Assembly (NCBI GenBank): GCA_035906295.1
Contig: JAMIFL010000128.1
Coordinates: 1 to 56,371, forward strand
Direction: 5' to 3'
Length of the DNA stretch: 56,371 nucleotides
Source: Alphaproteobacteria bacterium
GTDB taxonomy: Bacteria > Pseudomonadota > Alphaproteobacteria > Micavibrionales > UBA1664
Part shown: positions 1-56,371 of the stretch, piece after piece
Layout: every line of letters starts with the position of its first letter
Position numbering within the stretch: the stretch's first letter is position 1
Notes under the pieces: generated by a model
Databases searched by the model: none
Told to the model about the DNA's origin: nothing
The model's input: only the letters and a program-made list of their open reading frames with translations
Program-made: the position numbers and the translations under genes

Positions 1-2801
1 TGGAAGACAAATTATCGGAAGCGGATTTCGAACGGCTGTTCGGGCAGGCGGGCGACTGGGTTGGAAAGCTTTCGGGCTTTGGGCTTAAGGCGGCGCAGAA
101 CATCATGGGGGGCATGGCCAAGCGCATGGGCATGCCGGTTATTCGCAAGGCGGCCGTGGAGGGCGTGAAGCTGCTGGGCGGCGCGTTCGTGATGGGGGAA
201 AGCATCGAGGAGGCGCTGGCCGCCGCCAACGGGCAGCCGCGCGGGGTTGCGTGGTCGTTCGACATGCTGGGCGAAGGGGCGCGCACGGCGGCGCATGCGG
301 AGGAGTATTTCAACAGTTACGCCCACGCCATTTCGACGGTGGGGCGCAGCGTGGTGGACCGGCATACCCCGGCGCTGAAGCGGCACGGGATTTCGGTGAA
401 GCTTTCGGCGCTGCACCCGCGCTACCACGCGGGGCAGTATGACCGATGCATTCCGGAGCTGGCGGAGCGTTTATCGGAGCTTTGCAGGCTGGCGGCGGAT
501 GCGGGGCTGAACCTGACGGTGGATGCCGAGGAAAGCGAGCGTCTGACGCTGTCGCTACAGGTCATCGACAAGACGTTGCAGGCGCCGTACCTGAAGAGCT
601 GGGACGGGTTCGGGCTTGCGATTCAGGCGTATTCGAAGCGGGCTTTGCCGCTGACGCGGGAGCTGATTGCGTGGTCGCACACGACCAAGCGGCGGCTGGG
701 CATTCGGCTTGTGAAGGGGGCTTACTGGGATTCGGAAGTCAAACGCGCGCAGGTGGGCGGGTTGCCGGATTACCCGGTGTTCACGCGTAAGAGCCATACC
801 GACCTTTCCTACCTTGCGTGTGCGCAGATGCTGATGGACAACCGCGCGTTCGTGACGCCGATGTTCGGTACGCATAACGCCACAACGGTTGCCAATATTC
901 TGGAGATGGCGGGGAATGACCGGCGCGGGTTTTCGTTCCAGCGCCTGTTCGGCATGGGCGAGGGTTTGCACGCGCAGTTGCTGGCCATGGATTTGCCGGT
1001 TTCGGTTTATGCGCCGGTGGGGCCGCATACGCAGTTGCTGGCGTATCTGGTGCGCCGGTTGCTGGAAAACGGGGCCAACACCTCGTTCGTGAACAAAATC
1101 AGCGACCGTTCGGTACCGGCGGAGAAGCTGATTGACGACCCGGTTGCGACCGCGCGGCTGAACAAGGGCAAGCCGCACCCGAAAATTCCCCTGCCCGCCA
1201 ACCTGTACGCACCTGAAAGGCCCAATAGCCGGGGGTTTGACCTTGGCGAGCGGGATGCGCTAAAGGCGCTTGAGAACGGCGCCCGGAACGCGATTTCTGG
1301 CCGTGTGTATGAGGCGTACAGCCTTGTGGACGGGGTTAAGCGTACGGGGGCTATGGCGCAGGACATGCATTCGCCTTCCGATAAGGCGGTGGTGCTGGGG
1401 CAGATGTGGTCGGCGGATGATAAAATCATCGACGATGCGTTCGAGAGCGTGTGCGGTGGCCTGAAAATATGGCGGACGACGCACCCGGATGAACGGGCGA
1501 AGGCGCTGGAGCAGTATGCGCGGCTGCTGGAAGAGCACCGGGATGAATTTGTGGGGCTTTGTTCGCGCGAGGCGGGCAAGACTTTGGCCGACGGCATTGC
1601 GGAAGTGCGCGAGGCGGTGGATTTCGCGCGGTATTACGCGGCGCAGGCGCGCAAATTGTTCGGCACGCCCATTATTCTGCCGGGGCCTACGGGGGAGCAG
1701 AATTCGCTGCGGCTGGAGGCGCGCGGGGTGTTCGTGTGCATCAGCCCATGGAATTTCCCGCTGGCGATTTTCACGGGGCAGGTTTGCGCGGCGTTGGCCG
1801 CGGGGAACGCCGTGGTGGCGAAACCCGCCGAGCAGACGCCCATCATCGCCCAGCGGGCGGTGGAACTGATGCTGGCGGCGGGCATACCCAACAACGCCAT
1901 CGCGCTGGTGCAGGGTGATGGCCGCGTGGGCGAGAAAACGGTTTCGCACCGGCGGGTTTCGGGGGTGGCGTTTACGGGCTCCAACGCGGCTGCCAAGGCC
2001 ATTCACAAGTCGCTGGCCGACAGGCCGGGGCCGATTATTCCGCTGATTGCGGAGACGGGCGGTTTGAACGCCATGATCGTCGATTCAACGGCGCTGCCGG
2101 AGCAGGTTTGCGACGATGTGATGCTTTCAGCGTTCACCTCGGCGGGGCAGCGGTGTTCGGCCTTGCGGCTGTTGTGCGTGCAGGAAGAGATTGCGGACCC
2201 GCTGATGGATTTGCTGGCGGGGGCGATGGGCGAGCTGAAAATCGGCGACCCGGCGGATGCGGCGACGGATATCGGCCCGCTTATCGACGCGGAGGCGGCG
2301 GCGATGGTGCAACGGCATAAATCGCGCCTGCGCGGGGGGGCGCATTCGGTGGCGGAAGCGAGCCTCGACAAGGCCATCGCCGGGCGCGGGCATTTCTGCG
2401 CGCCGATGGCGGCGGAGCTGCGGTCGGTCGACGACCTGGACCGCGAAATTTTTGGGCCGGTGCTGCATGTGGTGCGGTACAAGGCGCATGAGCGCGAGGA
2501 TTTGATTGAGGACATCAACCGCAAAGGGTTCGGGCTGACGTTCGGGGTGCATTCGCGCATCTGGCAGACGCAGCGGCAGGCGGCGAGCCAGATACGCGCC
2601 GGGAACGTTTACATCAACCGCGGCATGATTGGCGCGGTTGTGGGCGTACAGCCGTTTGGCGGCATGGGGCTTTCGGGCACGGGGCCGAAGGCGGGGGGGC
2701 CGCATTACCTTTATGCGTTCGCCACCGAGAAGGTCATCAGCATCGACACCACGGCGTCGGGCGGGAATACAAGCCTTTTGACGCAGGATGAGGGATTATA
2801 G
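1..2801 (+). CDS. putA: Bifunctional proline dehydrogenase / P5C dehydrogenase PutA (5' end outside window)
   Basis: Frame 3 is open from the window edge (EDKLSEADFERLF...) into ORF 105..2801. Proline-dehydrogenase-like part: SFDMLGEGART, LVKGAYWD. Aldehyde dehydrogenase motifs: ISPWNFPLAIF, FTGSNAAAKAI, ETGGLNAMIVDSTA, GQRCSALR. Confidence 0.9.
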   Translation, partial: EDKLSEADFERLFGQAGDWVGKLSGFGLKAAQNIMGGMAKRMGMPVIRKAAVEGVKLLGGAFVMGESIEEALAAANGQPRGVAWSFDMLGEGARTAAHAEEYFNSYAHAISTVGRSVVDRHTPALKRHGISVKLSALHPRYHAGQYDRCIPELAERLSELCRLAADAGLNLTVDAEESERLTLSLQVIDKTLQAPYLKSWDGFGLAIQAYSKRALPLTRELIAWSHTTKRRLGIRLVKGAYWDSEVKRAQVGGLPDYPVFTRKSHTDLSYLACAQMLMDNRAFVTPMFGTHNATTVANILEMAGNDRRGFSFQRLFGMGEGLHAQLLAMDLPVSVYAPVGPHTQLLAYLVRRLLENGANTSFVNKISDRSVPAEKLIDDPVATARLNKGKPHPKIPLPANLYAPERPNSRGFDLGERDALKALENGARNAISGRVYEAYSLVDGVKRTGAMAQDMHSPSDKAVVLGQMWSADDKIIDDAFESVCGGLKIWRTTHPDERAKALEQYARLLEEHRDEFVGLCSREAGKTLADGIAEVREAVDFARYYAAQARKLFGTPIILPGPTGEQNSLRLEARGVFVCISPWNFPLAIFTGQVCAALAAGNAVVAKPAEQTPIIAQRAVELMLAAGIPNNAIALVQGDGRVGEKTVSHRRVSGVAFTGSNAAAKAIHKSLADRPGPIIPLIAETGGLNAMIVDSTALPEQVCDDVMLSAFTSAGQRCSALRLLCVQEEIADPLMDLLAGAMGELKIGDPADAATDIGPLIDAEAAAMVQRHKSRLRGGAHSVAEASLDKAIAGRGHFCAPMAAELRSVDDLDREIFGPVLHVVRYKAHEREDLIEDINRKGFGLTFGVHSRIWQTQRQAASQIRAGNVYINRGMIGAVVGVQPFGGMGLSGTGPKAGGPHYLYAFATEKVISIDTTASGGNTSLLTQDEGL

Positions 2802-2893
2802 GCATTCCGGGGCCGCGGAATCCCTCAAGTTAAGGTTTTATTAAGTAAGCGGCTTTATGGTTGGGCGCATACCAAAAAACAGGAGCGTTCACC

Positions 2894-3013
2894 ATGACAC
2901 TGAGCCGCGCGTTTAACGTTACTTCGCATATCGTCGGGAAAAAGACGGCATCGGTCTTGGACGTGCTTCAGCGCAACGCGATGGCCATGGCGCAGGCGCC
3001 GCTGGCACGATAG
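2894..3013 (+). CDS. Possible small protein (39 aa), unknown function
   Basis: ATG at 2894 lies 7 nt after AGGAG. Peptide MTLSRAFNVTSHIVGKKTASVLDVLQRNAMAMAQAPLAR, stop TAG 3011-3013. Followed by hairpin repeats and a strong terminator. No homology evidence. Confidence 0.25.
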   Translation: MTLSRAFNVTSHIVGKKTASVLDVLQRNAMAMAQAPLAR

Positions 3014-3077
3014 CCGCGAAGCGGCCTGATGGCAGTCTAGCCGCGAAGCGGCGCTGACAGTGTAGCCGCGAAGCGGC
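3011..3077. repeat. Three tandem units TAGCCGCGAAGCGGC plus 10-12 nt, each with a GCCGC-GAA-GCGGC hairpin
   Basis: Unit starts read at 3011, 3038 and 3063 (periods 27 and 25 nt). Confidence 0.8.
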
Positions 3078-3122
3078 GGTGGCCAGCAGGTAACGGGACA
3101 GTTTCTCCTTTCGAGTGGAGAT

Positions 3123-3154
3123 AAAAGGGCGGCCTTTCAAAGGGCCGCCCTTTT
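3123..3154. terminator. Bidirectional intrinsic terminator-like hairpin
   Basis: AAAAGGGCGGCC (3123-3134), 8-nt loop, GGCCGCCCTTTT (3143-3154): perfect 12-bp stem flanked by A and T runs. Confidence 0.7.
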
Positions 3155-3218
3155 GCTATACAGGGCCTGGACATTTGTTTTGCGCGCCAGGCGCGCGGGA
3201 ATTAAGGAGACTTGCCCT

Positions 3219-4484
3219 ATGGATATTCTGGTTATCGGTTCCGGCGGACGGGAACATGCGCTGTGCTGGCGGCTGAAGCAGTCGGCATCGTGCGGGCAGG
3301 TGCATTGCGCGCCGGGGAACCCGGGCATTGCGCAGATGGCGACGTGCCACGAGGTGGGGGCCGAGGATATTGACGGGCTGGTGAAGCTGGCGCAGGCCAT
3401 CAAGCCGGACCTTGTGGTGGTGGGGCCGGAGGCGCCGCTGGTGGCGGGCGTGGCGGACAGGATGCGCGCGGCGGGGTTTGCGACGTTCGGGCCGGGCGCG
3501 CAGGCGGCGCAGCTTGAGGGTTCGAAAGCGTTTTTGAAGGATTTCTTCGCGCGGCACGACATTCCGACGGCGCAGTATAAAAACTTCACCGATGCGGACG
3601 CGGCTTGCGCGTATATCGACGCGATGGGCGCGCCCATCGTGGTGAAAACATCCGGCCTTGCGGCGGGCAAGGGCGTGACGGTGGCGATGACGACGGACGA
3701 GGCGAAGCAGGCGGCGCGGGAGATGCTGTCGGGCGCGCTGTTTGGGGACGCGGGGCTTGAAATCGTGATCGAGGAGTTTCTGGATGGGGAGGAGATTTCG
3801 TATTTCGCCATCTGTTCTGGCCGGGATTTCGTGCCGCTGGGTTCGGCGCAGGACCACAAGCGCGTGGGCGACGGCGACACGGGGCCGAACACGGGCGGCA
3901 TGGGGGCGTATTCCCCTGCCCGGCTGATGACGCCGGCACTGGAGCAACAGATTATCGAACGCTGCATCAAGCCGACGCTGAAGGGCATGGCGGATGAGGG
4001 CAACCCGTTCCACGGCGTTTTGTTCGCGGGCGTGATGGTCAGCGGCGGGCAGGCCAGACTGCTGGAATACAACGTGCGGTTCGGCGACCCGGAATGCCAG
4101 ACGCTGATGCTGCGGCTGGAGGGGGATTTCGCGCAGATGCTGATGGACGCGGCGAAGGGCCAGCTTAAGGCGCAGGAATTTTCGATGCGTGATGACGTTG
4201 CGGTGTGCGTGGTGATGGCGGCGAAGGGTTACCCCGGCGCCTACGCCAAGGGCGGGGTTATTGCAGGGTTCGAGAAGGCCGAGGCCGATGGCGCGATTGT
4301 TTTCCATGCCGGCACCAAGGCCGACGCGCAGGGGCGCGTGGTGGCCAATGGGGGCCGCGTGCTGGGCGTGAGCGCGAAGGGCGCAAGCGTGGGCGCGGCG
4401 CGGGATGCCGCGTACAAGGCGGTGGACGCGATTGAGTGGGCGGACGGTTTCTGCCGCCGCGACATCGGCTGGCGGGCGGTTTGA
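3219..4484 (+). CDS. purD: Phosphoribosylamine--glycine ligase
   Basis: Start moved to in-frame ATG 3219 (MDILVIGSGGREHALCWRL), preceded by AAGGAG. Motifs GAPIVVKTSGLAAGKGV and EYNVRFGDPECQ. Confidence 0.95.
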   Translation: MDILVIGSGGREHALCWRLKQSASCGQVHCAPGNPGIAQMATCHEVGAEDIDGLVKLAQAIKPDLVVVGPEAPLVAGVADRMRAAGFATFGPGAQAAQLEGSKAFLKDFFARHDIPTAQYKNFTDADAACAYIDAMGAPIVVKTSGLAAGKGVTVAMTTDEAKQAAREMLSGALFGDAGLEIVIEEFLDGEEISYFAICSGRDFVPLGSAQDHKRVGDGDTGPNTGGMGAYSPARLMTPALEQQIIERCIKPTLKGMADEGNPFHGVLFAGVMVSGGQARLLEYNVRFGDPECQTLMLRLEGDFAQMLMDAAKGQLKAQEFSMRDDVAVCVVMAAKGYPGAYAKGGVIAGFEKAEADGAIVFHAGTKADAQGRVVANGGRVLGVSAKGASVGAARDAAYKAVDAIEWADGFCRRDIGWRAV

Positions 4485-4488
4485 TTAT

Positions 4489-4914
4489 TTAGAATTTGCA
4501 ACTGCGCGGGTGAAGCGGTTCGTAGGAACCGTCCTTCGTTTTGCGCAGGTAGTAGAGCGTCTGTTCGCCGATTTTTTTCGCGGCGTTGGACTGGATGATT
4601 TCGCATTCCACGTCAGAGACGCCGTTGCCGACATAGTAGGGTTTTTTCATGCGCACGATGTCGTTTTTCGGCGGGGTGCCTTTATCGTATTCGGCCATTT
4701 TGACGGTGTAGGTGCACACGATGTCGGGCGTGCAGGTGCAGGCCACTTCGGTGATGGCGCCGAAGCCCACGATGTCGGCGCGGGATTTGCGCTGGGCATC
4801 GGTGAGGCTTTCGCATTTGGGGGCCTTGAGGGGGGCCAGCCTGCTTTCCTGCGCCATGGCGGGGACCGCCATGAGAAGAACCAGCAATGCCGCAAGGCCC
4901 GCCCGTTTCATCAT
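4489..4914 (-). CDS. Exported Cys-containing protein, unknown function (141 aa)
   Basis: Signal peptide MMKRAGLAALLVLLMAVPAMAQ. Six Cys in the mature part. Its start overlaps the stop of the upstream ORF (ATGA). Confidence 0.6.
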   Translation of the reverse strand: MMKRAGLAALLVLLMAVPAMAQESRLAPLKAPKCESLTDAQRKSRADIVGFGAITEVACTCTPDIVCTYTVKMAEYDKGTPPKNDIVRMKKPYYVGNGVSDVECEIIQSNAAKKIGEQTLYYLRKTKDGSYEPLHPRSCKF

Positions 4915-5534
4915 GCGATGGGCGCGTCCACGCGGACGGGGAGGTCCTGCGCCAGCGGGTCGTCGTCGGTCATTTCGATCATGCCGGTGGGCTGGACCGA
5001 GAAGTTGGAGAAGAAGAGCGCGTTGGAATAGAAGACGATGGCGTCACACAGCCAGTAGCCTTCGGCGTTCTTGCCTTCGAACGATGCGGGGCGGATTGTG
5101 CCCTCAATCGCGCGGCGGGTGGTGTCGTCCATGTTTTTGGGCAGGCCGTGCGTGTCCATGCTTTCGGAGACGAGGAACGGGCCGTCTTCGCCGCGCACGA
5201 AGAAGCAGAAGAAGCGCAGGTAGTCGAGCACGTTGTCGTCATTAAGACGGACGGGCGCGTCGGCGTTGGTCTGGTGAATGGGGGGGCTGGTGCCGTCGAG
5301 ACGGGTGAGGTTGCCCTGATTGGCGAGGTAATAGATGGAAAGGTTTTCCGGTATCCAGTTGCGGTCGCGCAGGCGGATGAGGACCACCTGTTCGTAGAAC
5401 GGGAGGCCGCGCCAGGAGACGGTTGTGCTGTCGGCCGACGTGCGGTGTTTGCCGTCAATGGTGCCGACCTGTGAAAGAAAGCCCTGGAGTTCTTCGCCCG
5501 TGACGGCGTTCCAGCGATTGTCATCGTTAAACAT
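4911..5534 (-). CDS. Hypothetical cytoplasmic protein (207 aa)
   Basis: Long ORF with balanced amino-acid composition and no signal peptide. 4-nt overlap with the downstream exported-protein gene. No family recognised. Confidence 0.55.
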   Translation of the reverse strand: MFNDDNRWNAVTGEELQGFLSQVGTIDGKHRTSADSTTVSWRGLPFYEQVVLIRLRDRNWIPENLSIYYLANQGNLTRLDGTSPPIHQTNADAPVRLNDDNVLDYLRFFCFFVRGEDGPFLVSESMDTHGLPKNMDDTTRRAIEGTIRPASFEGKNAEGYWLCDAIVFYSNALFFSNFSVQPTGMIEMTDDDPLAQDLPVRVDAPIA

Positions 5535-5839
5535 GAGGTTACCTTAAGAGTATGCTTTGTATTTCAAGAGTATAGGGGCAAAAAACCGGTTGGGCCAGCC
5601 CCTATGTGGGAGAATGCCGCGATAGCGGCGGGCATGGGAACGCCGCTATCAACGGCGGGAACGGGTGGGAACGGTAGCGAAAGCGGGCCTGCGACCGGCG
5701 CGGGCCAGCGCGAAAACAGGGGAAACCAGCAGGGCCGTCAGGGCCACGGACAGGAGAAATGCCATTGTTTTTGCCTTTGTCTGAAATTGGGGTGTTTCTA
5801 TCGTTATAAGGCTTAAATTGTTAAACTTACGTGAATGGT

Positions 5840-5869
5840 TTGACATTTCCGCGGCATGTGGCTTATAAA
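5840..5869 (+). promoter_or_regulatory. Sigma70-like promoter for rpmH
   Basis: TTGACA (5840-5845), 17-nt spacer, TTATAA (5863-5868), about 36 nt upstream of the rpmH ATG. Confidence 0.5.
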
Positions 5870-5904
5870 GCGCCCCAGATAACGAATTTCAGGAGTACGC
5901 CTAG

Positions 5905-6039
5905 ATGAAACGCACATACCAGCCCAGCAAACTTGTCCGCGCCCGCCGCCACGGCTTCCGCGCACGCATGGCCACCAAGAACGGCCGCAAGATTCTGGCC
6001 CGTCGCCGCGCCAAAGGCCGCGCGAAACTGAGCGCGTAA
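5905..6039 (+). CDS. rpmH: 50S ribosomal protein L34
   Basis: Not in the ORF track (<60 aa). Read directly: [44 protein letters not shown], preceded by AGGAG. Confidence 0.95.
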
Positions 6040-6072
6040 GCGCCCATGTCCTCCAAGGACGGCATAAAAACG

Positions 6073-6101
6073 GACCGCCCCACCGGGCGGTCTGATTTTT
6101 T
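6073..6101 (+). terminator. Intrinsic terminator/attenuator after rpmH
   Basis: GACCGCCC-cacc-GGGCGGTC followed by TGATTTTTT. Confidence 0.6.
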
Positions 6102-6201
6102 GTGTCCTGCGGACATTTCTGCGCGGCCTGAGGCCGCGCGGCCCACCGGGCGGTCTGATTTTTTGTGTCCTGCGGACATTTCTGCACGGCCTGAGGCCGT
6201 G
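6076..6201. repeat. Direct tandem duplication, 2 x 63 nt
   Basis: CACCGGGCGGTCTGATTTTTTGTGTCCTGCGGACATTTCTGC(G/A)CGGCCTGAGGCCG(C/T)GCGG occurs at 6081 and again at 6144. Each copy holds an 8-bp hairpin GC(G/A)CGGCC-TGA-GGCCG(C/T)GC. Confidence 0.9.
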
Positions 6202-6582
6202 CGGCGCAACGGGCGGCTGAAGAAGCGGTCAGATTTTTTGCGTTTGAGGGATTCCGGCAAAAAATGGGTTTCGCCCACGGTCATCGTGCAGGTGGCGGCC
6301 CCGGAAACCACGGATATTCGCGTCGGGTTCACCGCCACCAAAAAAATAGGCGGGGCGGTTGTGCGCAACCGCGCGAAGCGGCGGCTGCGGGAAGCGGCGC
6401 GCATGGCGCTCAAAGGCGCGCAGATGCCCAGCGACATCGTGCTTATCGGGCGCGAGAGCACGGCCACCTGCCCGTTCGCGGCGCTGCTGAAAGATATGCG
6501 CTGGTGTTTCAAGCGGCTTGAAATACATGGTCATGCGAATGGACATGATGCGAATGCGAAACCTGCTGGTCAGCCTTCTTAA
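6199..6582 (+). CDS. rnpA: Ribonuclease P protein component
   Basis: GRLKKRSDFLRLRDSGKKWVSPTVIVQV... and KKIGGAVVRNRAKRRLRE are typical RnpA. Start placed at in-frame GTG 6199 (127 aa) rather than ATG 6046, which would add a repeat-encoded 51-aa extension. Confidence 0.8.
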   Translation: MRRNGRLKKRSDFLRLRDSGKKWVSPTVIVQVAAPETTDIRVGFTATKKIGGAVVRNRAKRRLREAARMALKGAQMPSDIVLIGRESTATCPFAALLKDMRWCFKRLEIHGHANGHDANAKPAGQPS

Positions 6583-6778
6583 AGCGCCGGTACATGTGTA
6601 CCGGTATGCGATTTCCCCCCTCATCGGACCGCGGTGCAGGTTCCATCCGACGTGTTCGGATTACTGCTTGCAGGCCTTGGAAAAACATGGTCCATTGACC
6701 GGCCTGTGGCTGGCCGCAAAGCGGCTTGCCGCCTGCCATCCGTGGTCTAAACGCCATGGGTACGACCCGGTTCCCTGA
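6518..6778 (+). CDS. yidD: Membrane protein insertion efficiency factor YidD
   Basis: YAISPLIGPRCRFHPTCSDYCLQALEKHG is the YidD signature. The true start is probably one of the ATGs at 6545, 6548 or 6554. Overlaps the rnpA 3' end. Confidence 0.85.
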   Translation: MKYMVMRMDMMRMRNLLVSLLKAPVHVYRYAISPLIGPRCRFHPTCSDYCLQALEKHGPLTGLWLAAKRLAACHPWSKRHGYDPVP

Positions 6779-6816
6779 ACCCCCGAAAACACACAAAAAC
6801 GGACACGAGTTCATCA

Positions 6817-8697
6817 ATGCAAAATTCGAATGGCCCGAACGGCCAGATGCACCCGGAAGATAAACGCAATCTTCTCATCTTCTTCGCCATCTGCATTGCG
6901 GCTTATGTCGGGTATGACCTTTTCATCCACCAGCCGCGCATGGAAAAAATGCGGGCGGTGGAAGCGGCCCAGAAAGTGGCCGCAGCGCAGGCGCCCGTGC
7001 AGGGCGACGCCAGCGGCGCGATTTTGCCGCGCGCCGAAGCGATGGGCGCGGCGGGCCGCGTGGCCATCGACAACCCGGACCTTTCGGGGACGCTGTCGCT
7101 GAAGGGCGGGCGCATCGACGACCTTTCTTTCCGCCAGTATTTCGAAACGGTGGAACGCACGACGCCGGTGACGCTGATGTCGCCCGCGCGCACGGAGCAC
7201 CCGCTGTACCTTGATTTCGGATGGCTGGGAGACGGCAAACTGCCGGACGCCAACACGGTGTGGACGCTGAAGGGCGGCGATGCCGCGCCGCTGTCGAAGG
7301 ACCACCCGGTGACGCTGACATGGACCAACGGCGCGGGCCTGAATTTCGAGCGCACCTATGCGCTGGACGACCAGTACATGTTCACGGTGACGCAGACGGT
7401 GACCAACACCACCGGGGCGCCGGTGACGCTTTACCCCTACACCGCGCTGACGCGGCAGGGGCTGCCCAGCGACTACCAGAAGAACGCGGTGATGCATGAA
7501 GGCCCCATCGGGTACGTGGACGGGGAGCTTTCGGAAGTGTCCTACAAGGATCTGGACAAGGAGCCGCGCCATGAGATGAAAGGCGACGGCTGGGCCGGGT
7601 TTACGGATAAATACTGGTTTTCGGGCCTTGTGCACCGGGGACCGGGGAGCGCCGATTTCCGTTTCCTGCGCGCGAGCACGCAAGGGGCGCCCATCTACCA
7701 GATCGACATGAAGGGCGAGGCCATGACGGTGGCGCCGGGCGCGTCCATCAGCGTGCCGGTTGAGGCGTATGTGGGGCCGAAGAAGCTTTCGGTGCTGAAC
7801 GGGTACAAGGACGCGCAGAATATCGACCGTTTCGACCTCGTCATCGATTTCGGCATGTTCTGGCCGCTGACCATTCCGTTCTTCCACATCCTGACATGGC
7901 TTGGGCATACCATCGGTTCGTTCGCGGTGGCCATCCTCGTCTTTACCGTGATGCTGCGGCTTGCGGTGTTTCCGCTGGCCAACAAATCGTACCGTTCGTT
8001 CGCGCGGATGCGCAAAATTCAGCCGCAGATGCTGGAAGTACGCGAACGTTATGCGGATGACCGCGCACAATTGCAGCAGGCGATTGTCGAGCTTTACAAG
8101 ACAGAGCAGGTCAACCCGATGGCCGGGTGTTTGCCGCTGGTGATTCAAATTCCCATCTTCTTCTCGCTGTACAAGGTTTTGTACATCACGCTGGAGATGC
8201 GCCATGCGCCGTTCTTCGGTTGGGTGCACGACATGTCGGCGCCGGACCCGCTTTCGGTGTTCACGCTGTTCGGCGCGGTGCCCTGGGATGTGCCGGCGTT
8301 CATCAATATCGGGGTGTGGCCGGTCATCATGGGGATTACGCTGTTCATGCAGCAGCGCATGAACCCGCCGGCGCAGGACCCTGTGCAGGCGAAAATCCTG
8401 GGGTTCATGCCCATCATGATTACGTTCCTGATGGCGCATTTCCCCGCGGGTCTCGTGATTTACTGGTCGTGGAGCAACACTTTGTCCATCATCCAGCAAT
8501 ATGTGCTGATGCGCCGCGAGGGGGTTGAGGTGAACTTCTTCAGCAAGTCGGCAGCCGACAAGAAAATGGAAGACGCGGTGGCGCACGGACCTGCGGTGCA
8601 CCCGGCGGAGGAAGAGATTAAACACGACCTTGAGGTCATCGAGGGCAAGGTGCTGGAGAAGACGATTTCACCGCCCAAGCCGAGCAAAAAACGCTAA
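6817..8697 (+). CDS. yidC: Membrane protein insertase YidC
   Basis: 626 aa. N-terminal TM helix, large periplasmic domain, conserved core (FAVAILVFTVMLRLAVFPL, NPMAGCLPLVIQIPIFFSLY). Synteny with rnpA-yidD. Confidence 0.95.
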   Translation: MQNSNGPNGQMHPEDKRNLLIFFAICIAAYVGYDLFIHQPRMEKMRAVEAAQKVAAAQAPVQGDASGAILPRAEAMGAAGRVAIDNPDLSGTLSLKGGRIDDLSFRQYFETVERTTPVTLMSPARTEHPLYLDFGWLGDGKLPDANTVWTLKGGDAAPLSKDHPVTLTWTNGAGLNFERTYALDDQYMFTVTQTVTNTTGAPVTLYPYTALTRQGLPSDYQKNAVMHEGPIGYVDGELSEVSYKDLDKEPRHEMKGDGWAGFTDKYWFSGLVHRGPGSADFRFLRASTQGAPIYQIDMKGEAMTVAPGASISVPVEAYVGPKKLSVLNGYKDAQNIDRFDLVIDFGMFWPLTIPFFHILTWLGHTIGSFAVAILVFTVMLRLAVFPLANKSYRSFARMRKIQPQMLEVRERYADDRAQLQQAIVELYKTEQVNPMAGCLPLVIQIPIFFSLYKVLYITLEMRHAPFFGWVHDMSAPDPLSVFTLFGAVPWDVPAFINIGVWPVIMGITLFMQQRMNPPAQDPVQAKILGFMPIMITFLMAHFPAGLVIYWSWSNTLSIIQQYVLMRREGVEVNFFSKSAADKKMEDAVAHGPAVHPAEEEIKHDLEVIEGKVLEKTISPPKPSKKR

Positions 8698-8726
8698 AAA
8701 AATCCCCGCAATTGCGGGGATTTTTT
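8696..8726. terminator. Bidirectional terminator between yidC and the DUF3800-like gene
   Basis: AAAAAATCCCCGCAATTGCGGGGATTTTTT, a perfect palindrome with flanking A and T runs. Confidence 0.75.
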
Positions 8727-9471
8727 ATGACATCATTCGGCGCATTTGGATGCGCCATTTGTGAATAAAGGAGCTTATTTCTTGTTCATGAAGCGAGAAA
8801 AACAGAACGTTGGTTCTGTTCCTAAGGTCAATAAAGTGAGGATTTTCTGGGTTTTTCTTAGCATCAATCAGATATAGGCCATACCTGTAAGCCTCATACG
8901 CAACAGTATCAGCTGCTTGTAAACATGCTTGTGCTTCTACTGCAGAAAATTTCAGATTTATTCTTCCCATCATTTCTGGTGAAACAATTTTATTAGCTGT
9001 GATTATAGAGTTGGTAGCAATGTCCTGAGCCCCTTGATCAAAATGACACCATATTGGCTCGTCAATTTGGGCCAGTATTTTAAAAATATGATCAAAGACT
9101 CCCGCGAAAGCCATGTTTTTGGCTTCTCCAAGAAATCTTTTTTCAACTGGAGTAAGCACTCTATTCCAATCTTCTACAGCAACAATACATGCGAAACAGA
9201 CGACTCCAGATTCTACTATTGCCGTTCGGAATTTATAACGCAGTAAATCGCACTCTCCTTGATTGTAATCGATAAAATCGCCTTTTTTTGCAGCTAAATT
9301 GGCCAAATGAAACTGACGCAAAATTTTCTTATGCGGTAACGGATCTGCTAAGAGTTTTTTCCAGCTTTTCTCTAATTCTTCGAACTCCGCTTTTTCACCA
9401 ATGACACCACCCCACACCGCTATCTTGGAGTCGGAGTGCGTGCCACTATCGTCGAAGTAACATTCAATCAT
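8725..9471 (-). CDS. DUF3800-like protein (248 aa), AT-rich foreign-looking gene
   Basis: N-terminal [12 protein letters not shown] (DUF3800-type D-[DE]-S-G) and [13 protein letters not shown] (QxxD-type motif). Hand counts of two 60-nt lines give roughly 30-37% G+C, against about 70% in one adjacent acs line. Confidence 0.75.
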
Positions 9472-11357
9472 TCTTGTAATTCTCTGGTTTCGATCAACTT
9501 ACCTACGATAGCAGGGTCGGCCAGGGTGGAGATGTCGCCGAGCGCGTCTACCTCGCCCGCGGCGACTTTGCGCAGGATGCGGCGCATGATTTTGCCGGAG
9601 CGCGTTTTGGGGAGGCCGGGGGTGATGTGGACGTGGTCGAGGCTGGCGATGGGGCCGATGATTTGCCGGACGAGTTTGTTGATGGCGGCGGATGTTTCAT
9701 CGCTGCCGGGTTCGCCCTGTTTCAAAATCACGTAGGCGTAGATGCCCTGCCCTTTCAAATCATGCGGGAAGCCGACGACGGCGCTTTCGGCGACGGCGGG
9801 GTGGCGGTTGATGGCGGATTCGATTTCGGCGGTACCGAAGCGGTGGCCGGAGACGTTGATGACGTCATCCACCCTACCCGTTATCCAGTAGTCGCCATCC
9901 GCATCGCGGCGGGCGCCGTCGCCGGTGACGTAGACGCCCTTGAAGGTGGAGAAATAGGTTTTTTCGAAACGGTCATGATCGCGGAAGACGGTGCGCATCT
10001 GGCCGGGCCATGAATCGGTTATCACGAGGTTGCCTTCGCAGGGGCCTTCGAGCGTTTTACCGTCGTTATCGAGGATGGCGGCGTTGATGCCGAAGAACGG
10101 CCGCGAGGCGGAGCCGGGTTTCTGGCTGGTGAGGCCGTTGGGAAGCGGCGTTATGATGTGGCCGCCGGTTTCGGTTTGCCAGTAGGTATCGATGACGGGG
10201 CAGCGGCCTTCGCCCACCACGTCGTGGTACCAGTTCCAGGCCTCGGCGTTGATGGGTTCGCCGACGGAGCCCAAGATGCGCAGGGATTTGCGGTGGCTGC
10301 GTTTTACAAACGCGTCGCCTTCTTTCAGCAGGGCGCGGATGGCGGTGGGGGCGGTGTAGAAGATGTTGACGCCGTGCTTGTCGACCACGTCCCAGAAGCG
10401 GCCCCAGTCAGGGTATTGGGGCACGCCTTCGAACATGAGGGTGGTGCCGCCGTTGGCCAGCGGCCCGTAGACGATGTAGCTGTGGCCGGTGACCCAGCCG
10501 ACATCGGCGGTGCACCAGTAGACGTCCCCTTCCCGGTAATCGAAGGATTGTTCGTGGGTGTAGGCGGTGAAAACGAGGTAGCCGCCGGTTGTGTGCAGCA
10601 CGCCCTTGGGTTTGCCGGTGGAGCCTGAGGTGTAGAGGATGAACAGCGGGTCTTCGGCGTTCATGTCGGCACAGGGGGCGGTGGGGGATGCGGCGGCCAG
10701 CGCGTCGTGCCACCACATATCGCGCGTATCGTCCCATGCGATTTTGCCGCCGGTGCGTTTGTAGACGAGAACATTGCGGACGCCGGGGCATTCTTTCAGC
10801 GCGGCATCGACGTTGTTTTTGAGGGGGACGGATTTGCCGCCGCGCAGGCCTTCATCGGCGGTGATGACGAAGGTGGATTCACAATCCTGAATACGGTCGC
10901 GCAGGGATTCGGCGGAAAAGCCGCCGAAGACGACGGCGTGGATGGCGCCGATGCGCGCGCAAGCCAGCATGGCGAAGGCCGCCTCGGGAATCATGGGCAT
11001 GTAGATGGTGACACAATCGCCGCGCTTGACGCCCTGCGCGGTCAGCACGTTGGCGAGGCGGGAGACCTGTTCGTGCAGTTCGCGGTAGGTGATGCGGCGG
11101 GATTCATCGGGGTTGTCGCCTTCCCAGATGATGGCGGTTTGGTCGGCCCGTTTTGCCAGATGCCGGTCGATGCAGTTGTGGGCGGCGTTGAGAGTGCCGT
11201 CTTCGTACCATTTGATGGAGACGTCGGGCTGAAACCGCGTGTTCTTTACCTTGGTGTACGGCGTGAACCAGTCGAGGCGTTTGCCTACATCGCCCCAGAA
11301 CTTTTCGGGCTCGGTAATGGATTGACGGTAGAGGTCTTCATACGCGCTTTTTTCCAT
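9468..11357 (-). CDS. acs: Acetyl-CoA synthetase (acetate--CoA ligase)
   Basis: 629 aa. [42 protein letters not shown]. Confidence 0.95.
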
Positions 11358-11415
11358 CTCTTATTTTACCGCAGATTGCAGTGCAGCAGGAAGACTTGAA
11401 AATGGGCGTGCGGCG

Positions 11416-11829
11416 TTATTTTACGCCGCCGCGTTTGCAGACATGCGCCCATTCGGCGTCGGTGACGGGCTGGACGGACAGGCGGGAGAGTTTGACCAGT
11501 GCCATGTTTTTGAGTTTGGGGTCGGCTTTGACGTCGGCCAATGTGACGGGGGTTTTGAGGGGTTCGAGGGCCTTCACGTCGACCATCACGAATTTGCCGG
11601 TTTCGTCGGACGGGTCGGGGTAGGCGGTTTTGACGATTTCGCAGATGCCGACGATCGCCTTGCCTTCGTTGGAATGGTAGAAGAAGGCGCGGTCGCCTTT
11701 TTGCATGGCGCGCAGGTTAGCGGCGGCCTGATGGTTGCGCACGCCGTCCCAGTTTGTCGTGCCTTTTTTCACCTGCTGGTCCCATGACCAGACCGTGGGT
11801 TCGGATTTGATGAGCCAATAATTCATCAT
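11416..11829 (-). CDS. EVE (PUA-like, DUF55) domain protein
   Basis: MMNYWLIKSEPTVWSWDQQVKKGTTNWDGVRNHQAANLRAMQKGDRAFFYHS is a typical EVE-domain N-terminus. 137 aa. Confidence 0.8.
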   Translation of the reverse strand: MMNYWLIKSEPTVWSWDQQVKKGTTNWDGVRNHQAAANLRAMQKGDRAFFYHSNEGKAIVGICEIVKTAYPDPSDETGKFVMVDVKALEPLKTPVTLADVKADPKLKNMALVKLSRLSVQPVTDAEWAHVCKRGGVK

Positions 11830-11831
11830 TT

Positions 11832-11917
11832 GTGGGCCCTCAAACGCCGGCCCGCGTGTTCCACACGCTGCAGGCTTCGCGCGGGTAAGCCGCGCGGGGC
11901 CTCAATGGCCCAGTTAT
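11832..11917. repeat. Dispersed multi-hairpin element, copy E1
   Basis: Hairpins GGGCC/GGCCC (11834-11853), GCGTG-TTCCA-CACGC (11854-11868) and GGGCC-TCAAT-GGCCC (11897-11911). Alignable with 24230-24323 and 34580-34675. Confidence 0.75.
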
Positions 11918-11979
11918 GACAGAGCTTATTCATAGAGATGCGCCTTTTTTTCGTCGTTGTGTTCATCCATATTACAGCA

Positions 11980-13356
11980 ATGAGATTGCGCAAAATCGTT
12001 TTGTTACTGGCCCTGCTTATTTTGCCCGTTTCGGCGTTCGCGCAGGGCATGACGGTCATTCGTGATACCGAAATCGAAGAGGCGTTGCGCGACTGGACGA
12101 CGCCCATATGGAAGGCGGCGGGGCTGAACCCGGACGCGGTGAAGCTTATTCTCGTACAGTCGCCGGATTTCAACGCCTTCGTGGCGGGGGGTTCGAACAT
12201 CTTCGTTTATACCGGCATGATACAGACGGCGAAGAATCCCGGGGAGCTGCTGGGGGTGCTGGCGCACGAGACGGGGCATATCGCGGGCGGGCACCTGATT
12301 GCGGGGCGCGAGGCGATGGAACGCGCGTCGTATGAATCCATGCTGGCGATGCTTTTGGGCGTAGGCGCGGGTGTCGCCGGGTCAAGCGAGGCTGCGAACG
12401 CGGTCATCATCGGCGGGCAGGGCATGGCGATGGGGAGTTTTCTTTCGCATTCCCGGGTGCAGGAATCGGCGGCGGATCAGGCGGGGCTGCGTTTCCTGCA
12501 AACATCCGGCTACAGCCCCAAGGGCATGGTGACGCTGCTGGAGACGCTGAAAAGCCAGGAGCTGATGCCGCAATCGCAGCAGTCGGCCTATGTGCGCACC
12601 CACCCGCTGACGGCGGACCGCATCGCGGCGATGGAGGCGGGGGCCGCGCGGTCGCCTTACATGGACAAGCCTTACCCGGATGCGTGGACGCACGATTTCA
12701 GGATGATACAGGCGAAGCTGCTGGGCTTCGTGGAGCCGCAGCGCGTGGCGTGGGCGTATTCGGAGAAAGATACTTCGGAGCCGGCGCTGTATGCGCGGGC
12801 GATTGCGGCGTACCGGCGCAGCGAGAAGGACAAGGCGCTGGCGCTGGCCGACCAGTTGCTGGCGCGCAGCCCCAAGAACCCTTATTTCCATGAAATCAAA
12901 GGCCAGATGCTGCGCGATTTCGGGCAGTTGCCGGGGGCGGCGGAGGAATACCGCAAGGCCATCGCGGCGAAGCCGGATGCGGCGCTTATCCGGGTAGACC
13001 TCGCGCAGGTGCTGGTGGAAATGGCGGGGGCGGGCAACGCAGCGCTGTATGCGGAGGCCGAAAGCCAGCTTGACCGGGCGCGGGCGCAGGAACCGCGTTC
13101 CACCAGCATTCAGCGGCTTTACGCCACCATTTACGGGCGGCAGGGCGACGAGCCGCGCGCGCGTTACCATCTGGCCGAGCAGGCCGCGCTGGAAGGCCGG
13201 ACGCGCGAGGCGCAGAGCCTTCTGACATCAGCCATGCCGGGCCTGAAACCCGGGAGCCGGGATTACCGGCTGGCGCAGGACCTGAAACTTTATCTGGACA
13301 GCCGCCCTTCCAAGGAAAAGGACAAGGAAAAGGATGATGACAAGAGAGGCCGCTAG
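11980..13356 (+). CDS. Periplasmic M48-family zinc metalloprotease with TPR domain (BepA/YfgC-like)
   Basis: Start set at ATG 11980, giving signal peptide MRLRKIVLLLALLILPVSAFAQ. HExxH motif in LAHETGHIAGGH. TPR-like C-terminal half. Confidence 0.85.
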   Translation: MRLRKIVLLLALLILPVSAFAQGMTVIRDTEIEEALRDWTTPIWKAAGLNPDAVKLILVQSPDFNAFVAGGSNIFVYTGMIQTAKNPGELLGVLAHETGHIAGGHLIAGREAMERASYESMLAMLLGVGAGVAGSSEAANAVIIGGQGMAMGSFLSHSRVQESAADQAGLRFLQTSGYSPKGMVTLLETLKSQELMPQSQQSAYVRTHPLTADRIAAMEAGAARSPYMDKPYPDAWTHDFRMIQAKLLGFVEPQRVAWAYSEKDTSEPALYARAIAAYRRSEKDKALALADQLLARSPKNPYFHEIKGQMLRDFGQLPGAAEEYRKAIAAKPDAALIRVDLAQVLVEMAGAGNAALYAEAESQLDRARAQEPRSTSIQRLYATIYGRQGDEPRARYHLAEQAALEGRTREAQSLLTSAMPGLKPGSRDYRLAQDLKLYLDSRPSKEKDKEKDDDKRGR

Positions 13357-13392
13357 GTTACAATTAATGGAACCCCTTTTTTCGGAGATTGC

Positions 13393-14157
13393 ATGCGTCG
13401 TCTTTTCCTGAGCCTTAGCCTTACCGCCGCGTTCATCGCGCCCTTTGCCGGTGCAACGCAGGCCCGCGCGGAGGAATTCACCCGCGCGCAGATCGAGGAC
13501 ATCATCAAGGACTACATTTCCAAGAACCCGCAGGTCATCATCGACTCGGTCGAGAGCTTCGGGCGCGAACAGCAGCGGCAGGACGACGAAGCGGCCAGCA
13601 AGCGCATCATGGAAAACAAGGACTGGCTTTACAACAACAAGAACCACGCGCAGGCCGGCAACCCGAAAGCCACGACCACCATCGTGGAGTTCTTCGATTA
13701 CAATTGCGGGTACTGCAAGGCCGCGGTCAACGACCTGATGACCATGCTGGAAGACGACAAGGATTTGCGCATCGTGTTCGTGGAAATCCCGATTTTGGGC
13801 GATTCTTCCACCGTCGCGGCGCGCTGGGCATTGGCAGCCATGAAGCAGGATTCGAATAAATACCTGCCGTTCCATCTGGCGCTGATGCGCCACAAGGGGC
13901 CGCTGGACGAGTTCACGTACCTGCAATACGCCAAGACCGCGGGCCTCGACCTCGACAAGCTCAAGGTGGACCGTTCGGCCAACGATATCGCCATCACCAT
14001 CGACGACAACCTGCGCATGGCCCGCACGCTGGGGATTACCGGCACGCCGGCCTTCGTCATCGGCGACCAGCTTGTGCGCGGTTTCGTGGGCAAGGAAGGT
14101 TTGCAGGAAGCGGTTAAGTACGCGCGCGAGAAACACGCGAAGTCCATCGGGCGGTAA
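13393..14157 (+). CDS. DsbA-family periplasmic thiol:disulfide oxidoreductase
   Basis: Signal peptide MRRLFLSLSLTAAFIAPFAGATQARA. CxxC active site in FFDYNCGYCK. GTPAFVIG motif. Confidence 0.85.
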   Translation: MRRLFLSLSLTAAFIAPFAGATQARAEEFTRAQIEDIIKDYISKNPQVIIDSVESFGREQQRQDDEAASKRIMENKDWLYNNKNHAQAGNPKATTTIVEFFDYNCGYCKAAVNDLMTMLEDDKDLRIVFVEIPILGDSSTVAARWALAAMKQDSNKYLPFHLALMRHKGPLDEFTYLQYAKTAGLDLDKLKVDRSANDIAITIDDNLRMARTLGITGTPAFVIGDQLVRGFVGKEGLQEAVKYAREKHAKSIGR

Positions 14158-14212
14158 GCGCCCGCCTGCGCGTCATGAACCGGCGCTAAGCGCCCGCCAC
14201 ACGGCATAAACG

Positions 14213-14244
14213 AAAACCGGCCCCTTTCGAGGGGCCGGTTTTTT
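14213..14244. terminator. Bidirectional terminator
   Basis: AAAACCGGCCCC-TTTCGA-GGGGCCGGTTTTTT between the convergent dsbA-like and lipoprotein genes. Confidence 0.8.
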
Positions 14245-14285
14245 ATCGCGTGTTTCGTGCCCTGCGCGCGCGTGCGCCGGGGGTA

Positions 14286-17200
14286 TCAGTCACGCCCGTA
14301 GTCGACGACGATTTCCCTGACCACCGGCGCGGCGTTGGCCCAGGTGACGATGGGGTTCGGGATTTCGCCCCTTGTCGCCCACGAGCCGTAAAGGGCGGAG
14401 TGGTAGACGCGGGTCGGGTAGGACCATGTGCCTTCGGTGTAGCTCTTGCCCTTCCACTCACGCGTGATGGCCTCGGTGATGGTGGTGGTGGTCATGTAGG
14501 ACAGGGTCCGGCAGCCGCCTTTACCGCCGCAGGAGACGTAGAAGACCTGAAGCGGCCATGCGATGGCGGTTTCTTCGTTCCGGCCGCAATAGAGGTCTTT
14601 CCAGAAGCCGTTCTGGCGGACAATCAGCTTGGTATTGTCCTCGATCTGCGGGCGGTGGGCGAGCAGGACGCCGTTGCGGTTGAGGATGGTGGTCTGGACG
14701 ACCGTGCCTTCCTTGCCGCTGTCGACCTTCTTGAACTCAAGGGTGACATTGCCGTCCTTGGTTTCTTTTTTGAACATGGTCTTGCACAGCTCGTTCACGC
14801 CCGGGAGGTAATTGAACATGCCCGGGTTGTTGTAGTGCTGGGTGCAGATTTTCTCGAAGGATTTCTGTTCCGAGAAATTGAGCGAGTTGCCGGACGAGGT
14901 GCACAGGGCGTCGTTGAGTTTCTGCACCTCGGCGCGTTCCGCGTCGGTGAGGTCGCGGCCCATGCCGATTTCGGCTTTCTTCTTGGCTTTGTCCAGATCT
15001 TCCTCGGCCTTGTCGGTTTCGGCCTTGGCGGTTTCGTAGACGCCTTTCTTCTGGTCGTAGACCGCCTGCGCGTTGTCACGCGTGGTGCGGGCCGCGTTCA
15101 GCTCGTTCTGACGGGCGGTCAGTTCGTTGCCGCGGGCGACCATCTGGTTGTAATAGGAATTGGCCGTGCTTTGCATGCTGTTGGCATAAGAAGCCGCAGA
15201 CGCGTAGGCCGACCAGGCGGCGTTGATCTGCGCCGAGGTGGAGTTCGAGTCTGCCGCCACGGCGGCGTAGGAAGAGTAGGCCGCGCTCGCCGAATAGGCA
15301 GCGGAGTTCGCCAAGCTTTGGTAATAAGAGTAGTTGGACGAGGCCGAATTATAGGCAGACTGGGCCGCGCTGACCGCAGACTGGGCGTTGGTCACGGCCT
15401 GTTTGGCCGCGTCCAGCGTGGGTTTATAGGCGTCCATCAACTGTTTCTTCTGATCGGACACTTCTTTTTTATCGTTGTATTTTTTAGCCTTCTTGATCTT
15501 GTCGTTGCTGGCGTCCAACTGGAACTGGATGTCACCGCACACATCGGAGCGGATCTGCTGGGCGGCAGCGGAAATCAGGATGCTGTTCGCGGGAACCGCG
15601 GGCTGGTTGGTCCACGACTTGATGAAGGCGTCCTTGCCGGGGCCGCGGAATTCCCACCATTTATCGCAGCCCTTGATGTTGCAGCTTTTCCACAGCAGGC
15701 CCGCTTCGGAGGTGTAGAAGCGCTGTTCCCATTTGTCGTGGGGGTATTTGTCCCGGTCGACGGTCTGGTAGTAGACCTTGCCGGTGGTGGTGCCGTCCCA
15801 CGGGATGCCGGGGTTCAGGGCCACGGGCAGGCCGGCGTACTTGGTGGCGACCATGTATTTATCGCTCGCGCCCCATTTGCCGGCGGTGATGGTTTCGGGT
15901 TTCCAGTCACCCTGACGGGTGGAATCGTAGTTGAAGGGGCAGTTGACCCACAGCGTGCGCGTGTACCACGTGCAGATGTTTTCTGTGATTTTCCACGGCG
16001 TGGTGGGCGTGGGCAGCGGCTTGAAGGTGAACTTGTCATCCCACGTGATGGCTTCCATGCCGCGCCAGGTGGTGACGTGCGAGTTCTGGACCTGTTCGGT
16101 GCCGGTGAAATAATCGAAGTTCAGGTAATCCCAGTAGCCGCCGACGACGGAGACGCAGTCGGAGAACAGGCAGAGGTTGAAGACGTGGGCGAACCAGTCT
16201 TCATCGACGAACCAGCCGTCGACGAGGTTACGCGACCATTTTTCGGTGGATTTCTGAGGTTTTTCATCGGGCGCGTTCGGGACCTTGCCGCAGGCGACGC
16301 GGTGCGTTTCATCGCCGGAGCAGTTGATGGTTTCGCCGATCCAGACCTTGCGCTTGCCGACGCCGTCGGTGCCGGTGTCGTTGGTAACGGAGCTGTTGTC
16401 GACGACGCGGACCAGCGTGGCGTGGCCGTCATACCATGTGATGGTGGAGCGACCGAGCTTGTCATCCAGCAGGTTCTTGAAGCGGATGCGCATGGTGATG
16501 TCGGCGCCCGCGCATTCGAGGCGGCGGGTGTCGGTCTGGTTGTCCTCGTTCCTGTCCTTGGTGCCTTCCTGGCCGGTGGAACGGGCATTCAGGGAGCAGG
16601 TGTCGATGTTCTTCTTGCGGGCTTCCTCGGCGTTCTTGGATTTTTTAACGTCGACCTTGGTGCAGTCCATCTGGAGCTGTTCGTTCAGGATGCGGCGCAG
16701 GGAGGTAGCGGCGAAGTTGTTGAGGTTGGCCGTGCCGGCGCCTTCCTGCAGGTCGTAGCCGGAGGTGGCGATGACGATGTCGTCGACGCAGGCGCCGACG
16801 CTTTCGGAGCCGCTTTCACCGCCCCAGCCCGCGTTGGGGTTGGCGGGGTCCCACGTACCGTCGGGACGGTAGGTGACCTTACGCTGCTGCACCATGGTGC
16901 CGCGCTTGTTGTTGGTGCAGGGCACGGTGCGGTATTCGATGCGCGCCATTTCGGTGGTGGGCGCGGCGGGACGGTCGATGGTGAAGACGATGACGGGGGC
17001 GCCCACGGGAATGGCGCTGCCGCTGCAGGATGCCGGCAGGGCGGTGGGGGTGGCGGTGGCGCCGTCCTTGAGCATGGCGATGCCGCCGTTGCGGTAGGTG
17101 CCGATGAGGTCGCCGGACGTGCGGTCACGCAGGAAGCCCACGATGGTGGCGGAATCGGTGCCCATGCCGCGGACGTTGAAGCGGCCCGCGGTGTCGCGCC

Positions 17201-17534
17201 CGTCAATCCACGAAATCTGGCGGACCTGCGAGCCGGAACCGGTGGGGCAGATCATGGTGCGCATGGGCGCGCCCATGGTGTCGGTGTTGATGCCCATGGA
17301 GGCGAGGTTGAGGACGCCGCCGGTGGTGGCGGTAAACCATGTGGGGCTGGTGATGATGGCCTGCTGGACCTGAACGGCCACGTTGGCGAGGCTGTTGGCG
17401 TAATATTCACCCGTGACGCGGCCAGCGGCGTTGGGGTTGTTTTTCACCGGGTCGGTCGAGTCCGGCAAACAGGCGGACAGCGCCAGCGTGGCGCCCAGAA
17501 CCATCAGTGAAAGACATTTGCGAATATTGACCAT
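14286..17534 (-). CDS. Large lipoprotein (1082 aa), unknown function
   Basis: Lipobox in MVNIRKCLSLMVLGATLALSAC|LPD. Diverse composition rich in Cys, Trp, Tyr, Asn and Thr. Central coiled-coil and Ser/Ala/Tyr low-complexity segment. The opposite-strand 1086-aa ORF is G/A/V/D-rich shadow. Confidence 0.8.
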   Translation of the reverse strand: MVNIRKCLSLMVLGATLALSACLPDSTDPVKNNPNAAGRVTGEYYANSLANVAVQVQQAIITSPTWFTATTGGVLNLASMGINTDTMGAPMRTMICPTGSGSQVRQISWIDGRDTAGRFNVRGMGTDSATIVGFLRDRTSGDLIGTYRNGGIAMLKDGATATPTALPASCSGSAIPVGAPVIVFTIDRPAAPTTEMARIEYRTVPCTNNKRGTMVQQRKVTYRPDGTWDPANPNAGWGGESGSESVGACVDDIVIATSGYDLQEGAGTANLNNFAATSLRRILNEQLQMDCTKVDVKKSKNAEEARKKNIDTCSLNARSTGQEGTKDRNEDNQTDTRRLECAGADITMRIRFKNLLDDKLGRSTITWYDGHATLVRVVDNSSVTNDTGTDGVGKRKVWIGETINCSGDETHRVACGKVPNAPDEKPQKSTEKWSRNLVDGWFVDEDWFAHVFNLCLFSDCVSVVGGYWDYLNFDYFTGTEQVQNSHVTTWRGMEAITWDDKFTFKPLPTPTTPWKITENICTWYTRTLWVNCPFNYDSTRQGDWKPETITAGKWGASDKYMVATKYAGLPVALNPGIPWDGTTTGKVYYQTVDRDKYPHDKWEQRFYTSEAGLLWKSCNIKGCDKWWEFRGPGKDAFIKSWTNQPAVPANSILISAAAQQIRSDVCGDIQFQLDASNDKIKKAKKYNDKKEVSDQKKQLMDAYKPTLDAAKQAVTNAQSAVSAAQSAYNSASSNYSYYQSLANSAAYSASAAYSSYAAVAADSNSTSAQINAAWSAYASAASYANSMQSTANSYYNQMVARGNELTARQNELNAARTTRDNAQAVYDQKKGVYETAKAETDKAEEDLDKAKKKAEIGMGRDLTDAERAEVQKLNDALCTSSGNSLNFSEQKSFEKICTQHYNNPGMFNYLPGVNELCKTMFKKETKDGNVTLEFKKVDSGKEGTVVQTTILNRNGVLLAHRPQIEDNTKLIVRQNGFWKDLYCGRNEETAIAWPLQVFYVSCGGKGGCRTLSYMTTTTITEAITREWKGKSYTEGTWSYPTRVYHSALYGSWATRGEIPNPIVTWANAAPVVREIVVDYGRD

Positions 17535-17762
17535 GGCCGTACCCCCCCAAAGGGTAAAAAGAATGCTCCACCCTTATTTTCGGACAGAAATCCTTAAAAT
17601 TTGGTTCAAAAACGGGAATGATTATGTGGAATTATGCGGGATGGCAGGAAGAATTAGGGAAAACAGCAATTTAAGGGCGAACGCCCCGTAAAAGAGTGTA
17701 CCTGCTTCGTTAACAAATCCCTAACAACAGCAGGGGTGGGGGCAAGGGTGGCGGGGTACGCC

Positions 17763-19394
17763 TTAACGCGGCAGGCGGATGGTGACGACGGTGCCCTGCC
17801 CCAGACGGGAATCGATGGTGAGCTGGCCGTGGTGCAGTTCGGTCAGGTCTTTCGTGATGGCGAGGCCGAGGCCCGAACCTTCGTGACCGCGGGTGAAGGC
17901 GTTGGAGACCTGTTCGAACGGTTTGGTGACATCGCCCAGTTTGTGGGCGGGGATGCCGATGCCGGTGTCGCGCACGCTGATGGCGAGCATGGCGCCTTCT
18001 TCCTGCAGCGATACGTCCACCCTGCCGCCGGACTGGGTGAATTTGACGGCGTTGGAAAGGAGGTTCAGCAAAATCTGCTTCAGGGCGCGGCGGTCGGCGC
18101 GGATGTCGATGTCTTCCTGCGGCAGGCGGCAGGCGAGGCTGAGGCCGCCTTCATGGGCGCGCGCCTCCATCATCTGGGTGGTGGTGCGGATGATTTGCGA
18201 GAGGTTGATGTTTTCCAGCGTCAGTTCGTATTTGCCGGCCTCGATTTTCGACATGTCGAGGATGTCGGTGATGAGGTCGAGCAAATGGTGGCCGGATTCA
18301 CGGATGGCGCCGATATAATCGAGGTAACGTTCGTTGCCCAGCGGGCCGAGCAACTGTTTTTCGATGAGGTCGGAGAAGCCGATGATGGCGTTGAGCGGGG
18401 TGCGCAGTTCGTGGCTCATATTCGCCAGGAAGCGGGATTTGGAGGCGTAGGCGCCTTCGGCCTGGTCTTTCGCGTCGCGCAGGGCCTTTTCATGCTCCTT
18501 CTGGGAGGTGATGTCCTGCATGATGCCGTAGAGGGCGGTGACCTCGCCCTCGCTGTCCAGTTCGCAGCGGCCTTCGCAGCGTATGGTGCGGACCTGACCG
18601 TCCGGCCTGATGGCGCGGAAGTCCATGTCGTAGTCGTTCTGCTGGATGATGGCGCGCTGGAAGGCCTGGAACAGGCGGCCCAGATCGCGGCGGTGGACCA
18701 GCGCGTTCATGGTGTCCATGGCGGGGCGGAAGGACGCGCGGTCGACGCCGAAGATGTTGTACAGCTCGGACGAAAACTCGATTTCGCTGGCGCCCACTTC
18801 CCAGCGCCAGTGGCCCATATGCGCGAGCGCCTGCGCTTCGGACAATTGCTGTTCGTGGCGGGCAAGCGCGGCTTCGCGGTTACGGGTTTCGGTGATGTCG
18901 GCGCCCAGGAAGAAGAAGGTGTGGCCGGTGGTGCGCACGCGCCACGCGGTGTGGCGCACGTCGCCAGACGCGGTCATGAGGCGGCAGTGCATGTCGATTT
19001 CGGGCGCGGATGTATCCAGCGTGTCGGCCAGCAGGCTCAGGCCATGGAGGGAGGCGCGGACGGTGGCACGGTCGCCGGGTTCGACGAAGTCGATGAATTG
19101 CTGGCCGATGAGTTCGGCGGGTTCGCGGCCCAGCGCGCGCGTGAGGGCGGGGTTGAAGCGAATGATGCCGCCATCCGGGTGGGTGGAGCACATGAGGTCG
19201 CCGGTCATGTCGAGGAACTGGCGCAGTTCTTCCGCGCGCAGGGCCACGGCGGCGCCGACGACGTCCTGCGCCATGGGTATGGCGGCAGGGGTGGAAACGC
19301 CCGGATTCATGCCGGGATTACCCATGATATTCGCCATTTGCGGGTCAGATTGGTTGCTGACCGTTTTTTGTTTTTTAGCCCGCGATTTCTGCAT
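17763..19394 (-). CDS. Cytoplasmic PAS-domain sensor histidine kinase
   Basis: H-box MSHELRTPLNAIIGFSDLI. ATPase boxes LLNLLSNAVKF, VRDTGIGIP, GSGLGLAI. PAS-like repeats upstream. No TM segment and no adjacent response regulator. Confidence 0.9.
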   Translation of the reverse strand: MQKSRAKKQKTVSNQSDPQMANIMGNPGMNPGVSTPAAIPMAQDVVGAAVALRAEELRQFLDMTGDLMCSTHPDGGIIRFNPALTRALGREPAELIGQQFIDFVEPGDRATVRASLHGLSLLADTLDTSAPEIDMHCRLMTASGDVRHTAWRVRTTGHTFFFLGADITETRNREAALARHEQQLSEAQALAHMGHWRWEVGASEIEFSSELYNIFGVDRASFRPAMDTMNALVHRRDLGRLFQAFQRAIIQQNDYDMDFRAIRPDGQVRTIRCEGRCELDSEGEVTALYGIMQDITSQKEHEKALRDAKDQAEGAYASKSRFLANMSHELRTPLNAIIGFSDLIEKQLLGPLGNERYLDYIGAIRESGHHLLDLITDILDMSKIEAGKYELTLENINLSQIIRTTTQMMEARAHEGGLSLACRLPQEDIDIRADRRALKQILLNLLSNAVKFTQSGGRVDVSLQEEGAMLAISVRDTGIGIPAHKLGDVTKPFEQVSNAFTRGHEGSGLGLAITKDLTELHHGQLTIDSRLGQGTVVTIRLPR

Positions 19395-19466
19395 GAAACG
19401 CTATTACCCAGCCCTTGTCCGACGCAACAATACCGCAAATGCGCGGTTTAAGCCAGAAATTGAGAA

Positions 19467-19988
19467 TTACTGAAATTCCCAGAGCATGGTGTTCTCGGTC
19501 GCGGCGGTGCAGGCGGCGGTCATACCGGCGGTGGTGAAAGTGGTTACGGCGGTGCCGTTGACGGTGAGCGAGGTTAAATCGGCGTCGTTCTGGAAGGTAA
19601 ACACCTCACCCAGCTTGATGCAGGCGGCCCGGGGGACCAGGGTGAACTGGACCGCGTAATGGCCGTTGGCGAGGCCGTCGGCGCGCACGGGGCCGAAGAC
19701 GCCGCGCAGCGTGTCGGCGGTGGGGCGGCCCATGTCGGCGGGGGTGGCCTTGACCACGTCCATGATTTCCAAAAGCGTGCCCACGGGGTAGCCGGGCTGG
19801 TTGTTGAAGGCCTGCTTGATCATCTGCTTCAGGGTGGTGAGCTGGCGCATGCCCTGATTGCGGTTATTGACGTCGGACACGAGGCGGTATGCGGCGGCGC
19901 CCGAAAGAATGAGCACGGCGCCGACGGAGACGACGAGCAGCAGTTCGAGCAGTGAAAAACCGCGCTTACGCGATGCAGAGATAGTCAA
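19467..19988 (-). CDS. Prepilin-type N-terminal cleavage/methylation domain protein (type IV pilin or pseudopilin-like, 173 aa)
   Basis: Start placed at in-frame TTG 19986-19988: (M)TISASRKRG|FSLLELLLVVSVGAVLIL, the class III signal G-F-x-L-x-E. Two C-terminal Cys. The longer ORF to 20180 would overlap accC. Confidence 0.7.
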   Translation of the reverse strand: MTISASRKRGFSLLELLLVVSVGAVLILSGAAAYRLVSDVNNRNQGMRQLTTLKQMIKQAFNNQPGYPVGTLLEIMDVVKATPADMGRPTADTLRGVFGPVRADGLANGHYAVQFTLVPRAACIKLGEVFTFQNDADLTSLTVNGTAVTTFTTAGMTAACTAATENTMLWEFQ

Positions 19989-20068
19989 AGCCCGTTCCCC
20001 CCGGTTGATAGGCCGAGGGGATATAATAGCAGATTCAAGGCTGTGCTGCCCAGTGCCGGTATGCCCGT

Positions 20069-21442
<1,374 letters not shown>

Positions 21443-21493
21443 TTTAGAACCCTTTGTTTGCGCGCGGCCGCCTAACCAACCCCGCGCGCGGCT

Positions 21494-21955
21494 TTATTCA
21501 ATGATCATCATGACGTCGCCGAATTCAACGGGGCGGGCGTCTTCGATGAGGATTTGCTTCACGACCCCGCCGCGTTCGGCCTTGATGGGGTTCATGACTT
21601 TCATGGCTTCGATGATCATGAGCGTGTCGCCCGGTTTCACGGTGGCACCCTTGGTGACGAAGGCGGGCTTGCCCGGTTCGGGGCAGAGATAGGCGGTGCC
21701 GACCATGGGCGAAATGACGGCGCCCGGGTGCTGGGCCGCGGTGGAGTGCGACATTTCCATGGACGCGGCCATCGGCTGACCCGGATTGTCGATGGGGAAG
21801 ACGGGGGCGGCCATGGAGGGCATGTAGCTTACGGTGCCGTCCGCCTTGCGGCTGACGCGGATTTTTTCTTCACCGGAGGCGACTTCAATTTCCGTCAGCG
21901 AGGTTTCGTTGAGCAGTTCGGCCAGTTGGCGGATGGCGGCCTTATCGATTTTCAT
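21494..21955 (-). CDS. accB: Acetyl-CoA carboxylase biotin carboxyl carrier protein
   Basis: Biotinylation motif IIEAMKVMNPI. 153 aa, upstream of accC. Confidence 0.95.
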   Translation of the reverse strand: MKIDKAAIRQLAELLNETSLTEIEVASGEEKIRVSRKADGTVSYMPSMAAPVFPIDNPGQPMAASMEMSHSTAAQHPGAVISPMVGTAYLCPEPGKPAFVTKGATVKPGDTLMIIEAMKVMNPIKAERGGVVKQILIEDARPVEFGDVMMIIE

Positions 21956-22068
21956 GAACCCAATTTCCCTTTTATTTTCAATAGGCTGTCAATTATGGAC
22001 GCAGCCCAAGCCCGCATGTTTAGCAGATCACGAACCCAGCGTCAAAAAGAGACGTTTTCTGTTTTGTT

Positions 22069-22512
22069 TCAGTTACTTAATTTACGGCCCAGCGCCTCGA
22101 TGGCGACGGTGTAGCCGATGGGGCCGAGCCCGCAGATGGAGGCGAAGGCCAGCGGCGCGACGTAAGAGGTATGGCGGAAGCTTTCGCGGGCCATGGGGTT
22201 GGAGAGGTGCACCTCGGCAATGGGGCAGGACAGAAGGCGCAGCGCGTCGTGGAGAGCTACGGATGTATGCGTGTAGGCGCCCGCGTTGATGACCACCCCG
22301 GCGATGCCTTTTTGCGCGGCTTCCTGAATCCAGGTGACCAGTTCGCCTTCGGTGTTGGACTGGCGGAAATCAACCTCATGGCCGATTTTTTCAGCCGATT
22401 CGGCGCACATGCGGGCGATGTCGGCCAAGGTGGCGGAGCCGTAGATGCCCGGTTCGCGCAGGCCCAGCATGTTGAGGTTGGGGCCGTTGAGGATGAGGAT
22501 GGTTTTGGTCAT
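22069..22512 (-). CDS. aroQ: Type II 3-dehydroquinate dehydratase
   Basis: Start set at ATG 22510-22512 (MTKTILILNGPNLNMLGLREPGIYG). HLSNPMARESFRHTS. Classic aroQ-accB-accC arrangement. Confidence 0.93.
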   Translation of the reverse strand: MTKTILILNGPNLNMLGLREPGIYGSATLADIARMCAESAEKIGHEVDFRQSNTEGELVTWIQEAAQKGIAGVVINAGAYTHTSVALHDALRLLSCPIAEVHLSNPMARESFRHTSYVAPLAFASICGLGPIGYTVAIEALGRKLSN

Positions 22513-23120
22513 GCAGTTCCCAGAAAGTCTGCCAGAGTGTCGGCCAAAGCGGGGGCGTTTGTAAAGACGTGGCCGGTCATGCCCACAGCTTCGGCGGCCT
22601 GCACGTTGGCGGGGACGTCGTCGATGAACAGGCAGTCGCGCGCATCGAGGCCGTAGCGGGTGCACAGGAGGCGGTAGATGGCGGGGTCGGGTTTCATCAG
22701 CTTTTCGATGCCGGAACACACCACGCCGTCGAAGGCGGCCAGCGTGGGCCACAGGGTTTGCGAGAGCGCCCATTTTTCGGCGGAGAAATTGGTGATGGCG
22801 TAGACGGGCACCCCTGCCCGGCGCAGATCGTCCTTGATGGCGGCGGTGCCGGGAACGAGGCCCGAGACCATTTCGGGCCAGTTTGTATCGTAGGCGCGGA
22901 TGAGGGTTTCATGTTCGGGATGGAGCGCGATGCGTTCGGCGACGCCTTCGGCCCAGCTACGGCCCGCGTCCTGTTCGGCGTTCCAGCTTCGGGGGCAGAC
23001 GCGCGCGAGGAAGTCGGCGCGCGCAACATCGTCCGGTATCAGGCGGCGGTAGAGATATTCGGGGTCCCAGTCGATCAGGACGCCGCCGACGTCGAAGACG
23101 ACGATTTTACTGGGTGACAT
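22509..23120 (-). CDS. HAD-superfamily hydrolase (subfamily IA-like)
   Basis: Motif I VVFDVGGVLIDW, motif IV CLFIDDVPANV. Its stop overlaps the aroQ start (ATGA). Confidence 0.8.
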   Translation of the reverse strand: MSPSKIVVFDVGGVLIDWDPEYLYRRLIPDDVARADFLARVCPRSWNAEQDAGRSWAEGVAERIALHPEHETLIRAYDTNWPEMVSGLVPGTAAIKDDLRRAGVPVYAITNFSAEKWALSQTLWPTLAAFDGVVCSGIEKLMKPDPAIYRLLCTRYGLDARDCLFIDDVPANVQAAEAVGMTGHVFTNAPALADTLADFLGTA

Positions 23121-24132
23121 TGACGGCAGGCGCGGGCGCTTCGGCCGGGGGCATGACGTTGGGCAGCGGCACGTCCGGCACCGGGGCTTTCGGGATTTCG
23201 CCGGTGATGGGGACGGGTTTCACGTCCGGCGGGCCGGCATCGGGGCTGAGGGGGAACGGGTTAGGCGCTTCGGGCCGCGTGCGGGCGGGGGAAACGGAGA
23301 TGTCGGCGGGGGCGGCGTCGGCCCCTTCGGGGATGATGATGGGGGTGTCGTTGTCCATCGGCGGGAGGGCGACCTGACCCGGCATCACGTCGGCGGCGCC
23401 GGGCAAGGGCAGGCCCGCCTGTTCGGACACGGGCAGCGGGTCAACCTTCGGGGCGGCGGGCATGGTGTCATCCACCGGCAAGGTGAGGTTGCCTTCGGCG
23501 TCTATCCTGACCTTGACGGGCATGCCTTCGTTGGTGACGGCATCGGGCGCGGGGACGCGTTCCTCTTCCTTGCCGATGCCGCGGATTTTATCGCGCAGGC
23601 GGTCGAGCAGGCCGGGTTTTCCGGCGTTCTGGGCTTTTTCGGTTTCGGCGCGCAGCTTACGCAAGGCGGGGCCTGCCATTTCGGGGGGGAAGCGTTTGTC
23701 CAGTTCCTCGCCGGAGACGATTTCGACGGTGACTTCCTTCGTGCCCGCTTTTTCAAAGGTCAGGGTGATGGGGAAGCTCTGGCCCAGAACCATGGTCTGG
23801 GTCACGTCATCCAGCAGGATGGAGTCGGCCGAGGGGATGAGCGGAATTGCGTCTTTTGCGGGGATGAGGATGGATTTGACGTCGGACATCACGGTCTGGC
23901 CGCCGGTGATGATGGTCGCGGATTTCAGCATGGCGGTGGCGGCGCGGGCGGTGGTGGCGGAGACGAGGCGATCGGGTTCGGCGCCGTCGTTCCGGATGAG
24001 CATGAAGATGCCTGCGGTGGGCAGCTTGCTGGGGAAGGCCAGCGTGCTGGCGCGTTCGACCGTGATTTCAGCGCGGGCCGCGGGCGCGGCAAACAGGCTT
24101 GCAAGGATGAGAACAGGCAGGATAAAGCGCAT
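23107..24132 (-). CDS. Periplasmic PCuAC (DUF461)-like domain protein with Pro-rich C-terminal tail; copper ligands apparently absent
   Basis: Signal peptide MRFILPVLILASLFAAPAARA. AGIFMLIRNDGAEPDRLVSATT...FPITLTFEKAGTKEVTVEIV resembles the PCuAC fold consensus, but the expected His/Met positions are not conserved. The tail is P/A/V-rich. Confidence 0.55.
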   Translation of the reverse strand: MRFILPVLILASLFAAPAARAEITVERASTLAFPSKLPTAGIFMLIRNDGAEPDRLVSATTARAATAMLKSATIITGGQTVMSDVKSILIPAKDAIPLIPSADSILLDDVTQTMVLGQSFPITLTFEKAGTKEVTVEIVSGEELDKRFPPEMAGPALRKLRAETEKAQNAGKPGLLDRLRDKIRGIGKEEERVPAPDAVTNEGMPVKVRIDAEGNLTLPVDDTMPAAPKVDPLPVSEQAGLPLPGAADVMPGQVALPPMDNDTPIIIPEGADAAPADISVSPARTRPEAPNPFPLSPDAGPPDVKPVPITGEIPKAPVPDVPLPNVMPPAEAPAPAVNVTQ

Positions 24133-24151
24133 CGGAAACCCCCCAGAACAG

Positions 24152-24191
24152 AAAAACGGTAAGGACTATTGTAAGGCCCTTACCGTTTTTT
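24152..24191. terminator. Bidirectional terminator-like hairpin
   Basis: ACGGTAAGG (24156-24164) and CCTTACCGT (24178-24186), with AAAAA upstream and TTTTTT downstream. Confidence 0.6.
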
Positions 24192-24229
24192 GGGAATAAG
24201 AGGTTTATTCGCCGTATTTGATGCCGCAG

Positions 24230-24323
24230 GGTTTTGTTTGCCCCTCAGGCGCCGGGCGGCACACTTTCAGTGTGCCTTGGCTTCGCTGCGCTGACGCTAC
24301 GCGGGGCCTCAACGGCCCAGTGA
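24230..24323. repeat. Dispersed multi-hairpin element, copy E2, bracketed by a 25-bp direct repeat
   Basis: Hairpins GCCC/GGGC, GGCACAC-TTTCA-GTGTGCC (24258-24276) and GGGCC-TCAAC-GGCCC (24304-24318). TTATTCGCCGTATTTGATGCCGCAG occurs at 24205-24229 and at 24324-24348. Confidence 0.8.
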
Positions 24324-24944
24324 TTATTCGCCGTATTTGATGCCGCAGCCGTAGGACTGGGTTTCGGCGACGGAGACGGGGCGACCGGCGTGGAGGTCGT
24401 CGAGGACGGTTTTGACGTAGTTTTTGGCGGTGGCGATGTCGGCCTGGTCGGAGGTCGGCTTGTCGTCGATGGCGCCGGCGTAGGCGACGTTGCCGTCAGC
24501 GCCGATGACGACCATGCCGGGGGTGGTTTTGGCGCCGTAGAGTTTGCCCACCTCGCCGGTTTCGTCGATGAGGGTGGCGGTGGCGACGGCGTTGGCGTCA
24601 CGCGCGACGCGGTCGGCATCAACCCCGGAGAGGTGGCCCTGCTTGCCGGGTGCGGACGAGATGATGCGCAGCCAGATGACGCCCTGATCGGCGGCCTGCT
24701 GCTGGATTTTCTGCATGTTGCCGGAGTCGTAGTGTTTTTTGACGTAGGGGCATTCGTGGTTGGTCCATTCCAGCACCACGACCTTGCCTTTGTAGGTGGA
24801 CAGGGAACGGGTGTTGCCGCCCGTGTCCTTTGCGGAAAATTCGGGGGCGGGCTGGCCGATGACGGGGGAAGCGTGGGCCGTAAGGGGGGCTGCGCCCGCG
24901 AAGGCGAGAACGCCTGCGAGCAGAAGAGCGAAAGCGAAGCGCAT
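24324..24944 (-). CDS. Exported thioredoxin-fold (redoxin/TlpA-like) protein
   Basis: Signal peptide MRFAFALLLAGVLAFAGAAPLTAHA. Active-site region VLEWTNHECPYVKKHY. 206 aa, directly downstream of the DsbD-like gene. Confidence 0.8.
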   Translation of the reverse strand: MRFAFALLLAGVLAFAGAAPLTAHASPVIGQPAPEFSAKDTGGNTRSLSTYKGKVVVLEWTNHECPYVKKHYDSGNMQKIQQQAADQGVIWLRIISSAPGKQGHLSGVDADRVARDANAVATATLIDETGEVGKLYGAKTTPGMVVIGADGNVAYAGAIDDKPTSDQADIATAKNYVKTVLDDLHAGRPVSVAETQSYGCGIKYGE

Positions 24945-24972
24945 TTGTGAAATCTCCGGTCTGGTTTGAAGG

Positions 24973-27084
24973 TTATTTAGCGGGTTCGAGGGCGGCGGCC
25001 AGTGTGTCGAGGCTGAGAATTTGCGGGAGGACCATGGCGGGCGGGCGCTGGCCGTCAGCCTGCCGCGCGGGGTAGAGGACGTAAAGCGGCACGCCGGAGC
25101 GACGGAAGCTTTGGAGGTAGGCGGTGATGGCGGGGTCGCGGTTGGTCCAGTCGCCTTTCAGGTAGGTGAGATTTTTCGCGGCGAAGAGGTCGTGCACGGC
25201 GGGGGTATCGAGCGCGACGCGTTCGTTGACGAGGCAGGTGATGCACCAGGACGCGGTCATGTTGACGAAGACGGGGGTGTTGCCCTTGAGCGCGGTTTCG
25301 AGCGCATCGGGGGTGAAGGCGCGGGCGTTGTCGGTGCGGGCGGGGTCTTCCACCGAAACGGCGTCGCGCGGGACGATGAAGGCGAGCGTGGAGAGCGTGG
25401 CCAGCATGACAAGACCGCCCGCGGCCATGGCCAGCATGCGACGGGCGCGGGTGACGGGCTGCCTGTCAAACAGCCAGATGGCGAGGCCGAGGCCCAGCAT
25501 GCCGGTCAGCGCCCATGCGACCGCGCCGGGACCGCCCTGCTGCGCCAGCACCCAGACGAGCCAGATGACGGAGGCGAACATGGGGAAGGCCAGAAGCTGG
25601 CGGAAGGTTTCCATCCACGCGCCGGGGCGGGGGAGGATTTTCTGGAGCGCGGGGGAGCAGCACAGCACCACGAAGGGCGCCGCGAGGCCCAGCCCCACGA
25701 AGGCGAAGATGAGCAGCGCGATTGCGGGCGACTGCGTGAGGGCGGCGCCGATGGCGGTGGCCATGAAGGGCGCGGAACACGGTGTCGCCACGAGGGTTGC
25801 GAGTACGCCGGTGAGGAAGGCTGCGACCAGCGGGTGATGGCGGCCCGCGAGCAGCATTTCACCGCCGAAGGCGATACGCAGGTCGAACGCGCCGATGAGG
25901 TTCAGCCCCACGGTGAAGAGGAGCCATGCGAGCAGGGCCACGGTTGCGGGGTTTTGCAACTGGAAGCCCCAGCCGAGCTGTTCGCCCGCGCCGCGCAGGG
26001 CCAGCAGGACGGCGCCGAGCACGAGGAACATGGCGACGACGCCGAGCGCGTAGAACACGCCCGCGCGGCTGGCATGCCCCCGTTCACCCTGCGGCAGCGC
26101 CACGAGGTGCAGCGCCTTCATGGAGAGGACGGGGAAGACGCAGGGCATGAGGTTCAAAATCATGCCGCCGAGAAAGGCGAAGAGCAGCATGAGCAGCAGG
26201 GGCGTATCGAGGGATACGGCATCGGGTGCGGATTGCGCCATTGCGCCGATGCTGGCGGCGGGGGCGTTTTTAATGGGGCCTGCGAACTGCCATGCCTGTT
26301 CACCGTCGGTCAGGACGTAGCCCGCGGATTCGATGGCGGCGATGTCACGCCCAGAAGCACGCTGCTGGCGCAGGGTGAGCGTGCCGGTCGAGGGTTCGAA
26401 GGTGGCGCGCTGGTCGGAGGCGTTTTCGATGTAGCCCCATTCCAGCGGGAAGAATTCCATGTCGGACGCGGCCTTGCCGATATCGGCCGCGTAGCTGGGC
26501 AGGGTTACGCGGACGCGGACTTCGTTGGCGTCGATTTCGGTGTTGGTGGCCCAGTCGATGATTTGGGGGAGCTTGCGGGCGGCACCTGCGAACAGTTCGG
26601 CGTTGGCGGGCGACGACGAGGCGCGAATGGGCAGGTCGAGGGCTATGGCCTGCGTTTCGGGGATGCAGATTTCGTCGCAGACCAGCACGTTGACGTTGGC
26701 GCGCAGGGCCAGCGTTTGACCTATGGGCGCGTTGGCGGGGATAGCGAGATCGGTGAGCATGACCGCTTCGTCGGTGTAGCCGAAATTCATGAGCGGGCCG
26801 TAGGGGACGCGCCGGGGCGCGGGCCAGAGCAGGTCGGTGGGCTGGTAGCCGGAGGGGAGCGCCCATTTGACGTTCATCGCCTCGCCGCTGTCGCCGGGGT
26901 TGCGCCAGTAGGTGTGCCAGCCGGGGACGATGAGCTGCTGGACGCCAAGGGTGACGGTCTGGCCCGGGACGGCGGCGTCGGCGTTGGCGAGCAGGCGGAC
27001 CTGAACATGCGATTCCTGCGGGGGTTCCTGCGCGAGGGCCGGAAGGGAGACAAGCAGGGTCAGCAGCAGGAGGAAGAGACGCAT
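24973..27084 (-). CDS. dsbD: DsbD/ScsB-family transmembrane thiol:disulfide reductase
   Basis: Start set at ATG 27084 (MRLFLLLLTLLVSLPALAQE). N-domain VLVCDEICIPE. TM cysteines NLMPCVFPVLS and ATPCSAPFM. C-terminal thioredoxin ASWCITC. Confidence 0.9.
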   Translation of the reverse strand: MRLFLLLLTLLVSLPALAQEPPQESHVQVRLLANADAAVPGQTVTLGVQQLIVPGWHTYWRNPGDSGEAMNVKWALPSGYQPTDLLWPAPRRVPYGPLMNFGYTDEAVMLTDLAIPANAPIGQTLALRANVNVLVCDEICIPETQAIALDLPIRASSSPANAELFAGAARKLPQIIDWATNTEIDANEVRVRVTLPSYAADIGKAASDMEFFPLEWGYIENASDQRATFEPSTGTLTLRQQRASGRDIAAIESAGYVLTDGEQAWQFAGPIKNAPAASIGAMAQSAPDAVSLDTPLLLMLLFAFLGGMILNLMPCVFPVLSMKALHLVALPQGERGHASRAGVFYALGVVAMFLVLGAVLLALRGAGEQLGWGFQLQNPATVALLAWLLFTVGLNLIGAFDLRIAFGGEMLLAGRHHPLVAAFLTGVLATLVATPCSAPFMATAIGAALTQSPAIALLIFAFVGLGLAAPFVVLCCSPALQKILPRPGAWMETFRQLLAFPMFASVIWLVWVLAQQGGPGAVAWALTGMLGLGLAIWLFDRQPVTRARRMLAMAAGGLVMLATLSTLAFIVPRDAVSVEDPARTDNARAFTPDALETALKGNTPVFVNMTASWCITCLVNERVALDTPAVHDLFAAKNLTYLKGDWTNRDPAITAYLQSFRRSGVPLYVLYPARQADGQRPPAMVLPQILSLDTLAAALEPAK

Positions 27085-27207
27085 GCGGCTAATATAGGGG
27101 GGATTGTGGCCGGGTGAAAGGGATTGAACCACAGAGGCACGGAGGCACAGAGGGATGGGCGCGGGATGGCAGGCGGATTCCTGCTTTTGCAGGAACGGCG
27201 TTCAAGG

Positions 27208-28704
27208 TCAGGCGGCGGACATTTTTTTGATGGTGGCCGTCGTCGAGAAGCCTTCTTCCAGCGGGATGAGGGCGACGCGGCCACCGTAGGCCTGCACCAC
27301 GCCTGCGCCTACCACGGTATCGACGGTGTAGTCGGCGCCCTTGAACAGCAGGTCGGGGCGCAGGGCGGTTATGAGGTCGAGCGGCGTGTCGTTTTCAGCC
27401 ACGTTTTCGCCGAAGAGGACGACGGCGTCGATGGAGCCGAGCGCCGCGACGACGCGGGCGCGCGCGTCATGGTCGTTCACGGGCCGGGTGGGGCCTTTGA
27501 GGCGGCGGACGGACGCATCGCAGTTGATGCCGAGGATGAGGCGGTCGCATTCGGCGCGGGCGCGGGCGAGCATGGTGACGTGGCCCTGATGGAGAATATC
27601 GAAGCAGCCGTTGGTGAAGCCGACCTTAAGCCCCCTCGCCTGCCAGCGTTCGGCCTGTTCGCGGGCCTGCGCCCATGTGAGGACGGGGGCGATGGTGGTG
27701 GCGGTTGCGCTTTCGGCCAGCGCCATGCGCAAATCATCCGCCGTGATGGCGGCGGTGCCGATTTTTTCGACGACGAGACCGGCGGCGATGTTGGCGAGGG
27801 TTGCGGCGGTTTGCAAATCGGCCCCCGCCGAGGCTGCGGCGGCGAGCGTGGCGATGACGGTATCGCCCGCGCCGGACACGTCGAACACTTCGCGCGCGCG
27901 GGTGCGCAGGTGGGTTGCGCCCTGCCCGTTCTGCACCAGCGTCATGCCATCGGCGGAACGGGTGGCGAGGATTGCGGCGATGCCGCACGTATCGAGCAGC
28001 GATTGCGCGGCGGCGGCGACATCTTCATCCGTCGCGGTGGGTTTGTTTTCAGTTGCTTCCGCCAGTTCGCGGCGGTTGGGCGTGACCACGGCGGCGCCGC
28101 GGTAGCGGGTGTAGTCGCGGCCCTTGGGGTCGACATACACGGGCAGGTTCAGCACCATGAGGGCGGAGAGCAGCGCGGGGGTTACGACGCCCTTGCCGTA
28201 GTCGGACACGATGATGCCGTGGCAGCCGGAGGCCGCGCGGGTGCAGGCGGCGATGAGGGCGGATTCGGTTTCAGGCGCGAGGGGGCCCGCGGTTTCATCG
28301 TCCACGCGCAGGAGGTGGTGGGCGCCCGCGACGAAGCGGTCTTTCTGGGTGGTGGGGCGGGTGGCGTCGGTCACGATATGGGGGGTGACGCCGGGCATGG
28401 CGGCGAGCACGGCATCGAGTTCGGCGCGGGCAGAGTCGCGACCGGCGACCGTGACCAGCGCGGTTTCAACGCCGAGGCCAGCAAGGTTGGCGGCGACGTT
28501 GCCGACGCCGCCCGCGGTTACGGTACGGCGGGTGACGGACAGAACGGGGACCGGCGCCTCGGGGCTTAGCCTTGTGACATCGCCGTAGGTGAAGCGGTCG
28601 AGCATGACGTCACCTATTAACAAGAGGCGGCGGGTCGTTAACTTTTGGAGCAAATCCATGAAATTCGGGGCTTCCTGCATAGGCATTCGATAGGCCAAAA
28701 ACAA
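27208..28704 (-). CDS. hldE: Bifunctional D-beta-D-heptose 7-phosphate kinase / D-beta-D-heptose 1-phosphate adenylyltransferase
   Basis: Kinase N-terminus LLIGDVMLDRFTYG. Cytidylyltransferase motif GFTNGCFDILHQGHV. The real start may be ATG 28659 (MDLLQKL...). Confidence 0.9.
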   Translation of the reverse strand: MFLAYRMPMQEAPNFMDLLQKLTTRRLLLIGDVMLDRFTYGDVTRLSPEAPVPVLSVTRRTVTAGGVGNVAANLAGLGVETALVTVAGRDSARAELDAVLAAMPGVTPHIVTDATRPTTQKDRFVAGAHHLLRVDDETAGPLAPETESALIAACTRAASGCHGIIVSDYGKGVVTPALLSALMVLNLPVYVDPKGRDYTRYRGAAVVTPNRRELAEATENKPTATDEDVAAAAQSLLDTCGIAAILATRSADGMTLVQNGQGATHLRTRAREVFDVSGAGDTVIATLAAAASAGADLQTAATLANIAAGLVVEKIGTAAITADDLRMALAESATATTIAPVLTWAQAREQAERWQARGLKVGFTNGCFDILHQGHVTMLARARAECDRLILGINCDASVRRLKGPTRPVNDHDARARVVAALGSIDAVVLFGENVAENDTPLDLITALRPDLLFKGADYTVDTVVGAGVVQAYGGRVALIPLEEGFSTTATIKKMSAA

Positions 28705-28874
28705 AAAAAACGCAAGGAAACTGCCGTTTTTTGATGAATTACATAAAATCTGCGGTGATTTTCATAAATTGGTAAATCCGTTTTCGTAGACTGGGGCTAT
28801 CGAAAGGTTGCGGCTCGAGGAATTCCAAGGGCAAGCGGCGGAAAACAGAAGATAGCAGAGTGGTGTAAAAAAAC

Positions 28875-29789
28875 ATGCTGAACGCTGAAACGACGAAAAT
28901 GGGTGTGCTGGCTTCCTTCAAGGCGCAACTCGACCGCAACCGCCTCGGTGACCTGCTGGTCAATAACGGGCAGATTACCGACCTGCAGCTTTCCGATGCC
29001 CTGCGCATCCAGAAAATGTCGGGCCTCGCGCTTGGTGAAGTGTTGCGCGAACAGGGCCTGATTTCGGGCGGCGACCTTCGCGTGACCCTGGCCCAGCAGA
29101 TGGCATGGCGCGGCATGGCGGCGGCTTTGGCCTTCGTCATCGGGTTCTCGGCGCTCGGCATTCATTCGGCCCGCGCTACGTCGGCCATGGAAACCGGCGG
29201 TATCAGCCGCCCCGAAATTTCCCAGCAGGTGCAGCCTGCCGCGGTCAACCGCCGCGACATTCCGGCCCCGGCCAACCAGTACCCGGCGCTGTTCGGGACC
29301 GCGGAAGTGCGTTCCGCCGATATTTCACCGTTCACCAAATGGACGGGCGTGATGGCCCGCCTGAACGACCGCACCGCGCCGATGCCGCAAAACCTGGCCG
29401 CGATGGCGGGGCAGAGCGAGCAGGACATGATCCGCGCGGTCAACGCCCACTACAACAAGGTCCGTTACATCGAAGACAAGAACAACTGGGGCACCAGCGA
29501 TTACTGGGAGACGCCGGTCGAGTTCACCAGCCGCGGCGGGGATTGCGAAGATTTCGCCATCGCCAAGTATGCCGCGCTTAAAAACCTCGGCTTCACGGAA
29601 GACCAGATGCGCATCGCCATCGTGCGCGATACGTGGAAGGGCATTCCGCACGCCATCCTCATCGTTTATACCGCCGATGGCGCCAAGTTCCTCGACAACC
29701 AGTACAAGGAAGTCAAGAACGTCGCCGGGTTCGACCGCTACGCCCCGGTGTATTCCATCAACCGCACCGGCTGGTGGCGCCACGTTTAA
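28875..29789 (+). CDS. MshEN-like (c-di-GMP-binding motif) - TM - BTLCP/LapG-like transglutaminase-fold cysteine protease fusion
   Basis: aa 23-46 RLGDLLVNNGQITDLQLSDALRIQ and aa 52-75 ALGEVLREQGLISGGDLRVTLAQQ. TM at aa 78-97. GGDCEDFAIAKY, PHAILIV and LDNQ give a Cys-His-Asp triad. Confidence 0.85.
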   Translation: MLNAETTKMGVLASFKAQLDRNRLGDLLVNNGQITDLQLSDALRIQKMSGLALGEVLREQGLISGGDLRVTLAQQMAWRGMAAALAFVIGFSALGIHSARATSAMETGGISRPEISQQVQPAAVNRRDIPAPANQYPALFGTAEVRSADISPFTKWTGVMARLNDRTAPMPQNLAAMAGQSEQDMIRAVNAHYNKVRYIEDKNNWGTSDYWETPVEFTSRGGDCEDFAIAKYAALKNLGFTEDQMRIAIVRDTWKGIPHAILIVYTADGAKFLDNQYKEVKNVAGFDRYAPVYSINRTGWWRHV

Positions 29790-29843
29790 GGTTTAGCCCT
29801 TAATACACAGAGTTTACCAACTTCAGGCCGCAGTACGTGTACC

Positions 29844-29887
29844 CCGCCCCGCGCGAACCCTTTGTCTTGGGTTTCCGGGGCGGTTTT
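29844..29887 (+). terminator. Possible terminator/attenuator hairpin
   Basis: CCGCCCC (29844-29850) pairs with GGGGCGG (29877-29883), then TTTT. Inner hairpin AACCC/GGGTT. The long loop lowers confidence. Confidence 0.35.
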
Positions 29888-29890
29888 GTT

Positions 29891-30553
29891 ATGGTGCGGC
29901 CCATGGGACACGACCATTCACACGGCAAAGAGCCGCAGGGCTGCTGCGGACACAGCCACAACCACGATTTCGACGGCACGGACCCGGTGTATCGCCGCCG
30001 GTTATGGCTGGTCATCGCCATCAACGCGGTGATGTTCGTGGCGGAGATGGTGGCGGGGGAAATTGCCGGGTCGCAGGCGCTGAAGGCGGACGCGCTGGAC
30101 TTCCTTGCGGATACGCTGACTTACGGCATTTCGCTGGCGGTCATCGGCATGAGCCTTAAGGTGCGGTCCACGGCGGCGCTGGCCAAGGGAGTTTCGCTGG
30201 CGGGCATGGGGCTGTGGGTGCTGGCGTCGACCATTTACCAGGTTTTCGTGCTCAACGTGCCGGCGGCGCCGGTGATGGCGGGGGTCGCGGTCGCGGCGCT
30301 TGTCGCCAACGGAATAAGCGTGCTGCTGCTGGCCAGCTACAAGGACGGGGACGCGAACGTGCGGTCGGTGTGGCTGTGTTCGCGCAACGACATGATCGGC
30401 AATGTCATCGTGGTTGCGGCGGCGCTGGGGGTGTGGAGCAGCGATACGGCGTGGCCGGACCTTATCGTGGCGGCCATCATGGCGGGGCTGTTCTTCAATT
30501 CCGCCATTAAAATTCTGCGCCAGTCAGCCGATGAGCTGCGGCGCGCACAATAA
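29891..30553 (+). CDS. Cation diffusion facilitator family transporter (short form)
   Basis: His-rich N-terminus MVRPMGHDHSHGKEPQGCCGHSHNHDF. TM region with LKADALDFLADT. Start could be ATG 29891 or 29903; ATG 29837 lies 7 nt upstream of the hairpin. Confidence 0.8.
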   Translation: MVRPMGHDHSHGKEPQGCCGHSHNHDFDGTDPVYRRRLWLVIAINAVMFVAEMVAGEIAGSQALKADALDFLADTLTYGISLAVIGMSLKVRSTAALAKGVSLAGMGLWVLASTIYQVFVLNVPAAPVMAGVAVAALVANGISVLLLASYKDGDANVRSVWLCSRNDMIGNVIVVAAALGVWSSDTAWPDLIVAAIMAGLFFNSAIKILRQSADELRRAQ

Positions 30554-30576
30554 TTTTTCACTGAAGGAACGAGAGC

Positions 30577-31938
30577 ATGACACCGGGCGCGCGCATACAG
30601 GCAGCCATCGAATTGTGGGACAAAATCTGGGGCGCGGGCGTGCCTATGGATTCCATCTGCGGGGATTATTTCCGCGTGCGGCGGTATATCGGGTCGAAAG
30701 ACCGGAACGACATCGCGGAACGCGTGTACGCCATGATGCGCAGCTATGCCCGCGCGGGGTGGTGGCTGAAGCAGACCGGCGCGCCGGACACGGCGCGCAT
30801 GCGCGTGGTGGCGGACCTGGCGTTGCGCGACAAGAAGGCGAAGCCGCATATCGCCGACCTTTTCTCGGGCGGGACGCACACGCCGGAACCGCTGGACGAA
30901 CAGGAATTGCAGGCCACGGGGGAACTGGCGGGCCGCGACCTCGATTTCAACGAGATGCCGGACGACGTGCTGGCGGAATGCCCGCCGGAGGCGCAGGCGC
31001 GCATCAAGGCGGTGTTCGGCGATGCGTTCGCGGCGGAAATGGCGGCGATGCGGGAGCCTGCGTCGCTGGACATACGGGCCAACACCATCAAGATCACGCG
31101 GGACAAGGCCATCGAGGCTTTGAAGAAGCACGGCGTGGAAACCACGGCCACCGCGCTTTCACCCGTGGGGCTGCGGGCGCCTGCGCGCGTGCACCTTGCG
31201 GAAACCAAGCTGTTGCAGGCGGGCGTGATTGAAATTCAGGACGAGGGTTCGCAGCTTATCGCGCTGTTGTGCGGGGCGAAGCCGGGCATGCAGGTGCTGG
31301 ACGCGTGCGCGGGCGGCGGCGGCAAGACGCTGGCCGTGGCCGCCGAGATGGCGGGCAAGGGCCGCGTGGTTGCGATGGACAACAACACCCAGCGCCTTGC
31401 GCGGGGCAAGCCGCGGTATGTGCGCGCAGGCATCCACAACGTGGAGGTGCGCCCGCTTGAGGAAGAGCAGCACGCCAAGTGGCTGCGCCGCCAGAAGGGG
31501 AATTTCGACGTGGTGCTGATTGACGCGCCGTGCACGTCGTCAGGCACGTGGCGGCGGAACCCGGATTTGCGCTGGCGGGCGATGGGACCTTCGATGGATT
31601 CCATCATGCAGTCGCAGGCGGAGATTCTGGCGCGGTTTGCCAAGGCGGTGAAGCCGGGCGGCAAGCTGGTTTACGCGACCTGTTCGCTGTACCGCGAGGA
31701 GAACGAGGACCAGGTGAATACGTTCCTCGCGCAGAACGACGATTTCGAGCTGATGCCGCTGGCGGAGGCGTGGGCGGATGCGGGGCTTACCGCTGCGCCG
31801 CCGGCCAATACGTTCAATGGCGGTGAGATGATGCGCCTGAGCCCGAAACAATCGGGGACGGACGGGTTCTTCGCGGCGGTGCTGAAGCGCAAGGGCGCGG
31901 CGCCGCAGGACGCAGAAGAAATTGCGGACGAGGAATAG
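30577..31938 (+). CDS. RsmB/NOP-family SAM-dependent RNA (cytosine-C5) methyltransferase
   Basis: DAPCTSSGTWRRNPD and LVYATCSLYREENE contain the catalytic Cys motifs. AGGGGKT SAM-binding loop. Confidence 0.85.
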   Translation: MTPGARIQAAIELWDKIWGAGVPMDSICGDYFRVRRYIGSKDRNDIAERVYAMMRSYARAGWWLKQTGAPDTARMRVVADLALRDKKAKPHIADLFSGGTHTPEPLDEQELQATGELAGRDLDFNEMPDDVLAECPPEAQARIKAVFGDAFAAEMAAMREPASLDIRANTIKITRDKAIEALKKHGVETTATALSPVGLRAPARVHLAETKLLQAGVIEIQDEGSQLIALLCGAKPGMQVLDACAGGGGKTLAVAAEMAGKGRVVAMDNNTQRLARGKPRYVRAGIHNVEVRPLEEEQHAKWLRRQKGNFDVVLIDAPCTSSGTWRRNPDLRWRAMGPSMDSIMQSQAEILARFAKAVKPGGKLVYATCSLYREENEDQVNTFLAQNDDFELMPLAEAWADAGLTAAPPANTFNGGEMMRLSPKQSGTDGFFAAVLKRKGAAPQDAEEIADEE

Positions 31939-31954
31939 GATTTCGCAAAACAAG

Positions 31955-31981
31955 AAGGGCGCCTGAGGGGCGCCCTTTTTT
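31955..31981. terminator. Bidirectional terminator between convergent genes
   Basis: AAGGGCGCC-tgagg-GGCGCCCTT followed by TTTTT. Confidence 0.8.
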
Positions 31982-31988
31982 ATTATTG

Positions 31989-34529
31989 TCAGTAGATGCC
32001 GCCGGTGCCGCCGAGTGCGCCGGTGGGCGCCTGAGGCGCAGGCTGGGGCCGCGTGCCGTAGCCGGGGTTGGTCGTGCCGCCGCCGGTATCAGGCGTGGTG
32101 GCGTAGGGTTCGGGTTCGTAGCCGGGATCGTTTTCTTCGGGTTCGGCTTCGCGCAGGAAGGCTTCGGTGATGGCTTTCGGGTCGTCCGGCGAGGTGCGCT
32201 GGCCGGTGACGGCGTTGACCTGCACGAGGCTGATGCCGGGCGGGATGCGGAAGGGTACGGGTTCGCGGTCTTTAATATATTCGTCGATGAAGGCGCGGAA
32301 CATGGGGGCCGCGGTCATGCCGCCGGTTTCGTGGCCGCCGAGTTTTTTGGGCGTGTCGAAGCCGACATACATGCCGATGACGAGTTCGGGCGTGTAGCCG
32401 ATGAACCATGCGTCGCGGTTGTCGTTGGTGGTGCCGGTTTTGCCGGCGATGGGGTATTCGACGTCGCCGAGCGCGCTGCGCCCGGTGCCGCGCTGGATGA
32501 CGCCTTCGAGGATGTTGGTCATCTGGTAAGCGACGCGGGGGTCGGTGACGAGGTCTTCTTCCTGCTGGATTTCGGGGACGGGCTGGCCGGGGGTCCATGC
32601 AATGCGGGGGCCGCAATCGGTGCAGGCGCGCGTGTCGCGGGAGTAGACGGTTTCGCCCTGACGGTTCTGGATACGGTCGATGAAGGTGGGCGTGATTTTC
32701 TGGCCGCCGTTGGCGATCATGGCGTAGCCGGTGGCGAGTTTGAGCAGCGTGGTTTCCTGCGCGCCCAGCGAGTTGGCGAGATAGGTTTCCATGGGGGTGT
32801 AGACGCCGAAGCGTTCGACCGTCTGGGCGATGCGCTGCATGCCCAGATGCGCGGCGAGGCGCACGGTGGGCAGGTTGCGCGATTTTTCGACGCAGACGCG
32901 CAGGGTGGTGGGGCCGCCGTACTGGCCTTCCTCGTAGTTGCCGGGGGACCATGTGCCCTGCCCGTAGCCCATGGAGAAGGAGATGGGGGCGTCGAGGATT
33001 TTGGTGGCGGGGGTATAGCCGTCTTCCAGTGCTGCGAGATATTCGAACGGCTTGAAGGCGGAGCCGACCTGACGCTGGGCCTGCGTGACGCGGTTGAATT
33101 CGGATTTCTCGTAGTCCCACCCGCCCTGCATGGCAAGCACACGGCCCGTGTAGGGGTCGATGGCGACGAGGCCGCCCTGCACCAGCGGAACCTGACGCAG
33201 GTGCCAGAATTTGCTGTCGTCCGGTTCGGGTTTTTCTTCCGGCATGGTGCCGTCGGCGTTGGGTTTCGGTTTGGGTTTGCGCTTGTAGTCGAGGAAGGAT
33301 TTGGGGCCGACCATGACGATGTCACCGACCGCGATGGGGACGGTGGCGCCCGTGGCCCATGCGACATCATCCGGATGAAGGGGGTGCGTGTCGCCGCCGG
33401 CGATGCCGATTTCGACGGCCTTGGCGGATTGCTTCAGCACCACGCCGAGCTGCCAGTCGGGCAGCATGCCTTTTTGCAGCGGCACGTCCTGGATGCGGAC
33501 TTCCCAGCCGGGCATCTGTTCAAAGCGCGCGAGGGCGCCGCGCCAGCCGTGGCGGCGGTCATACTGGGTGATGCCGGTGCGGAAGGCGCGTTCGGCGATT
33601 TCCTGCATTTTGGGGTCGAGCGTCGAGCGAACGAGCAGGCCGTCTTTATAGAGCGACATCTGGCCGTTTTTCTCGGCGAGGAAGCGGCGGATTTCTTCGG
33701 CGAAATACGGCGCGCGGACGGCTTCGCGGCGGTCGGCGCGCGGCACGGTGACGAGGGGCTGGAGCTTCGCCATCTGCTGCTGGTCGGCGGTGATGAAGCC
33801 GTCCTGCGCGAGACGGTCGATGACCCAGTTGCGGCGTTCGATGGCGGCGGGCCTGCGGCGCACCGGGTCGTAGTTGTTGGGGGCCTTGGGCAGGGCCGCG
33901 AGGTAGGCGGCTTCCTCTACGCTCAGTTCATCGAGGCCCTTGTCGAAGTAAGCCTGCGCCGCGGCGGCGACGCCGTAGGCACCCTGCCCCAGATAAATCT
34001 GGTTCAGATAGAGTTCGAGCAGGTGGTCCTTCGACATCACGCGTTCCATGCGCAGGGCAAGGATGGCTTCCTTGAATTTACGCTCGAAGCTCACCTCGTT
34101 GGTGAGGAGCATGTTTTTCGCCACCTGCTGCGTGATGGTGGAGGCCCCGACGAGGCGCGAGTCAGAGCCGACGTTACGCAGGTTGATGAGCACGGCGCGG
34201 CCGATGCCGGTGAAGTCGAGGCCTTCGTGCTTGTAGAAATTCTGGTCTTCCGCCGAAAGAAACGCGTGGCTGACCAGCGGGGGGATGGAGGTAAGGGGCA
34301 CGAAGACGCGTTTTTCCTCGGCGAATTCGGCCATGAGGCGGCCATCGCTGGCGTAGACGCGGGTGACCAGCGGCGGCTGGTAGTTTTGCAGCTTGGAGAA
34401 ATTGGGGATGTCGCCGGTGTAGTTTTTCAGCAGGAAAGCGAACAGGCCGAAACCGCCCAGAAGGCCCAGAAAGCCGATTGAGCAGAGCAGCAGAAACAGT
34501 TCAAGGAGGCCGCGCCAGAAACCCTTCAT
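31989..34529 (-). CDS. mrcA: Penicillin-binding protein 1A (bifunctional transglycosylase/transpeptidase)
   Basis: GT51 motifs SAEDQNFYKHEGLDF and RKFKEAILALRME. Transpeptidase motifs SAFK, SRN and KTGTTND. N-terminal TM anchor. Pro/Gly-rich tail. Confidence 0.95.
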   Translation of the reverse strand: MKGFWRGLLELFLLLCSIGFLGLLGGFGLFAFLLKNYTGDIPNFSKLQNYQPPLVTRVYASDGRLMAEFAEEKRVFVPLTSIPPLVSHAFLSAEDQNFYKHEGLDFTGIGRAVLINLRNVGSDSRLVGASTITQQVAKNMLLTNEVSFERKFKEAILALRMERVMSKDHLLELYLNQIYLGQGAYGVAAAAQAYFDKGLDELSVEEAAYLAALPKAPNNYDPVRRRPAAIERRNWVIDRLAQDGFITADQQQMAKLQPLVTVPRADRREAVRAPYFAEEIRRFLAEKNGQMSLYKDGLLVRSTLDPKMQEIAERAFRTGITQYDRRHGWRGALARFEQMPGWEVRIQDVPLQKGMLPDWQLGVVLKQSAKAVEIGIAGGDTHPLHPDDVAWATGATVPIAVGDIVMVGPKSFLDYKRKPKPKPNADGTMPEEKPEPDDSKFWHLRQVPLVQGGLVAIDPYTGRVLAMQGGWDYEKSEFNRVTQAQRQVGSAFKPFEYLAALEDGYTPATKILDAPISFSMGYGQGTWSPGNYEEGQYGGPTTLRVCVEKSRNLPTVRLAAHLGMQRIAQTVERFGVYTPMETYLANSLGAQETTLLKLATGYAMIANGGQKITPTFIDRIQNRQGETVYSRDTRACTDCGPRIAWTPGQPVPEIQQEEDLVTDPRVAYQMTNILEGVIQRGTGRSALGDVEYPIAGKTGTTNDNRDAWFIGYTPELVIGMYVGFDTPKKLGGHETGGMTAAPMFRAFIDEYIKDREPVPFRIPPGISLVQVNAVTGQRTSPDDPKAITEAFLREAEPEENDPGYEPEPYATTPDTGGGTTNPGYGTRPQPAPQAPTGALGGTGGIY

Positions 34530-34579
34530 ATCATTCGCTTATGACACAGATTGAAGGCCAATTAAAGGCACGTCTATGT

Positions 34580-34675
34580 GCGGCCCTCAACCGCCGGGCA
34601 ACCGCCGGGCCGCGCCGCTTCCAGCGGCGCTTTAGGCTCGCGCAGGTTAGCCGCGCGGGGCTGCGGTCGCAGCCC
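34580..34675. repeat. Dispersed multi-hairpin element, copy E3
   Basis: GCGGCCC/GGGCCGC (34580-34613), GCGCCGC-TTCCA-GCGGCGC (34612-34630) and GGGCTGC-GGTC-GCAGCCC (34658-34675). Conserved block AGGCT(C/T)CGCGC(A/G)GGT(T/A)AGCCGCGCGGGG is shared with E1. Confidence 0.75.
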
Positions 34676-34679
34676 TGAA

Positions 34680-35492
34680 TTACGCGCTGCGGGATTTTTT
34701 GTTGAGGCCGAAGAGCGAGGCGAAGAGCGAGCCGCGCTGGCTGCCCTGTGCCGCCGTGCGGTTCTGGTTGCCGGCCTGCACGGTGCGGAAGATGGGGGTT
34801 TGCGCGGATGCTTCGCGTTGCGCCGCTTCGCGCTGGGCCGCGGCCTGTTGTGCGGCCTGCTGCTGGGCCTGCTGTTGCTGCTGGGCGGGTTGCTGCTGTT
34901 GCTGGCGGGGCTGGGCGGTTTGCGCCGGGCGGGCGGCCTGCTGGGCTGCCTGTGCGGGACGCGGGGTGGCCTGCGCGGGTTGCGGGGCCACGTGGTTTAC
35001 GGCGGATTGCTGCATGCGGCGGGTTTCGGCCTGCGCCTTGCGGGCTTCTTCGCGCATCTGCATTTCGGTGATGCGTTCCTCGGCCTGTTTCTGGCTGTAT
35101 TGCGAGGTAATGAGGATCTGCTGGGCCTGTTTTTGCCACAGGTCGCGCTGGACCTTGAGGTCTTCGACCTGGGACATGGCGACGTCGGCCTGTTCCTGCG
35201 CCAGACGGACTTCCATTTTCAGGCGTTCGATTTCGATGGCGTGGCGGGCTTTTTCAAGCTCCATCTCCACGGCGGAGGTGCGGTCGACGTATGAGTCGGA
35301 ATCGCTGTCGCGGGAGGGGGCGCCGCCCTGCGGCTGGATGCCGAAAACGCGTTCGAGTTCGGAGACGTCAACCAAGCGGCGCTGGTTTGCATCCACCTCG
35401 AAGGACAGCTTGCCGGCATTCATGGCGCGCTGGATGGTCGATTTGGATTTACCCGTGAGTTCCGCCGCGCGCTGCGCGCCAACCTTGGCCAT
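34680..35492 (-). CDS. HTH - coiled-coil - Gln/Ala-rich protein, unknown function
   Basis: Start set at ATG 35492: MAKVGAQRAAELTGKSKSTIQRAMNAGKL (HTH-like). Heptad-like central region, QQQQQPAQQQQQAQQQ tract, C-terminal GSLFASLFGLNKK. Confidence 0.6.
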   Translation of the reverse strand: MAKVGAQRAAELTGKSKSTIQRAMNAGKLSFEVDANQRRLVDVSELERVFGIQPQGGAPSRDSDSDSYVDRTSAVEMELEKARHAIEIERLKMEVRLAQEQADVAMSQVEDLKVQRDLWQKQAQQILITSQYSQKQAEERITEMQMREEARKAQAETRRMQQSAVNHVAPQPAQATPRPAQAAQQAARPAQTAQPRQQQQQPAQQQQQAQQQAAQQAAAQREAAQREASAQTPIFRTVQAGNQNRTAAQGSQRGSLFASLFGLNKKSRSA

Positions 35493-35763
35493 GTGCTGTT
35501 GCCCCGTTTCGTCCCGTGCCGGACATGTCATTTTTATATGGAATGCGTCGGACTATAGACGCCCCATGGTTTCAGCATCAAGGATTTTATCATCGCAAGA
35601 AAGGGTCATGGCGGTGTTATCCACGCCTGTGTACGTCCCGGGAACGGGTCAGGCGCGCATCGCTGCGCCGGGATGCACCGCGATTTTCGAGTCATGCGTT
35701 TTTGACTATGCTGCACTGTGACAAACCGTGCGCTTGACGAAAGCATGGGAAATTGTTGAGTTT

Positions 35764-35792
35764 TTGACAGGTAGTCTGGTTTTTAGTATTAT
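35764..35792 (+). promoter_or_regulatory. Near-consensus sigma70-type promoter
   Basis: TTGACA (35764-35769), 17 nt, TATTAT (35787-35792), 35 nt upstream of ATG 35827. Confidence 0.55.
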
Positions 35793-35826
35793 GACAAAAA
35801 AATAAAAGAACAGGGAATGGCATACC

Positions 35827-36549
35827 ATGCGAAGCAGCATCAAGAAATTCGATAAATCGATCCCCCCGCCCATGCAGGATTTCCTGCAGATTCCGTACGA
35901 AACACAGGCACCCAGCCCTGAATTCTGGGGCGAGGATTACAGCCACCGTTACCAGCAGCATGTGAGCACGCAGAAGAAGCGTTTCCTGCATGCCGTGCTG
36001 AGTTCCGTATTCGCCCATGCGGGCGGGCAGCGCGTTCTGCCGCGCATCGGCATCAATTCCCTGCTTTCAGGCGCGCATGCCGTGCTGGAATCGCGCGTCG
36101 GTTCAGGCACGCATGTGCCGATGATGAGCGACCGCCTGACCCACGTGGTGACCGACGGCCGCCACCCGGACCGCGCACTTATCGTTTCTTACGACCACCA
36201 CATGGTTTACGCGCTGAAGGGGCTTATCGACCGGCTGAACCCGACGCACCAGTACAACAGCCAGAAGGCCCCGACGGTGGACGCGTGCACCGAGCTTTAT
36301 TCCCGCGACGCCAAGGGCCGGGTGCGCCCTTCCGGCGCGATGCTGGTCATCCGCAACTTCCAGCACCTGGCGGTTACCGAAGATACGCTGGGCAGCGTGT
36401 ACAGCGAGGGCTGCCACACCAACCGCGTCTACATCGAGCTGGCGCAGCAGTTGAGCAGCCAGGTGCGCGGCGGCGGCGCCAGCGCATCAGGCATGCAACA
36501 GGGCCGTGGCCCGAACCATATGCCGGCGATGCGTTACGCAGTGGCTTGA
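35827..36549 (+). CDS. Hypothetical protein (240 aa)
   Basis: ORF with ordinary composition. AGGGAA about 10 nt upstream and a strong promoter upstream. No family recognised. Confidence 0.55.
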   Translation: MRSSIKKFDKSIPPPMQDFLQIPYETQAPSPEFWGEDYSHRYQQHVSTQKKRFLHAVLSSVFAHAGGQRVLPRIGINSLLSGAHAVLESRVGSGTHVPMMSDRLTHVVTDGRHPDRALIVSYDHHMVYALKGLIDRLNPTHQYNSQKAPTVDACTELYSRDAKGRVRPSGAMLVIRNFQHLAVTEDTLGSVYSEGCHTNRVYIELAQQLSSQVRGGGASASGMQQGRGPNHMPAMRYAVA

Positions 36550-36625
36550 GCCCCCGCAGATGCGGTGCGCGGTAGTCTAAGCCCCGCAGATGCGGTGCGC
36601 CGCGGCTTAACCCCGGCGGATGCAC
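36545..36625. repeat. Three degenerate tandem units (about 30 nt) with CCGCA-GA-TGCGG hairpins
   Basis: CTTGAGCCCCCGCAGATGCGGTGCGCGGTAGT / CTAAGCCCCGCAGATGCGGTGCGCCGCGG / CTTAACCCCGGCGGATGCAC. Confidence 0.75.
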
Positions 36626-36628
36626 AAA

Positions 36629-36660
36629 CAAAAAAACGGCCCCTGTAACGGGGCCGTTTT
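36629..36660. terminator. Bidirectional terminator (rplQ / hypothetical gene)
   Basis: AAAAAAACGGCCCC-tgtaac-GGGGCCGTTTT. Confidence 0.8.
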
Positions 36661-36680
36661 GTATTTCGTACCGGCGTTTC

Positions 36681-37235
36681 TTAGCCGCCCGAGGAGACGC
36701 GACGCGGGGCCGCAGCCTTGGCAGCGGTCTGGCCTTTTTTGCCACCGGGTTTGCCGCCTTTGGGCGCGCCGATTTTTTTCGGGGCGGCCTTGCGGACGGT
36801 TTTCTTTTTCTCGGCGCCTTCTTCGGCGGTTTCTTCGGTTTCGACCGGGCCGGAATCGGCGCCTTTGGCAGCCGGGTCACGGTCAACCAGTTCGATGACG
36901 GCCAGCGGGGCGTTGTCGCCGTAACGGAAACCGGCTTTCATGATGCGGCAGTAGCCGCCCGAACGTTCGGCGTAGCGCGGGGCCAGCGTGTCGAACATCT
37001 TGGCGACGAGGTCGGCATCGCGCAGGCGGGCGATGGCAAGGCGACGGTTTGCGAGGCCGCCTTTTTTGGCCAGCGTGATCAGTTTTTCAACGATCGGGCG
37101 CAGGTCTTTCGCTTTCGGCAGGGTGGTCACGATCTGCTCGTGCTTGATGAGGGCCTGGGCGAGGTTGGAAAACAGGGCGCGGCGGTGGCCAGACGTGCGC
37201 GAGAATTTACGGCCTTTCATGCGGTGGGTAGACAT
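36681..37235 (-). CDS. rplQ: 50S ribosomal protein L17 with long C-terminal extension
   Basis: Start set at ATG 37235: [38 protein letters not shown]. The C-terminus adds about 50 acidic then K/A/G/P-rich residues. Confidence 0.93.
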
Positions 37236-37311
37236 TGTTCGACTTCCTTTTGGTTCATAGCGGGCCGTGTCACGGGTCACCGCTGTTTCGTTTAAGTTTT
37301 ACTTTTTGTTT

Positions 37312-37340
37312 GGTCGGGGTTGCTTACCAACTCCTCCCGT
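37312..37340 (-). promoter_or_regulatory. Conserved intergenic hairpin motif, copy 1 (upstream of rplQ)
   Basis: Sense strand ACGGGAGGAGTTGGTAAGCAACCCCGACC. 26/29 identical to the copy at 38922-38950. Confidence 0.5.
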
Positions 37341-37352
37341 CGGGGGTATTGG

Positions 37353-37378
37353 GGGAGCCGGTTTTGAGGCCGGCTCCC
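37353..37378 (-). other. Stable hairpin after rpoA (no U-run)
   Basis: GGGAGCCGG-8 nt-CCGGCTCCC starting 8 nt after the rpoA stop. Confidence 0.5.
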
Positions 37379-37385
37379 GTAATTC

Positions 37386-38408
37386 TTAGTACGGCTCTTC
37401 CAGTTTGCGGCGGAGATCTTCGATGTTCTCCGGCGGCCAACCATCGACCTGCATGCCGAGGTGGAGGCCCATGGTGGCGAGCACTTCCTTGATTTCGTTC
37501 AGCGACTTGCGGCCGAAGTTCGGCGTGCGCAGCATGTCGTTCTCCGACTTCTGCACGAGGTCGCCGATGTAGACGATGTTGTCGTTCTTCAGGCAGTTGG
37601 CCGAGCGGACCGACAGTTCGAGTTCCTCAACCTTGCGGAGCAGGTTGCGGTTGAACGGCAGTTCCGGTGCGGCGTCAGCGCGGGCGGCGGCAGCTTTCGG
37701 TTCATCGAAGTTGATGAAGACCTGAAGCTGGTCCTGGAGGATGCGGGCGGCGTAGGCGACCGAATCTTCCGGCGTGACAGCGCCGTTGGTTTCGATGTTG
37801 AGGGTCAGCTTGTCGTAGTCCGTGATCTGGCCGACGCGGGTGTCTTCCACCTCGTAGGAGATTTTGCGGACGGGCGAGAAGATGGAGTCGACCGGGATGA
37901 GGCCGACCGGCGATTCTTCCGGACGGTTCTGCGCGGCGGGGCGGTAGCCTTTGCCGGTGTTGACGGTCAGTTCCATGTTGAGGCGGCCGCCCTTGTCGAG
38001 CGTGCAGATGACGAGATCGGGGTTCATGATCTCGATGTCGGCGCCGGCTTCGATCATGCCTGCGGTGACTTCGCACGGGCCTTCGGCAGCGAGGCGCATT
38101 TTTTTCGGACCTTCGACGTGCATCGCAATGGCGATGTTCTTCACGTTGAGGATGATGTTCACGACATCTTCGCGCACGCCCGGGATGGACGAGAATTCAT
38201 GCAAAACGCCATCGATTTGAATGGCGGTGACGGCGGCGCCTTGCAGCGACGACAGCAGCACGCGGCGCAGGGCGTTGCCCAGGGTCAGGCCGAAGCCGCG
38301 TTCCAGCGGTTCAACGACGACGGTGCCGGACGAACGGGTGTTCGGACCTGCTTTTTTCACGTCGATCTTGGTCGGCTTGATCAGTTCTTGCCAGTTTTTC
38401 TGGATCAT
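37386..38408 (-). CDS. rpoA: DNA-directed RNA polymerase subunit alpha
   Basis: 340 aa, [15 protein letters not shown]..., C-terminal domain [24 protein letters not shown]. Confidence 0.97.
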
Positions 38409-38461
38409 TGGTTTACTACCTTTCTTATAACGTCATCCGGTTCTTAGCCGGCCTCTGGTTT

Positions 38462-38495
38462 AAAAAACCATGCGGGGGCACACGCCCCCGCATGG
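38462..38495 (-). terminator. Strong intrinsic terminator/attenuator between rpsK and rpoA
   Basis: Sense strand CCATGCGGGGGC-GTGT-GCCCCCGCATGG followed by TTTTTT (12-bp stem). Confidence 0.7.
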
Positions 38496-38507
38496 CGGTA
38501 ATTGCGA

Positions 38508-38903
38508 TTAAACGCGGCGGCGTTTGCGCGGGCGGCAGCCGTTGTGCGGGATCGGCGTGACGTCCTTGATGTTGGTGATGTTGAAGCCTGCGGATTGCAG
38601 GGCGCGCAGGGCGGATTCACGACCGGCGCCCGGGCCTTTGACTTCAACCGTGATTTCCTTCACGCCATGTTCCTGCGCCTTGCGGCCGGCTTCTTCCGCG
38701 CAGACCTGCGCCGCGAACGGCGTGGATTTGCGGGAACCCTTGAAGCCCATCATGCCGGCGGAGCACCAGGAAATGGTGTTGCCCTGGGCATCGGTGATGG
38801 TGACCATGGTGTTGTTGAAGGAGGCGTTCACTTTCGCGATGCCGACCGGGATGTTTTTGCGCGCGGATTTCTTGGTGCGCGGTGCTTCGTTCTGCTTGCT
38901 CAT
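38508..38903 (-). CDS. rpsK: 30S ribosomal protein S11
   Basis: 131 aa. [18 protein letters not shown]...[14 protein letters not shown]. Confidence 0.97.
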
Positions 38904-38921
38904 GTCTTATATCCTTGGTTG

Positions 38922-38950
38922 GGTCGGGTTTGCTTACCAAACCCTCCCGT
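38922..38950 (-). promoter_or_regulatory. Conserved intergenic hairpin motif, copy 2 (upstream of rpsK)
   Basis: Sense strand ACGGGAGGGTTTGGTAAGCAAACCCGACC. Perfect GGGTTTG-GTAAG-CAAACCC hairpin, 6 nt after the rpsM stop and 18 nt before the rpsK ATG. Confidence 0.5.
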
Positions 38951-38956
38951 TTGTCC

Positions 38957-39352
38957 TTATTTCTTCGTAGCCAGTTTCTTGCCGGCGATAGCTTTTGCCG
39001 GGCCTTTGCGGGTGCGTGCGTTGGTGTGCGTACGCTGGCCACGAACGGGCAGGTTTTTACGGTGACGGAGGCCGCGGTAGCAGGACATGTCCATCAGGCG
39101 TTTGATGTTGAGCGAGATTTCGCGGCGCAGTTCGCCTTCGACCTTGAAGTTCTGGTCGATCTGTTCGCGGATGCGGGCGATTTCGTCTTCCGACAGTTCG
39201 TTGACGCGCGGGAAGGAATTCTTCGCGTAGTCGCCGATTTTGCAGGCTTCCAGGATTTTCAGCGCGCTGGTGCGGCCGATACCGTGGATGTAGGTGAGCG
39301 CGATGTGAACACGCTTGTTGGTGGGGATGTTTACCCCTGCGATACGAGCCAT
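38957..39352 (-). CDS. rpsM: 30S ribosomal protein S13
   Basis: Start set at ATG 39352 ([26 protein letters not shown]), preceded by AAGGAG. Confidence 0.97.
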
Positions 39353-39481
39353 TTTATCTCCTTTGGCTTCGGTGCGCGCCGTTTTGCTGACGGCGAACAC
39401 ATTGACCCACGATGACAAACCATTGTATTCCGCCGCATTGCGGCTGACAGAAACGGGTCCCAATCTGTCCGGAACGGGCGC

Positions 39482-39510
39482 AATATATGGACCTGCCCCA
39501 TGGGCGTCAA
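39482..39510 (-). promoter_or_regulatory. Sigma70-like promoter for rpsM-rpsK(-rpoA-rplQ)
   Basis: Sense strand TTGACG (39510-39505), 17 nt, TATATT (39487-39482). Implies a structured leader of about 120 nt. Confidence 0.55.
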
Positions 39511-39561
39511 CACAATTTTCTGTGGATAAGCCGGGGATTCGGCTGGGGGATATGGAAAAAT

Positions 39562-39589
39562 AAAAAGCGCCGGGAAAGCCGGCGCTTTT
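39562..39589 (-). terminator. Intrinsic terminator after the outer-membrane protein gene
   Basis: Sense strand AAAAGCGCCGG-ctttc-CCGGCGCTTTTTATTTTT, starting 8 nt after the stop codon. Confidence 0.8.
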
Positions 39590-39597
39590 CTAGGGGC

Positions 39598-40560
39598 TTA
39601 CCATGCCGGGAGAGGCGCCTTGAGGCCGAGGCGGAAGATAGGCTCGCGCGGGATGTCGGTGCCGCTGTTTTCGTTGTTGAGCGCGAGGTCGATGCCACCG
39701 TTGAGCGTAAAGTGCCGGAAGGTGGCGGTGAGGCCCGCGGTTGCGGAAAACTGGGCCGTGTTCAGCGTGCCGTCGATGAAGCGGGTGTCGCGGGCGACGA
39801 GTTCGCCTTTCACGCCGGCGGTGACGGTGAAACCGACAGCGTCGTTCTGGCCTTCCGGCAGGGTGCCGGGGCCGGTGATTTCGGGCTTGCCGGTTGCGCC
39901 CTGCGTGCCGACCGAGAGGCCGAGATAGCCCAGAGCCGCCGTACGCTGGTTGCCGAGGGTGGCGATGCCCGCGGCATCGAGGCCGAGGCGCAGGCCGTCA
40001 TCGGAGCCAAGCAGGGTGTACGAGTCATCGAGGCGGACGGTCAGGGCGGTGACGGGGGTCACGCCATCGGTGGTGCGCGGGGAAACGCGGTTGCCGTTGA
40101 GACCCATGAAACGCCTGTGGAAGGCGAGGTTCACGCTTTCGGTGAAGTCGGAGACGAAGCCGTTCTGGAGGCCGACGGTGAGGCCCGCCTGTACGCGGTC
40201 GATGCCGCCGACGTCGTTGAATTCCTTACCCAGCGTGACAAACAGGGTGGAGGTATCGACGGTGCCTTTTTGCCAGCGGCCGGGTTTATCGCGCCAGACA
40301 TCGGCCATGGAGGGGGTGAAGGCTTCGATGCCAAGGCCCACGAACACATCGTTTTCAAGACGCAGGGCGGTTGTCAGGCGTTTGAGGTCGCCGTCCTGAT
40401 CGGAGCCCTGGCCCACGGCCACGGTATCGTCTTCGTAACGGATGGCGACGTCTTTGAGACGCGGGCCCTTGCCGTCGATTTCATCTGCGTAAACCTGTGC
40501 CGCGCCGAGAATGGCCAGACCGGCGAGGGCAGAAGCGCCCCATTTTTTCTTATTCATCAC
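39598..40560 (-). CDS. Outer-membrane beta-barrel protein, possibly LpxR (DUF2219) lipid A deacylase family
   Basis: Signal peptide MMNKKKWGASALAGLAILGAAQVYA. Alternating beta-strand pattern. C-terminal ...LGLKAPLPAW. LRLENDVF and FHRRFMGLNG weakly recall LpxR motifs. Confidence 0.7.
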   Translation of the reverse strand: MMNKKKWGASALAGLAILGAAQVYADEIDGKGPRLKDVAIRYEDDTVAVGQGSDQDGDLKRLTTALRLENDVFVGLGIEAFTPSMADVWRDKPGRWQKGTVDTSTLFVTLGKEFNDVGGIDRVQAGLTVGLQNGFVSDFTESVNLAFHRRFMGLNGNRVSPRTTDGVTPVTALTVRLDDSYTLLGSDDGLRLGLDAAGIATLGNQRTAALGYLGLSVGTQGATGKPEITGPGTLPEGQNDAVGFTVTAGVKGELVARDTRFIDGTLNTAQFSATAGLTATFRHFTLNGGIDLALNNENSGTDIPREPIFRLGLKAPLPAW

Positions 40561-40628
40561 ACACCCCTGTTTTATCTTTTTTTTGTCAGTAAGGGGTATC
40601 CTGCCGATTATTTTATGTAAAAGTCAAA

Positions 40629-41426
40629 TTAATCTTCGGATTTTGCCAATGCAGCCATGGTGGCCGCCACGTTGTGGACGCGCAGGATGCGCGCGCCCTT
40701 CCCCGCGGCGGTGACGGCGGCCATGGCGGAGGCGGCGTCGCGCTGTTCGGGGGCGGGGTCGCCGCCCATCATGCGGGCGATGAAGCGTTTGCGGGACAGG
40801 CCGCAGAGGACGGGGACGCCCAGCGCGGTGAAGCGACCGAAGTTTTCGAGCATCGCGATGTTGTGGTCGTATGTCTTGCCGAAGCCGAAGCCGGGGTCGG
40901 CGATGATGCGTTCATGCGCGATGCCGTGGGCAACGCAGGTTTCGATGCGATTCTGGAGCCATGCGAAAACGTCTTCGACCACGTCGTCATAAACGGGATT
41001 GTCCTGCATGTTTTCGGGTGTGCCCTGCATGTGCATGAGGCAGACGGGGCCGGTGGCGCGGGCCACGACGTCGAGCGCGCCTTCGCCGCGGAGGGCCGAA
41101 ATGTCGTTTATCATGTGGGCGCCGGCATCGAGCGCGGCGCGCATGGTTGCGGCGTTGCGCGTATCGACCGAGAGCATGGCGCCGCAGTCACGCAATGCAT
41201 GGATGACGGGGAGGATGCGGGCCTGTTCTTCCAGCGGGTCGAGGGGGGCGGCGCCGGGCCTTGTCGATTCACCGCCTATGTCGATGAGGCGGGCGCCCTG
41301 TTTTACCATGGCGCGGGCGTGGTCCACCGCGGCCTGCACCTGATAGAACTTGCCGCCGTCGGAGAAGGAATCGGGCGTCACGTTGCAGATGCCCATGACG
41401 AGGATTTTTTCCGGGGGCAACTGCAT
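40629..41426 (-). CDS. folP: Dihydropteroate synthase
   Basis: VMGICNVTPDSFSDGG, IDIGGESTRPGA, GFGFGKT. Confidence 0.93.
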   Translation of the reverse strand: MQLPPEKILVMGICNVTPDSFSDGGKFYQVQAAVDHARAMVKQGARLIDIGGESTRPGAAPLDPLEEQARILPVIHALRDCGAMLSVDTRNAATMRAALDAGAHMINDISALRGEGALDVVARATGPVCLMHMQGTPENMQDNPVYDDVVEDVFAWLQNRIETCVAHGIAHERIIADPGFGFGKTYDHNIAMLENFGRFTALGVPVLCGLSRKRFIARMMGGDPAPEQRDAASAMAAVTAAGKGARILRVHNVAATMAALAKSED

Positions 41427-41917
41427 CAGAGGGTTTCCGGGGTTGCGATTTGGTCAGCCGGGAGGCGGGCGATGAGGTCGGCCAGCGTGGTTTTGCTGAC
41501 GGGGTGCATCCAGTCGGGCGCGACATCGCGCAGCGGCAGGAGGACGAAGGCGCGTTCATGCGCGCGGGGGTGGGGGACGATGAGTTCGGGTTTATCGAGG
41601 ATGTGGTCGCCGTGGGCGATGAGGTCCAGATCGATGACGCGGGGGGCGTTGCGTTCGGCGCGGACGCGGCCCATGTCGTTTTCGATTGTCTGCAGCAGTT
41701 CGAGCAGGGCATAGGGCCCTAAGTCGGTTTCCAGCTTCACTACGGCGTTGTGGTACCAGGGCTGGTCGGATTCAGGGATGGGTTTGGTGATGAAAATGCG
41801 CGACAGGGCTGCGATGCGCAGGCCGTTTTCGCGCAGGCGGTCGGTGGCGGCCATGAGCGCTGCGCGGGGCGATGCGAAGACGCCCGGCAGGTTTGCGCCC
41901 AGCGCCACCAAAATCAC
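41426..41917 (-). CDS. folK: 2-amino-4-hydroxy-6-hydroxymethyldihydropteridine diphosphokinase
   Basis: MILVALGANL..., PRVIDLDLIAHGD, LIVPHPRAHERAFVLLPL. 1-nt TGATG overlap with folP. Confidence 0.9.
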   Translation of the reverse strand: MILVALGANLPGVFASPRAALMAATDRLRENGLRIAALSRIFITKPIPESDQPWYHNAVVKLETDLGPYALLELLQTIENDMGRVRAERNAPRVIDLDLIAHGDHILDKPELIVPHPRAHERAFVLLPLRDVAPDWMHPVSKTTLADLIARLPADQIATPETL

Positions 41918-41957
41918 GCCGGCCCCGCGGGGTGCGGGTGGGCGTGACGGCTATCAG

Positions 41958-42563
41958 TCAGGCTTTTTTTTTAGGCAGCAGCGAGTCGATCTTCGCGGAG
42001 ACGTCGGCGATGGGCTGCATGCCGTCGATGCGGTTGAGCAGGCCTTTCGCTTCGTAATACGGGGACAGTTCGGCCGTGAAGGTCTTGTATTCGCGGATGC
42101 GGCGTTCGACGACTTCGGGTTTGTCGTCCTTGCGCACCGGCAGGCCCTGCGCCTCGGTCTCGGCGGCGCGTTTGCGGACGCGGTCGAGGATGATGTTTTC
42201 ATCGACCACGAGGTCGATGACGACGTCGATTTTGCAGCCCTGTTTCGCCAGCATTTTTTCGAGCGCCTCGGCCTGCGGGATGGTGCGGGTGACGCCGTCG
42301 AAGATGACGCCGTTGGCGCAGTCCGGCTGCCGGATGCGGTTTTCGATCATCTCGATGATGATGTCGTCGGACACGAGCTGGCCTGCGTCCATGATGGACT
42401 GGACCTTCTGGCCCAGCGGGGTGTTGCCGGTGATTTCCGCACGCAGCATGTCGCCGGTGGAGAGCTGGACCAAGCCGTATTTTTCCTCAAGGACCTTGGA
42501 CTGGGTGCCCTTACCGGCACCCGGGGGGCCCATGAGGATGATGTTGAGGGGCGACTGGCTCAT
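41958..42563 (-). CDS. adk: Adenylate kinase
   Basis: P-loop ILMGPPGAGKGTQ. 201 aa, directly downstream of secY. Confidence 0.95.
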   Translation of the reverse strand: MSQSPLNIILMGPPGAGKGTQSKVLEEKYGLVQLSTGDMLRAEITGNTPLGQKVQSIMDAGQLVSDDIIIEMIENRIRQPDCANGVIFDGVTRTIPQAEALEKMLAKQGCKIDVVIDLVVDENIILDRVRKRAAETEAQGLPVRKDDKPEVVERRIREYKTFTAELSPYYEAKGLLNRIDGMQPIADVSAKIDSLLPKKKA

Positions 42564-42572
42564 CGGTCTCTC

Positions 42573-43916
42573 TTATCTACGGCCACGCAGGCGTTGTTTG
42601 CGGATGAGGCCCTCATACTGGTGGGCGACCATGTGGGCGTGGATCTGGGCCACCGTGTCCATGGTCACGGACACCACAATCAGCAGCGAGGTGCCGCCGA
42701 AGTAGAAGGGCATCGCGAACTTGGAAATCAGGAATTCCGGCAGAAGGCAGATGAAGATGATGTACATGGCACCGATGGCCGTGAGGCGGGTGAGCACGAA
42801 ATCAAGATATTCAGCCGTTTGCTGGCCCGGGCGGATGCCGGGGATGAAGCCGCCGTACTTCTTGAGCATGTCCGCGTTTTCCTTCGGGTTGAAGACGATG
42901 GCGGTGTAGAAGAAGCAGAAGAACGCGATCATGAGACCGTACAAAATCATGTAGGTCGGCTGGCCGTGTTGCAGGGCGCGGGCGATGGTGGAGACGATGT
43001 CGCCCCCTTCCCCGCCGGCGAAGCCGACCAGCGTGACCGGCAGCAGCAGCAGGGAGGATGCGAAGATGGGCGGGATGACGCCCGCGGTGTTGAGCTTCAG
43101 CGGCAGGTGCGACAATTGCGCCGCGGCCATCTGATTGGCGCCGACCTGTCGGCGCGGGTATTGCACCGGGATACGGCGCTGCGCGCGTTCCATGAAGATG
43201 ATGAGGACGATGACGCCCAGCACCATGGCGAAGATGCCGAGAAGGACCGGGAAGGAGAACTGGCCCTGACGCCCCAGTTCCAGCACGCTTGCGATGGCGC
43301 GCGGCAATTCGGCCACGATACCGGCGAAGATGAGGATGGAGGTGCCGTTGCCGACGCCGCGCTGGGTAATCTGCTCGCCCAGCCACATGAGGAAGACCGT
43401 GCCGCCGACGATGGTGATGACGGTGGAGATGCGGAAGAACAGGCCCGGGTTGATGACGGCGGAGCCGTTGGGCCCCTGCATGCCTTCAAGGCCTGCGGCC
43501 AGACCCCATGCCTGCACGCAGGCGAGGATGACCGTAAGGTAGCGGGTGTACTGGTTGATGCGGATGCGGCCCATTTCGCCTTCCTTTTTAATCGCCTCGA
43601 GCGAGGGGACCATGGAGGATGCGAGCTGCATGATGATGGAGGCCGAGATGTACGGCATGATGTTCAGCGCGAAGATGGTCATACGCTTGAGCGCGCCACC
43701 GGCGAACATGTTGAACATATCGAGGATGCCGCCAGCCTTCTGGGTGTAAATCTGGTTCCAGGCGGCGATGTCGATGCCCGGCAGCGGGATGTGCGTACCG
43801 ATGCGGTAGATGATGAGCGCGCCGAGCACGAAAAGCAGGCGTTGCTTGAGTTCAGCGGCCTTGGCGAAGGCGCCCCAGTTCATTTGCGAGGCCAGTTGTT
43901 CAGCGGCTGAAGCCAT
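42573..43916 (-). CDS. secY: Preprotein translocase subunit SecY
   Basis: 447 aa, 10 TM-like segments, conserved LNIMPYISASII and GGTSLLIVV. Confidence 0.97.
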   Translation of the reverse strand: MASAAEQLASQMNWGAFAKAAELKQRLLFVLGALIIYRIGTHIPLPGIDIAAWNQIYTQKAGGILDMFNMFAGGALKRMTIFALNIMPYISASIIMQLASSMVPSLEAIKKEGEMGRIRINQYTRYLTVILACVQAWGLAAGLEGMQGPNGSAVINPGLFFRISTVITIVGGTVFLMWLGEQITQRGVGNGTSILIFAGIVAELPRAIASVLELGRQGQFSFPVLLGIFAMVLGVIVLIIFMERAQRRIPVQYPRRQVGANQMAAAQLSHLPLKLNTAGVIPPIFASSLLLLPVTLVGFAGGEGGDIVSTIARALQHGQPTYMILYGLMIAFFCFFYTAIVFNPKENADMLKKYGGFIPGIRPGQQTAEYLDFVLTRLTAIGAMYIIFICLLPEFLISKFAMPFYFGGTSLLIVVSVTMDTVAQIHAHMVAHQYEGLIRKQRLRGRR

Positions 43917-44224
43917 ATTCGTAAACCCTTATATGCGTGTTTAAGGCTGCACACTACAAAGCCGCCACCCCCCACGTCAATGCGGAGTTGTTGACAATGT
44001 TGCGGCGCTTCAGGCAAGGTAGTCGGCGATGAACACGGTCCTGCACTCCGCACGATTTTATTACTGGTATTCCCTTTAAGGGTCTGCCGGTTTTACGACG
44101 TTCATCGAACATCAGAAAAAGCCCCAAGGCCCTTCCGGTACGGATAAGGGCCTTTTTCATCGGCTTCCCCTTTCCCACCGGATCAAAAAGCCAAGAGGCC
44201 GGATAGAGGAAAGAGAAATACACA

Positions 44225-44506
44225 ATGTTAAGCCCGATTACCGTTTTCGCCCTTGAGGCCGACACGCTGAAAACCGTGAAGGTGCACCCGCAAGGCCCCA
44301 TGATTCGCGCCGAAACCGTTGCGAAACAACCCCTCGACCTGCCGCGGGACCTGCACGACCTGTTCGCCGCGGCGCTTAAGCGCGGGCCCGTTCAGGTGGC
44401 CGTGTGCCGCATTCCCGGCGTGCGGGAAAACGCGCAGGGCACGCACCAGCGCGTGTACCTGGCGCCCGCCAACGACCGCATACAGACGGTGGGTGTGACC
44501 ATCTAG
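44225..44506 (+). CDS. Hypothetical protein (93 aa)
   Basis: ATG preceded by GAGGAAAGAG. Ends at the shared terminator. No family recognised. Confidence 0.4.
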   Translation: MLSPITVFALEADTLKTVKVHPQGPMIRAETVAKQPLDLPRDLHDLFAAALKRGPVQVAVCRIPGVRENAQGTHQRVYLAPANDRIQTVGVTI

Positions 44507-44507
44507 G

Positions 44508-44540
44508 CAAAAACCCCGGCTTTGAGCCGGGGTTTTTCTT
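44508..44540. terminator. Bidirectional terminator shared by the convergent 93-aa and 997-aa genes
   Basis: AAAAACCCCGGC-tttga-GCCGGGGTTTTT. Confidence 0.8.
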
Positions 44541-44568
44541 TTAAGCGACCGAAGGTCACGCTCCTGTA

Positions 44569-47562
44569 TCAGGCGACCGAGGGTCGCGCGGTCGGCAGGC
44601 GGGACTGGGGGACGCCCAACTGCATGCATTTCTTCTTGGCGGAGAAGGACATGCGGGTGGCGATGTCGGGCCGGGCGCGGGCGATTTTGGCCTGCGCGGC
44701 GGTCAGGGTCTGGAGAATCAGCGGTTCGGTCCATTTGAAGCGGGAGCCTTGTTCGACCGCGTTCAAGGCCAGCGTGGAGCCGCGGTTCTGTTCGAGGACG
44801 ATGAGCAGTTCGGCCTCGCGCGGGGTGAAGGTGATTTTGAGATTGCCGCATTTGAGCATGCCGCCCTCGCCTTCCTGCAAATCGAAATCGGTGGCGGGTT
44901 CGGCGGCGGGGGTTTCAGCGGCCAAGGCAGCCGAATGGCGCAAAGGCGTAAGCGCCCAGACATAGGCGCTGGCGCCATGGCGGCTGAAGGGCAGCACGAC
45001 ATCAGGGCAGTGGATGGCCCAGCGTTTTTCGACACGCTCGGCCATGCCTTTCACGTTCGCGATTTTGAGCCTGCGTTGCAGTTCATCGACGAAGAGGCCG
45101 CGGGGGTATTGTTCGGCCAGCAGGGTGAAGAGTTCGGTTTCCTGCGTGGAGAGGGCGAAGTCGGCGCCCTGTACCTTTGCGGCGCCGGTGGAGGGCGAGC
45201 GCAGGAGGACGAGGCCGCCGGTGAGTTCGACTTCCTCCGGCGTTTCGGCCGGTTCGGCAGCGCGGCGCTGGGCGGGCGCGGCACGGGGTGCGGGCGCTTC
45301 CTCCTCTATCACGTCGCCGTCGCGCAGCCATGCGAAGCCGCGGCCGCGCAGGGTGCGGAGTTTTTCGCCCCATTCGGTGGCGTGGAAATTGAGAATGCTG
45401 CGCAACTGGTTGACCGCGTGGGTCAGTTGGGCGGGGACGAAATTGCCGTCGCCGAAGACCTGGCGGTACAGGTCGGCGGACGACAGGGGCGCCGCCGTGT
45501 CGAGCTGTTCGCGGTGGGTATGCAGGGCGCGCAGGATTTTGACCTGCGGGGGCGTGAGGTCCTGATTTCGTTCATCGATGACGCCGCCGCCGGTTTCGGG
45601 GTCCACCTTCAGGGTGAAGCCGTCAAGCGGGTGGACGTCCCAGTTGATGACGCGCTGGGGCAGGTCCTGCTTCACGGTTTTAGGGGTGGGGGCCGCCTCG
45701 CCCGGCATGAGGCTGGCGTAGCCGTGGCCGTGGATGACGGCGAGCGCGTGCGCCCATTCCGGATTGATGCCGGTGAGGATGGAGCGCAGCTTGACCACGT
45801 CCTGCGAGATTTTCTGCTGCACGTAGGGGCGTGCGGGATAGACGCGTTCGAACATGTCGCGGTGGCTGACGATGGCGGGGCCTTCCTCGGTGCGCGCGGC
45901 GTGGGCCGCGGTGAGGATGGCGACCTGATAGGGGCGCAGGTCGACGGTGTGGCCTTCGATCATGCCGGTTTTCAGCGTGGGGTGGACGAGGACGGCGAAG
46001 TGGCCGAAATCATGCCGGTCCAGCGTTACTTCCGTGCCGGAGGCGCGGGCGAGGCGTTCGCGCATCAGGCCCTGCACGCGTTCCTTCGTTTCGGCGCGGG
46101 TGGTTTCGGGATCGGGGACTTCCTCGGCAGCGCCGTAGCTGACATAGGTGTCGTGGTAGATGTGGATGTTGGTGTCGGTTTCGCCCGCCTGTTCGAGTTT
46201 GCGGTACAAAGCGCGGGCGAGTTCGACGATATCCTCATCCGGCGATTTGTCGCCGCGCACGGGGTGGCTTTCGCCGCGGACCTGGCGGTAGAGCGAGTGG
46301 CCGCGCACGGCCTGCCCTTCGACCTGCACGAGTTGTTCGAGCAGGCGCAGTTCGGCTGTCGAGAACGCGATTTCGGTGCCGGTGAGCATGTAGCTGTTGG
46401 CGTTGTTGACGCGCAGGAACTGGTGCGGGCCCACGACCTTCACTTCCTGACGCAACTGCATGCTGAAGGTGCTGGCGTCGAAGACTTCGGGGTCGAAATA
46501 ATCGGGGTTGAGGGAGATGCGTTCATCTTCCGGGTCGACCATCAGCGCGGGGCCGCGGGCGACGAGGTAGCCGGAGAGAATGCTGTTGAGGGTATCCAGC
46601 GTTTCCTGATTGGACATCAGGAAATTGTCTTTCTGGGAGAGCGGGCGGCTCATGCGGTCGTGCAGGTATTCGAACATTTCGAACTGCGCATCGGTGATGG
46701 TGAGCGCGGTATCGGCCACGGCGTAGCCGCCGCCTTCCAGCGGGTCCAGGCGCAGCATGCCGCGGTGGACACGGTTCTCGGGCATGTCTTTGAGCATGTA
46801 ATAGCCGTCGCCCCATGACGTGCGCAGCAGGTCGAAGCCGAGGCCGGGGACACGCGCGTTGATTTTGCCGCGCACCTTGGTCATGAAGACGTCGATAATC
46901 TTGATTTCGGGTTCTTCCTCATCAAGGCCGTACATGCTTTTGAGGATCTGTTCCTTGGTGCGGACCTTGCCGCGCGCCCGCGCGAGGTAGGTGAGCACGC
47001 TGCGTTCGTGCGGCGTCAGCGGAATGCGGGCGCCATTGGCCGCCACCTCTCCGGTGCCGAGATCAATGGTCAGCGGACCCATGGAGAGGACGGCGCTGGC
47101 GCCAACGTTGCGGTTGACCGCGCGCGCGATTTTCAGCGGCAGCAGGGCCGGTTCGTTGGTCTGGTCGACGACGGTGGCGAAACCGGCGGAGAGGAGGTTG
47201 AATTCAACCTTGGGGCCCGGCGTGTCGACGTAGGCCACCAGCGGCATGTCGCCCGCGTTGTCGACGATGTCGCGGAGTTTCTTGAAATAAGGGTGGTTGC
47301 GCGCGTCGTGTTCGACCAGGTCGGCGTTGGGGACGACGAGGACCGCGTCGAAACCATCACCATCGCGGCGCAGGGTGGCGGCGAGTTCGTCGAGCGATTC
47401 AACGCCGAATTCCTCGTGCGCGAACGTGGCTGACCAGGGGATATTGCCGTAGTCGGCTTCAAGAAGCTTGAGGCGGCCGGGCAGTTCTTCGATGAGGTAG
47501 TCGCGGAATTCGCGGTCGGATTTCTTGGATTCGTCGGTATCGACGTAAATCAGCGTACGCAC
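44569..47562 (-). CDS. Multi-winged-helix (OmpR/PhoB-type) protein with degenerate receiver-like N-terminus (997 aa)
   Basis: GTG start 47560-47562 after AGGTGA. aa 158-258 is a canonical OmpR-type wHTH (PLTPHERSVLTYLARARGKVRTKEQIL...IIDVFMTKVRGKI...GDGYYM). About six more wHTH-like repeats follow. Confidence 0.85.
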   Translation of the reverse strand: MRTLIYVDTDESKKSDREFRDYLIEELPGRLKLLEADYGNIPWSATFAHEEFGVESLDELAATLRRDGDGFDAVLVVPNADLVEHDARNHPYFKKLRDIVDNAGDMPLVAYVDTPGPKVEFNLLSAGFATVVDQTNEPALLPLKIARAVNRNVGASAVLSMGPLTIDLGTGEVAANGARIPLTPHERSVLTYLARARGKVRTKEQILKSMYGLDEEEPEIKIIDVFMTKVRGKINARVPGLGFDLLRTSWGDGYYMLKDMPENRVHRGMLRLDPLEGGGYAVADTALTITDAQFEMFEYLHDRMSRPLSQKDNFLMSNQETLDTLNSILSGYLVARGPALMVDPEDERISLNPDYFDPEVFDASTFSMQLRQEVKVVGPHQFLRVNNANSYMLTGTEIAFSTAELRLLEQLVQVEGQAVRGHSLYRQVRGESHPVRGDKSPDEDIVELARALYRKLEQAGETDTNIHIYHDTYVSYGAAEEVPDPETTRAETKERVQGLMRERLARASGTEVTLDRHDFGHFAVLVHPTLKTGMIEGHTVDLRPYQVAILTAAHAARTEEGPAIVSHRDMFERVYPARPYVQQKISQDVVKLRSILTGINPEWAHALAVIHGHGYASLMPGEAAPTPKTVKQDLPQRVINWDVHPLDGFTLKVDPETGGGVIDERNQDLTPPQVKILRALHTHREQLDTAAPLSSADLYRQVFGDGNFVPAQLTHAVNQLRSILNFHATEWGEKLRTLRGRGFAWLRDGDVIEEEAPAPRAAPAQRRAAEPAETPEEVELTGGLVLLRSPSTGAAKVQGADFALSTQETELFTLLAEQYPRGLFVDELQRRLKIANVKGMAERVEKRWAIHCPDVVLPFSRHGASAYVWALTPLRHSAALAAETPAAEPATDFDLQEGEGGMLKCGNLKITFTPREAELLIVLEQNRGSTLALNAVEQGSRFKWTEPLILQTLTAAQAKIARARPDIATRMSFSAKKKCMQLGVPQSRLPTARPSVA

Positions 47563-47653
47563 TGCTCACCTGTCATTTTATTGTTACCCCCGGCTTCTGA
47601 TTAGCGCGGCGACAGGTGTTATGTCCAGTTTTCGTATCTGGTTTTTGGCAAAT

Positions 47654-47680
47654 AAAAAACCCCCGATGGCGGGGGTTTTT
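47654..47680. terminator. Intrinsic terminator after rplO
   Basis: AAAAAACCCCCG-atgg-CGGGGGTTTTT. On the minus strand it follows the rplO stop by about 40 nt. Confidence 0.8.
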
Positions 47681-47720
47681 CATGAGGCGCGGGACCCGGC
47701 TAAAGGCGCCCGCGAATATC

Positions 47721-48218
47721 TTAACCGATTTTCTTCTTGCGAACGACCGGCTTGCGCTCGATCACGATCAGGTCCAGCGTGCCGCCGGCTTTTTCAACGG
47801 CTGCCTTGGCAGCGTCGGAAGCGCCGGACACTTTCAGCGTCACTTTCGCTTTCAGCGTGCCGGTGCCCAGAAGGCGAACGCCGTCATGCTTGCGGCGGAT
47901 GACCTTGGCCGCGACCAGCGCGTCCTCGTCAATCGCCTTCTTGGCATCGAGCTTGCCGGCATCGATGGCGGTCTGCAGGGCGCCGAGGTTGATTTCGGCG
48001 TATTCCTTGCGGTTCGGCTTCTTGAAGCCGCGTTTCGGCAGGCGACGGTACAGGGGCGTCTGACCGCCTTCGAAGCCGTGCAGGGCGACGCCGGTACGGG
48101 CCGTCTGACCTTTACCGCCTTTGCCCGAGGTCTTGCCTTTGCCAGAACCGATACCGCGACCAACGCGCATGCGCTTTTTGCGGGAACCGTGTTTCGGTTT
48201 GAGTTCATTAAGTTTCAT
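47721..48218 (-). CDS. rplO: 50S ribosomal protein L15
   Basis: [38 protein letters not shown]... Confidence 0.95.
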
Positions 48219-48233
48219 AGCAAACCTTCCTTA

Positions 48234-48488
48234 TTACGCGGCTTTGTCGTCAACGATTTTGACGAGGTGGGCCACTTTGCGGATCATGCCGCGCACAGCA
48301 GGAGTATCTTCCAGCGTGCGGGTGCGGTGACGCTTGTTGAGGCCGAGGCCTTTCAGAGTCGCTTCCTGGTCCGGGGTGCGGCCGATGGGGGAACCCGTCT
48401 GGGTCACCGTCACGGTCTTGCCGGATTTGGCTTCTTTTTTCGGAGCGGCGGTTTTGGCCGGCGCTTTTTTCGCTTTAGCTTCAGTCAT
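48234..48488 (-). CDS. rpmD: 50S ribosomal protein L30 with K/A-rich N-terminal extension
   Basis: Core [48 protein letters not shown]. Start taken at ATG 48488, which follows GAGGAA; ATG 48500 is an alternative. Confidence 0.9.
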
Positions 48489-49053
48489 CGGATTCCTCAT
48501 CTTTCGCGCCGCCCTGACGGTTCACGACGATGTCGCTGACTTTCTTGCCACGACGCGTTGCGATCTGGCGCGGCGACTGCATGTTTTTCAGCGCATCGAA
48601 CGTGGCTTTCACCATGTTGTGCGGGTTGTTGGTGCCCGTTGCCTTGGCAACGATGTCCTGGATGCCGACCGCTTCGAAAATCGCGCGCATCGGGCCACCA
48701 GCGATGATACCCGTACCGGCCGGAGCCGCGCGCAGGATCACTTTACCGGCGCCGAAATGGCCGCGGATGTCGTGGTGGATGGTGCGGCCTTCACGCAGCG
48801 GAACGCGCAGCATGTGGCGTTTGGCCTGTTCGGTCGCCTTTTTGATAGCTTCCGGAACTTCCTTCGATTTCGCGTGACCGGTACCGACGCGGCCTTTGCC
48901 GTCGCCGACGACGACCAGCGCCGCGAATGCGAAGCGACGGCCACCTTTCACCGTTTTAGCGACGCGGTTGATGGCAACCAGTTTTTCAACCAGGTCGCTA
49001 TGCTCGCGTTCTTTGCCGTCTTTTTCAGGACGTTTACCTTCGGGGCGTGCCAT
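48481..49053 (-). CDS. rpsE: 30S ribosomal protein S5
   Basis: [33 protein letters not shown]... Confidence 0.97.
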
Positions 49054-49064
49054 TCATGTTCTCC

Positions 49065-49436
49065 TTAGAATTCCAGTCCGCCTTCGCGCGCAGCCTCGGC
49101 CAAAGCCTTGACGCGGCCATGATACAGGTACGACCCGCGGTCGAACACAACCTGTTTCACACCCGCCTTTTTGGCGCGTGCGGCGATCAATTTGCCGACT
49201 TCCGTGGCAGCGGCAACGTTGCCGCCGATTTTCACGGAAGACTTGATTTCTTTCTCGACAGTCGAGGCCTGGGCCAGCGTGACGCCTTTGGCGTCGTCGA
49301 TGACCTGGGCATAGATGTTCGTGGCCGAACGATAGATGTTCAGACGCGGGCGGCCGCCTTTGATGGCCAGAGCGCGAACCTTGTTGCGGTTGCGGTACTG
49401 GCGGCGCTGGACCGTAGTGGTTTTCGGTTTCTTCAT
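49065..49436 (-). CDS. rplR: 50S ribosomal protein L18
   Basis: [20 protein letters not shown]...[28 protein letters not shown]. Confidence 0.97.
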
Positions 49437-49445
49437 GGCGGCCCC

Positions 49446-49976
49446 TTACTTCTTCTTGCCTTCTTTGCGGATGATCCGCTCGTTGTCGTACTTGATGCCT
49501 TTGCCTTTGTACGGCTCCGGCTCGCGGAAACCACGAATCTCAGCAGCGACCTGACCGACTTTCTGTTTGTCGGAACCGGAGACGGTGATGGCGGTTTGTT
49601 TTTCGACCGCAATCTTGATGCCTTCCGGAATCGGGTACTTGATGTCGTGGCTGTAGCCGAGCTGCATCACCAGTTCCTTACCGGCAACCTGGGCGCGGTA
49701 ACCGACGCCGTTGATTTCCAGTTTCTTTTCAAAGCCGGTTTCCAGGCCTTTGAAAAGGTTGGTGATATTGCGCTGGGTGGTTGCCCACATGGCGCGGTTG
49801 GCGGCACCATCGATCGGGTCGACGGTGATTTTACCATCGGCCATTTTCACGGCGACGTCCTGAGTAAAGTGAACGACGCCTTCGCCCAGCTTGCCCTTTG
49901 CCTTCACATGGTCGGCCTTGACCTCGACGGTCATGCCGGCCGGAACGGCAACAGCGTGTTTGCCTACGCGTGACAT
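49446..49976 (-). CDS. rplF: 50S ribosomal protein L6
   Basis: Start set at ATG 49976 (MSRVGKHAVAVPAGMTVEV). TAATG overlap with rpsH. Confidence 0.96.
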   Translation of the reverse strand: MSRVGKHAVAVPAGMTVEVKADHVKAKGKLGEGVVHFTQDVAVKMADGKITVDPIDGAANRAMWATTQRNITNLFKGLETGFEKKLEINGVGYRAQVAGKELVMQLGYSHDIKYPIPEGIKIAVEKQTAITVSGSDKQKVGQVAAEIRGFREPEPYKGKGIKYDNERIIRKEGKKK

Positions 49977-50359
49977 TAGAACACCTCGCACAGAAGTTCG
50001 CCGCCGACGTTTTCCTTGCGGGCAGCATGATCGGTCATGACGCCGTGGGGGGTCGACAGGATGGTGATGCCAAGGCCGTTGTGCACAGTACGCAGGCTCT
50101 TGACGTTGGAGTAAACGCGGCGACCGGGGGTCGAGACACGTTTGATGGTGCGGATGGCGGGTTGGCCTTCCGAATACTTCAACTCAATCGAAAGCCCTTT
50201 ATCATCAGCGTTATAGCCGCGGATGTAACCTTCGTTCTTGAGCACGTCGAGCACGCTACGGCGCAGACGTGAGTTCGGGCTGGCGATAGTCGCCAGTTTG
50301 GCTTGTTGACCGTTACGAATGCGGGTCAACAGATCGCCGAGAGGATCGCTCATTGACAT
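49976..50359 (-). CDS. rpsH: 30S ribosomal protein S8
   Basis: MSMSDPLGDLLTRIRNGQQAK... Confidence 0.97.
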   Translation of the reverse strand: MSMSDPLGDLLTRIRNGQQAKLATIASPNSRLRRSVLDVLKNEGYIRGYNADDKGLSIELKYSEGQPAIRTIKRVSTPGRRVYSNVKSLRTVHNGLGITILSTPHGVMTDHAARKENVGGELLCEVF

Positions 50360-50378
50360 GGGATTTCCTCGTCCTTTC

Positions 50379-50684
50379 TTACCAGCTGGATTTCACAACG
50401 CCGGGCAACTCACCACGCGAAGCTTTTTCGCGCAGCATGTTACGGCACAATTTAAACTTACGGTGAACGGCACGCGGGCGACCGGTCAGGGCGCAACGGT
50501 TACGTTTCCGTACTTTCGCGGAATTGCGGGGCAGTTTCGCGAGTTTCATGTTGGCCTCGAAAATCTCGGCCGGGTCGGCGGAACGGTCACGTGCCACTTC
50601 GAGCAGTTTCTCGCGTTTGGACGAGAAGCGTTTTTCGAGCTTGGCGCGTTTTTTATCGCGTTCGATCATGCAGGTTTTTGCCAT
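50379..50684 (-). CDS. rpsN: 30S ribosomal protein S14
   Basis: [16 protein letters not shown]...[22 protein letters not shown]. Confidence 0.97.
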
Positions 50685-50698
50685 TGTCTCAAATCTCC

Positions 50699-51346
<648 letters not shown>

Positions 51347-51348
51347 GA

Positions 51349-51678
51349 TTATTTGCCCTCGATGGTTTCGCCGGAAGCTTTCGCAACGCGGACTTTGGTT
51401 CCGTCCTTCAGGACTTTGTATGCGACGCGGGTGGCTTTGCCGGTTTTCGGATCGGCCAGCGCGACGTTGGAGATGTGGATCGTGCCTTCGACTTTCTCGA
51501 TGCCGCCCGGGGTGGTCTGGGTCGGCTTCTTGTGCATCGTGCGCATGTTCACGCCCGAAACGCGGACGCGGTTTTCAGCGCGGATGACTTCGATGACTTC
51601 ACCCTTGGCGCCTTTGTTGGCACCGGAGATGACGACAACCTGATCGCCCTTTTTAATCTTGAGTTTAGCGGCGGTCAT
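51349..51678 (-). CDS. rplX: 50S ribosomal protein L24
   Basis: [25 protein letters not shown]... Confidence 0.95.
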
Positions 51679-52046
51679 TACAGCACCTCAGCAGCAAGCG
51701 AAATGATTTTCAGGTAGCCTTCGCCACGCAGTTCGCGGGTGACGGGGCCGAAGATACGGGTGCCAACCGGTTCTTTCTGGTTGTTGACCAGAACGACCGC
51801 GTTGGAGTCGAAACGGATGAGGGTACCGTCTTCGCGTTTCATGCCGGTCTTGGTGCGGACGATAACCGCCTTCACGACCTGGCCTTTTTTCACGCGGCCG
51901 CGCGGGATTGCATCACGCACGGAGACGACGATTTCCTCGCCGATATTCGCGGTACGCTTGTGCGAACCGCCCAGTACCTTAATGCACATCACTTTCTTGG
52001 CGCCGGAGTTGTCGGCCACGTCAAGAACGGTTTGCATCTGAATCAT
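51678..52046 (-). CDS. rplN: 50S ribosomal protein L14
   Basis: [28 protein letters not shown]... Confidence 0.97.
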
Positions 52047-52061
52047 AGCTTCACCTATCTC

Positions 52062-52472
52062 TTACTTAGCTGCTTTAGCAGCAGGCTTTTTAGCAGCCGG
52101 CTTCTTATCTGCAGCGGGTTTCTCGGCAGCCGGTTTAGCAGCCTTTTTCGGGGCGGCCTTAGCGGCTTTGGTTTCTTCCTTGGCGGGGACGTTCGTCGCC
52201 GGGTCGAAGGATTTCACGTCGCGGGCTTTGCCGAAACGGTCGCGGCCTTCGATGACCTTCCAGGATTTGTTCTTCGAAATCGGACGGCATTCCTCGATCG
52301 AGACCGTGTCGCCAGCCTGGCAGACATTGGCTTCGTCGTGAGCCGAGTACTTGGACGACTTCTTCACGTATTTCTTGTATTTCGGGTGCATGACGCGACG
52401 TTCGACCAAGACCGTGATGGTCTTGTTCATTTTGTCGGAAACGACGGTGCCTTGCAGGACGCGGCGGGGCAT
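52062..52472 (-). CDS. rpsQ: 30S ribosomal protein S17 with K/A/P-rich C-terminal extension
   Basis: [35 protein letters not shown]... plus a tail of about 50 aa, ...[35 protein letters not shown]. Confidence 0.95.
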
Positions 52473-52484
52473 TGTTCTCTCTCC

Positions 52485-52772
52485 TTATGCCTTTGCCTTC
52501 GCTGCTTTTTTGGCAGCGGGGGCTTTTTTCGGGGCGGCGGCCTTTTTCTCGGCGGCGGGCTTCGCAGCCTTGGCCGGTTTCGCAGCACCGTTATTCTGGT
52601 TCAGCAGCGTCTTGGCGCGCGCGATGTCGCGGCGGACGACGCGCAGCTGGCTGGTATTCGCCAGTTGCTGACCCGACTTCTGGAAGCGCAGGGTCATTTG
52701 CTCCTTGCGCAGTTCCATGATCATTTCTTTCAGTTCGTCTGCGGATTTGGACCGCATAGCTTCGGCTTTCAT
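52485..52772 (-). CDS. rpmC: 50S ribosomal protein L29 with K/A-rich C-terminal extension
   Basis: ELKEMIMELRKEQMTLRFQKSGQQLANTSQLRVVRRDIARAKT plus tail [33 protein letters not shown]. Confidence 0.93.
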   Translation of the reverse strand: MKAEAMRSKSADELKEMIMELRKEQMTLRFQKSGQQLANTSQLRVVRRDIARAKTLLNQNNGAAKPAKAAKPAAEKKAAAPKKAPAAKKAAKAKA

Positions 52773-52789
52773 AGCTCTTCTTCCTCTAT

Positions 52790-53203
52790 TTATTCGCCGA
52801 TACGAGCGACGACTTTGGTTTTCAGCGGCAGCTTGGCTGCGGCCAGTTGCAGCGCTTCACGGGCGAGCTGGGTCGGGATACCGTCCAGTTCGAACATGAT
52901 GCGGCCCGGCTTCACGCGGCAGACCCAGTATTCCGGTGCACCTTTACCGGAACCCATACGGACTTCCAAGGGTTTCTTTGAAACCGGCACGTCCGGGAAG
53001 ACGCGGATCCAGAGCTGGCCCTGGCGTTTCATGTGACGCGAGATGGCGCGGCGTGCGGCTTCGATCTGGCGCGCGGTGACGCGTTCCGGCTCGAGCGCCT
53101 TGAGGCCCACGGAACCGAAGTTCAGGTCGGTGCCGCCTTTGGCGGCGCCGCTGATGCGGCCCTTGTGGGCCTTGCGGTACTTCGTGCGTTTAGGTTGCAT
53201 CAT
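52790..53203 (-). CDS. rplP: 50S ribosomal protein L16
   Basis: [30 protein letters not shown]... Confidence 0.97.
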
Positions 53204-53232
53204 GTTGGCGATTCCTTATCCAAATATTCTTC

Positions 53233-54024
53233 TTATTCTTTGTTCTCGCTGCGGTCGGGACGCTCGCCACGGGGCTTGCGCGGACCACGATCGTCACGCT
53301 CGGGACGCGGACCGCGGTCTTCGCGGTTGCCTTCCGGACGGCCGTCACGGTTCCAGCCCTGGGCTTCCGAGACGCGCTTGTCGCGTGCCATCGGGTCGTG
53401 CGCCATGACTTCACCTTTGTAGATCCAGACCTTGCAGCCAATGATGCCGTAGGTGGTCAGCGCTTCGGCGAAGCCGAAGTCGATGTCGGCGCGCAGGGTG
53501 TGCAAGGGCACGCGGCCTTCGCGGTACCATTCCATGCGGGCGATGTCGGCACCGGCCAGACGGCCGGAGACGTTGATACGGATGCCCTGGCCACCCATGC
53601 GGAGGGCGGACTGGACAGCGCGTTTCATGGCGCGGCGGAAAGCGACGCGGCGTTCGAGCTGCTGGGCGACGCCTTCGGCGACGAGCTGGGCATCGACTTC
53701 CGGCTTGCGGATTTCGACGATGTTCAGCGCGACGTCGGCGTTGGCTTTATCAGCCAGTTCCTTGCGCAGTTTCTCGATGTCGGCGCCTTTTTTGCCGATG
53801 ATCACGCCCGGGCGGGCCGTGTGGATCGAGACACGCACGTTTTTCGCAGCGCGTTCGACGATGACTTTCGACACGCCGGCGGCTTTGAGTTTTTCGTGCA
53901 CGTATTTGCGCAGCTTGAGATCGTCGATCAGCTTGCCTGCGTAATCGCGGTCGGCGAACCAGCGCGAGTCCCAGGTGCGGTTAATACCAACGCGCATACC
54001 GATCGGATTGACTTTCTGACCCAT
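53233..54024 (-). CDS. rpsC: 30S ribosomal protein S3
   Basis: [24 protein letters not shown]... R/D/E/P-rich C-terminal tail. Confidence 0.97.
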
Positions 54025-54026
54025 GA

Positions 54027-54527
54027 TTACGCTTCCTTCGTTTTTGCGTTTGCGGCAGCTTTAGCCGCAGGAGCAGCAGCTTTTTTAGCGGCCGGTTTCT
54101 TGGCGGTTTTAGCTTTTGCTTCGGTTTTAGCCGGTTTCGCAGCCTTCTTAGCCTCTTTATCGGCTTCGCGCACTACAATCGTGAGGCGCGAGAAGGGTTT
54201 TTCCACGCGAGATGCCTTACCGCGGCCACGAGCGTGAAAACGCATCATGGACATGGTGCGGCCGACCGAGGCTTCGGCGACGACCAGACGGTCGACGTCG
54301 AGGTTATGGTTATTCTCGGCGTTGTTCACGGCGGCCTTCAGGACTTTCTGAACGTCCTTGGCGATGCGACGGTTGGAGAACTCCAAGTCAACCAAGGCTT
54401 TCTCGGCCGATTTGCCACGGATCATGGCAGCGACCAGGTTCAGCTTGCGCGCGCTGGTACGCAGGTATTTCGCGTATGCGCGGGCCTCATTCTTGGCCTG
54501 ACGGGGTTCGTTTGCGGGTTTGCTCAT
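54027..54527 (-). CDS. rplV: 50S ribosomal protein L22 with K/A-rich C-terminal extension
   Basis: [37 protein letters not shown]... plus tail [43 protein letters not shown]. Confidence 0.95.
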
Positions 54528-54539
54528 TTTCGCTCTCCG

Positions 54540-54842
54540 TTATTTCTGTGATGCGGCGGGTTTCGCTGCATCAGCTTTCTTGTCGGCAGCGGTGTGCGCG
54601 ACGAAGGTGCGGGTGGGGGCAAATTCGCCGAGACGGTGACCGATCATGTTGTCGGTAACGATAACGGGGATGAATTTGTGACCGTTGTAGACGCCAAAGG
54701 TCAGGTTCACGAAGTGCGGCAGGATGACCGTCGCACGGGAGTGAGTCTGAATGATGACGTTCTTGCTGCCGGCACGCGCCTTCTCGACCTTTTTGAGGAC
54801 GGAGGGGTGAACGTACGGGCCTTTCCAGGTTGAACGAGCCAT
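54540..54842 (-). CDS. rpsS: 30S ribosomal protein S19
   Basis: [19 protein letters not shown]...[13 protein letters not shown]. Confidence 0.97.
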
Positions 54843-54856
54843 GGTTTTCTATCCTC

Positions 54857-55684
54857 TTATTTCTTCTTCGCGCGGCGGATGATGAATTTATCCGTCGATT
54901 TGTTTTTACGGGTCTTGTTGCCCTTGGTGCCTTTACCCCACGGCGTAACCGGGTGGCGGCCACCAGAGGTACGGCCTTCACCACCACCGTGCGGGTGGTC
55001 GACCGGGTTCATGGACACGCCACGGACGGTCGGGCGGATGCCCTTCCAGCGGTTGCGGCCGGCTTTGGACAGGCTTTCGTTCATGTGGTCGGCGTTGGAC
55101 ATGGCACCGACGGTGGCCATGCATTCGCCTTTGATGACGCGCAGTTCGCCCGAGCTCAGCTTCACCTGAACGTAGCCGCTGTCGCGGCCCACGACCTGGG
55201 CGTAGCAACCGGCGGAGCGGGACAACTGACCGCCCTTGCCGACTTTGAGTTCGATGTTGTGGATGATGGTACCCACCGGCATGGCCTTCAGCGGCAGGGC
55301 GTTGCCCGGCTTGATGTCGGCGTTGGGACCGGAGGAGACCTTGTCACCCTTGGCCAGGCGTTGCGGCGCCAGGATGTAGGCTTTTTCGCCGTCCTTGTAT
55401 TCGATGAGGGCGATGTAGCCGGTGCGGTTCGGGTCATACTCGAGGCGCAGGACGGTCGCTTCGGTGCCGTGTTTCAGGCGTTTGAAGTCGATGACGCGGT
55501 AGCGCTGCTTGTGACCGCCGCCGATGTGGCGGGTGGTGATCTGACCCATGTTGTTGCGGCCGCCGGTTTTTTTCTGACCTTCGGTCAGCGACTTTTCAGG
55601 GCCGCCTTTCCACAGATCTTCGCGGCTGTTCAGAACGAGCTGACGCGACGCGTTGTTGATCGGTTTGTATTGCTTGAGTGCCAT
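54857..55684 (-). CDS. rplB: 50S ribosomal protein L2
   Basis: [17 protein letters not shown]...[19 protein letters not shown]. Confidence 0.97.
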
Positions 55685-55696
55685 TTTCGCCTCTCG

Positions 55697-56023
55697 TTAC
55701 TTCGCTTGACCGAAGTCGATAGCCTGGCCTTCGGCCAGCTTGACTACGGCTTTTTTCATGTCGCCGCGAATTGCGCGACGGCCACGAAAGAATTTGGTTT
55801 TGCCCTTCTGGACGAGCGTGTTCACGCCCTTGACCTTGACGCCGAACAGCGTTTCAACGGCTGCCTTGATCTGCGGCTTGGTCGCGGTGGTCGAAACTTC
55901 GAACGTCACGTGGTTGAAAGCGGCAGCACCTGCCGTTTTCTCGGTGACGATCGGGCGGCGGATGATTTCGTACATCCACTCGGCCGGTTTCGCGGCACCT
56001 TCTTGGTTTTTCTTCGTTGCCAT
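55697..56023 (-). CDS. rplW: 50S ribosomal protein L23
   Basis: [52 protein letters not shown]. Confidence 0.95.
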
Positions 56024-56027
56024 TGTT

Positions 56028-56371
56028 TTAGTCCTTCAGCTTTTCGGTCAGGGCGCTGACTGCGTCCTTGGTCAGCACCAGCGTGTCGCGGCGCATGATG
56101 TCATACACGTTCGCGCCGTTCACGCCCAGCACGTCGATCATCGGAATGTTCGTCGTGGCGCGGGCGAAGTTGACGTCCATGTCGGCGCCGGTGACGACAA
56201 CCGCGTTCTGAATGCCGAGGGCTTTCAGTTGCAGCGCCATCGCCTTGGTCTTGTGCGAGGAATCGGCGATCGTGTCGAGCACGATGAGCTTGCCTTCGGC
56301 AGCCTTGGCGGACAGGGCGGATTTCAATGCCAGTTTACGCACTTTCTTCGGCAGGCCAATGGCGTGGGAAC
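56028..56371 (-). CDS. rplD: 50S ribosomal protein L4 (3' part; 5' end outside window)
   Basis: The frame stays open to the window edge ([23 protein letters not shown]...). Position upstream of rplW. Confidence 0.9.

What the first reader, a model, noticed from the sequence alone, without database searches (positions are those of the whole stretch)
28875..29789. Possible one-component c-di-GMP inside-out switch: tandem MshEN motif - TM helix - LapG/BTLCP protease in one polypeptide
Residues 23-46 (RLGDLLVNNGQITDLQLSDALRIQ) and 52-75 (ALGEVLREQGLISGGDLRVTLAQQ) each fit the 24-residue MshEN c-di-GMP-binding motif RLGxx(L/V/I)(L/V/I)xxG(L/V/I)(L/V/I)xxxxLxxxLxxQ. Deviations are Q33 in the first, and A52 and R58 in the second. 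They are separated by exactly five residues (KMSGL), the tandem spacing described for Vibrio MshE. One hydrophobic span follows (aa 78-97). The C-terminal domain carries the BTLCP/LapG hallmarks GGDCEDFAIAKY (Cys224 with flanking acidic Ca-site-like residues), PHAILIV (His259) and LDNQ (Asp274). In the Pseudomonas Lap paradigm, the cytoplasmic c-di-GMP sensor (LapD) and the periplasmic protease (LapG) are separate proteins. Here a c-di-GMP-receptor-like module and the protease are fused with a predicted in/out topology. No GGDEF/EAL, T1SS or LapA-like adhesin gene is in the window, so the substrate is unknown. SARA|TS after the TM could alternatively be a signal-peptidase site that releases the protease.
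Basis: partly seen in the sequence, partly recalled or inferred. Interest (0 to 1): 0.8.

Follow-up and report, generated by a model that had tools for sequence, protein, structure and literature searches.

The report
c-di-GMP sensor fused to exported protease
One 304-residue protein joins a cytoplasmic module predicted to bind the second messenger c-di-GMP, through a signal-peptide-like membrane segment, to a LapG-like periplasmic cysteine protease; this layout is conserved in predatory Micavibrio-type bacteria and was not found described in the papers searched, and it may be a one-protein version of the two-protein Lap biofilm switch.

Summary
ORF 28875-29789 (+) encodes 304 aa.

- **Sensor module.** Residues 23-75 match NCBIfam's 53-residue MshE-type c-di-GMP-binding model over its full length (50.1 bits, cutoff 38). 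In the model they superpose on the V. cholerae MshE structure solved with c-di-GMP (5HTL) at 0.7 Å.
- **Protease module.** Residues 136-304 are a BTLCP/Peptidase_C93 domain. The Cys224-His259-Asp274 triad and the Ca-site D-C-E are invariant in 79 aligned homologues.
- **Conservation.** The fusion is not an artefact. 113 of the 120 best homologue clusters carry it, as do about 34 GTDB species, almost all Micavibrio or unclassified alphaproteobacterial MAGs and including cultured M. aeruginosavorus. All are annotated only as "transglutaminase-like cysteine peptidase".
The "TM helix" has signal-peptide anatomy: an invariant Arg79, an uncharged 17-19-residue core, and a conserved A-x-A at 99-101. 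Close unfused relatives carry an ordinary signal peptide ending in ASA|TS at the same position. The periplasmic linker is disordered and varies from 16 to 55 residues. Allosteric transmission to the protease is therefore unlikely. I favour c-di-GMP control of tethering versus release or export.
- **Limits.** It is a BTLCP but not a LapG orthologue (91 bits against a cutoff of 320). No LapD, T1SS or adhesin gene is nearby, so the substrate is unknown.

Verdict: a new variant of a known kind, with moderately high interest.

The parts
28875..29789 (+). Whole gene: 304-aa MshEN_N / signal-peptide-like segment / BTLCP protein (stop codon included)
   Evidence: ORF and translation. 113 of the 120 best homologue clusters have the same architecture.
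28941..29012 (+). MshEN motif 1, aa 23-46 (RLGDLLVNNGQITDLQLSDALRIQ)
   Evidence: NF053729 profile positions 1-24. In 79 homologues: R23 76/79, L24 78/79, G25, L39 and L43 79/79, Q46 78/79.
29013..29027 (+). Five-residue spacer, aa 47-51 (KMSGL)
   Evidence: Length 5 in 79/79 homologues and in 33 of 34 genome loci; 7 in M. aeruginosavorus HCB189.
29028..29099 (+). MshEN motif 2, aa 52-75 (ALGEVLREQGLISGGDLRVTLAQQ)
   Evidence: NF053729 profile positions 30-53. G54 and Q75 are invariant, L53 74/79, L72 75/79, and L68 is L/I/V in 79/79. Position 1 is A/P/T/Q/N rather than R.
29100..29111 (+). Fixed junction, aa 76-79 (MAWR), ending in invariant Arg79, the n-region charge at the membrane interface
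   Evidence: R79 79/79 in A1. Exactly 3 residues lie between Q75 and R79 in 79/79. AF2 predicts one continuous helix over aa 65-93.
29112..29168 (+). Hydrophobic h-region / membrane span, aa 80-98
   Evidence: Kyte-Doolittle peak 1.76. No charged residue in aa 80-95 in 78/79. 19 residues between R79 and the -3 Ala in 70/79.
29169..29177 (+). A-x-A (ARA, aa 99-101): putative signal peptidase I site, with cleavage predicted after Ala101
   Evidence: Position -3 is A69/S8/G1 and position -1 is A77/S1 of 79. Unfused relatives P0064/67/83/84 have a classical signal peptide ending in ASA|TS at the homologous place.
29178..29279 (+). Disordered, variable periplasmic linker, aa 102-135
   Evidence: pLDDT 44-48. 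Length 16-55, median 32. Mean pairwise identity 0.19.
29280..29786 (+). BTLCP / Peptidase_C93 domain, aa 136-304
   Evidence: Pfam PF06035 E=2e-21. Foldseek to LapG 4FGP/4FGO/4U65 E about 2e-10, target-normalised TM 0.62-0.65. pLDDT 93-98 over most of the domain (block means 76-98).
29541..29552 (+). D223-C224-E225-D226: catalytic Cys flanked by the acidic Ca-binding residues
   Evidence: Invariant in 79/79. Aligns with GDCEDY/F of the LapG structures. The equivalent D316/E318 and C317 are required in DvhG (PMC13090378).
29649..29651 (+). Catalytic His259
   Evidence: Invariant. Aligned to the LapG His.
29694..29696 (+). Catalytic Asp274
   Evidence: Invariant. Aligned to the LapG Asp.
27208..28704 (-). 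Divergently transcribed hldE (PfkB + CTP_transf_like; ADP-heptose synthesis). Conserved neighbour; a functional link is unproven.
   Evidence: Pfam assignments on the syntenic loci. The divergent neighbour is present in 35 of 37 loci at a median distance of 162 nt.
28705..28874 (.). 170-nt A+T-rich intergenic region shared with hldE; presumed promoters
   Evidence: Sequence. No conserved CtrA box.

Best explanation
**What it is.** This is a single-polypeptide, c-di-GMP-responsive exported protease.

**Shown by sequence and structure comparison.**
- A 53-residue MshEN_N four-helix module lies at aa 23-75.
- Through a junction of fixed length, it runs straight into a hydrophobic segment with all the features of a Sec signal peptide: Arg79, an uncharged core, and A-x-A at 99-101.
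- A disordered linker follows, then a Ca-dependent BTLCP cysteine-protease domain with an intact Cys-His-Asp triad.

**Inferred.**
- The MshEN_N module stays in the cytoplasm and binds one c-di-GMP.
- The protease domain is translocated to the periplasm.
- The sensor's last helix (L68, L72, Q75) is continuous with the membrane segment. The register from Gly25 to Arg79 never varies (79/79), and it continues unchanged to Ala101 in 70 of 79. The linker beyond it is floppy.
- c-di-GMP therefore most likely does not act allosterically on the active site. It more likely decides the fate of the signal-like segment: retained as an inner-membrane anchor, or exported and cut at A-x-A by signal peptidase I.
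- That would switch the protease between an inner-membrane-tethered, sequestered state and a free periplasmic state.

**By analogy only.** In the Lap system, high c-di-GMP means sequestration and low c-di-GMP means release and cleavage of an envelope substrate. The same direction is assumed here.

**Unknown.** The substrate is not identified. Candidates are an adhesin or a surface-polysaccharide component relevant to attachment in Micavibrio-type epibiotic predators.
For: **Sensor.**
- NF053729 scores 50.1 bits against a cutoff of 38 over the full 53 positions.
- All 79 aligned homologues match it.
- PDB sequence hits to MshE and PilF.
- The AF2 model (pLDDT 96 over aa 30-70) superposes on 5HTL_B at 0.7 Å over 55 columns, 45% identity.
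- Wang et al. found Gly at motif position 3 and the Leu triads to be critical for binding. These are invariant or nearly so here: G25, G54, L39 and L43 at 79/79, L24 78, L53 74, L72 75. Changing the Arg or Gln residues altered affinity less than 5-fold (PMC5013675).
- The module is under purifying selection: mean identity 0.48, against 0.19 for the linker.

**Protease.**; the Ca motif as in DvhG and LapG.

**Signal-peptide nature of the membrane segment.**
- A-x-A conservation, constant spacing and an uncharged core.
- Four unfused 235-aa relatives (55-58% identical) start with MKT...KK, a hydrophobic core and ASA|TS. They are real genes in another genomic context, and their nearest non-self relatives are fused members.

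**Floppy linker.**

**Conservation of the whole architecture.**

**Precedents.**
- MshEN_N-Peptidase_M23 is listed by Wang et al..
- DvhG is a membrane-anchored BTLCP with a long disordered linker.
- Other MshEN_N-TM-exported-domain proteins exist.
Against: - No binding, topology or processing data exist.
- Motif 2 lacks the canonical Arg at position 1 (A52; the family has A/P/T/Q/N) and has R58 at a hydrophobic position. M. aeruginosavorus has a 7-residue spacer and an Arg in place of the motif-2 Gly at position 10. Affinity could therefore be low or lost in some lineages.
- No GGDEF/EAL gene is in the window. Only 1 of 37 related loci has a GGDEF gene nearby. Whether these genomes make c-di-GMP at all was not established.
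- I know of no precedent for a second messenger controlling signal-peptide processing in cis.
- A 19-residue uncharged stretch could also serve as a permanent anchor.
- The direction of regulation is pure analogy.
Confidence: 0.5

Rival explanations
1. This is the literal one-component inside-out switch proposed by the first reader. The hydrophobic segment is a permanent signal anchor. c-di-GMP binding changes helix orientation or drives oligomerisation through the membrane, and this directly activates or inhibits the tethered protease. It could do so by clustering, or by restricting the protease's reach to a substrate at the outer membrane.
For: - The sensor helix is continuous with the membrane helix, and the Q75-x3-R79 junction is invariant.
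- The uncharged span of 17-19 residues is long enough to cross the membrane.
- DvhG shows that a BTLCP can work while membrane-anchored through a disordered linker.
- Many other MshEN_N-TM-extracytoplasmic proteins exist.
Against: - The linker is disordered and of variable length (16-55 residues, 19% identity), so it cannot carry a conformational signal.
- The conserved A-x-A and a helix-breaking G/N about 6-7 residues upstream are unexplained by a plain anchor.
- Homologous unfused enzymes use the same segment as a cleavable signal peptide.
Confidence: 0.2
2. The N-terminal module is an MshEN_N-derived fold that no longer senses c-di-GMP. It would serve instead as a protein-interaction or localisation domain, for example docking to a pilus or secretion platform or at a cell pole. 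Alternatively it simply lengthens the signal peptide's n-region. The protease would then be a constitutively exported BTLCP comparable to HvyA or LapG.
For: - The second motif is degenerate: A52, R58, and family position 1 is never predominantly Arg.
- M. aeruginosavorus departs further, with a 7-residue spacer and Gly-to-Arg at motif-2 position 10.
- Wang et al. note that some MshEN domains, such as XpsE, have lost binding.
- No c-di-GMP enzymes are in the window.
- Pfam T2SSE_N does not hit.
Against: - The residues conserved best are precisely the ligand-contacting Gly and Leu residues and the terminal Gln of each motif.
- The XpsE-type disabling changes (G11V, G40L, L54H, L58C, Q61V) are absent.
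- The curated c-di-GMP-motif model is passed by the window protein (50.1 vs 38 bits), and all 79 aligned members match it at E<=1e-3.
- Arg and Gln changes cost less than 5-fold in affinity.
Confidence: 0.22
3. The architecture is an annotation or assembly artefact: a wrong start codon, or a chimeric MAG contig joining two genes.
For: The window comes from a metagenome-type contig. A few database relatives have mis-called starts, such as P0031 and P0032.
Against: - The reading frame is open and continuous.
- The same full-length architecture occurs in 113 of 120 homologue clusters from independent assemblies.
- It also occurs in complete genomes, including cultured M. aeruginosavorus HCB189 and MAG chromosomes.
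- There are no indels in the Gly25-Arg79 unit in 79/79, and the register continues to Ala101 in 70 of 79.
Confidence: 0.01

Closest known systems
LapD/LapG system of Pseudomonas fluorescens and its orthologues in Legionella and Vibrio
   Same: A Ca-dependent periplasmic BTLCP protease placed under a cytoplasmic c-di-GMP receptor. The fold, the Cys-His-Asp triad and the D-C-E Ca motif are shared.
   Different: - In Lap, the receptor (LapD: HAMP plus degenerate GGDEF-EAL, with a periplasmic LapD/MoxY domain) and the protease are separate proteins, and control is by sequestration on a LapD tryptophan. Here the receptor is an MshEN_N module on the same chain, with no periplasmic receptor domain.
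- The protease is not a LapG equivalog (91.5 bits against 320).
- No LapD, LapBCE T1SS or LapA-like adhesin gene is nearby.
DvhG/DvhD of Desulfovibrio vulgaris (PMC13090378)
   Same: A BTLCP that carries an N-terminal membrane segment and a long disordered linker and is still c-di-GMP-regulated. This shows the Lap logic tolerates other receptor types and a tethered protease.
   Different: - DvhG has no cytoplasmic sensor of its own. c-di-GMP is read by a separate HD-GYP/dCache protein, DvhD.
- DvhG sits in an adhesin/T1SS operon.
- Most DvhG orthologues have plain signal peptides.
MshEN domain of V. cholerae MshE, T. thermophilus PilF and E. coli NfrB (PMC5013675)
   Same: Two 24-residue motifs separated by 5 residues, the Gly and Leu ligand contacts, and the four-helix fold (0.7 Å to 5HTL).
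   Different: - Here only the MshEN_N half is present. There is no MshEN_C/T2SSE_N1 and no Pfam T2SSE_N hit.
- The output is an exported protease rather than a cytoplasmic ATPase or glycosyltransferase.
- Motif 2 lacks the Arg.
- The nearest listed architecture is MshEN_N-Peptidase_M23 in Acaryochloris (Supplementary Table 4). BTLCP is not listed there.
HvyA of Caulobacter crescentus and alphaproteobacterial BTLCPs (PMC4241560)
   Same: A periplasmic BTLCP from an alphaproteobacterium with a Sec signal, not tied to a Lap operon. It acts on an envelope or capsule target and requires the catalytic triad.
   Different: - HvyA has a plain signal sequence and is controlled by cell-cycle transcription and proteolysis, not by a fused sensor.
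- It lies in a capsule locus. Here the conserved neighbour is hldE.
- No conserved CtrA box is present (5 of 34 loci).

Membership tests
MshEN_N c-di-GMP-binding domain (Wang et al. 2016) | [quoted passage not shown] | tested here: met
   aa 23-46 and 52-75 with spacer KMSGL. Three deviations: Q33, A52, R58. Spacer of 5 in 79/79 homologues.
MshEN_N c-di-GMP-binding domain (Wang et al. 2016) | Profile match above a curated threshold | tested here: met
   NF053729 scores 50.1 bits against cutoff 38, profile positions 1-53 of 53. 79 of 79 family members match.
MshEN_N c-di-GMP-binding domain (Wang et al. 2016) | Ligand-critical Gly at position 3 and the six Leu of the two hydrophobic triads | tested here: met
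   G25, G54, L39 and L43 invariant; L24 78/79, L53 74/79, L68 L/I/V 79/79, L72 75/79. Their importance is documented.
MshEN_N c-di-GMP-binding domain (Wang et al. 2016) | Arg at position 1 of both motifs | tested here: not met
   R23 is present (76/79). Motif 2 has A52, and the family has A19/P18/T15/Q12/N8. Wang's relaxed motif allows R/K/P/N, and Arg changes cost less than 5-fold in affinity.
MshEN_N c-di-GMP-binding domain (Wang et al. 2016) | Four-helix fold superposable on MshEN bound to c-di-GMP | tested here: met
   AF2 helices at 24-30, 36-49, 53-59 and 65 onward. Foldseek 5HTL_B: rmsd 0.7 Å over 55 columns, 45% identity, probability 1.00.
MshEN_N c-di-GMP-binding domain (Wang et al. 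2016) | Binds c-di-GMP with nM to low-µM affinity | not testable with these tools
   Needs ITC, DRaCALA or DSF on the purified domain.
BTLCP / Peptidase_C93 (Pfam PF06035) | Profile match above the gathering score | tested here: met
   76.8 bits against 27, E=2e-21.
BTLCP / Peptidase_C93 (Pfam PF06035) | Cys-His-Asp catalytic triad in register | tested here: met
   C224, H259 and D274 align with the LapG triad and are invariant in 79 homologues.
BTLCP / Peptidase_C93 (Pfam PF06035) | Transglutaminase-like / papain-like fold as in the LapG structures | tested here: met
   Foldseek 4FGP/4FGQ/4FGO/4U65 E=2-6e-10, target-normalised TM 0.62-0.65.
BTLCP / Peptidase_C93 (Pfam PF06035) | Export to the periplasm by an N-terminal Sec signal | tested here: inconclusive
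   A signal-peptide-like segment with A-x-A is present, but it is preceded by 79 residues. No SignalP or topology experiment was available.
LapG proper (Lap system protease) | NCBIfam equivalog NF045674 at or above its cutoff | tested here: not met
   91.5 bits against cutoff 320. The best E-value among the 79 family members is 3.4e-33, far short of the cutoff.
LapG proper (Lap system protease) | Ca-binding acidic residues flanking the catalytic Cys (D-C-E) | tested here: met
   D223-C224-E225-D226 invariant. The equivalent residues are needed in DvhG and LapG.
LapG proper (Lap system protease) | Encoded with, and controlled by, a LapD-type transmembrane c-di-GMP receptor | tested here: not met
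   No such gene within ±8-10 kb in the relatives' annotated loci or among the conserved neighbours of 37 loci, and none among the window ORFs scanned. Whole genomes could not be searched.
LapG proper (Lap system protease) | A LapA-like T1SS adhesin substrate with a retention module and a [T/A/P]AAG site | not testable with these tools
   None in the 56-kb window.
HvyA-type capsule-control BTLCP | Located in a capsule/CPS export locus and under CtrA/MucR control | tested here: not met
   The neighbours are hldE, dsbD, a CDF transporter, rsmB and PBP1A. A full CtrA box lies upstream in only 5 of 34 loci.

The most novel reading that the evidence does not exclude
c-di-GMP occupancy of a cytoplasmic MshEN_N module controls, in cis, whether the adjoining Sec signal peptide is processed or retained. 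This would make a one-protein Lap-like switch that releases or tethers a periplasmic protease. It would be the first case of a nucleotide second messenger gating signal-peptide processing or export of the protein that carries the sensor. In Micavibrio-type epibiotic predators it might govern attachment to, or release from, prey.
Probability: 0.2. Interest if true: 0.85.

Novelty: new variant of a known kind. Interest (0 to 1): 0.66.

Why it matters
- **A simpler version of a well-studied circuit.** The Lap circuit (c-di-GMP receptor, periplasmic BTLCP protease, surface protein release) is the best-understood inside-out signalling route in biofilm biology. It has so far always needed two proteins. 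A conserved single-chain version with a different receptor module (MshEN_N instead of degenerate GGDEF-EAL or HD-GYP) would show that c-di-GMP control of BTLCP proteases evolved at least a third time, in the simplest possible form.
- **A testable new mechanism.** The sensor abuts a signal-peptide-like segment, which raises a mechanism not yet described: messenger-dependent tethering or processing of an exported enzyme.
- **An annotation gap.** The Pfam scan run here saw only Peptidase_C93 in this protein, and database entries for its relatives are named only "transglutaminase-like cysteine peptidase". It also points to a wider, little-noticed class of MshEN_N-TM-exported-domain proteins.
- **An experimental handle.** The family occurs in cultured Micavibrio aeruginosavorus, an epibiotic predator of Pseudomonas aeruginosa. 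The predictions can therefore be tested there and may bear on how the predator attaches to prey.

Tried and rejected
1. **Self-release at a LapG-type site.** The window protein has PAAV (aa 121-124) in its linker, matching [T/A/P]AA[G/V]. Only 2 of 79 homologues have such a motif in the linker, so it is chance.
2. **HvyA-like CtrA control.** TTAA-N7-TTAA lies upstream in only 5 of 34 loci and not in the window. Rejected.
3. **An internal start at Met76 giving a plain signal-peptide isoform.** Column 76 is Met in only 13 of 79. Rejected.
4. **Word-indexed homology search with the N-terminal 106 aa alone.** It found a single hit. The index is too coarse for this short query. I replaced it with the exhaustive profile search, which gave 24,370 hits, mostly multi-copy MshEN_N proteins.
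5. **Looking up the window's own contig in the gene-position index.** Not on record.
6. **Conserved gene neighbourhood as a clue to the substrate.**
   - Only hldE is conserved across the whole family (35 of 37 loci).
   - The other shared neighbours look like lineage synteny: a D-Ala-D-Ala carboxypeptidase-like protein, pyruvate kinase, ClpA/ClpS, ribonucleotide reductase and two lipoproteins. These names are read from sequence and from the Pfam annotation of locus L006.
   - No T1SS, adhesin, LapD or capsule genes were found.
7. **Literature.** Searches for MshEN with LapG, transglutaminase, BTLCP, Peptidase_C93, MshEN_N, and Micavibrio with c-di-GMP or GGDEF gave no description of this fusion.
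8. **The LapG structure paper (PMC3416269).** Not held. I took the Ca-site residues from the DvhG paper instead.
Full report
**1. The observation**

- The deviations from the strict MshEN motif are exactly Q33, A52 and R58.

**2. Is it more than a pattern seen by eye?**

Yes, for both modules.
- NCBIfam's 53-position model of the MshE-type c-di-GMP-binding motif (NF053729) aligns end to end with aa 23-75 at 50.1 bits, E=1.7e-13. This is above its curated cutoff of 38.
- The same residues hit the NfrB and EpsG models, both proteins listed as MshEN-containing, through this region only.
- Against PDB sequences the N-terminus finds T. thermophilus PilF (1e-6) and V. cholerae MshE 5HTL (3e-6).
- Pfam places aa 178-285 in Peptidase_C93/BTLCP (76.8 bits against 27).
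- The LapG structures 4U65_E and 4FGO match at 9e-23 and 3e-16, with the catalytic Cys, His and Asp aligned.
- Pfam's T2SSE_N does not hit the N-terminus. In the Pfam scan the protein therefore shows only as a BTLCP, which matches the database names of its relatives.

**3. Structure**

An AlphaFold2 model built on 79 homologues has mean pLDDT 85.
- aa 24-75 form the helices of an MshEN_N bundle (pLDDT about 96).
- The last helix runs uninterrupted from residue 65 to residue 93, that is, from the second ligand-binding motif straight through the hydrophobic segment.
- Residues 97-125 are disordered (pLDDT 44-48).
- Residues 135-304 form a confident α/β domain.
- Foldseek against the PDB returns the LapG structures first (E about 2e-10, target-normalised TM 0.62-0.65).
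- For the small N-terminal module it returns 5HTL_B, MshE with c-di-GMP, at 0.7 Å rmsd over 55 columns and 45% identity.

**4. A conserved family, not a one-off**

- A search of 5.8 billion proteins gave 1,182 hits. The best 120 are about 300 aa, cover 97-100% of the query at 44-78% identity, and are named at most "transglutaminase-like cysteine peptidase".
- By motif test, 113 of these 120 carry the N-terminal module.
- All 79 aligned representatives match NF053729.
- In GTDB species genomes the full-length form was found in about 34 species. Nearly all are Micavibrio, "Pseudobdellovibrionaceae", or unclassified Alphaproteobacteria/Rhodospirillales MAGs.
- These include the complete genome of cultured Micavibrio aeruginosavorus HCB189 (NZ_CP195303.1).
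- BTLCPs from other Rhodospirillales, Desulfovibrio and similar taxa match only from about residue 130 onward.

**5. What is conserved**

*Invariant columns in the 79-sequence alignment*
- In the sensor and junction: G25, L39, L43, G54, Q75 and R79.
- In the protease: D223-C224-E225-D226, H259 and D274.
- Nearly invariant: R23, L24, L27, L28, G32, Q46, L53 and L72.

*Agreement with binding data*
- Wang et al. report that the Gly and Leu residues are what c-di-GMP binding depends on. Substituting any one of the conserved hydrophobic residues cost more than 10-fold in affinity, and G11L/G40I showed little or no binding.
- Changes to Arg9, Asp12 and Gln32 cost less than 5-fold (PMC5013675).
- The non-canonical first residue of motif 2 (A/P/T/Q/N across the family) is therefore a caveat, not a disqualification.
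- The changes that inactivate XpsE (G11V, G40L, L54H, L58C, Q61V) are absent.

*Conservation by region*

| Region | Mean pairwise identity |
|---|---|
| Sensor | 0.48 |
| Membrane segment | 0.39 |
| Linker | 0.19 |
| Protease | 0.59 |

**6. The membrane segment is a signal peptide by anatomy and ancestry**

*Anatomy in the fused family*
- After invariant Arg79 come 19 residues before a conserved small-x-small site. This spacing holds in 70 of 79 sequences.
- There is no charged residue in aa 80-95 in 78 of 79.
- Position -3 is A69/S8/G1 and position -1 is A77/S1.
- G/N/S is common about seven residues before the site.
- The same pattern holds in 34 genome loci.

*Unfused relatives*
- Four close relatives (P0064, P0067, P0083, P0084; 235 aa; 55-58% identical) lack the sensor altogether.
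- They begin MKT...KK, then a hydrophobic core, then ...TASA|TS. This is a textbook Sec/SPase I signal peptide whose cleavage motif aligns with SARA|TS here.
- They are genuine genes, lying 52 nt after the previous gene in a metal-resistance island.
- Their nearest non-self relatives are fused members of the window's subclade. They therefore look like secondary losses of the sensor.

*Register of the unit*
- The unit from Gly25 to Arg79 has no length variation in 79/79: spacer of 5, and a Q75-to-R79 gap of 3. The register continues to the A-x-A in 70 of 79.
- The linker that follows ranges from 16 to 55 residues.

**7. Consequences for mechanism**

- The N-in/C-out topology is well founded by inference. 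A nucleotide sensor must be cytoplasmic, BTLCPs are periplasmic, and the unfused relatives are exported by the same segment.
- A LapD-like conformational relay to the catalytic domain is unlikely across a floppy, variable linker.
- The conserved, rigidly registered part is sensor plus signal segment plus A-x-A.
- I therefore favour control at the level of that segment. c-di-GMP binding to a helix continuous with the h-region would decide whether the protein stays as an inner-membrane-anchored (sequestered) protease, or is processed at Ala101 and released into the periplasm.
- The direction (high c-di-GMP means retention) is borrowed from the Lap system and is inference only.
- Alternatives are set out as rivals: a permanent anchor with oligomerisation or localisation control, or a degenerate sensor used for docking.

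**8. What it is not**

*Not a LapG orthologue*
- It scores 91.5 bits against the equivalog cutoff of 320.
- No LapD- or DvhD-like receptor, T1SS or giant adhesin lies near it in the window or in 37 related loci.

*Neighbourhood*
- The only neighbour kept across the whole family is a divergently transcribed hldE (ADP-heptose synthesis), present in 35 of 37 loci about 160 nt away.
- That adjacency persists even though the rest of the neighbourhood differs between the window's lineage and Micavibrio. The window's lineage has dsbD, a CDF transporter, rsmB and PBP1A.
- This, together with the Caulobacter BTLCP HvyA that blocks capsule formation (PMC4241560), keeps an envelope-polysaccharide target as open as an adhesin target.

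*Ideas tested and dropped*
- A CtrA box like that of hvyA is not conserved.
- A LapG-type PAAV site in the protein's own linker is not conserved either.

**9. Comparison with the literature**

- Wang et al. list MshEN fusions to ATPases, glycosyltransferases, REC, CheA, CheX, cyclases and kinases, and list MshEN_N-Peptidase_M23. They do not list BTLCP.
- DvhG (2026) is a membrane-anchored BTLCP with a roughly 180-residue disordered linker. It is regulated by the separate HD-GYP receptor DvhD.
- No paper in the searchable library links MshEN to a BTLCP.
- The exhaustive profile search shows the N-terminal module belongs to a very large MshEN_N superfamily, with 24,370 hits.
- That search also surfaced other proteins in which MshEN_N repeats precede a membrane segment and exported domains (CAP, fn3/Big_7, β-helix, DUF4082). 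Cytoplasmic MshEN_N in front of exported domains may be a general theme that has drawn little notice.

**10. Verdict**

- It overreaches on the LapD-like mechanism and on the LapG label.
- This is a new variant of a known kind of system. It is conserved and carried by a culturable predator, and it offers a clear, cheap set of decisive experiments.
- Uncertainties that remain: c-di-GMP binding, whether the A-x-A is cut, the direction of control, the substrate, and the c-di-GMP enzyme complement of the carrier genomes.

Noticed in passing
P0139, P0146, P0152, P0168, P0188, P0192, P0193, P0234 (hits): This looks like a broader class of proteins. Two to three or more MshEN_N repeats are followed by a segment that matches the query's membrane span, and then by exported-type domains (CAP, fn3 + Big_7, right-handed β-helix/pectate-lyase-like, DUF4082). 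Several of about 365 aa have no recognised C-terminal domain. This suggests c-di-GMP modules are commonly placed in front of exported or surface domains.
   Followed up: partly
window 27208-28704 (-) and 28705-28874; loci L001, L004, L006-L040: hldE (heptose kinase/adenylyltransferase, LPS core) is divergently transcribed from the fused BTLCP gene in 35 of 37 loci. The adjacency holds across lineages whose other neighbours differ. It could reflect shared regulation or an envelope link, or simply stable synteny.
   Followed up: partly
L024 11074-11748, L035 11741-12400, L039 11109-11837 (all +): In three Micavibrio-type genomes a second, unfused BTLCP paralogue with an ordinary signal peptide lies immediately downstream of the fused gene.
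   Followed up: no
L018 12426-13463 (-): A 345-aa protein with an intact RYGGEEF diguanylate-cyclase motif lies about 1.5 kb downstream of the fused gene in one Micavibrio MAG, and in none of the other 36 loci. It shows that at least some carriers probably make c-di-GMP.
   Followed up: partly
L087 10001-10708 and surroundings: The unfused 235-aa relatives sit in an arsenic/copper/MerR-type metal-resistance island next to a P-type ATPase and lipoprotein signal peptidase. This is an unexpected context for a BTLCP.
   Followed up: no
window 14286-17534 (-): A 1082-aa predicted lipoprotein (lipobox LSAC) has a central Ala/Ser/Tyr-rich low-complexity coiled region and no Pfam match at all.
   Followed up: no
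window 44569-47562 (-): A 997-aa ORF whose only Pfam hit is an OmpR-type Trans_reg_C DNA-binding domain at residues 178-255. The rest is unassigned.
   Followed up: no
window 19467-20180 (-); L004 12991-13518 (-): PilS/N_methyl type IV pilin-like genes lie within about 4-10 kb of the fused gene, both in the window and in a 53%-identical relative's locus.
   Followed up: no
window 8725-9471 (-): A DUF3800 gene is wedged between yidC-like and acetyl-CoA synthetase genes.
   Followed up: no
L012 9953-10930 (+): The M. aeruginosavorus HCB189 orthologue is the outlier of the family. It has a 7-residue spacer between the motifs (KTSGASE) and an Arg in place of the motif-2 Gly at position 10. This bears on which orthologue to choose for binding assays.
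   Followed up: partly

What the first reader, a model, noticed from the sequence alone, without database searches (positions are those of the whole stretch)
44569..47562. 997-aa protein built from one OmpR-like unit plus about six additional winged-helix repeats
aa 1-150 resemble a receiver fold, but the phospho-acceptor position is not Asp (FDAVLVVPNADL where D-x-x-x-x-D is expected) and the conserved Lys region is altered (GFATVVDQT). aa 158-258 are a canonical OmpR/PhoB wHTH. Six further segments repeat the same pattern: a beta-hairpin, then xLTxxExxLLxxL, a recognition helix and a G-x-G-Y/F wing. By my manual parse they lie at about aa 270-345, 378-476, 512-618, 640-747, 779-872 and 901-985. 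Examples are ALTITDAQFEMFEYL, IAFSTAELRLLEQLV, VDLRPYQVAILTAAH…VVKLRSILTG…HGHGYASL, QDLTPPQVKILRALH…VNQLRSILNF…RGRGFAWL, FALSTQETELFTLLAE…SAYVWAL and ITFTPREAELLIVLEQ. Repeats 4 and 5 are clearly paralogous. OmpR-family regulators normally have a single wHTH, so an array of about seven in one chain is an architecture I do not recognise. It could bind long arrays of direct repeats or act as a nucleoid or DNA-bridging protein. Its location inside the ribosomal operon adds to the oddity.
Basis: partly seen in the sequence, partly recalled or inferred. Interest (0 to 1): 0.8.

Follow-up and report, generated by a model that had tools for sequence, protein, structure and literature searches.

The report
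Seven winged-helix domains in one regulator
This is a real gene for a rare bacterial regulator: a response-regulator-like head that has lost its phosphorylation site, followed by seven copies of the OmpR-type DNA-binding domain in one chain, where normal family members have one; what it does is untested.

Summary

- **Head:** residues 1-153 fold as a receiver domain but lack the acceptor Asp, the Thr/Ser and the Lys.
- **First DNA-binding domain:** residues 158-256 are a strong CtrA-like Trans_reg_C winged helix (wHTH).
- **Six further segments:** each matches an OmpR-type wHTH profile at 90-99% hhalign probability; reversed or shuffled controls reach at most 3%. AlphaFold gives the wHTH strand-helix order to w2-w5 and w7. 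w6 is the weakest and has no confident wing.
- **Relatives:** only about nine representative clusters were found among 1.8 billion proteins. All named ones come from Micavibrio-like alphaproteobacterial metagenome genomes. They carry one to four copies of the w4/w5-type module.
- **Sister family:** a separate family has the same head plus eight wHTH domains.
- **Location:** the gene lies between rplO and secY, but strong intrinsic terminators flank it, and a close relative has the same site empty. It is an inserted, independent transcription unit, not part of the ribosomal operon.

Most likely it is an orphan, phosphorylation-independent, multivalent DNA-binding regulator. That function is inferred, not shown. 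I rate it a new variant of a known kind, of moderately high interest.

The parts
44569..47562 (-). Complete gene: 997 codons plus a TGA stop, GTG start. It encodes a pseudo-receiver followed by seven wHTH modules.
   Evidence: ORF list and translation. An in-frame stop lies immediately upstream of the GTG. Orthologues start with the same MR(T/C)L....
47104..47562 (-). aa 1-153: receiver-like (beta-alpha)5 domain without phospho-acceptor chemistry. The acceptor position is V77/N79, the Thr/Ser position is V112/D113 and the Lys position is Q134. D8 is retained.
   Evidence: No Pfam Response_reg hit. hhalign to a receiver profile gives 95.7% over aa 54-146. The AF2 model has pLDDT above 90 here. 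Foldseek matches full-length CosR, PmrA and KdpE with target TM-scores up to 0.73. Active-site columns are shown.
46795..47091 (-). aa 158-256: wHTH 1, a canonical Trans_reg_C domain and CtrA-like (recognition helix IKIIDVFMTKVRGKI, wing WGDGY).
   Evidence: Pfam scores 52.7 bits for the segment alone. The best NCBIfam match is CtrA, at 66 bits against a cut-off of 350. hhalign 100%. AF2 and Foldseek agree.
46510..46770 (-). aa 265-351: wHTH 2. It is strongly acidic (net -10, pI 4.3) and in the model it packs against the receiver and w1.
   Evidence: hhalign 89.8%. AF2 gives pLDDT above 90 with strands 265-267, 270-274 and 280-282, helices 291-302, 313-317 and 319-332, and a hairpin at 340-351. 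Charge.
46135..46443 (-). aa 374-476: wHTH 3, with a conserved basic insertion (RGxSHxxRG) between helices 2 and 3.
   Evidence: Pfam Trans_reg_C 20.5 bits. hhalign 94.5%. AF2 shows four strands, three helices and a hairpin at pLDDT about 75-85. Invariant residues are listed.
45715..46020 (-). aa 515-616: wHTH 4, with wing HGHGY. It is preceded by a long linker helix at aa 485-508.
   Evidence: hhalign 98.7%. The equivalent domains in P0004 and P0006 score 29-31 bits against the non-family HMM. AF2 topology.
45328..45639 (-). aa 642-745: wHTH 5, with wing RGRGF. It is a paralogue of w4. This is the module whose copy number varies between orthologues (0 to 3 copies).
   Evidence: Pfam 21.3 bits. 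hhalign 96.8% to the wHTH profile and 99.4% to w4. Copy counts.
44947..45237 (-). aa 776-872: wHTH 6, the most degenerate module. It has the strands and three helices, but no confidently modelled wing.
   Evidence: hhalign 95.4% over 72 columns and 72% to w5. AF2 pLDDT is about 55-70. Its profile finds nothing in PDB sequences.
44617..44880 (-). aa 895-982: wHTH 7, basic (net +4, pI 9.4).
   Evidence: hhalign 95.0%. Searched against PDB sequences, its profile returns OmpR-family DNA-binding domains almost exclusively (VicR 7.9e-5, RstA 1.4e-4). AF2 topology. Charge.
47651..47680 (-). Intrinsic terminator after rplO, upstream of the gene: CCCCCG-CCAT-CGGGGG followed by a U run.
   Evidence: Read from the sequence. 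RNA fold -20.1 kcal/mol, z -4.2. L003 has an equivalent hairpin. The simple consensus scan missed it.
47616..47627 (-). TGGACATAACAC: a -35-like element with a conserved TAA..ACAC extension. It is a candidate promoter or operator of the gene.
   Evidence: One copy here and two copies 32 nt apart in L003. T(T/G)GAC(A/G)TAA also lies upstream of the L001, L087 and L094 genes, with looser versions in three other loci. The motif is not enriched elsewhere in the window. Its function was not tested.
47566..47571 (-). Shine-Dalgarno-like AGGTGA, ending 3 nt before the GTG start.
   Evidence: Read from the sequence.
44509..44537 (-). Bidirectional intrinsic terminator after the stop codon, shared with the convergent 93-aa gene.
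   Evidence: Read from the sequence. RNA fold -21.7 kcal/mol, z -5.0.

Best explanation
**What it is.** The gene encodes an orphan, phosphorylation-independent transcription factor of the OmpR/PhoB type, closest to CtrA.

**Shown.** A receiver-fold domain that has lost its phospho-acceptor residues is followed by one well-conserved CtrA-like winged helix (w1) and six diverged winged-helix modules in the same chain.

**Inferred working model.**
- The compact N-terminal part (receiver, w1, w2, and probably w3 and w4) is the sequence-specific anchor at a promoter.
- The modules that keep a basic wing and basic recognition-helix residues (w4, w5-type, w7) contact further, non-identical half-sites along the same DNA or on a second duplex. 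They reach these through flexible Pro/Ala/Glu-rich linkers of 22-30 residues.
- One polypeptide would then do what ordinary OmpR/PhoB proteins do only after phosphorylation-driven head-to-tail oligomerisation on tandem direct repeats.
- The acidic modules, above all w2, are more likely structural or protein-contact elements than DNA binders.

**Transcription.** The gene is transcribed on its own, from a promoter between two terminators. It is not part of the ribosomal operon.
For: **Architecture.** Seven wHTH envelopes. hhalign 90-100% with clean controls. AF2 topologies. Foldseek top hits are PhoB, CadC, ArlR and GlnR DNA-binding domains, and full-length CosR, PmrA and KdpE. The w7 profile retrieves OmpR-family DNA-binding domains from PDB sequences.

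**Pseudo-receiver.**. No kinase gene lies next to it.

**w1 is CtrA-like and the most conserved module.** Mean pairwise identity is 49%. Its recognition helix and wing are invariant among the four closest members.

**Features that fit DNA binding in the extra modules.**
- The G-x-G-Y/F wings of w4 and w5 are conserved.
- Among w5-type copies, the basic wing (KRGKG[YF] / LRGRGF) and the C-terminal half of helix 3 are conserved.
- The helix 2-helix 3 loop and the N-terminal half of helix 3 vary most; in PhoB that is where base contacts lie.
- w1, w4 and w7 are neutral to basic.

**Modularity.** Orthologues have 1-4 copies of the w4/w5-type module, giving 6-9 wHTH in total. A sister family has eight wHTH, of which Pfam itself detects 4-5.

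**Purifying selection.** Every module has invariant residues across the four closest members (43-51% identity to the window protein).

**Independent transcription unit.**

**No conserved neighbourhood,** as expected for a stand-alone regulator.
Against: - No DNA target is known. The 56-kb window contains no array of 10-11-bp direct repeats.
- The protein is acidic overall (pI 5.6, net -26). w2, w3, w5 and w6 are net acidic.
- w2, w6 and w7 match the wHTH HMM only over the strands and helix 1 in plain hmmsearch. w6 has no modelled wing, so several modules may not bind DNA.
- The full-length model has pTM 0.26, so nothing can be said about how the modules are arranged in space.
- The variability pattern in the w5-type repeats rests on seven sequences.
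Confidence: 0.5

Rival explanations
1. Only w1 binds DNA. The six other winged-helix modules have been turned into a protein-protein (or RNA) interaction scaffold. They might recruit RNA polymerase, other response regulators or cell-cycle and motility factors, as tandem winged helices do in several non-OmpR proteins.
For: w2 is strongly acidic, and w3, w5 and w6 are net acidic. w2, w6 and w7 match the wHTH HMM only partly, and w6 lacks a confident wing. In the high-confidence model, w2 packs against the receiver and w1 (pTM 0.84), which suggests a structural role. Two relatives sit next to canonical OmpR-type regulators, and one of these also sits next to Hpt and single receiver genes. From general knowledge: SelB, ESCRT-II and cullins use tandem winged helices for RNA or protein contacts.
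Against: w4, w5 and w7 keep basic wings and basic helix-3 residues. The w7 profile still retrieves DNA-binding domains. In the sister family, 4-5 of the eight modules still score as bona fide Trans_reg_C in Pfam. Duplicating a w5-type module up to three times is easier to explain as extending a DNA footprint.
Confidence: 0.3
2. It is a nucleoid-associated or DNA-bridging protein that binds DNA with little sequence specificity through many weak winged-helix contacts.
For: It has many potential DNA-binding modules joined by flexible linkers. It has no conserved gene neighbourhood.
Against: The protein is acidic (pI 5.6, net -26) and very large, unlike known nucleoid proteins. Its anchor domain is highly conserved, CtrA-like and presumably sequence-specific. 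The family is very rare and lineage-restricted. The modules have diverged from one another rather than being kept uniform.
Confidence: 0.1
3. It is an assembly or annotation artefact: several frameshifted genes fused, or a decaying pseudogene.
For: None found. The only reason to consider it is the unusual length.
Against: The ORF is uninterrupted. Collinear orthologues of 800-1254 aa occur in independent assemblies from NCBI, ENA, JGI and Logan; one cluster was seen on 21 contigs. Every module has conserved residues. GC3 is 0.82, like the neighbouring genes.
Confidence: 0.02

Closest known systems
Atypical, phosphorylation-independent OmpR/PhoB-family regulators (HP1043 of Helicobacter, ChxR of Chlamydia, GlnR of actinomycetes, RitR of Streptococcus, CosR of Campylobacter)
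   Same: It has a receiver fold with lost or altered acceptor chemistry joined to a Trans_reg_C wHTH, and it is an orphan gene with no adjacent kinase. Foldseek lists CosR, HP1043 (2hqr), RitR and GlnR among the structural matches of aa 1-372.
   Different: Those proteins are about 220-230 aa with a single DNA-binding domain, and they act as dimers. This one carries six extra wHTH modules in the same chain (997 aa).
CtrA, the alphaproteobacterial cell-cycle and motility response regulator
   Same: w1 has a nearly CtrA-type recognition helix and wing. CtrA is the best NCBIfam match. The nearest hits in reference genomes are alphaproteobacterial OmpR-type (probably CtrA) genes, 40-47% identical over the DNA-binding domain.
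   Different: It scores 66 bits against an equivalog cut-off of 350. It has no acceptor Asp and has seven wHTH modules. The only TTAA-N7-TTAA site in the window is far from the gene.
Sister family of about 1030-1180-aa proteins (P0015, P0017, P0019, P0031, P0137), annotated only as 'winged helix-turn-helix domain-containing protein'
   Same: They have the same receiver-like head followed by a long tandem array of OmpR-type wHTH domains. They come from related alphaproteobacterial metagenome genomes and are also uncharacterised.
   Different: They have eight regular, better-preserved wHTH domains. Sequence similarity to the window protein is limited to the receiver, w1 and w2 (about 24-33% identity). 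The later modules do not correspond one to one. An Asp is kept near the acceptor position.
Oligomeric binding of OmpR or PhoB to tandem direct repeats (OmpR at the F1-F2-F3 sites, PhoB at multiple pho boxes). This is a functional analogy drawn from general knowledge.
   Same: Several wHTH domains of the same fold would line up head to tail along DNA.
   Different: In those systems the domains belong to separate, identical, phosphorylated monomers. Here they are covalently linked and all different. Whether they line up on DNA at all is not known.

Membership tests
OmpR/PhoB-family response regulator | N-terminal CheY-like receiver fold | tested here: met
   AF2 shows a (beta-alpha)5 fold at pLDDT above 90. 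Foldseek matches full-length CosR, PmrA and KdpE with target TM-scores of 0.70-0.73. hhalign gives 95.7%. Pfam Response_reg itself gives no hit.
OmpR/PhoB-family response regulator | Phospho-acceptor Asp at the end of strand 3, plus the conserved Thr/Ser (strand 4) and Lys (strand 5) | tested here: not met
   The acceptor column is V77 by profile alignment or N79 by family alignment. In orthologues it is N, E or H. The Thr/Ser position is V112/D113 and the Lys position is Q134.
OmpR/PhoB-family response regulator | C-terminal Trans_reg_C winged helix-turn-helix | tested here: met
   PF00486 scores 92.8 bits for the whole protein and 52.7 bits for w1 alone, against a cut-off of 26.2.
OmpR/PhoB-family response regulator | Two-domain architecture of about 220-250 aa with a single effector domain | tested here: not met
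   The protein is 997 aa with seven wHTH modules.
OmpR/PhoB-family response regulator | Partner histidine kinase, usually encoded next to it | tested here: not met
   The neighbours are rplO, a 93-aa ORF of unknown function, secY, adk, folK and folP. A distant kinase cannot be excluded from a 56-kb contig.
CtrA (NCBIfam NF045991 equivalog) | Score at or above the curated equivalog cut-off | tested here: not met
   66 bits against 350. The match covers only the DNA-binding domain, aa 144-259.
CtrA (NCBIfam NF045991 equivalog) | Binding to TTAA-N7-TTAA boxes | not testable with these tools
   The window has one such site (2830-2844; 0.07 expected by chance), and it is not near the gene.
Atypical phosphorylation-independent OmpR-type regulators (HP1043, ChxR, GlnR, RitR, CosR) | Receiver fold without functional acceptor chemistry, orphan gene, OmpR-type wHTH | tested here: met
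   No adjacent kinase.
Atypical phosphorylation-independent OmpR-type regulators (HP1043, ChxR, GlnR, RitR, CosR) | Activity independent of phosphorylation, with a constitutive dimer through the alpha4-beta5-alpha5 face | not testable with these tools
   This needs biochemistry.
Sister eight-wHTH family (P0017 type) | Receiver-like head plus a tandem array of OmpR-type wHTH domains | tested here: met
   Pfam sees 4-5 Trans_reg_C domains per member and the iterated HMM sees eight. The window protein has seven.
Sister eight-wHTH family (P0017 type) | Collinear, module-by-module homology along the whole array | tested here: inconclusive
   Only the receiver, w1 and w2 align. The hhalign matrix of 7 x 8 modules shows no diagonal beyond w1 to d1.
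Nucleoid-associated proteins | Small, abundant, basic protein that binds DNA with low specificity | tested here: not met
   The protein is 997 aa with pI 5.6 and net charge -26. Abundance cannot be tested.

The most novel reading that the evidence does not exclude
The protein and its relatives (6-9 modules), perhaps together with the eight-module sister family, could be a bacterial counterpart of poly-zinc-finger arrays. In this reading it is a single-chain array of diverged OmpR-type winged helices in which each module reads its own half-site. Gain or loss of w5-type modules would lengthen or shorten a long composite operator. Specificity changes would be concentrated in the N-terminal half of the recognition helix.
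Probability: 0.25. Interest if true: 0.85.

Novelty: new variant of a known kind. Interest (0 to 1): 0.62.

Why it matters
OmpR/PhoB regulators are among the largest families of bacterial transcription factors. As far as I know, all characterised members have one winged-helix domain and become multivalent only by oligomerising.

A natural chain of six to nine such domains would be a different route to long or composite DNA recognition. The variable module number and the head that can no longer be phosphorylated add to this. If the modules read DNA independently, it could also be a possible scaffold for engineering.

The family is confined to little-studied Micavibrio-like (predatory or epibiotic) alphaproteobacteria. 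Its CtrA-like anchor domain hints at a lineage-specific layer of cell-cycle or motility control. In one marine lineage the orthologue lies inside a flagellar gene cluster.

All of this is inferred. The protein has only generic or 'hypothetical' annotation in the databases.

Tried and rejected
- **Word-indexed homologue searches.** The first (full-length protein) found three relatives. The second (10-sequence alignment A2) added only one ordinary 256-aa response regulator. The third (alignment of C-terminal parts only, A3) returned only the query. The exhaustive HMMER search of representatives was what revealed the family.
- **First profile-profile test.** With only four sequences per segment it was inconclusive for most pairs, apart from w4-w5. 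It became decisive only against a deep wHTH profile.
- **Full-length AlphaFold model.** With a four-sequence alignment it modelled the receiver, w1 and w2 poorly. This was solved by remodelling aa 1-372 with 59 sequences.
- **w6 profile against PDB sequences.** No hit.
- **Rfam.** Nothing in the window.
- **PADLOC and PHROGs.** PADLOC gave no hit. PHROGs gave only generic response-regulator families.
- **Consensus terminator scan.** It missed both terminators, which I then read directly and confirmed by folding.
- **Search for candidate target arrays.** Tandem repeats in the window have periods of 25, 30 and 63 nt and no link to the gene. The TGGACATAA motif is not enriched.
- **Recent horizontal transfer.** Rejected as unsupported: GC3 is like the neighbours.
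- **Recent DNA-level duplication of w4 and w5.** Rejected: there is no nucleotide similarity.
- **Literature.** Four searches for multi-Trans_reg_C or tandem OmpR-type winged helices, or for Micavibrio response regulators, found nothing relevant. A fifth, on Micavibrionales alone, returned only ecology and metagenome papers.


Full report
**1. The object**

The finding's coordinates hold a single uninterrupted ORF, but on the minus strand: 44569-47562, GTG start, 997 aa. An in-frame stop lies directly upstream of the GTG. An AGGTGA Shine-Dalgarno-like element ends 3 nt before it. Orthologues begin with the same MR(T/C)L residues. GC3 is 0.82, like the neighbouring secY, adk, folK and folP (0.81-0.86).

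**2. Checking the repeat claim**

Pfam alone is not enough. It reports nothing for segments 2, 4, 6 and 7 or for the N-terminus. I therefore ran four further tests.

- **(a) HMM from non-family domains.** I iterated a wHTH HMM on the non-family hits only, giving 176 domains. Searched against the protein, it finds exactly seven envelopes: 161-256, 281-312, 390-461, 527-616, 651-743, 792-829 and 904-932. The same pattern appears in the orthologues, where the w4-equivalent reaches 24-31 bits.
- **(b) Profile-profile comparison.** Each segment, as an alignment of 3-9 family members, was compared with the 176-domain profile. Probabilities were 100, 89.8, 94.5, 98.7, 96.8, 95.4 and 95.0% for w1 to w7, over 67-92 of 92 columns and always in register (strands, the LTxxExxLL helix, helix 2, the recognition helix, the wing). 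The receiver segment scored 0.5%. Reversed or column-shuffled segments scored at most 3.2%.
- **(c) Structure prediction.**
  - The first full-length model used only four sequences (mean pLDDT 55, pTM 0.26). It still gave w3, w4, w5 and w7 the order three or four strands, three helices, hairpin at pLDDT 60-85. w6 has the strands and helices but no confident wing. Its best PDB matches are all OmpR-type DNA-binding domains: PhoB 1gxp (target TM-score 0.73), CadC, ArlR and GlnR.
  - A second model of aa 1-372 used a 59-sequence alignment and is confident (pLDDT 92.3, pTM 0.84). It shows a (beta-alpha)5 receiver, then w1, then w2 with the same wHTH topology. It matches full-length CosR, PmrA and KdpE (target TM-scores up to 0.73) and the atypical regulators HP1043, RitR and GlnR.
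- **(d) Independent sequence check against PDB.** The w7 profile retrieves almost only OmpR-family DNA-binding domains (VicR 7.9e-5, RstA 1.4e-4). The w6 profile retrieves nothing.

Conclusion: there are seven wHTH modules, and w6 is the weakest call. Refined boundaries are:

| Module | Residues |
|---|---|
| w1 | 158-256 |
| w2 | 265-351 |
| w3 | 374-476 |
| w4 | 515-616 |
| w5 | 642-745 |
| w6 | 776-872 |
| w7 | 895-982 |

w4 and w5 are true paralogues (hhalign 99.4%, 31% identity, no DNA-level similarity), so the duplication is old.

**3. The receiver**

- hhalign to a receiver profile gives 95.7% over aa 54-146.
- The acceptor Asp column is Val77 in that alignment.
- In the family alignment, the short and sister forms keep an Asp that aligns to Asn79. 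In the close orthologues that position is N, N, E, N, N and H.
- The Lys column is Gln134, and the Thr/Ser position is V112/D113.
- Asp8 of the acidic pocket is invariant among the four closest members.
- The fold is kept but the phosphorylation chemistry is gone. No kinase gene is adjacent.

**4. Relatives**

The exhaustive search of 1.84 billion representatives found about nine close clusters, two of them fragments. Full-length members are 662-1125 aa at 31-50% identity; P0002 (1254 aa) came from the word-indexed search. Named members are 'hypothetical protein [Micavibrio sp.]'.

The alignment shows that the number of w4/w5-type modules varies:

| Protein | w4/w5-type modules |
|---|---|
| P0004, P0005, P0006 | 1 |
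| window protein | 2 |
| P0003 | 3 |
| P0002 | 4 |

This gives six to nine wHTH modules in total.

Other relatives:
- P0009 (662 aa) shows four wHTH envelopes.
- Proteins of about 280 aa (P0010, P0011, P0014) have the same unusual receiver plus a single wHTH.
- A sister family (P0015, P0017, P0019, P0031, P0137; 1034-1182 aa) has the receiver-like head plus eight wHTH. NCBI calls it 'winged helix-turn-helix domain-containing protein'. Pfam itself scores 4-5 domains per member, 167-206 bits in total.
- A module-by-module comparison of the two families shows no collinearity beyond w1. Whether the arrays have a common or independent origin is open.

Conservation falls along the chain: receiver 44%, w1 49%, w2 41%, w3 43%, w4 39%, w6 29%, w7 32% mean pairwise identity.

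**5. Genomic setting**

On the minus strand the gene order is: rplR, rpsE, rpmD, rplO, the gene, [93-aa ORF on the plus strand], secY, adk, folK, folP..., rpoA, rplQ. The position between rplO and secY is shared by the 51%-identical orthologue in L003/L004. Four observations show it is not an operon member.

- A strong intrinsic terminator follows rplO (47651-47680; -20.1 kcal/mol, z -4.2).
- A second, bidirectional terminator follows the gene's stop codon (44509-44537; -21.7 kcal/mol, z -5.0). L003 has an equivalent hairpin after rplO.
- A conserved small antisense gene separates the gene from secY: window 44225-44506, with homologues in L003 and L089.
- A relative whose S5 protein is at least 90% identical (GCA_020638235.1) has rplO, the small antisense ORF and secY with no such gene.

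More distant orthologues lie elsewhere:
- near purA;
- inside a flagellar cluster, in at least 17 of the 21 contigs that carry that protein;
- next to an OmpR-type regulator and an outer-membrane efflux protein gene;
- near a DEAD-box helicase.

Sister-family genes are also scattered: one lies between thrS and infC and one lies next to an OmpR-type regulator, Hpt and two single receivers.

Upstream of the gene lies TGGACATAACAC (47616-47627). L003 has two copies 32 nt apart. T(T/G)GAC(A/G)TAA is found upstream of three further orthologue or sister-family genes, with looser versions in three more. It looks like a near-consensus -35 element with a conserved extension. Whether it is also an operator is unknown, and it is not enriched elsewhere in the window.

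**6. How it probably works**

*Shown:* the architecture, the loss of acceptor residues, the CtrA-like nature and high conservation of w1, the variable module number and the independent transcription unit.

*Inferred:* it is a phosphorylation-independent DNA-binding regulator in which several modules contact DNA. The arguments for this are:
- w1, w4 and w7 are neutral to basic.
- w4 and w5 keep the G-x-G-Y/F wing.
- Among seven w5-type copies, the basic wing and the C-terminal half of helix 3 are conserved. The helix 2-helix 3 loop and the N-terminal half of helix 3, where PhoB makes its base contacts (general knowledge), are the most variable part.
- w5, w6 and w7 are joined by disordered Pro/Ala/Glu-rich linkers of 22-30 residues. 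The N-terminal half is more compact: the w1-w2 linker is 8 residues, the 1-372 model has pTM 0.84, and a long helix at 485-508 precedes w4.

*Against:* the whole protein is acidic (pI 5.6, net -26) and w2 has net charge -10. Some modules are therefore probably structural or protein-binding. No target is known, and no suitable repeat array is present in the window.

I put about 0.5 on the multivalent DNA-reader model, 0.3 on 'only w1 binds DNA and the rest is a scaffold', 0.1 on a nucleoid-type or bridging role, and 0.02 on an artefact.

**7. Comparison with what is known, and novelty**

It works most like the atypical orphan OmpR-type regulators (HP1043, ChxR, GlnR, RitR, CosR), and its anchor domain is closest to CtrA. 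It fails the membership tests for a canonical response regulator: no acceptor residues, seven effector domains instead of one, and no adjacent kinase. It also fails the test for CtrA (66 against 350 bits).

Four literature searches for multi-Trans_reg_C or tandem OmpR-type winged helices, or for Micavibrio response regulators, found nothing relevant, and a search on Micavibrionales returned only ecology and metagenome papers. Database names are generic. I rate it a new variant of a known kind: every part is familiar, but I found no description of six to nine OmpR-type winged helices in one chain behind a dead receiver.

Interest is moderately high (0.62). A specialist would be surprised by the architecture, but the function is entirely inferred and the family is rare and restricted to one lineage.

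Noticed in passing
window 44225-44506 (+); L003 4239-4529; L089 11454-11864: A conserved small ORF (93-136 aa) lies antisense to the ribosomal cluster between rplO and secY. It is also present in the relative that lacks the big gene. It has no Pfam, PADLOC or PHROG match. The 115-aa minus-strand ORF at 43954-44301 is probably spurious.
   Followed up: partly
window 44048-44068 (-); L003 4684-4704; L089 12035-12055; L090; L091: The block ACCAGTAATAAAATCG(TG/GC)CGG is conserved about 130-190 nt upstream of secY in all related loci, with or without the big gene. It may be a promoter or leader element of secY, or belong to the divergent small ORF. Rfam finds nothing there.
   Followed up: partly
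window 40629-41917 (-); L003 6838-8168: folK and folP directly follow adk in the window and in L003. The relative in L089 instead has adk, a 198-aa ORF of unknown function, then rpsM. rpoA and rplQ do follow further downstream in the window. The ribosomal cluster of this lineage has therefore taken up several foreign insertions.
   Followed up: partly
window 2830-2844 and 2998-3078: The putA-purD intergenic region holds the only TTAA-N7-TTAA (CtrA-box-like) site in the window (0.07 expected by chance) and a 25-nt tandem repeat of about three copies.
   Followed up: no
window 6079-6220 and 36528-36623: There are two further tandem repeats. One has a 63-nt unit (2.3 copies) and overlaps the 5' end of the ORF that carries the RNase P protein domain. 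The other has a 30-nt unit (3.2 copies) just downstream of rplQ. Their nature is unknown.
   Followed up: no
L087 8001-11165 (P0017, GCA_020638235.1): The eight-wHTH sister-family gene sits between thrS and infC on the opposite strand, so it too is inserted in a cluster of translation genes. Other sister-family members lie elsewhere, so this may be coincidence.
   Followed up: partly
L085/L086 8001-10598 (P0153, marine Micavibrio sp. MAGs): The 35%-identical orthologue lies inside a flagellar gene cluster (flhB, fliR, fliQ, fliE, flgC, flgB, fliP upstream; motB and fliM downstream). Most contigs that carry this protein show this neighbourhood (2 places shown plus 16 similar ones, out of 21 contigs read). 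This is a lead for a link to motility.
   Followed up: no
L097 63-962 and 4824-6011; L092 3449-4189: Two relatives sit next to a canonical OmpR-type response regulator gene. In L097 there are also an Hpt gene and two single receiver genes. This may hint at cross-talk with phosphorelays.
   Followed up: no
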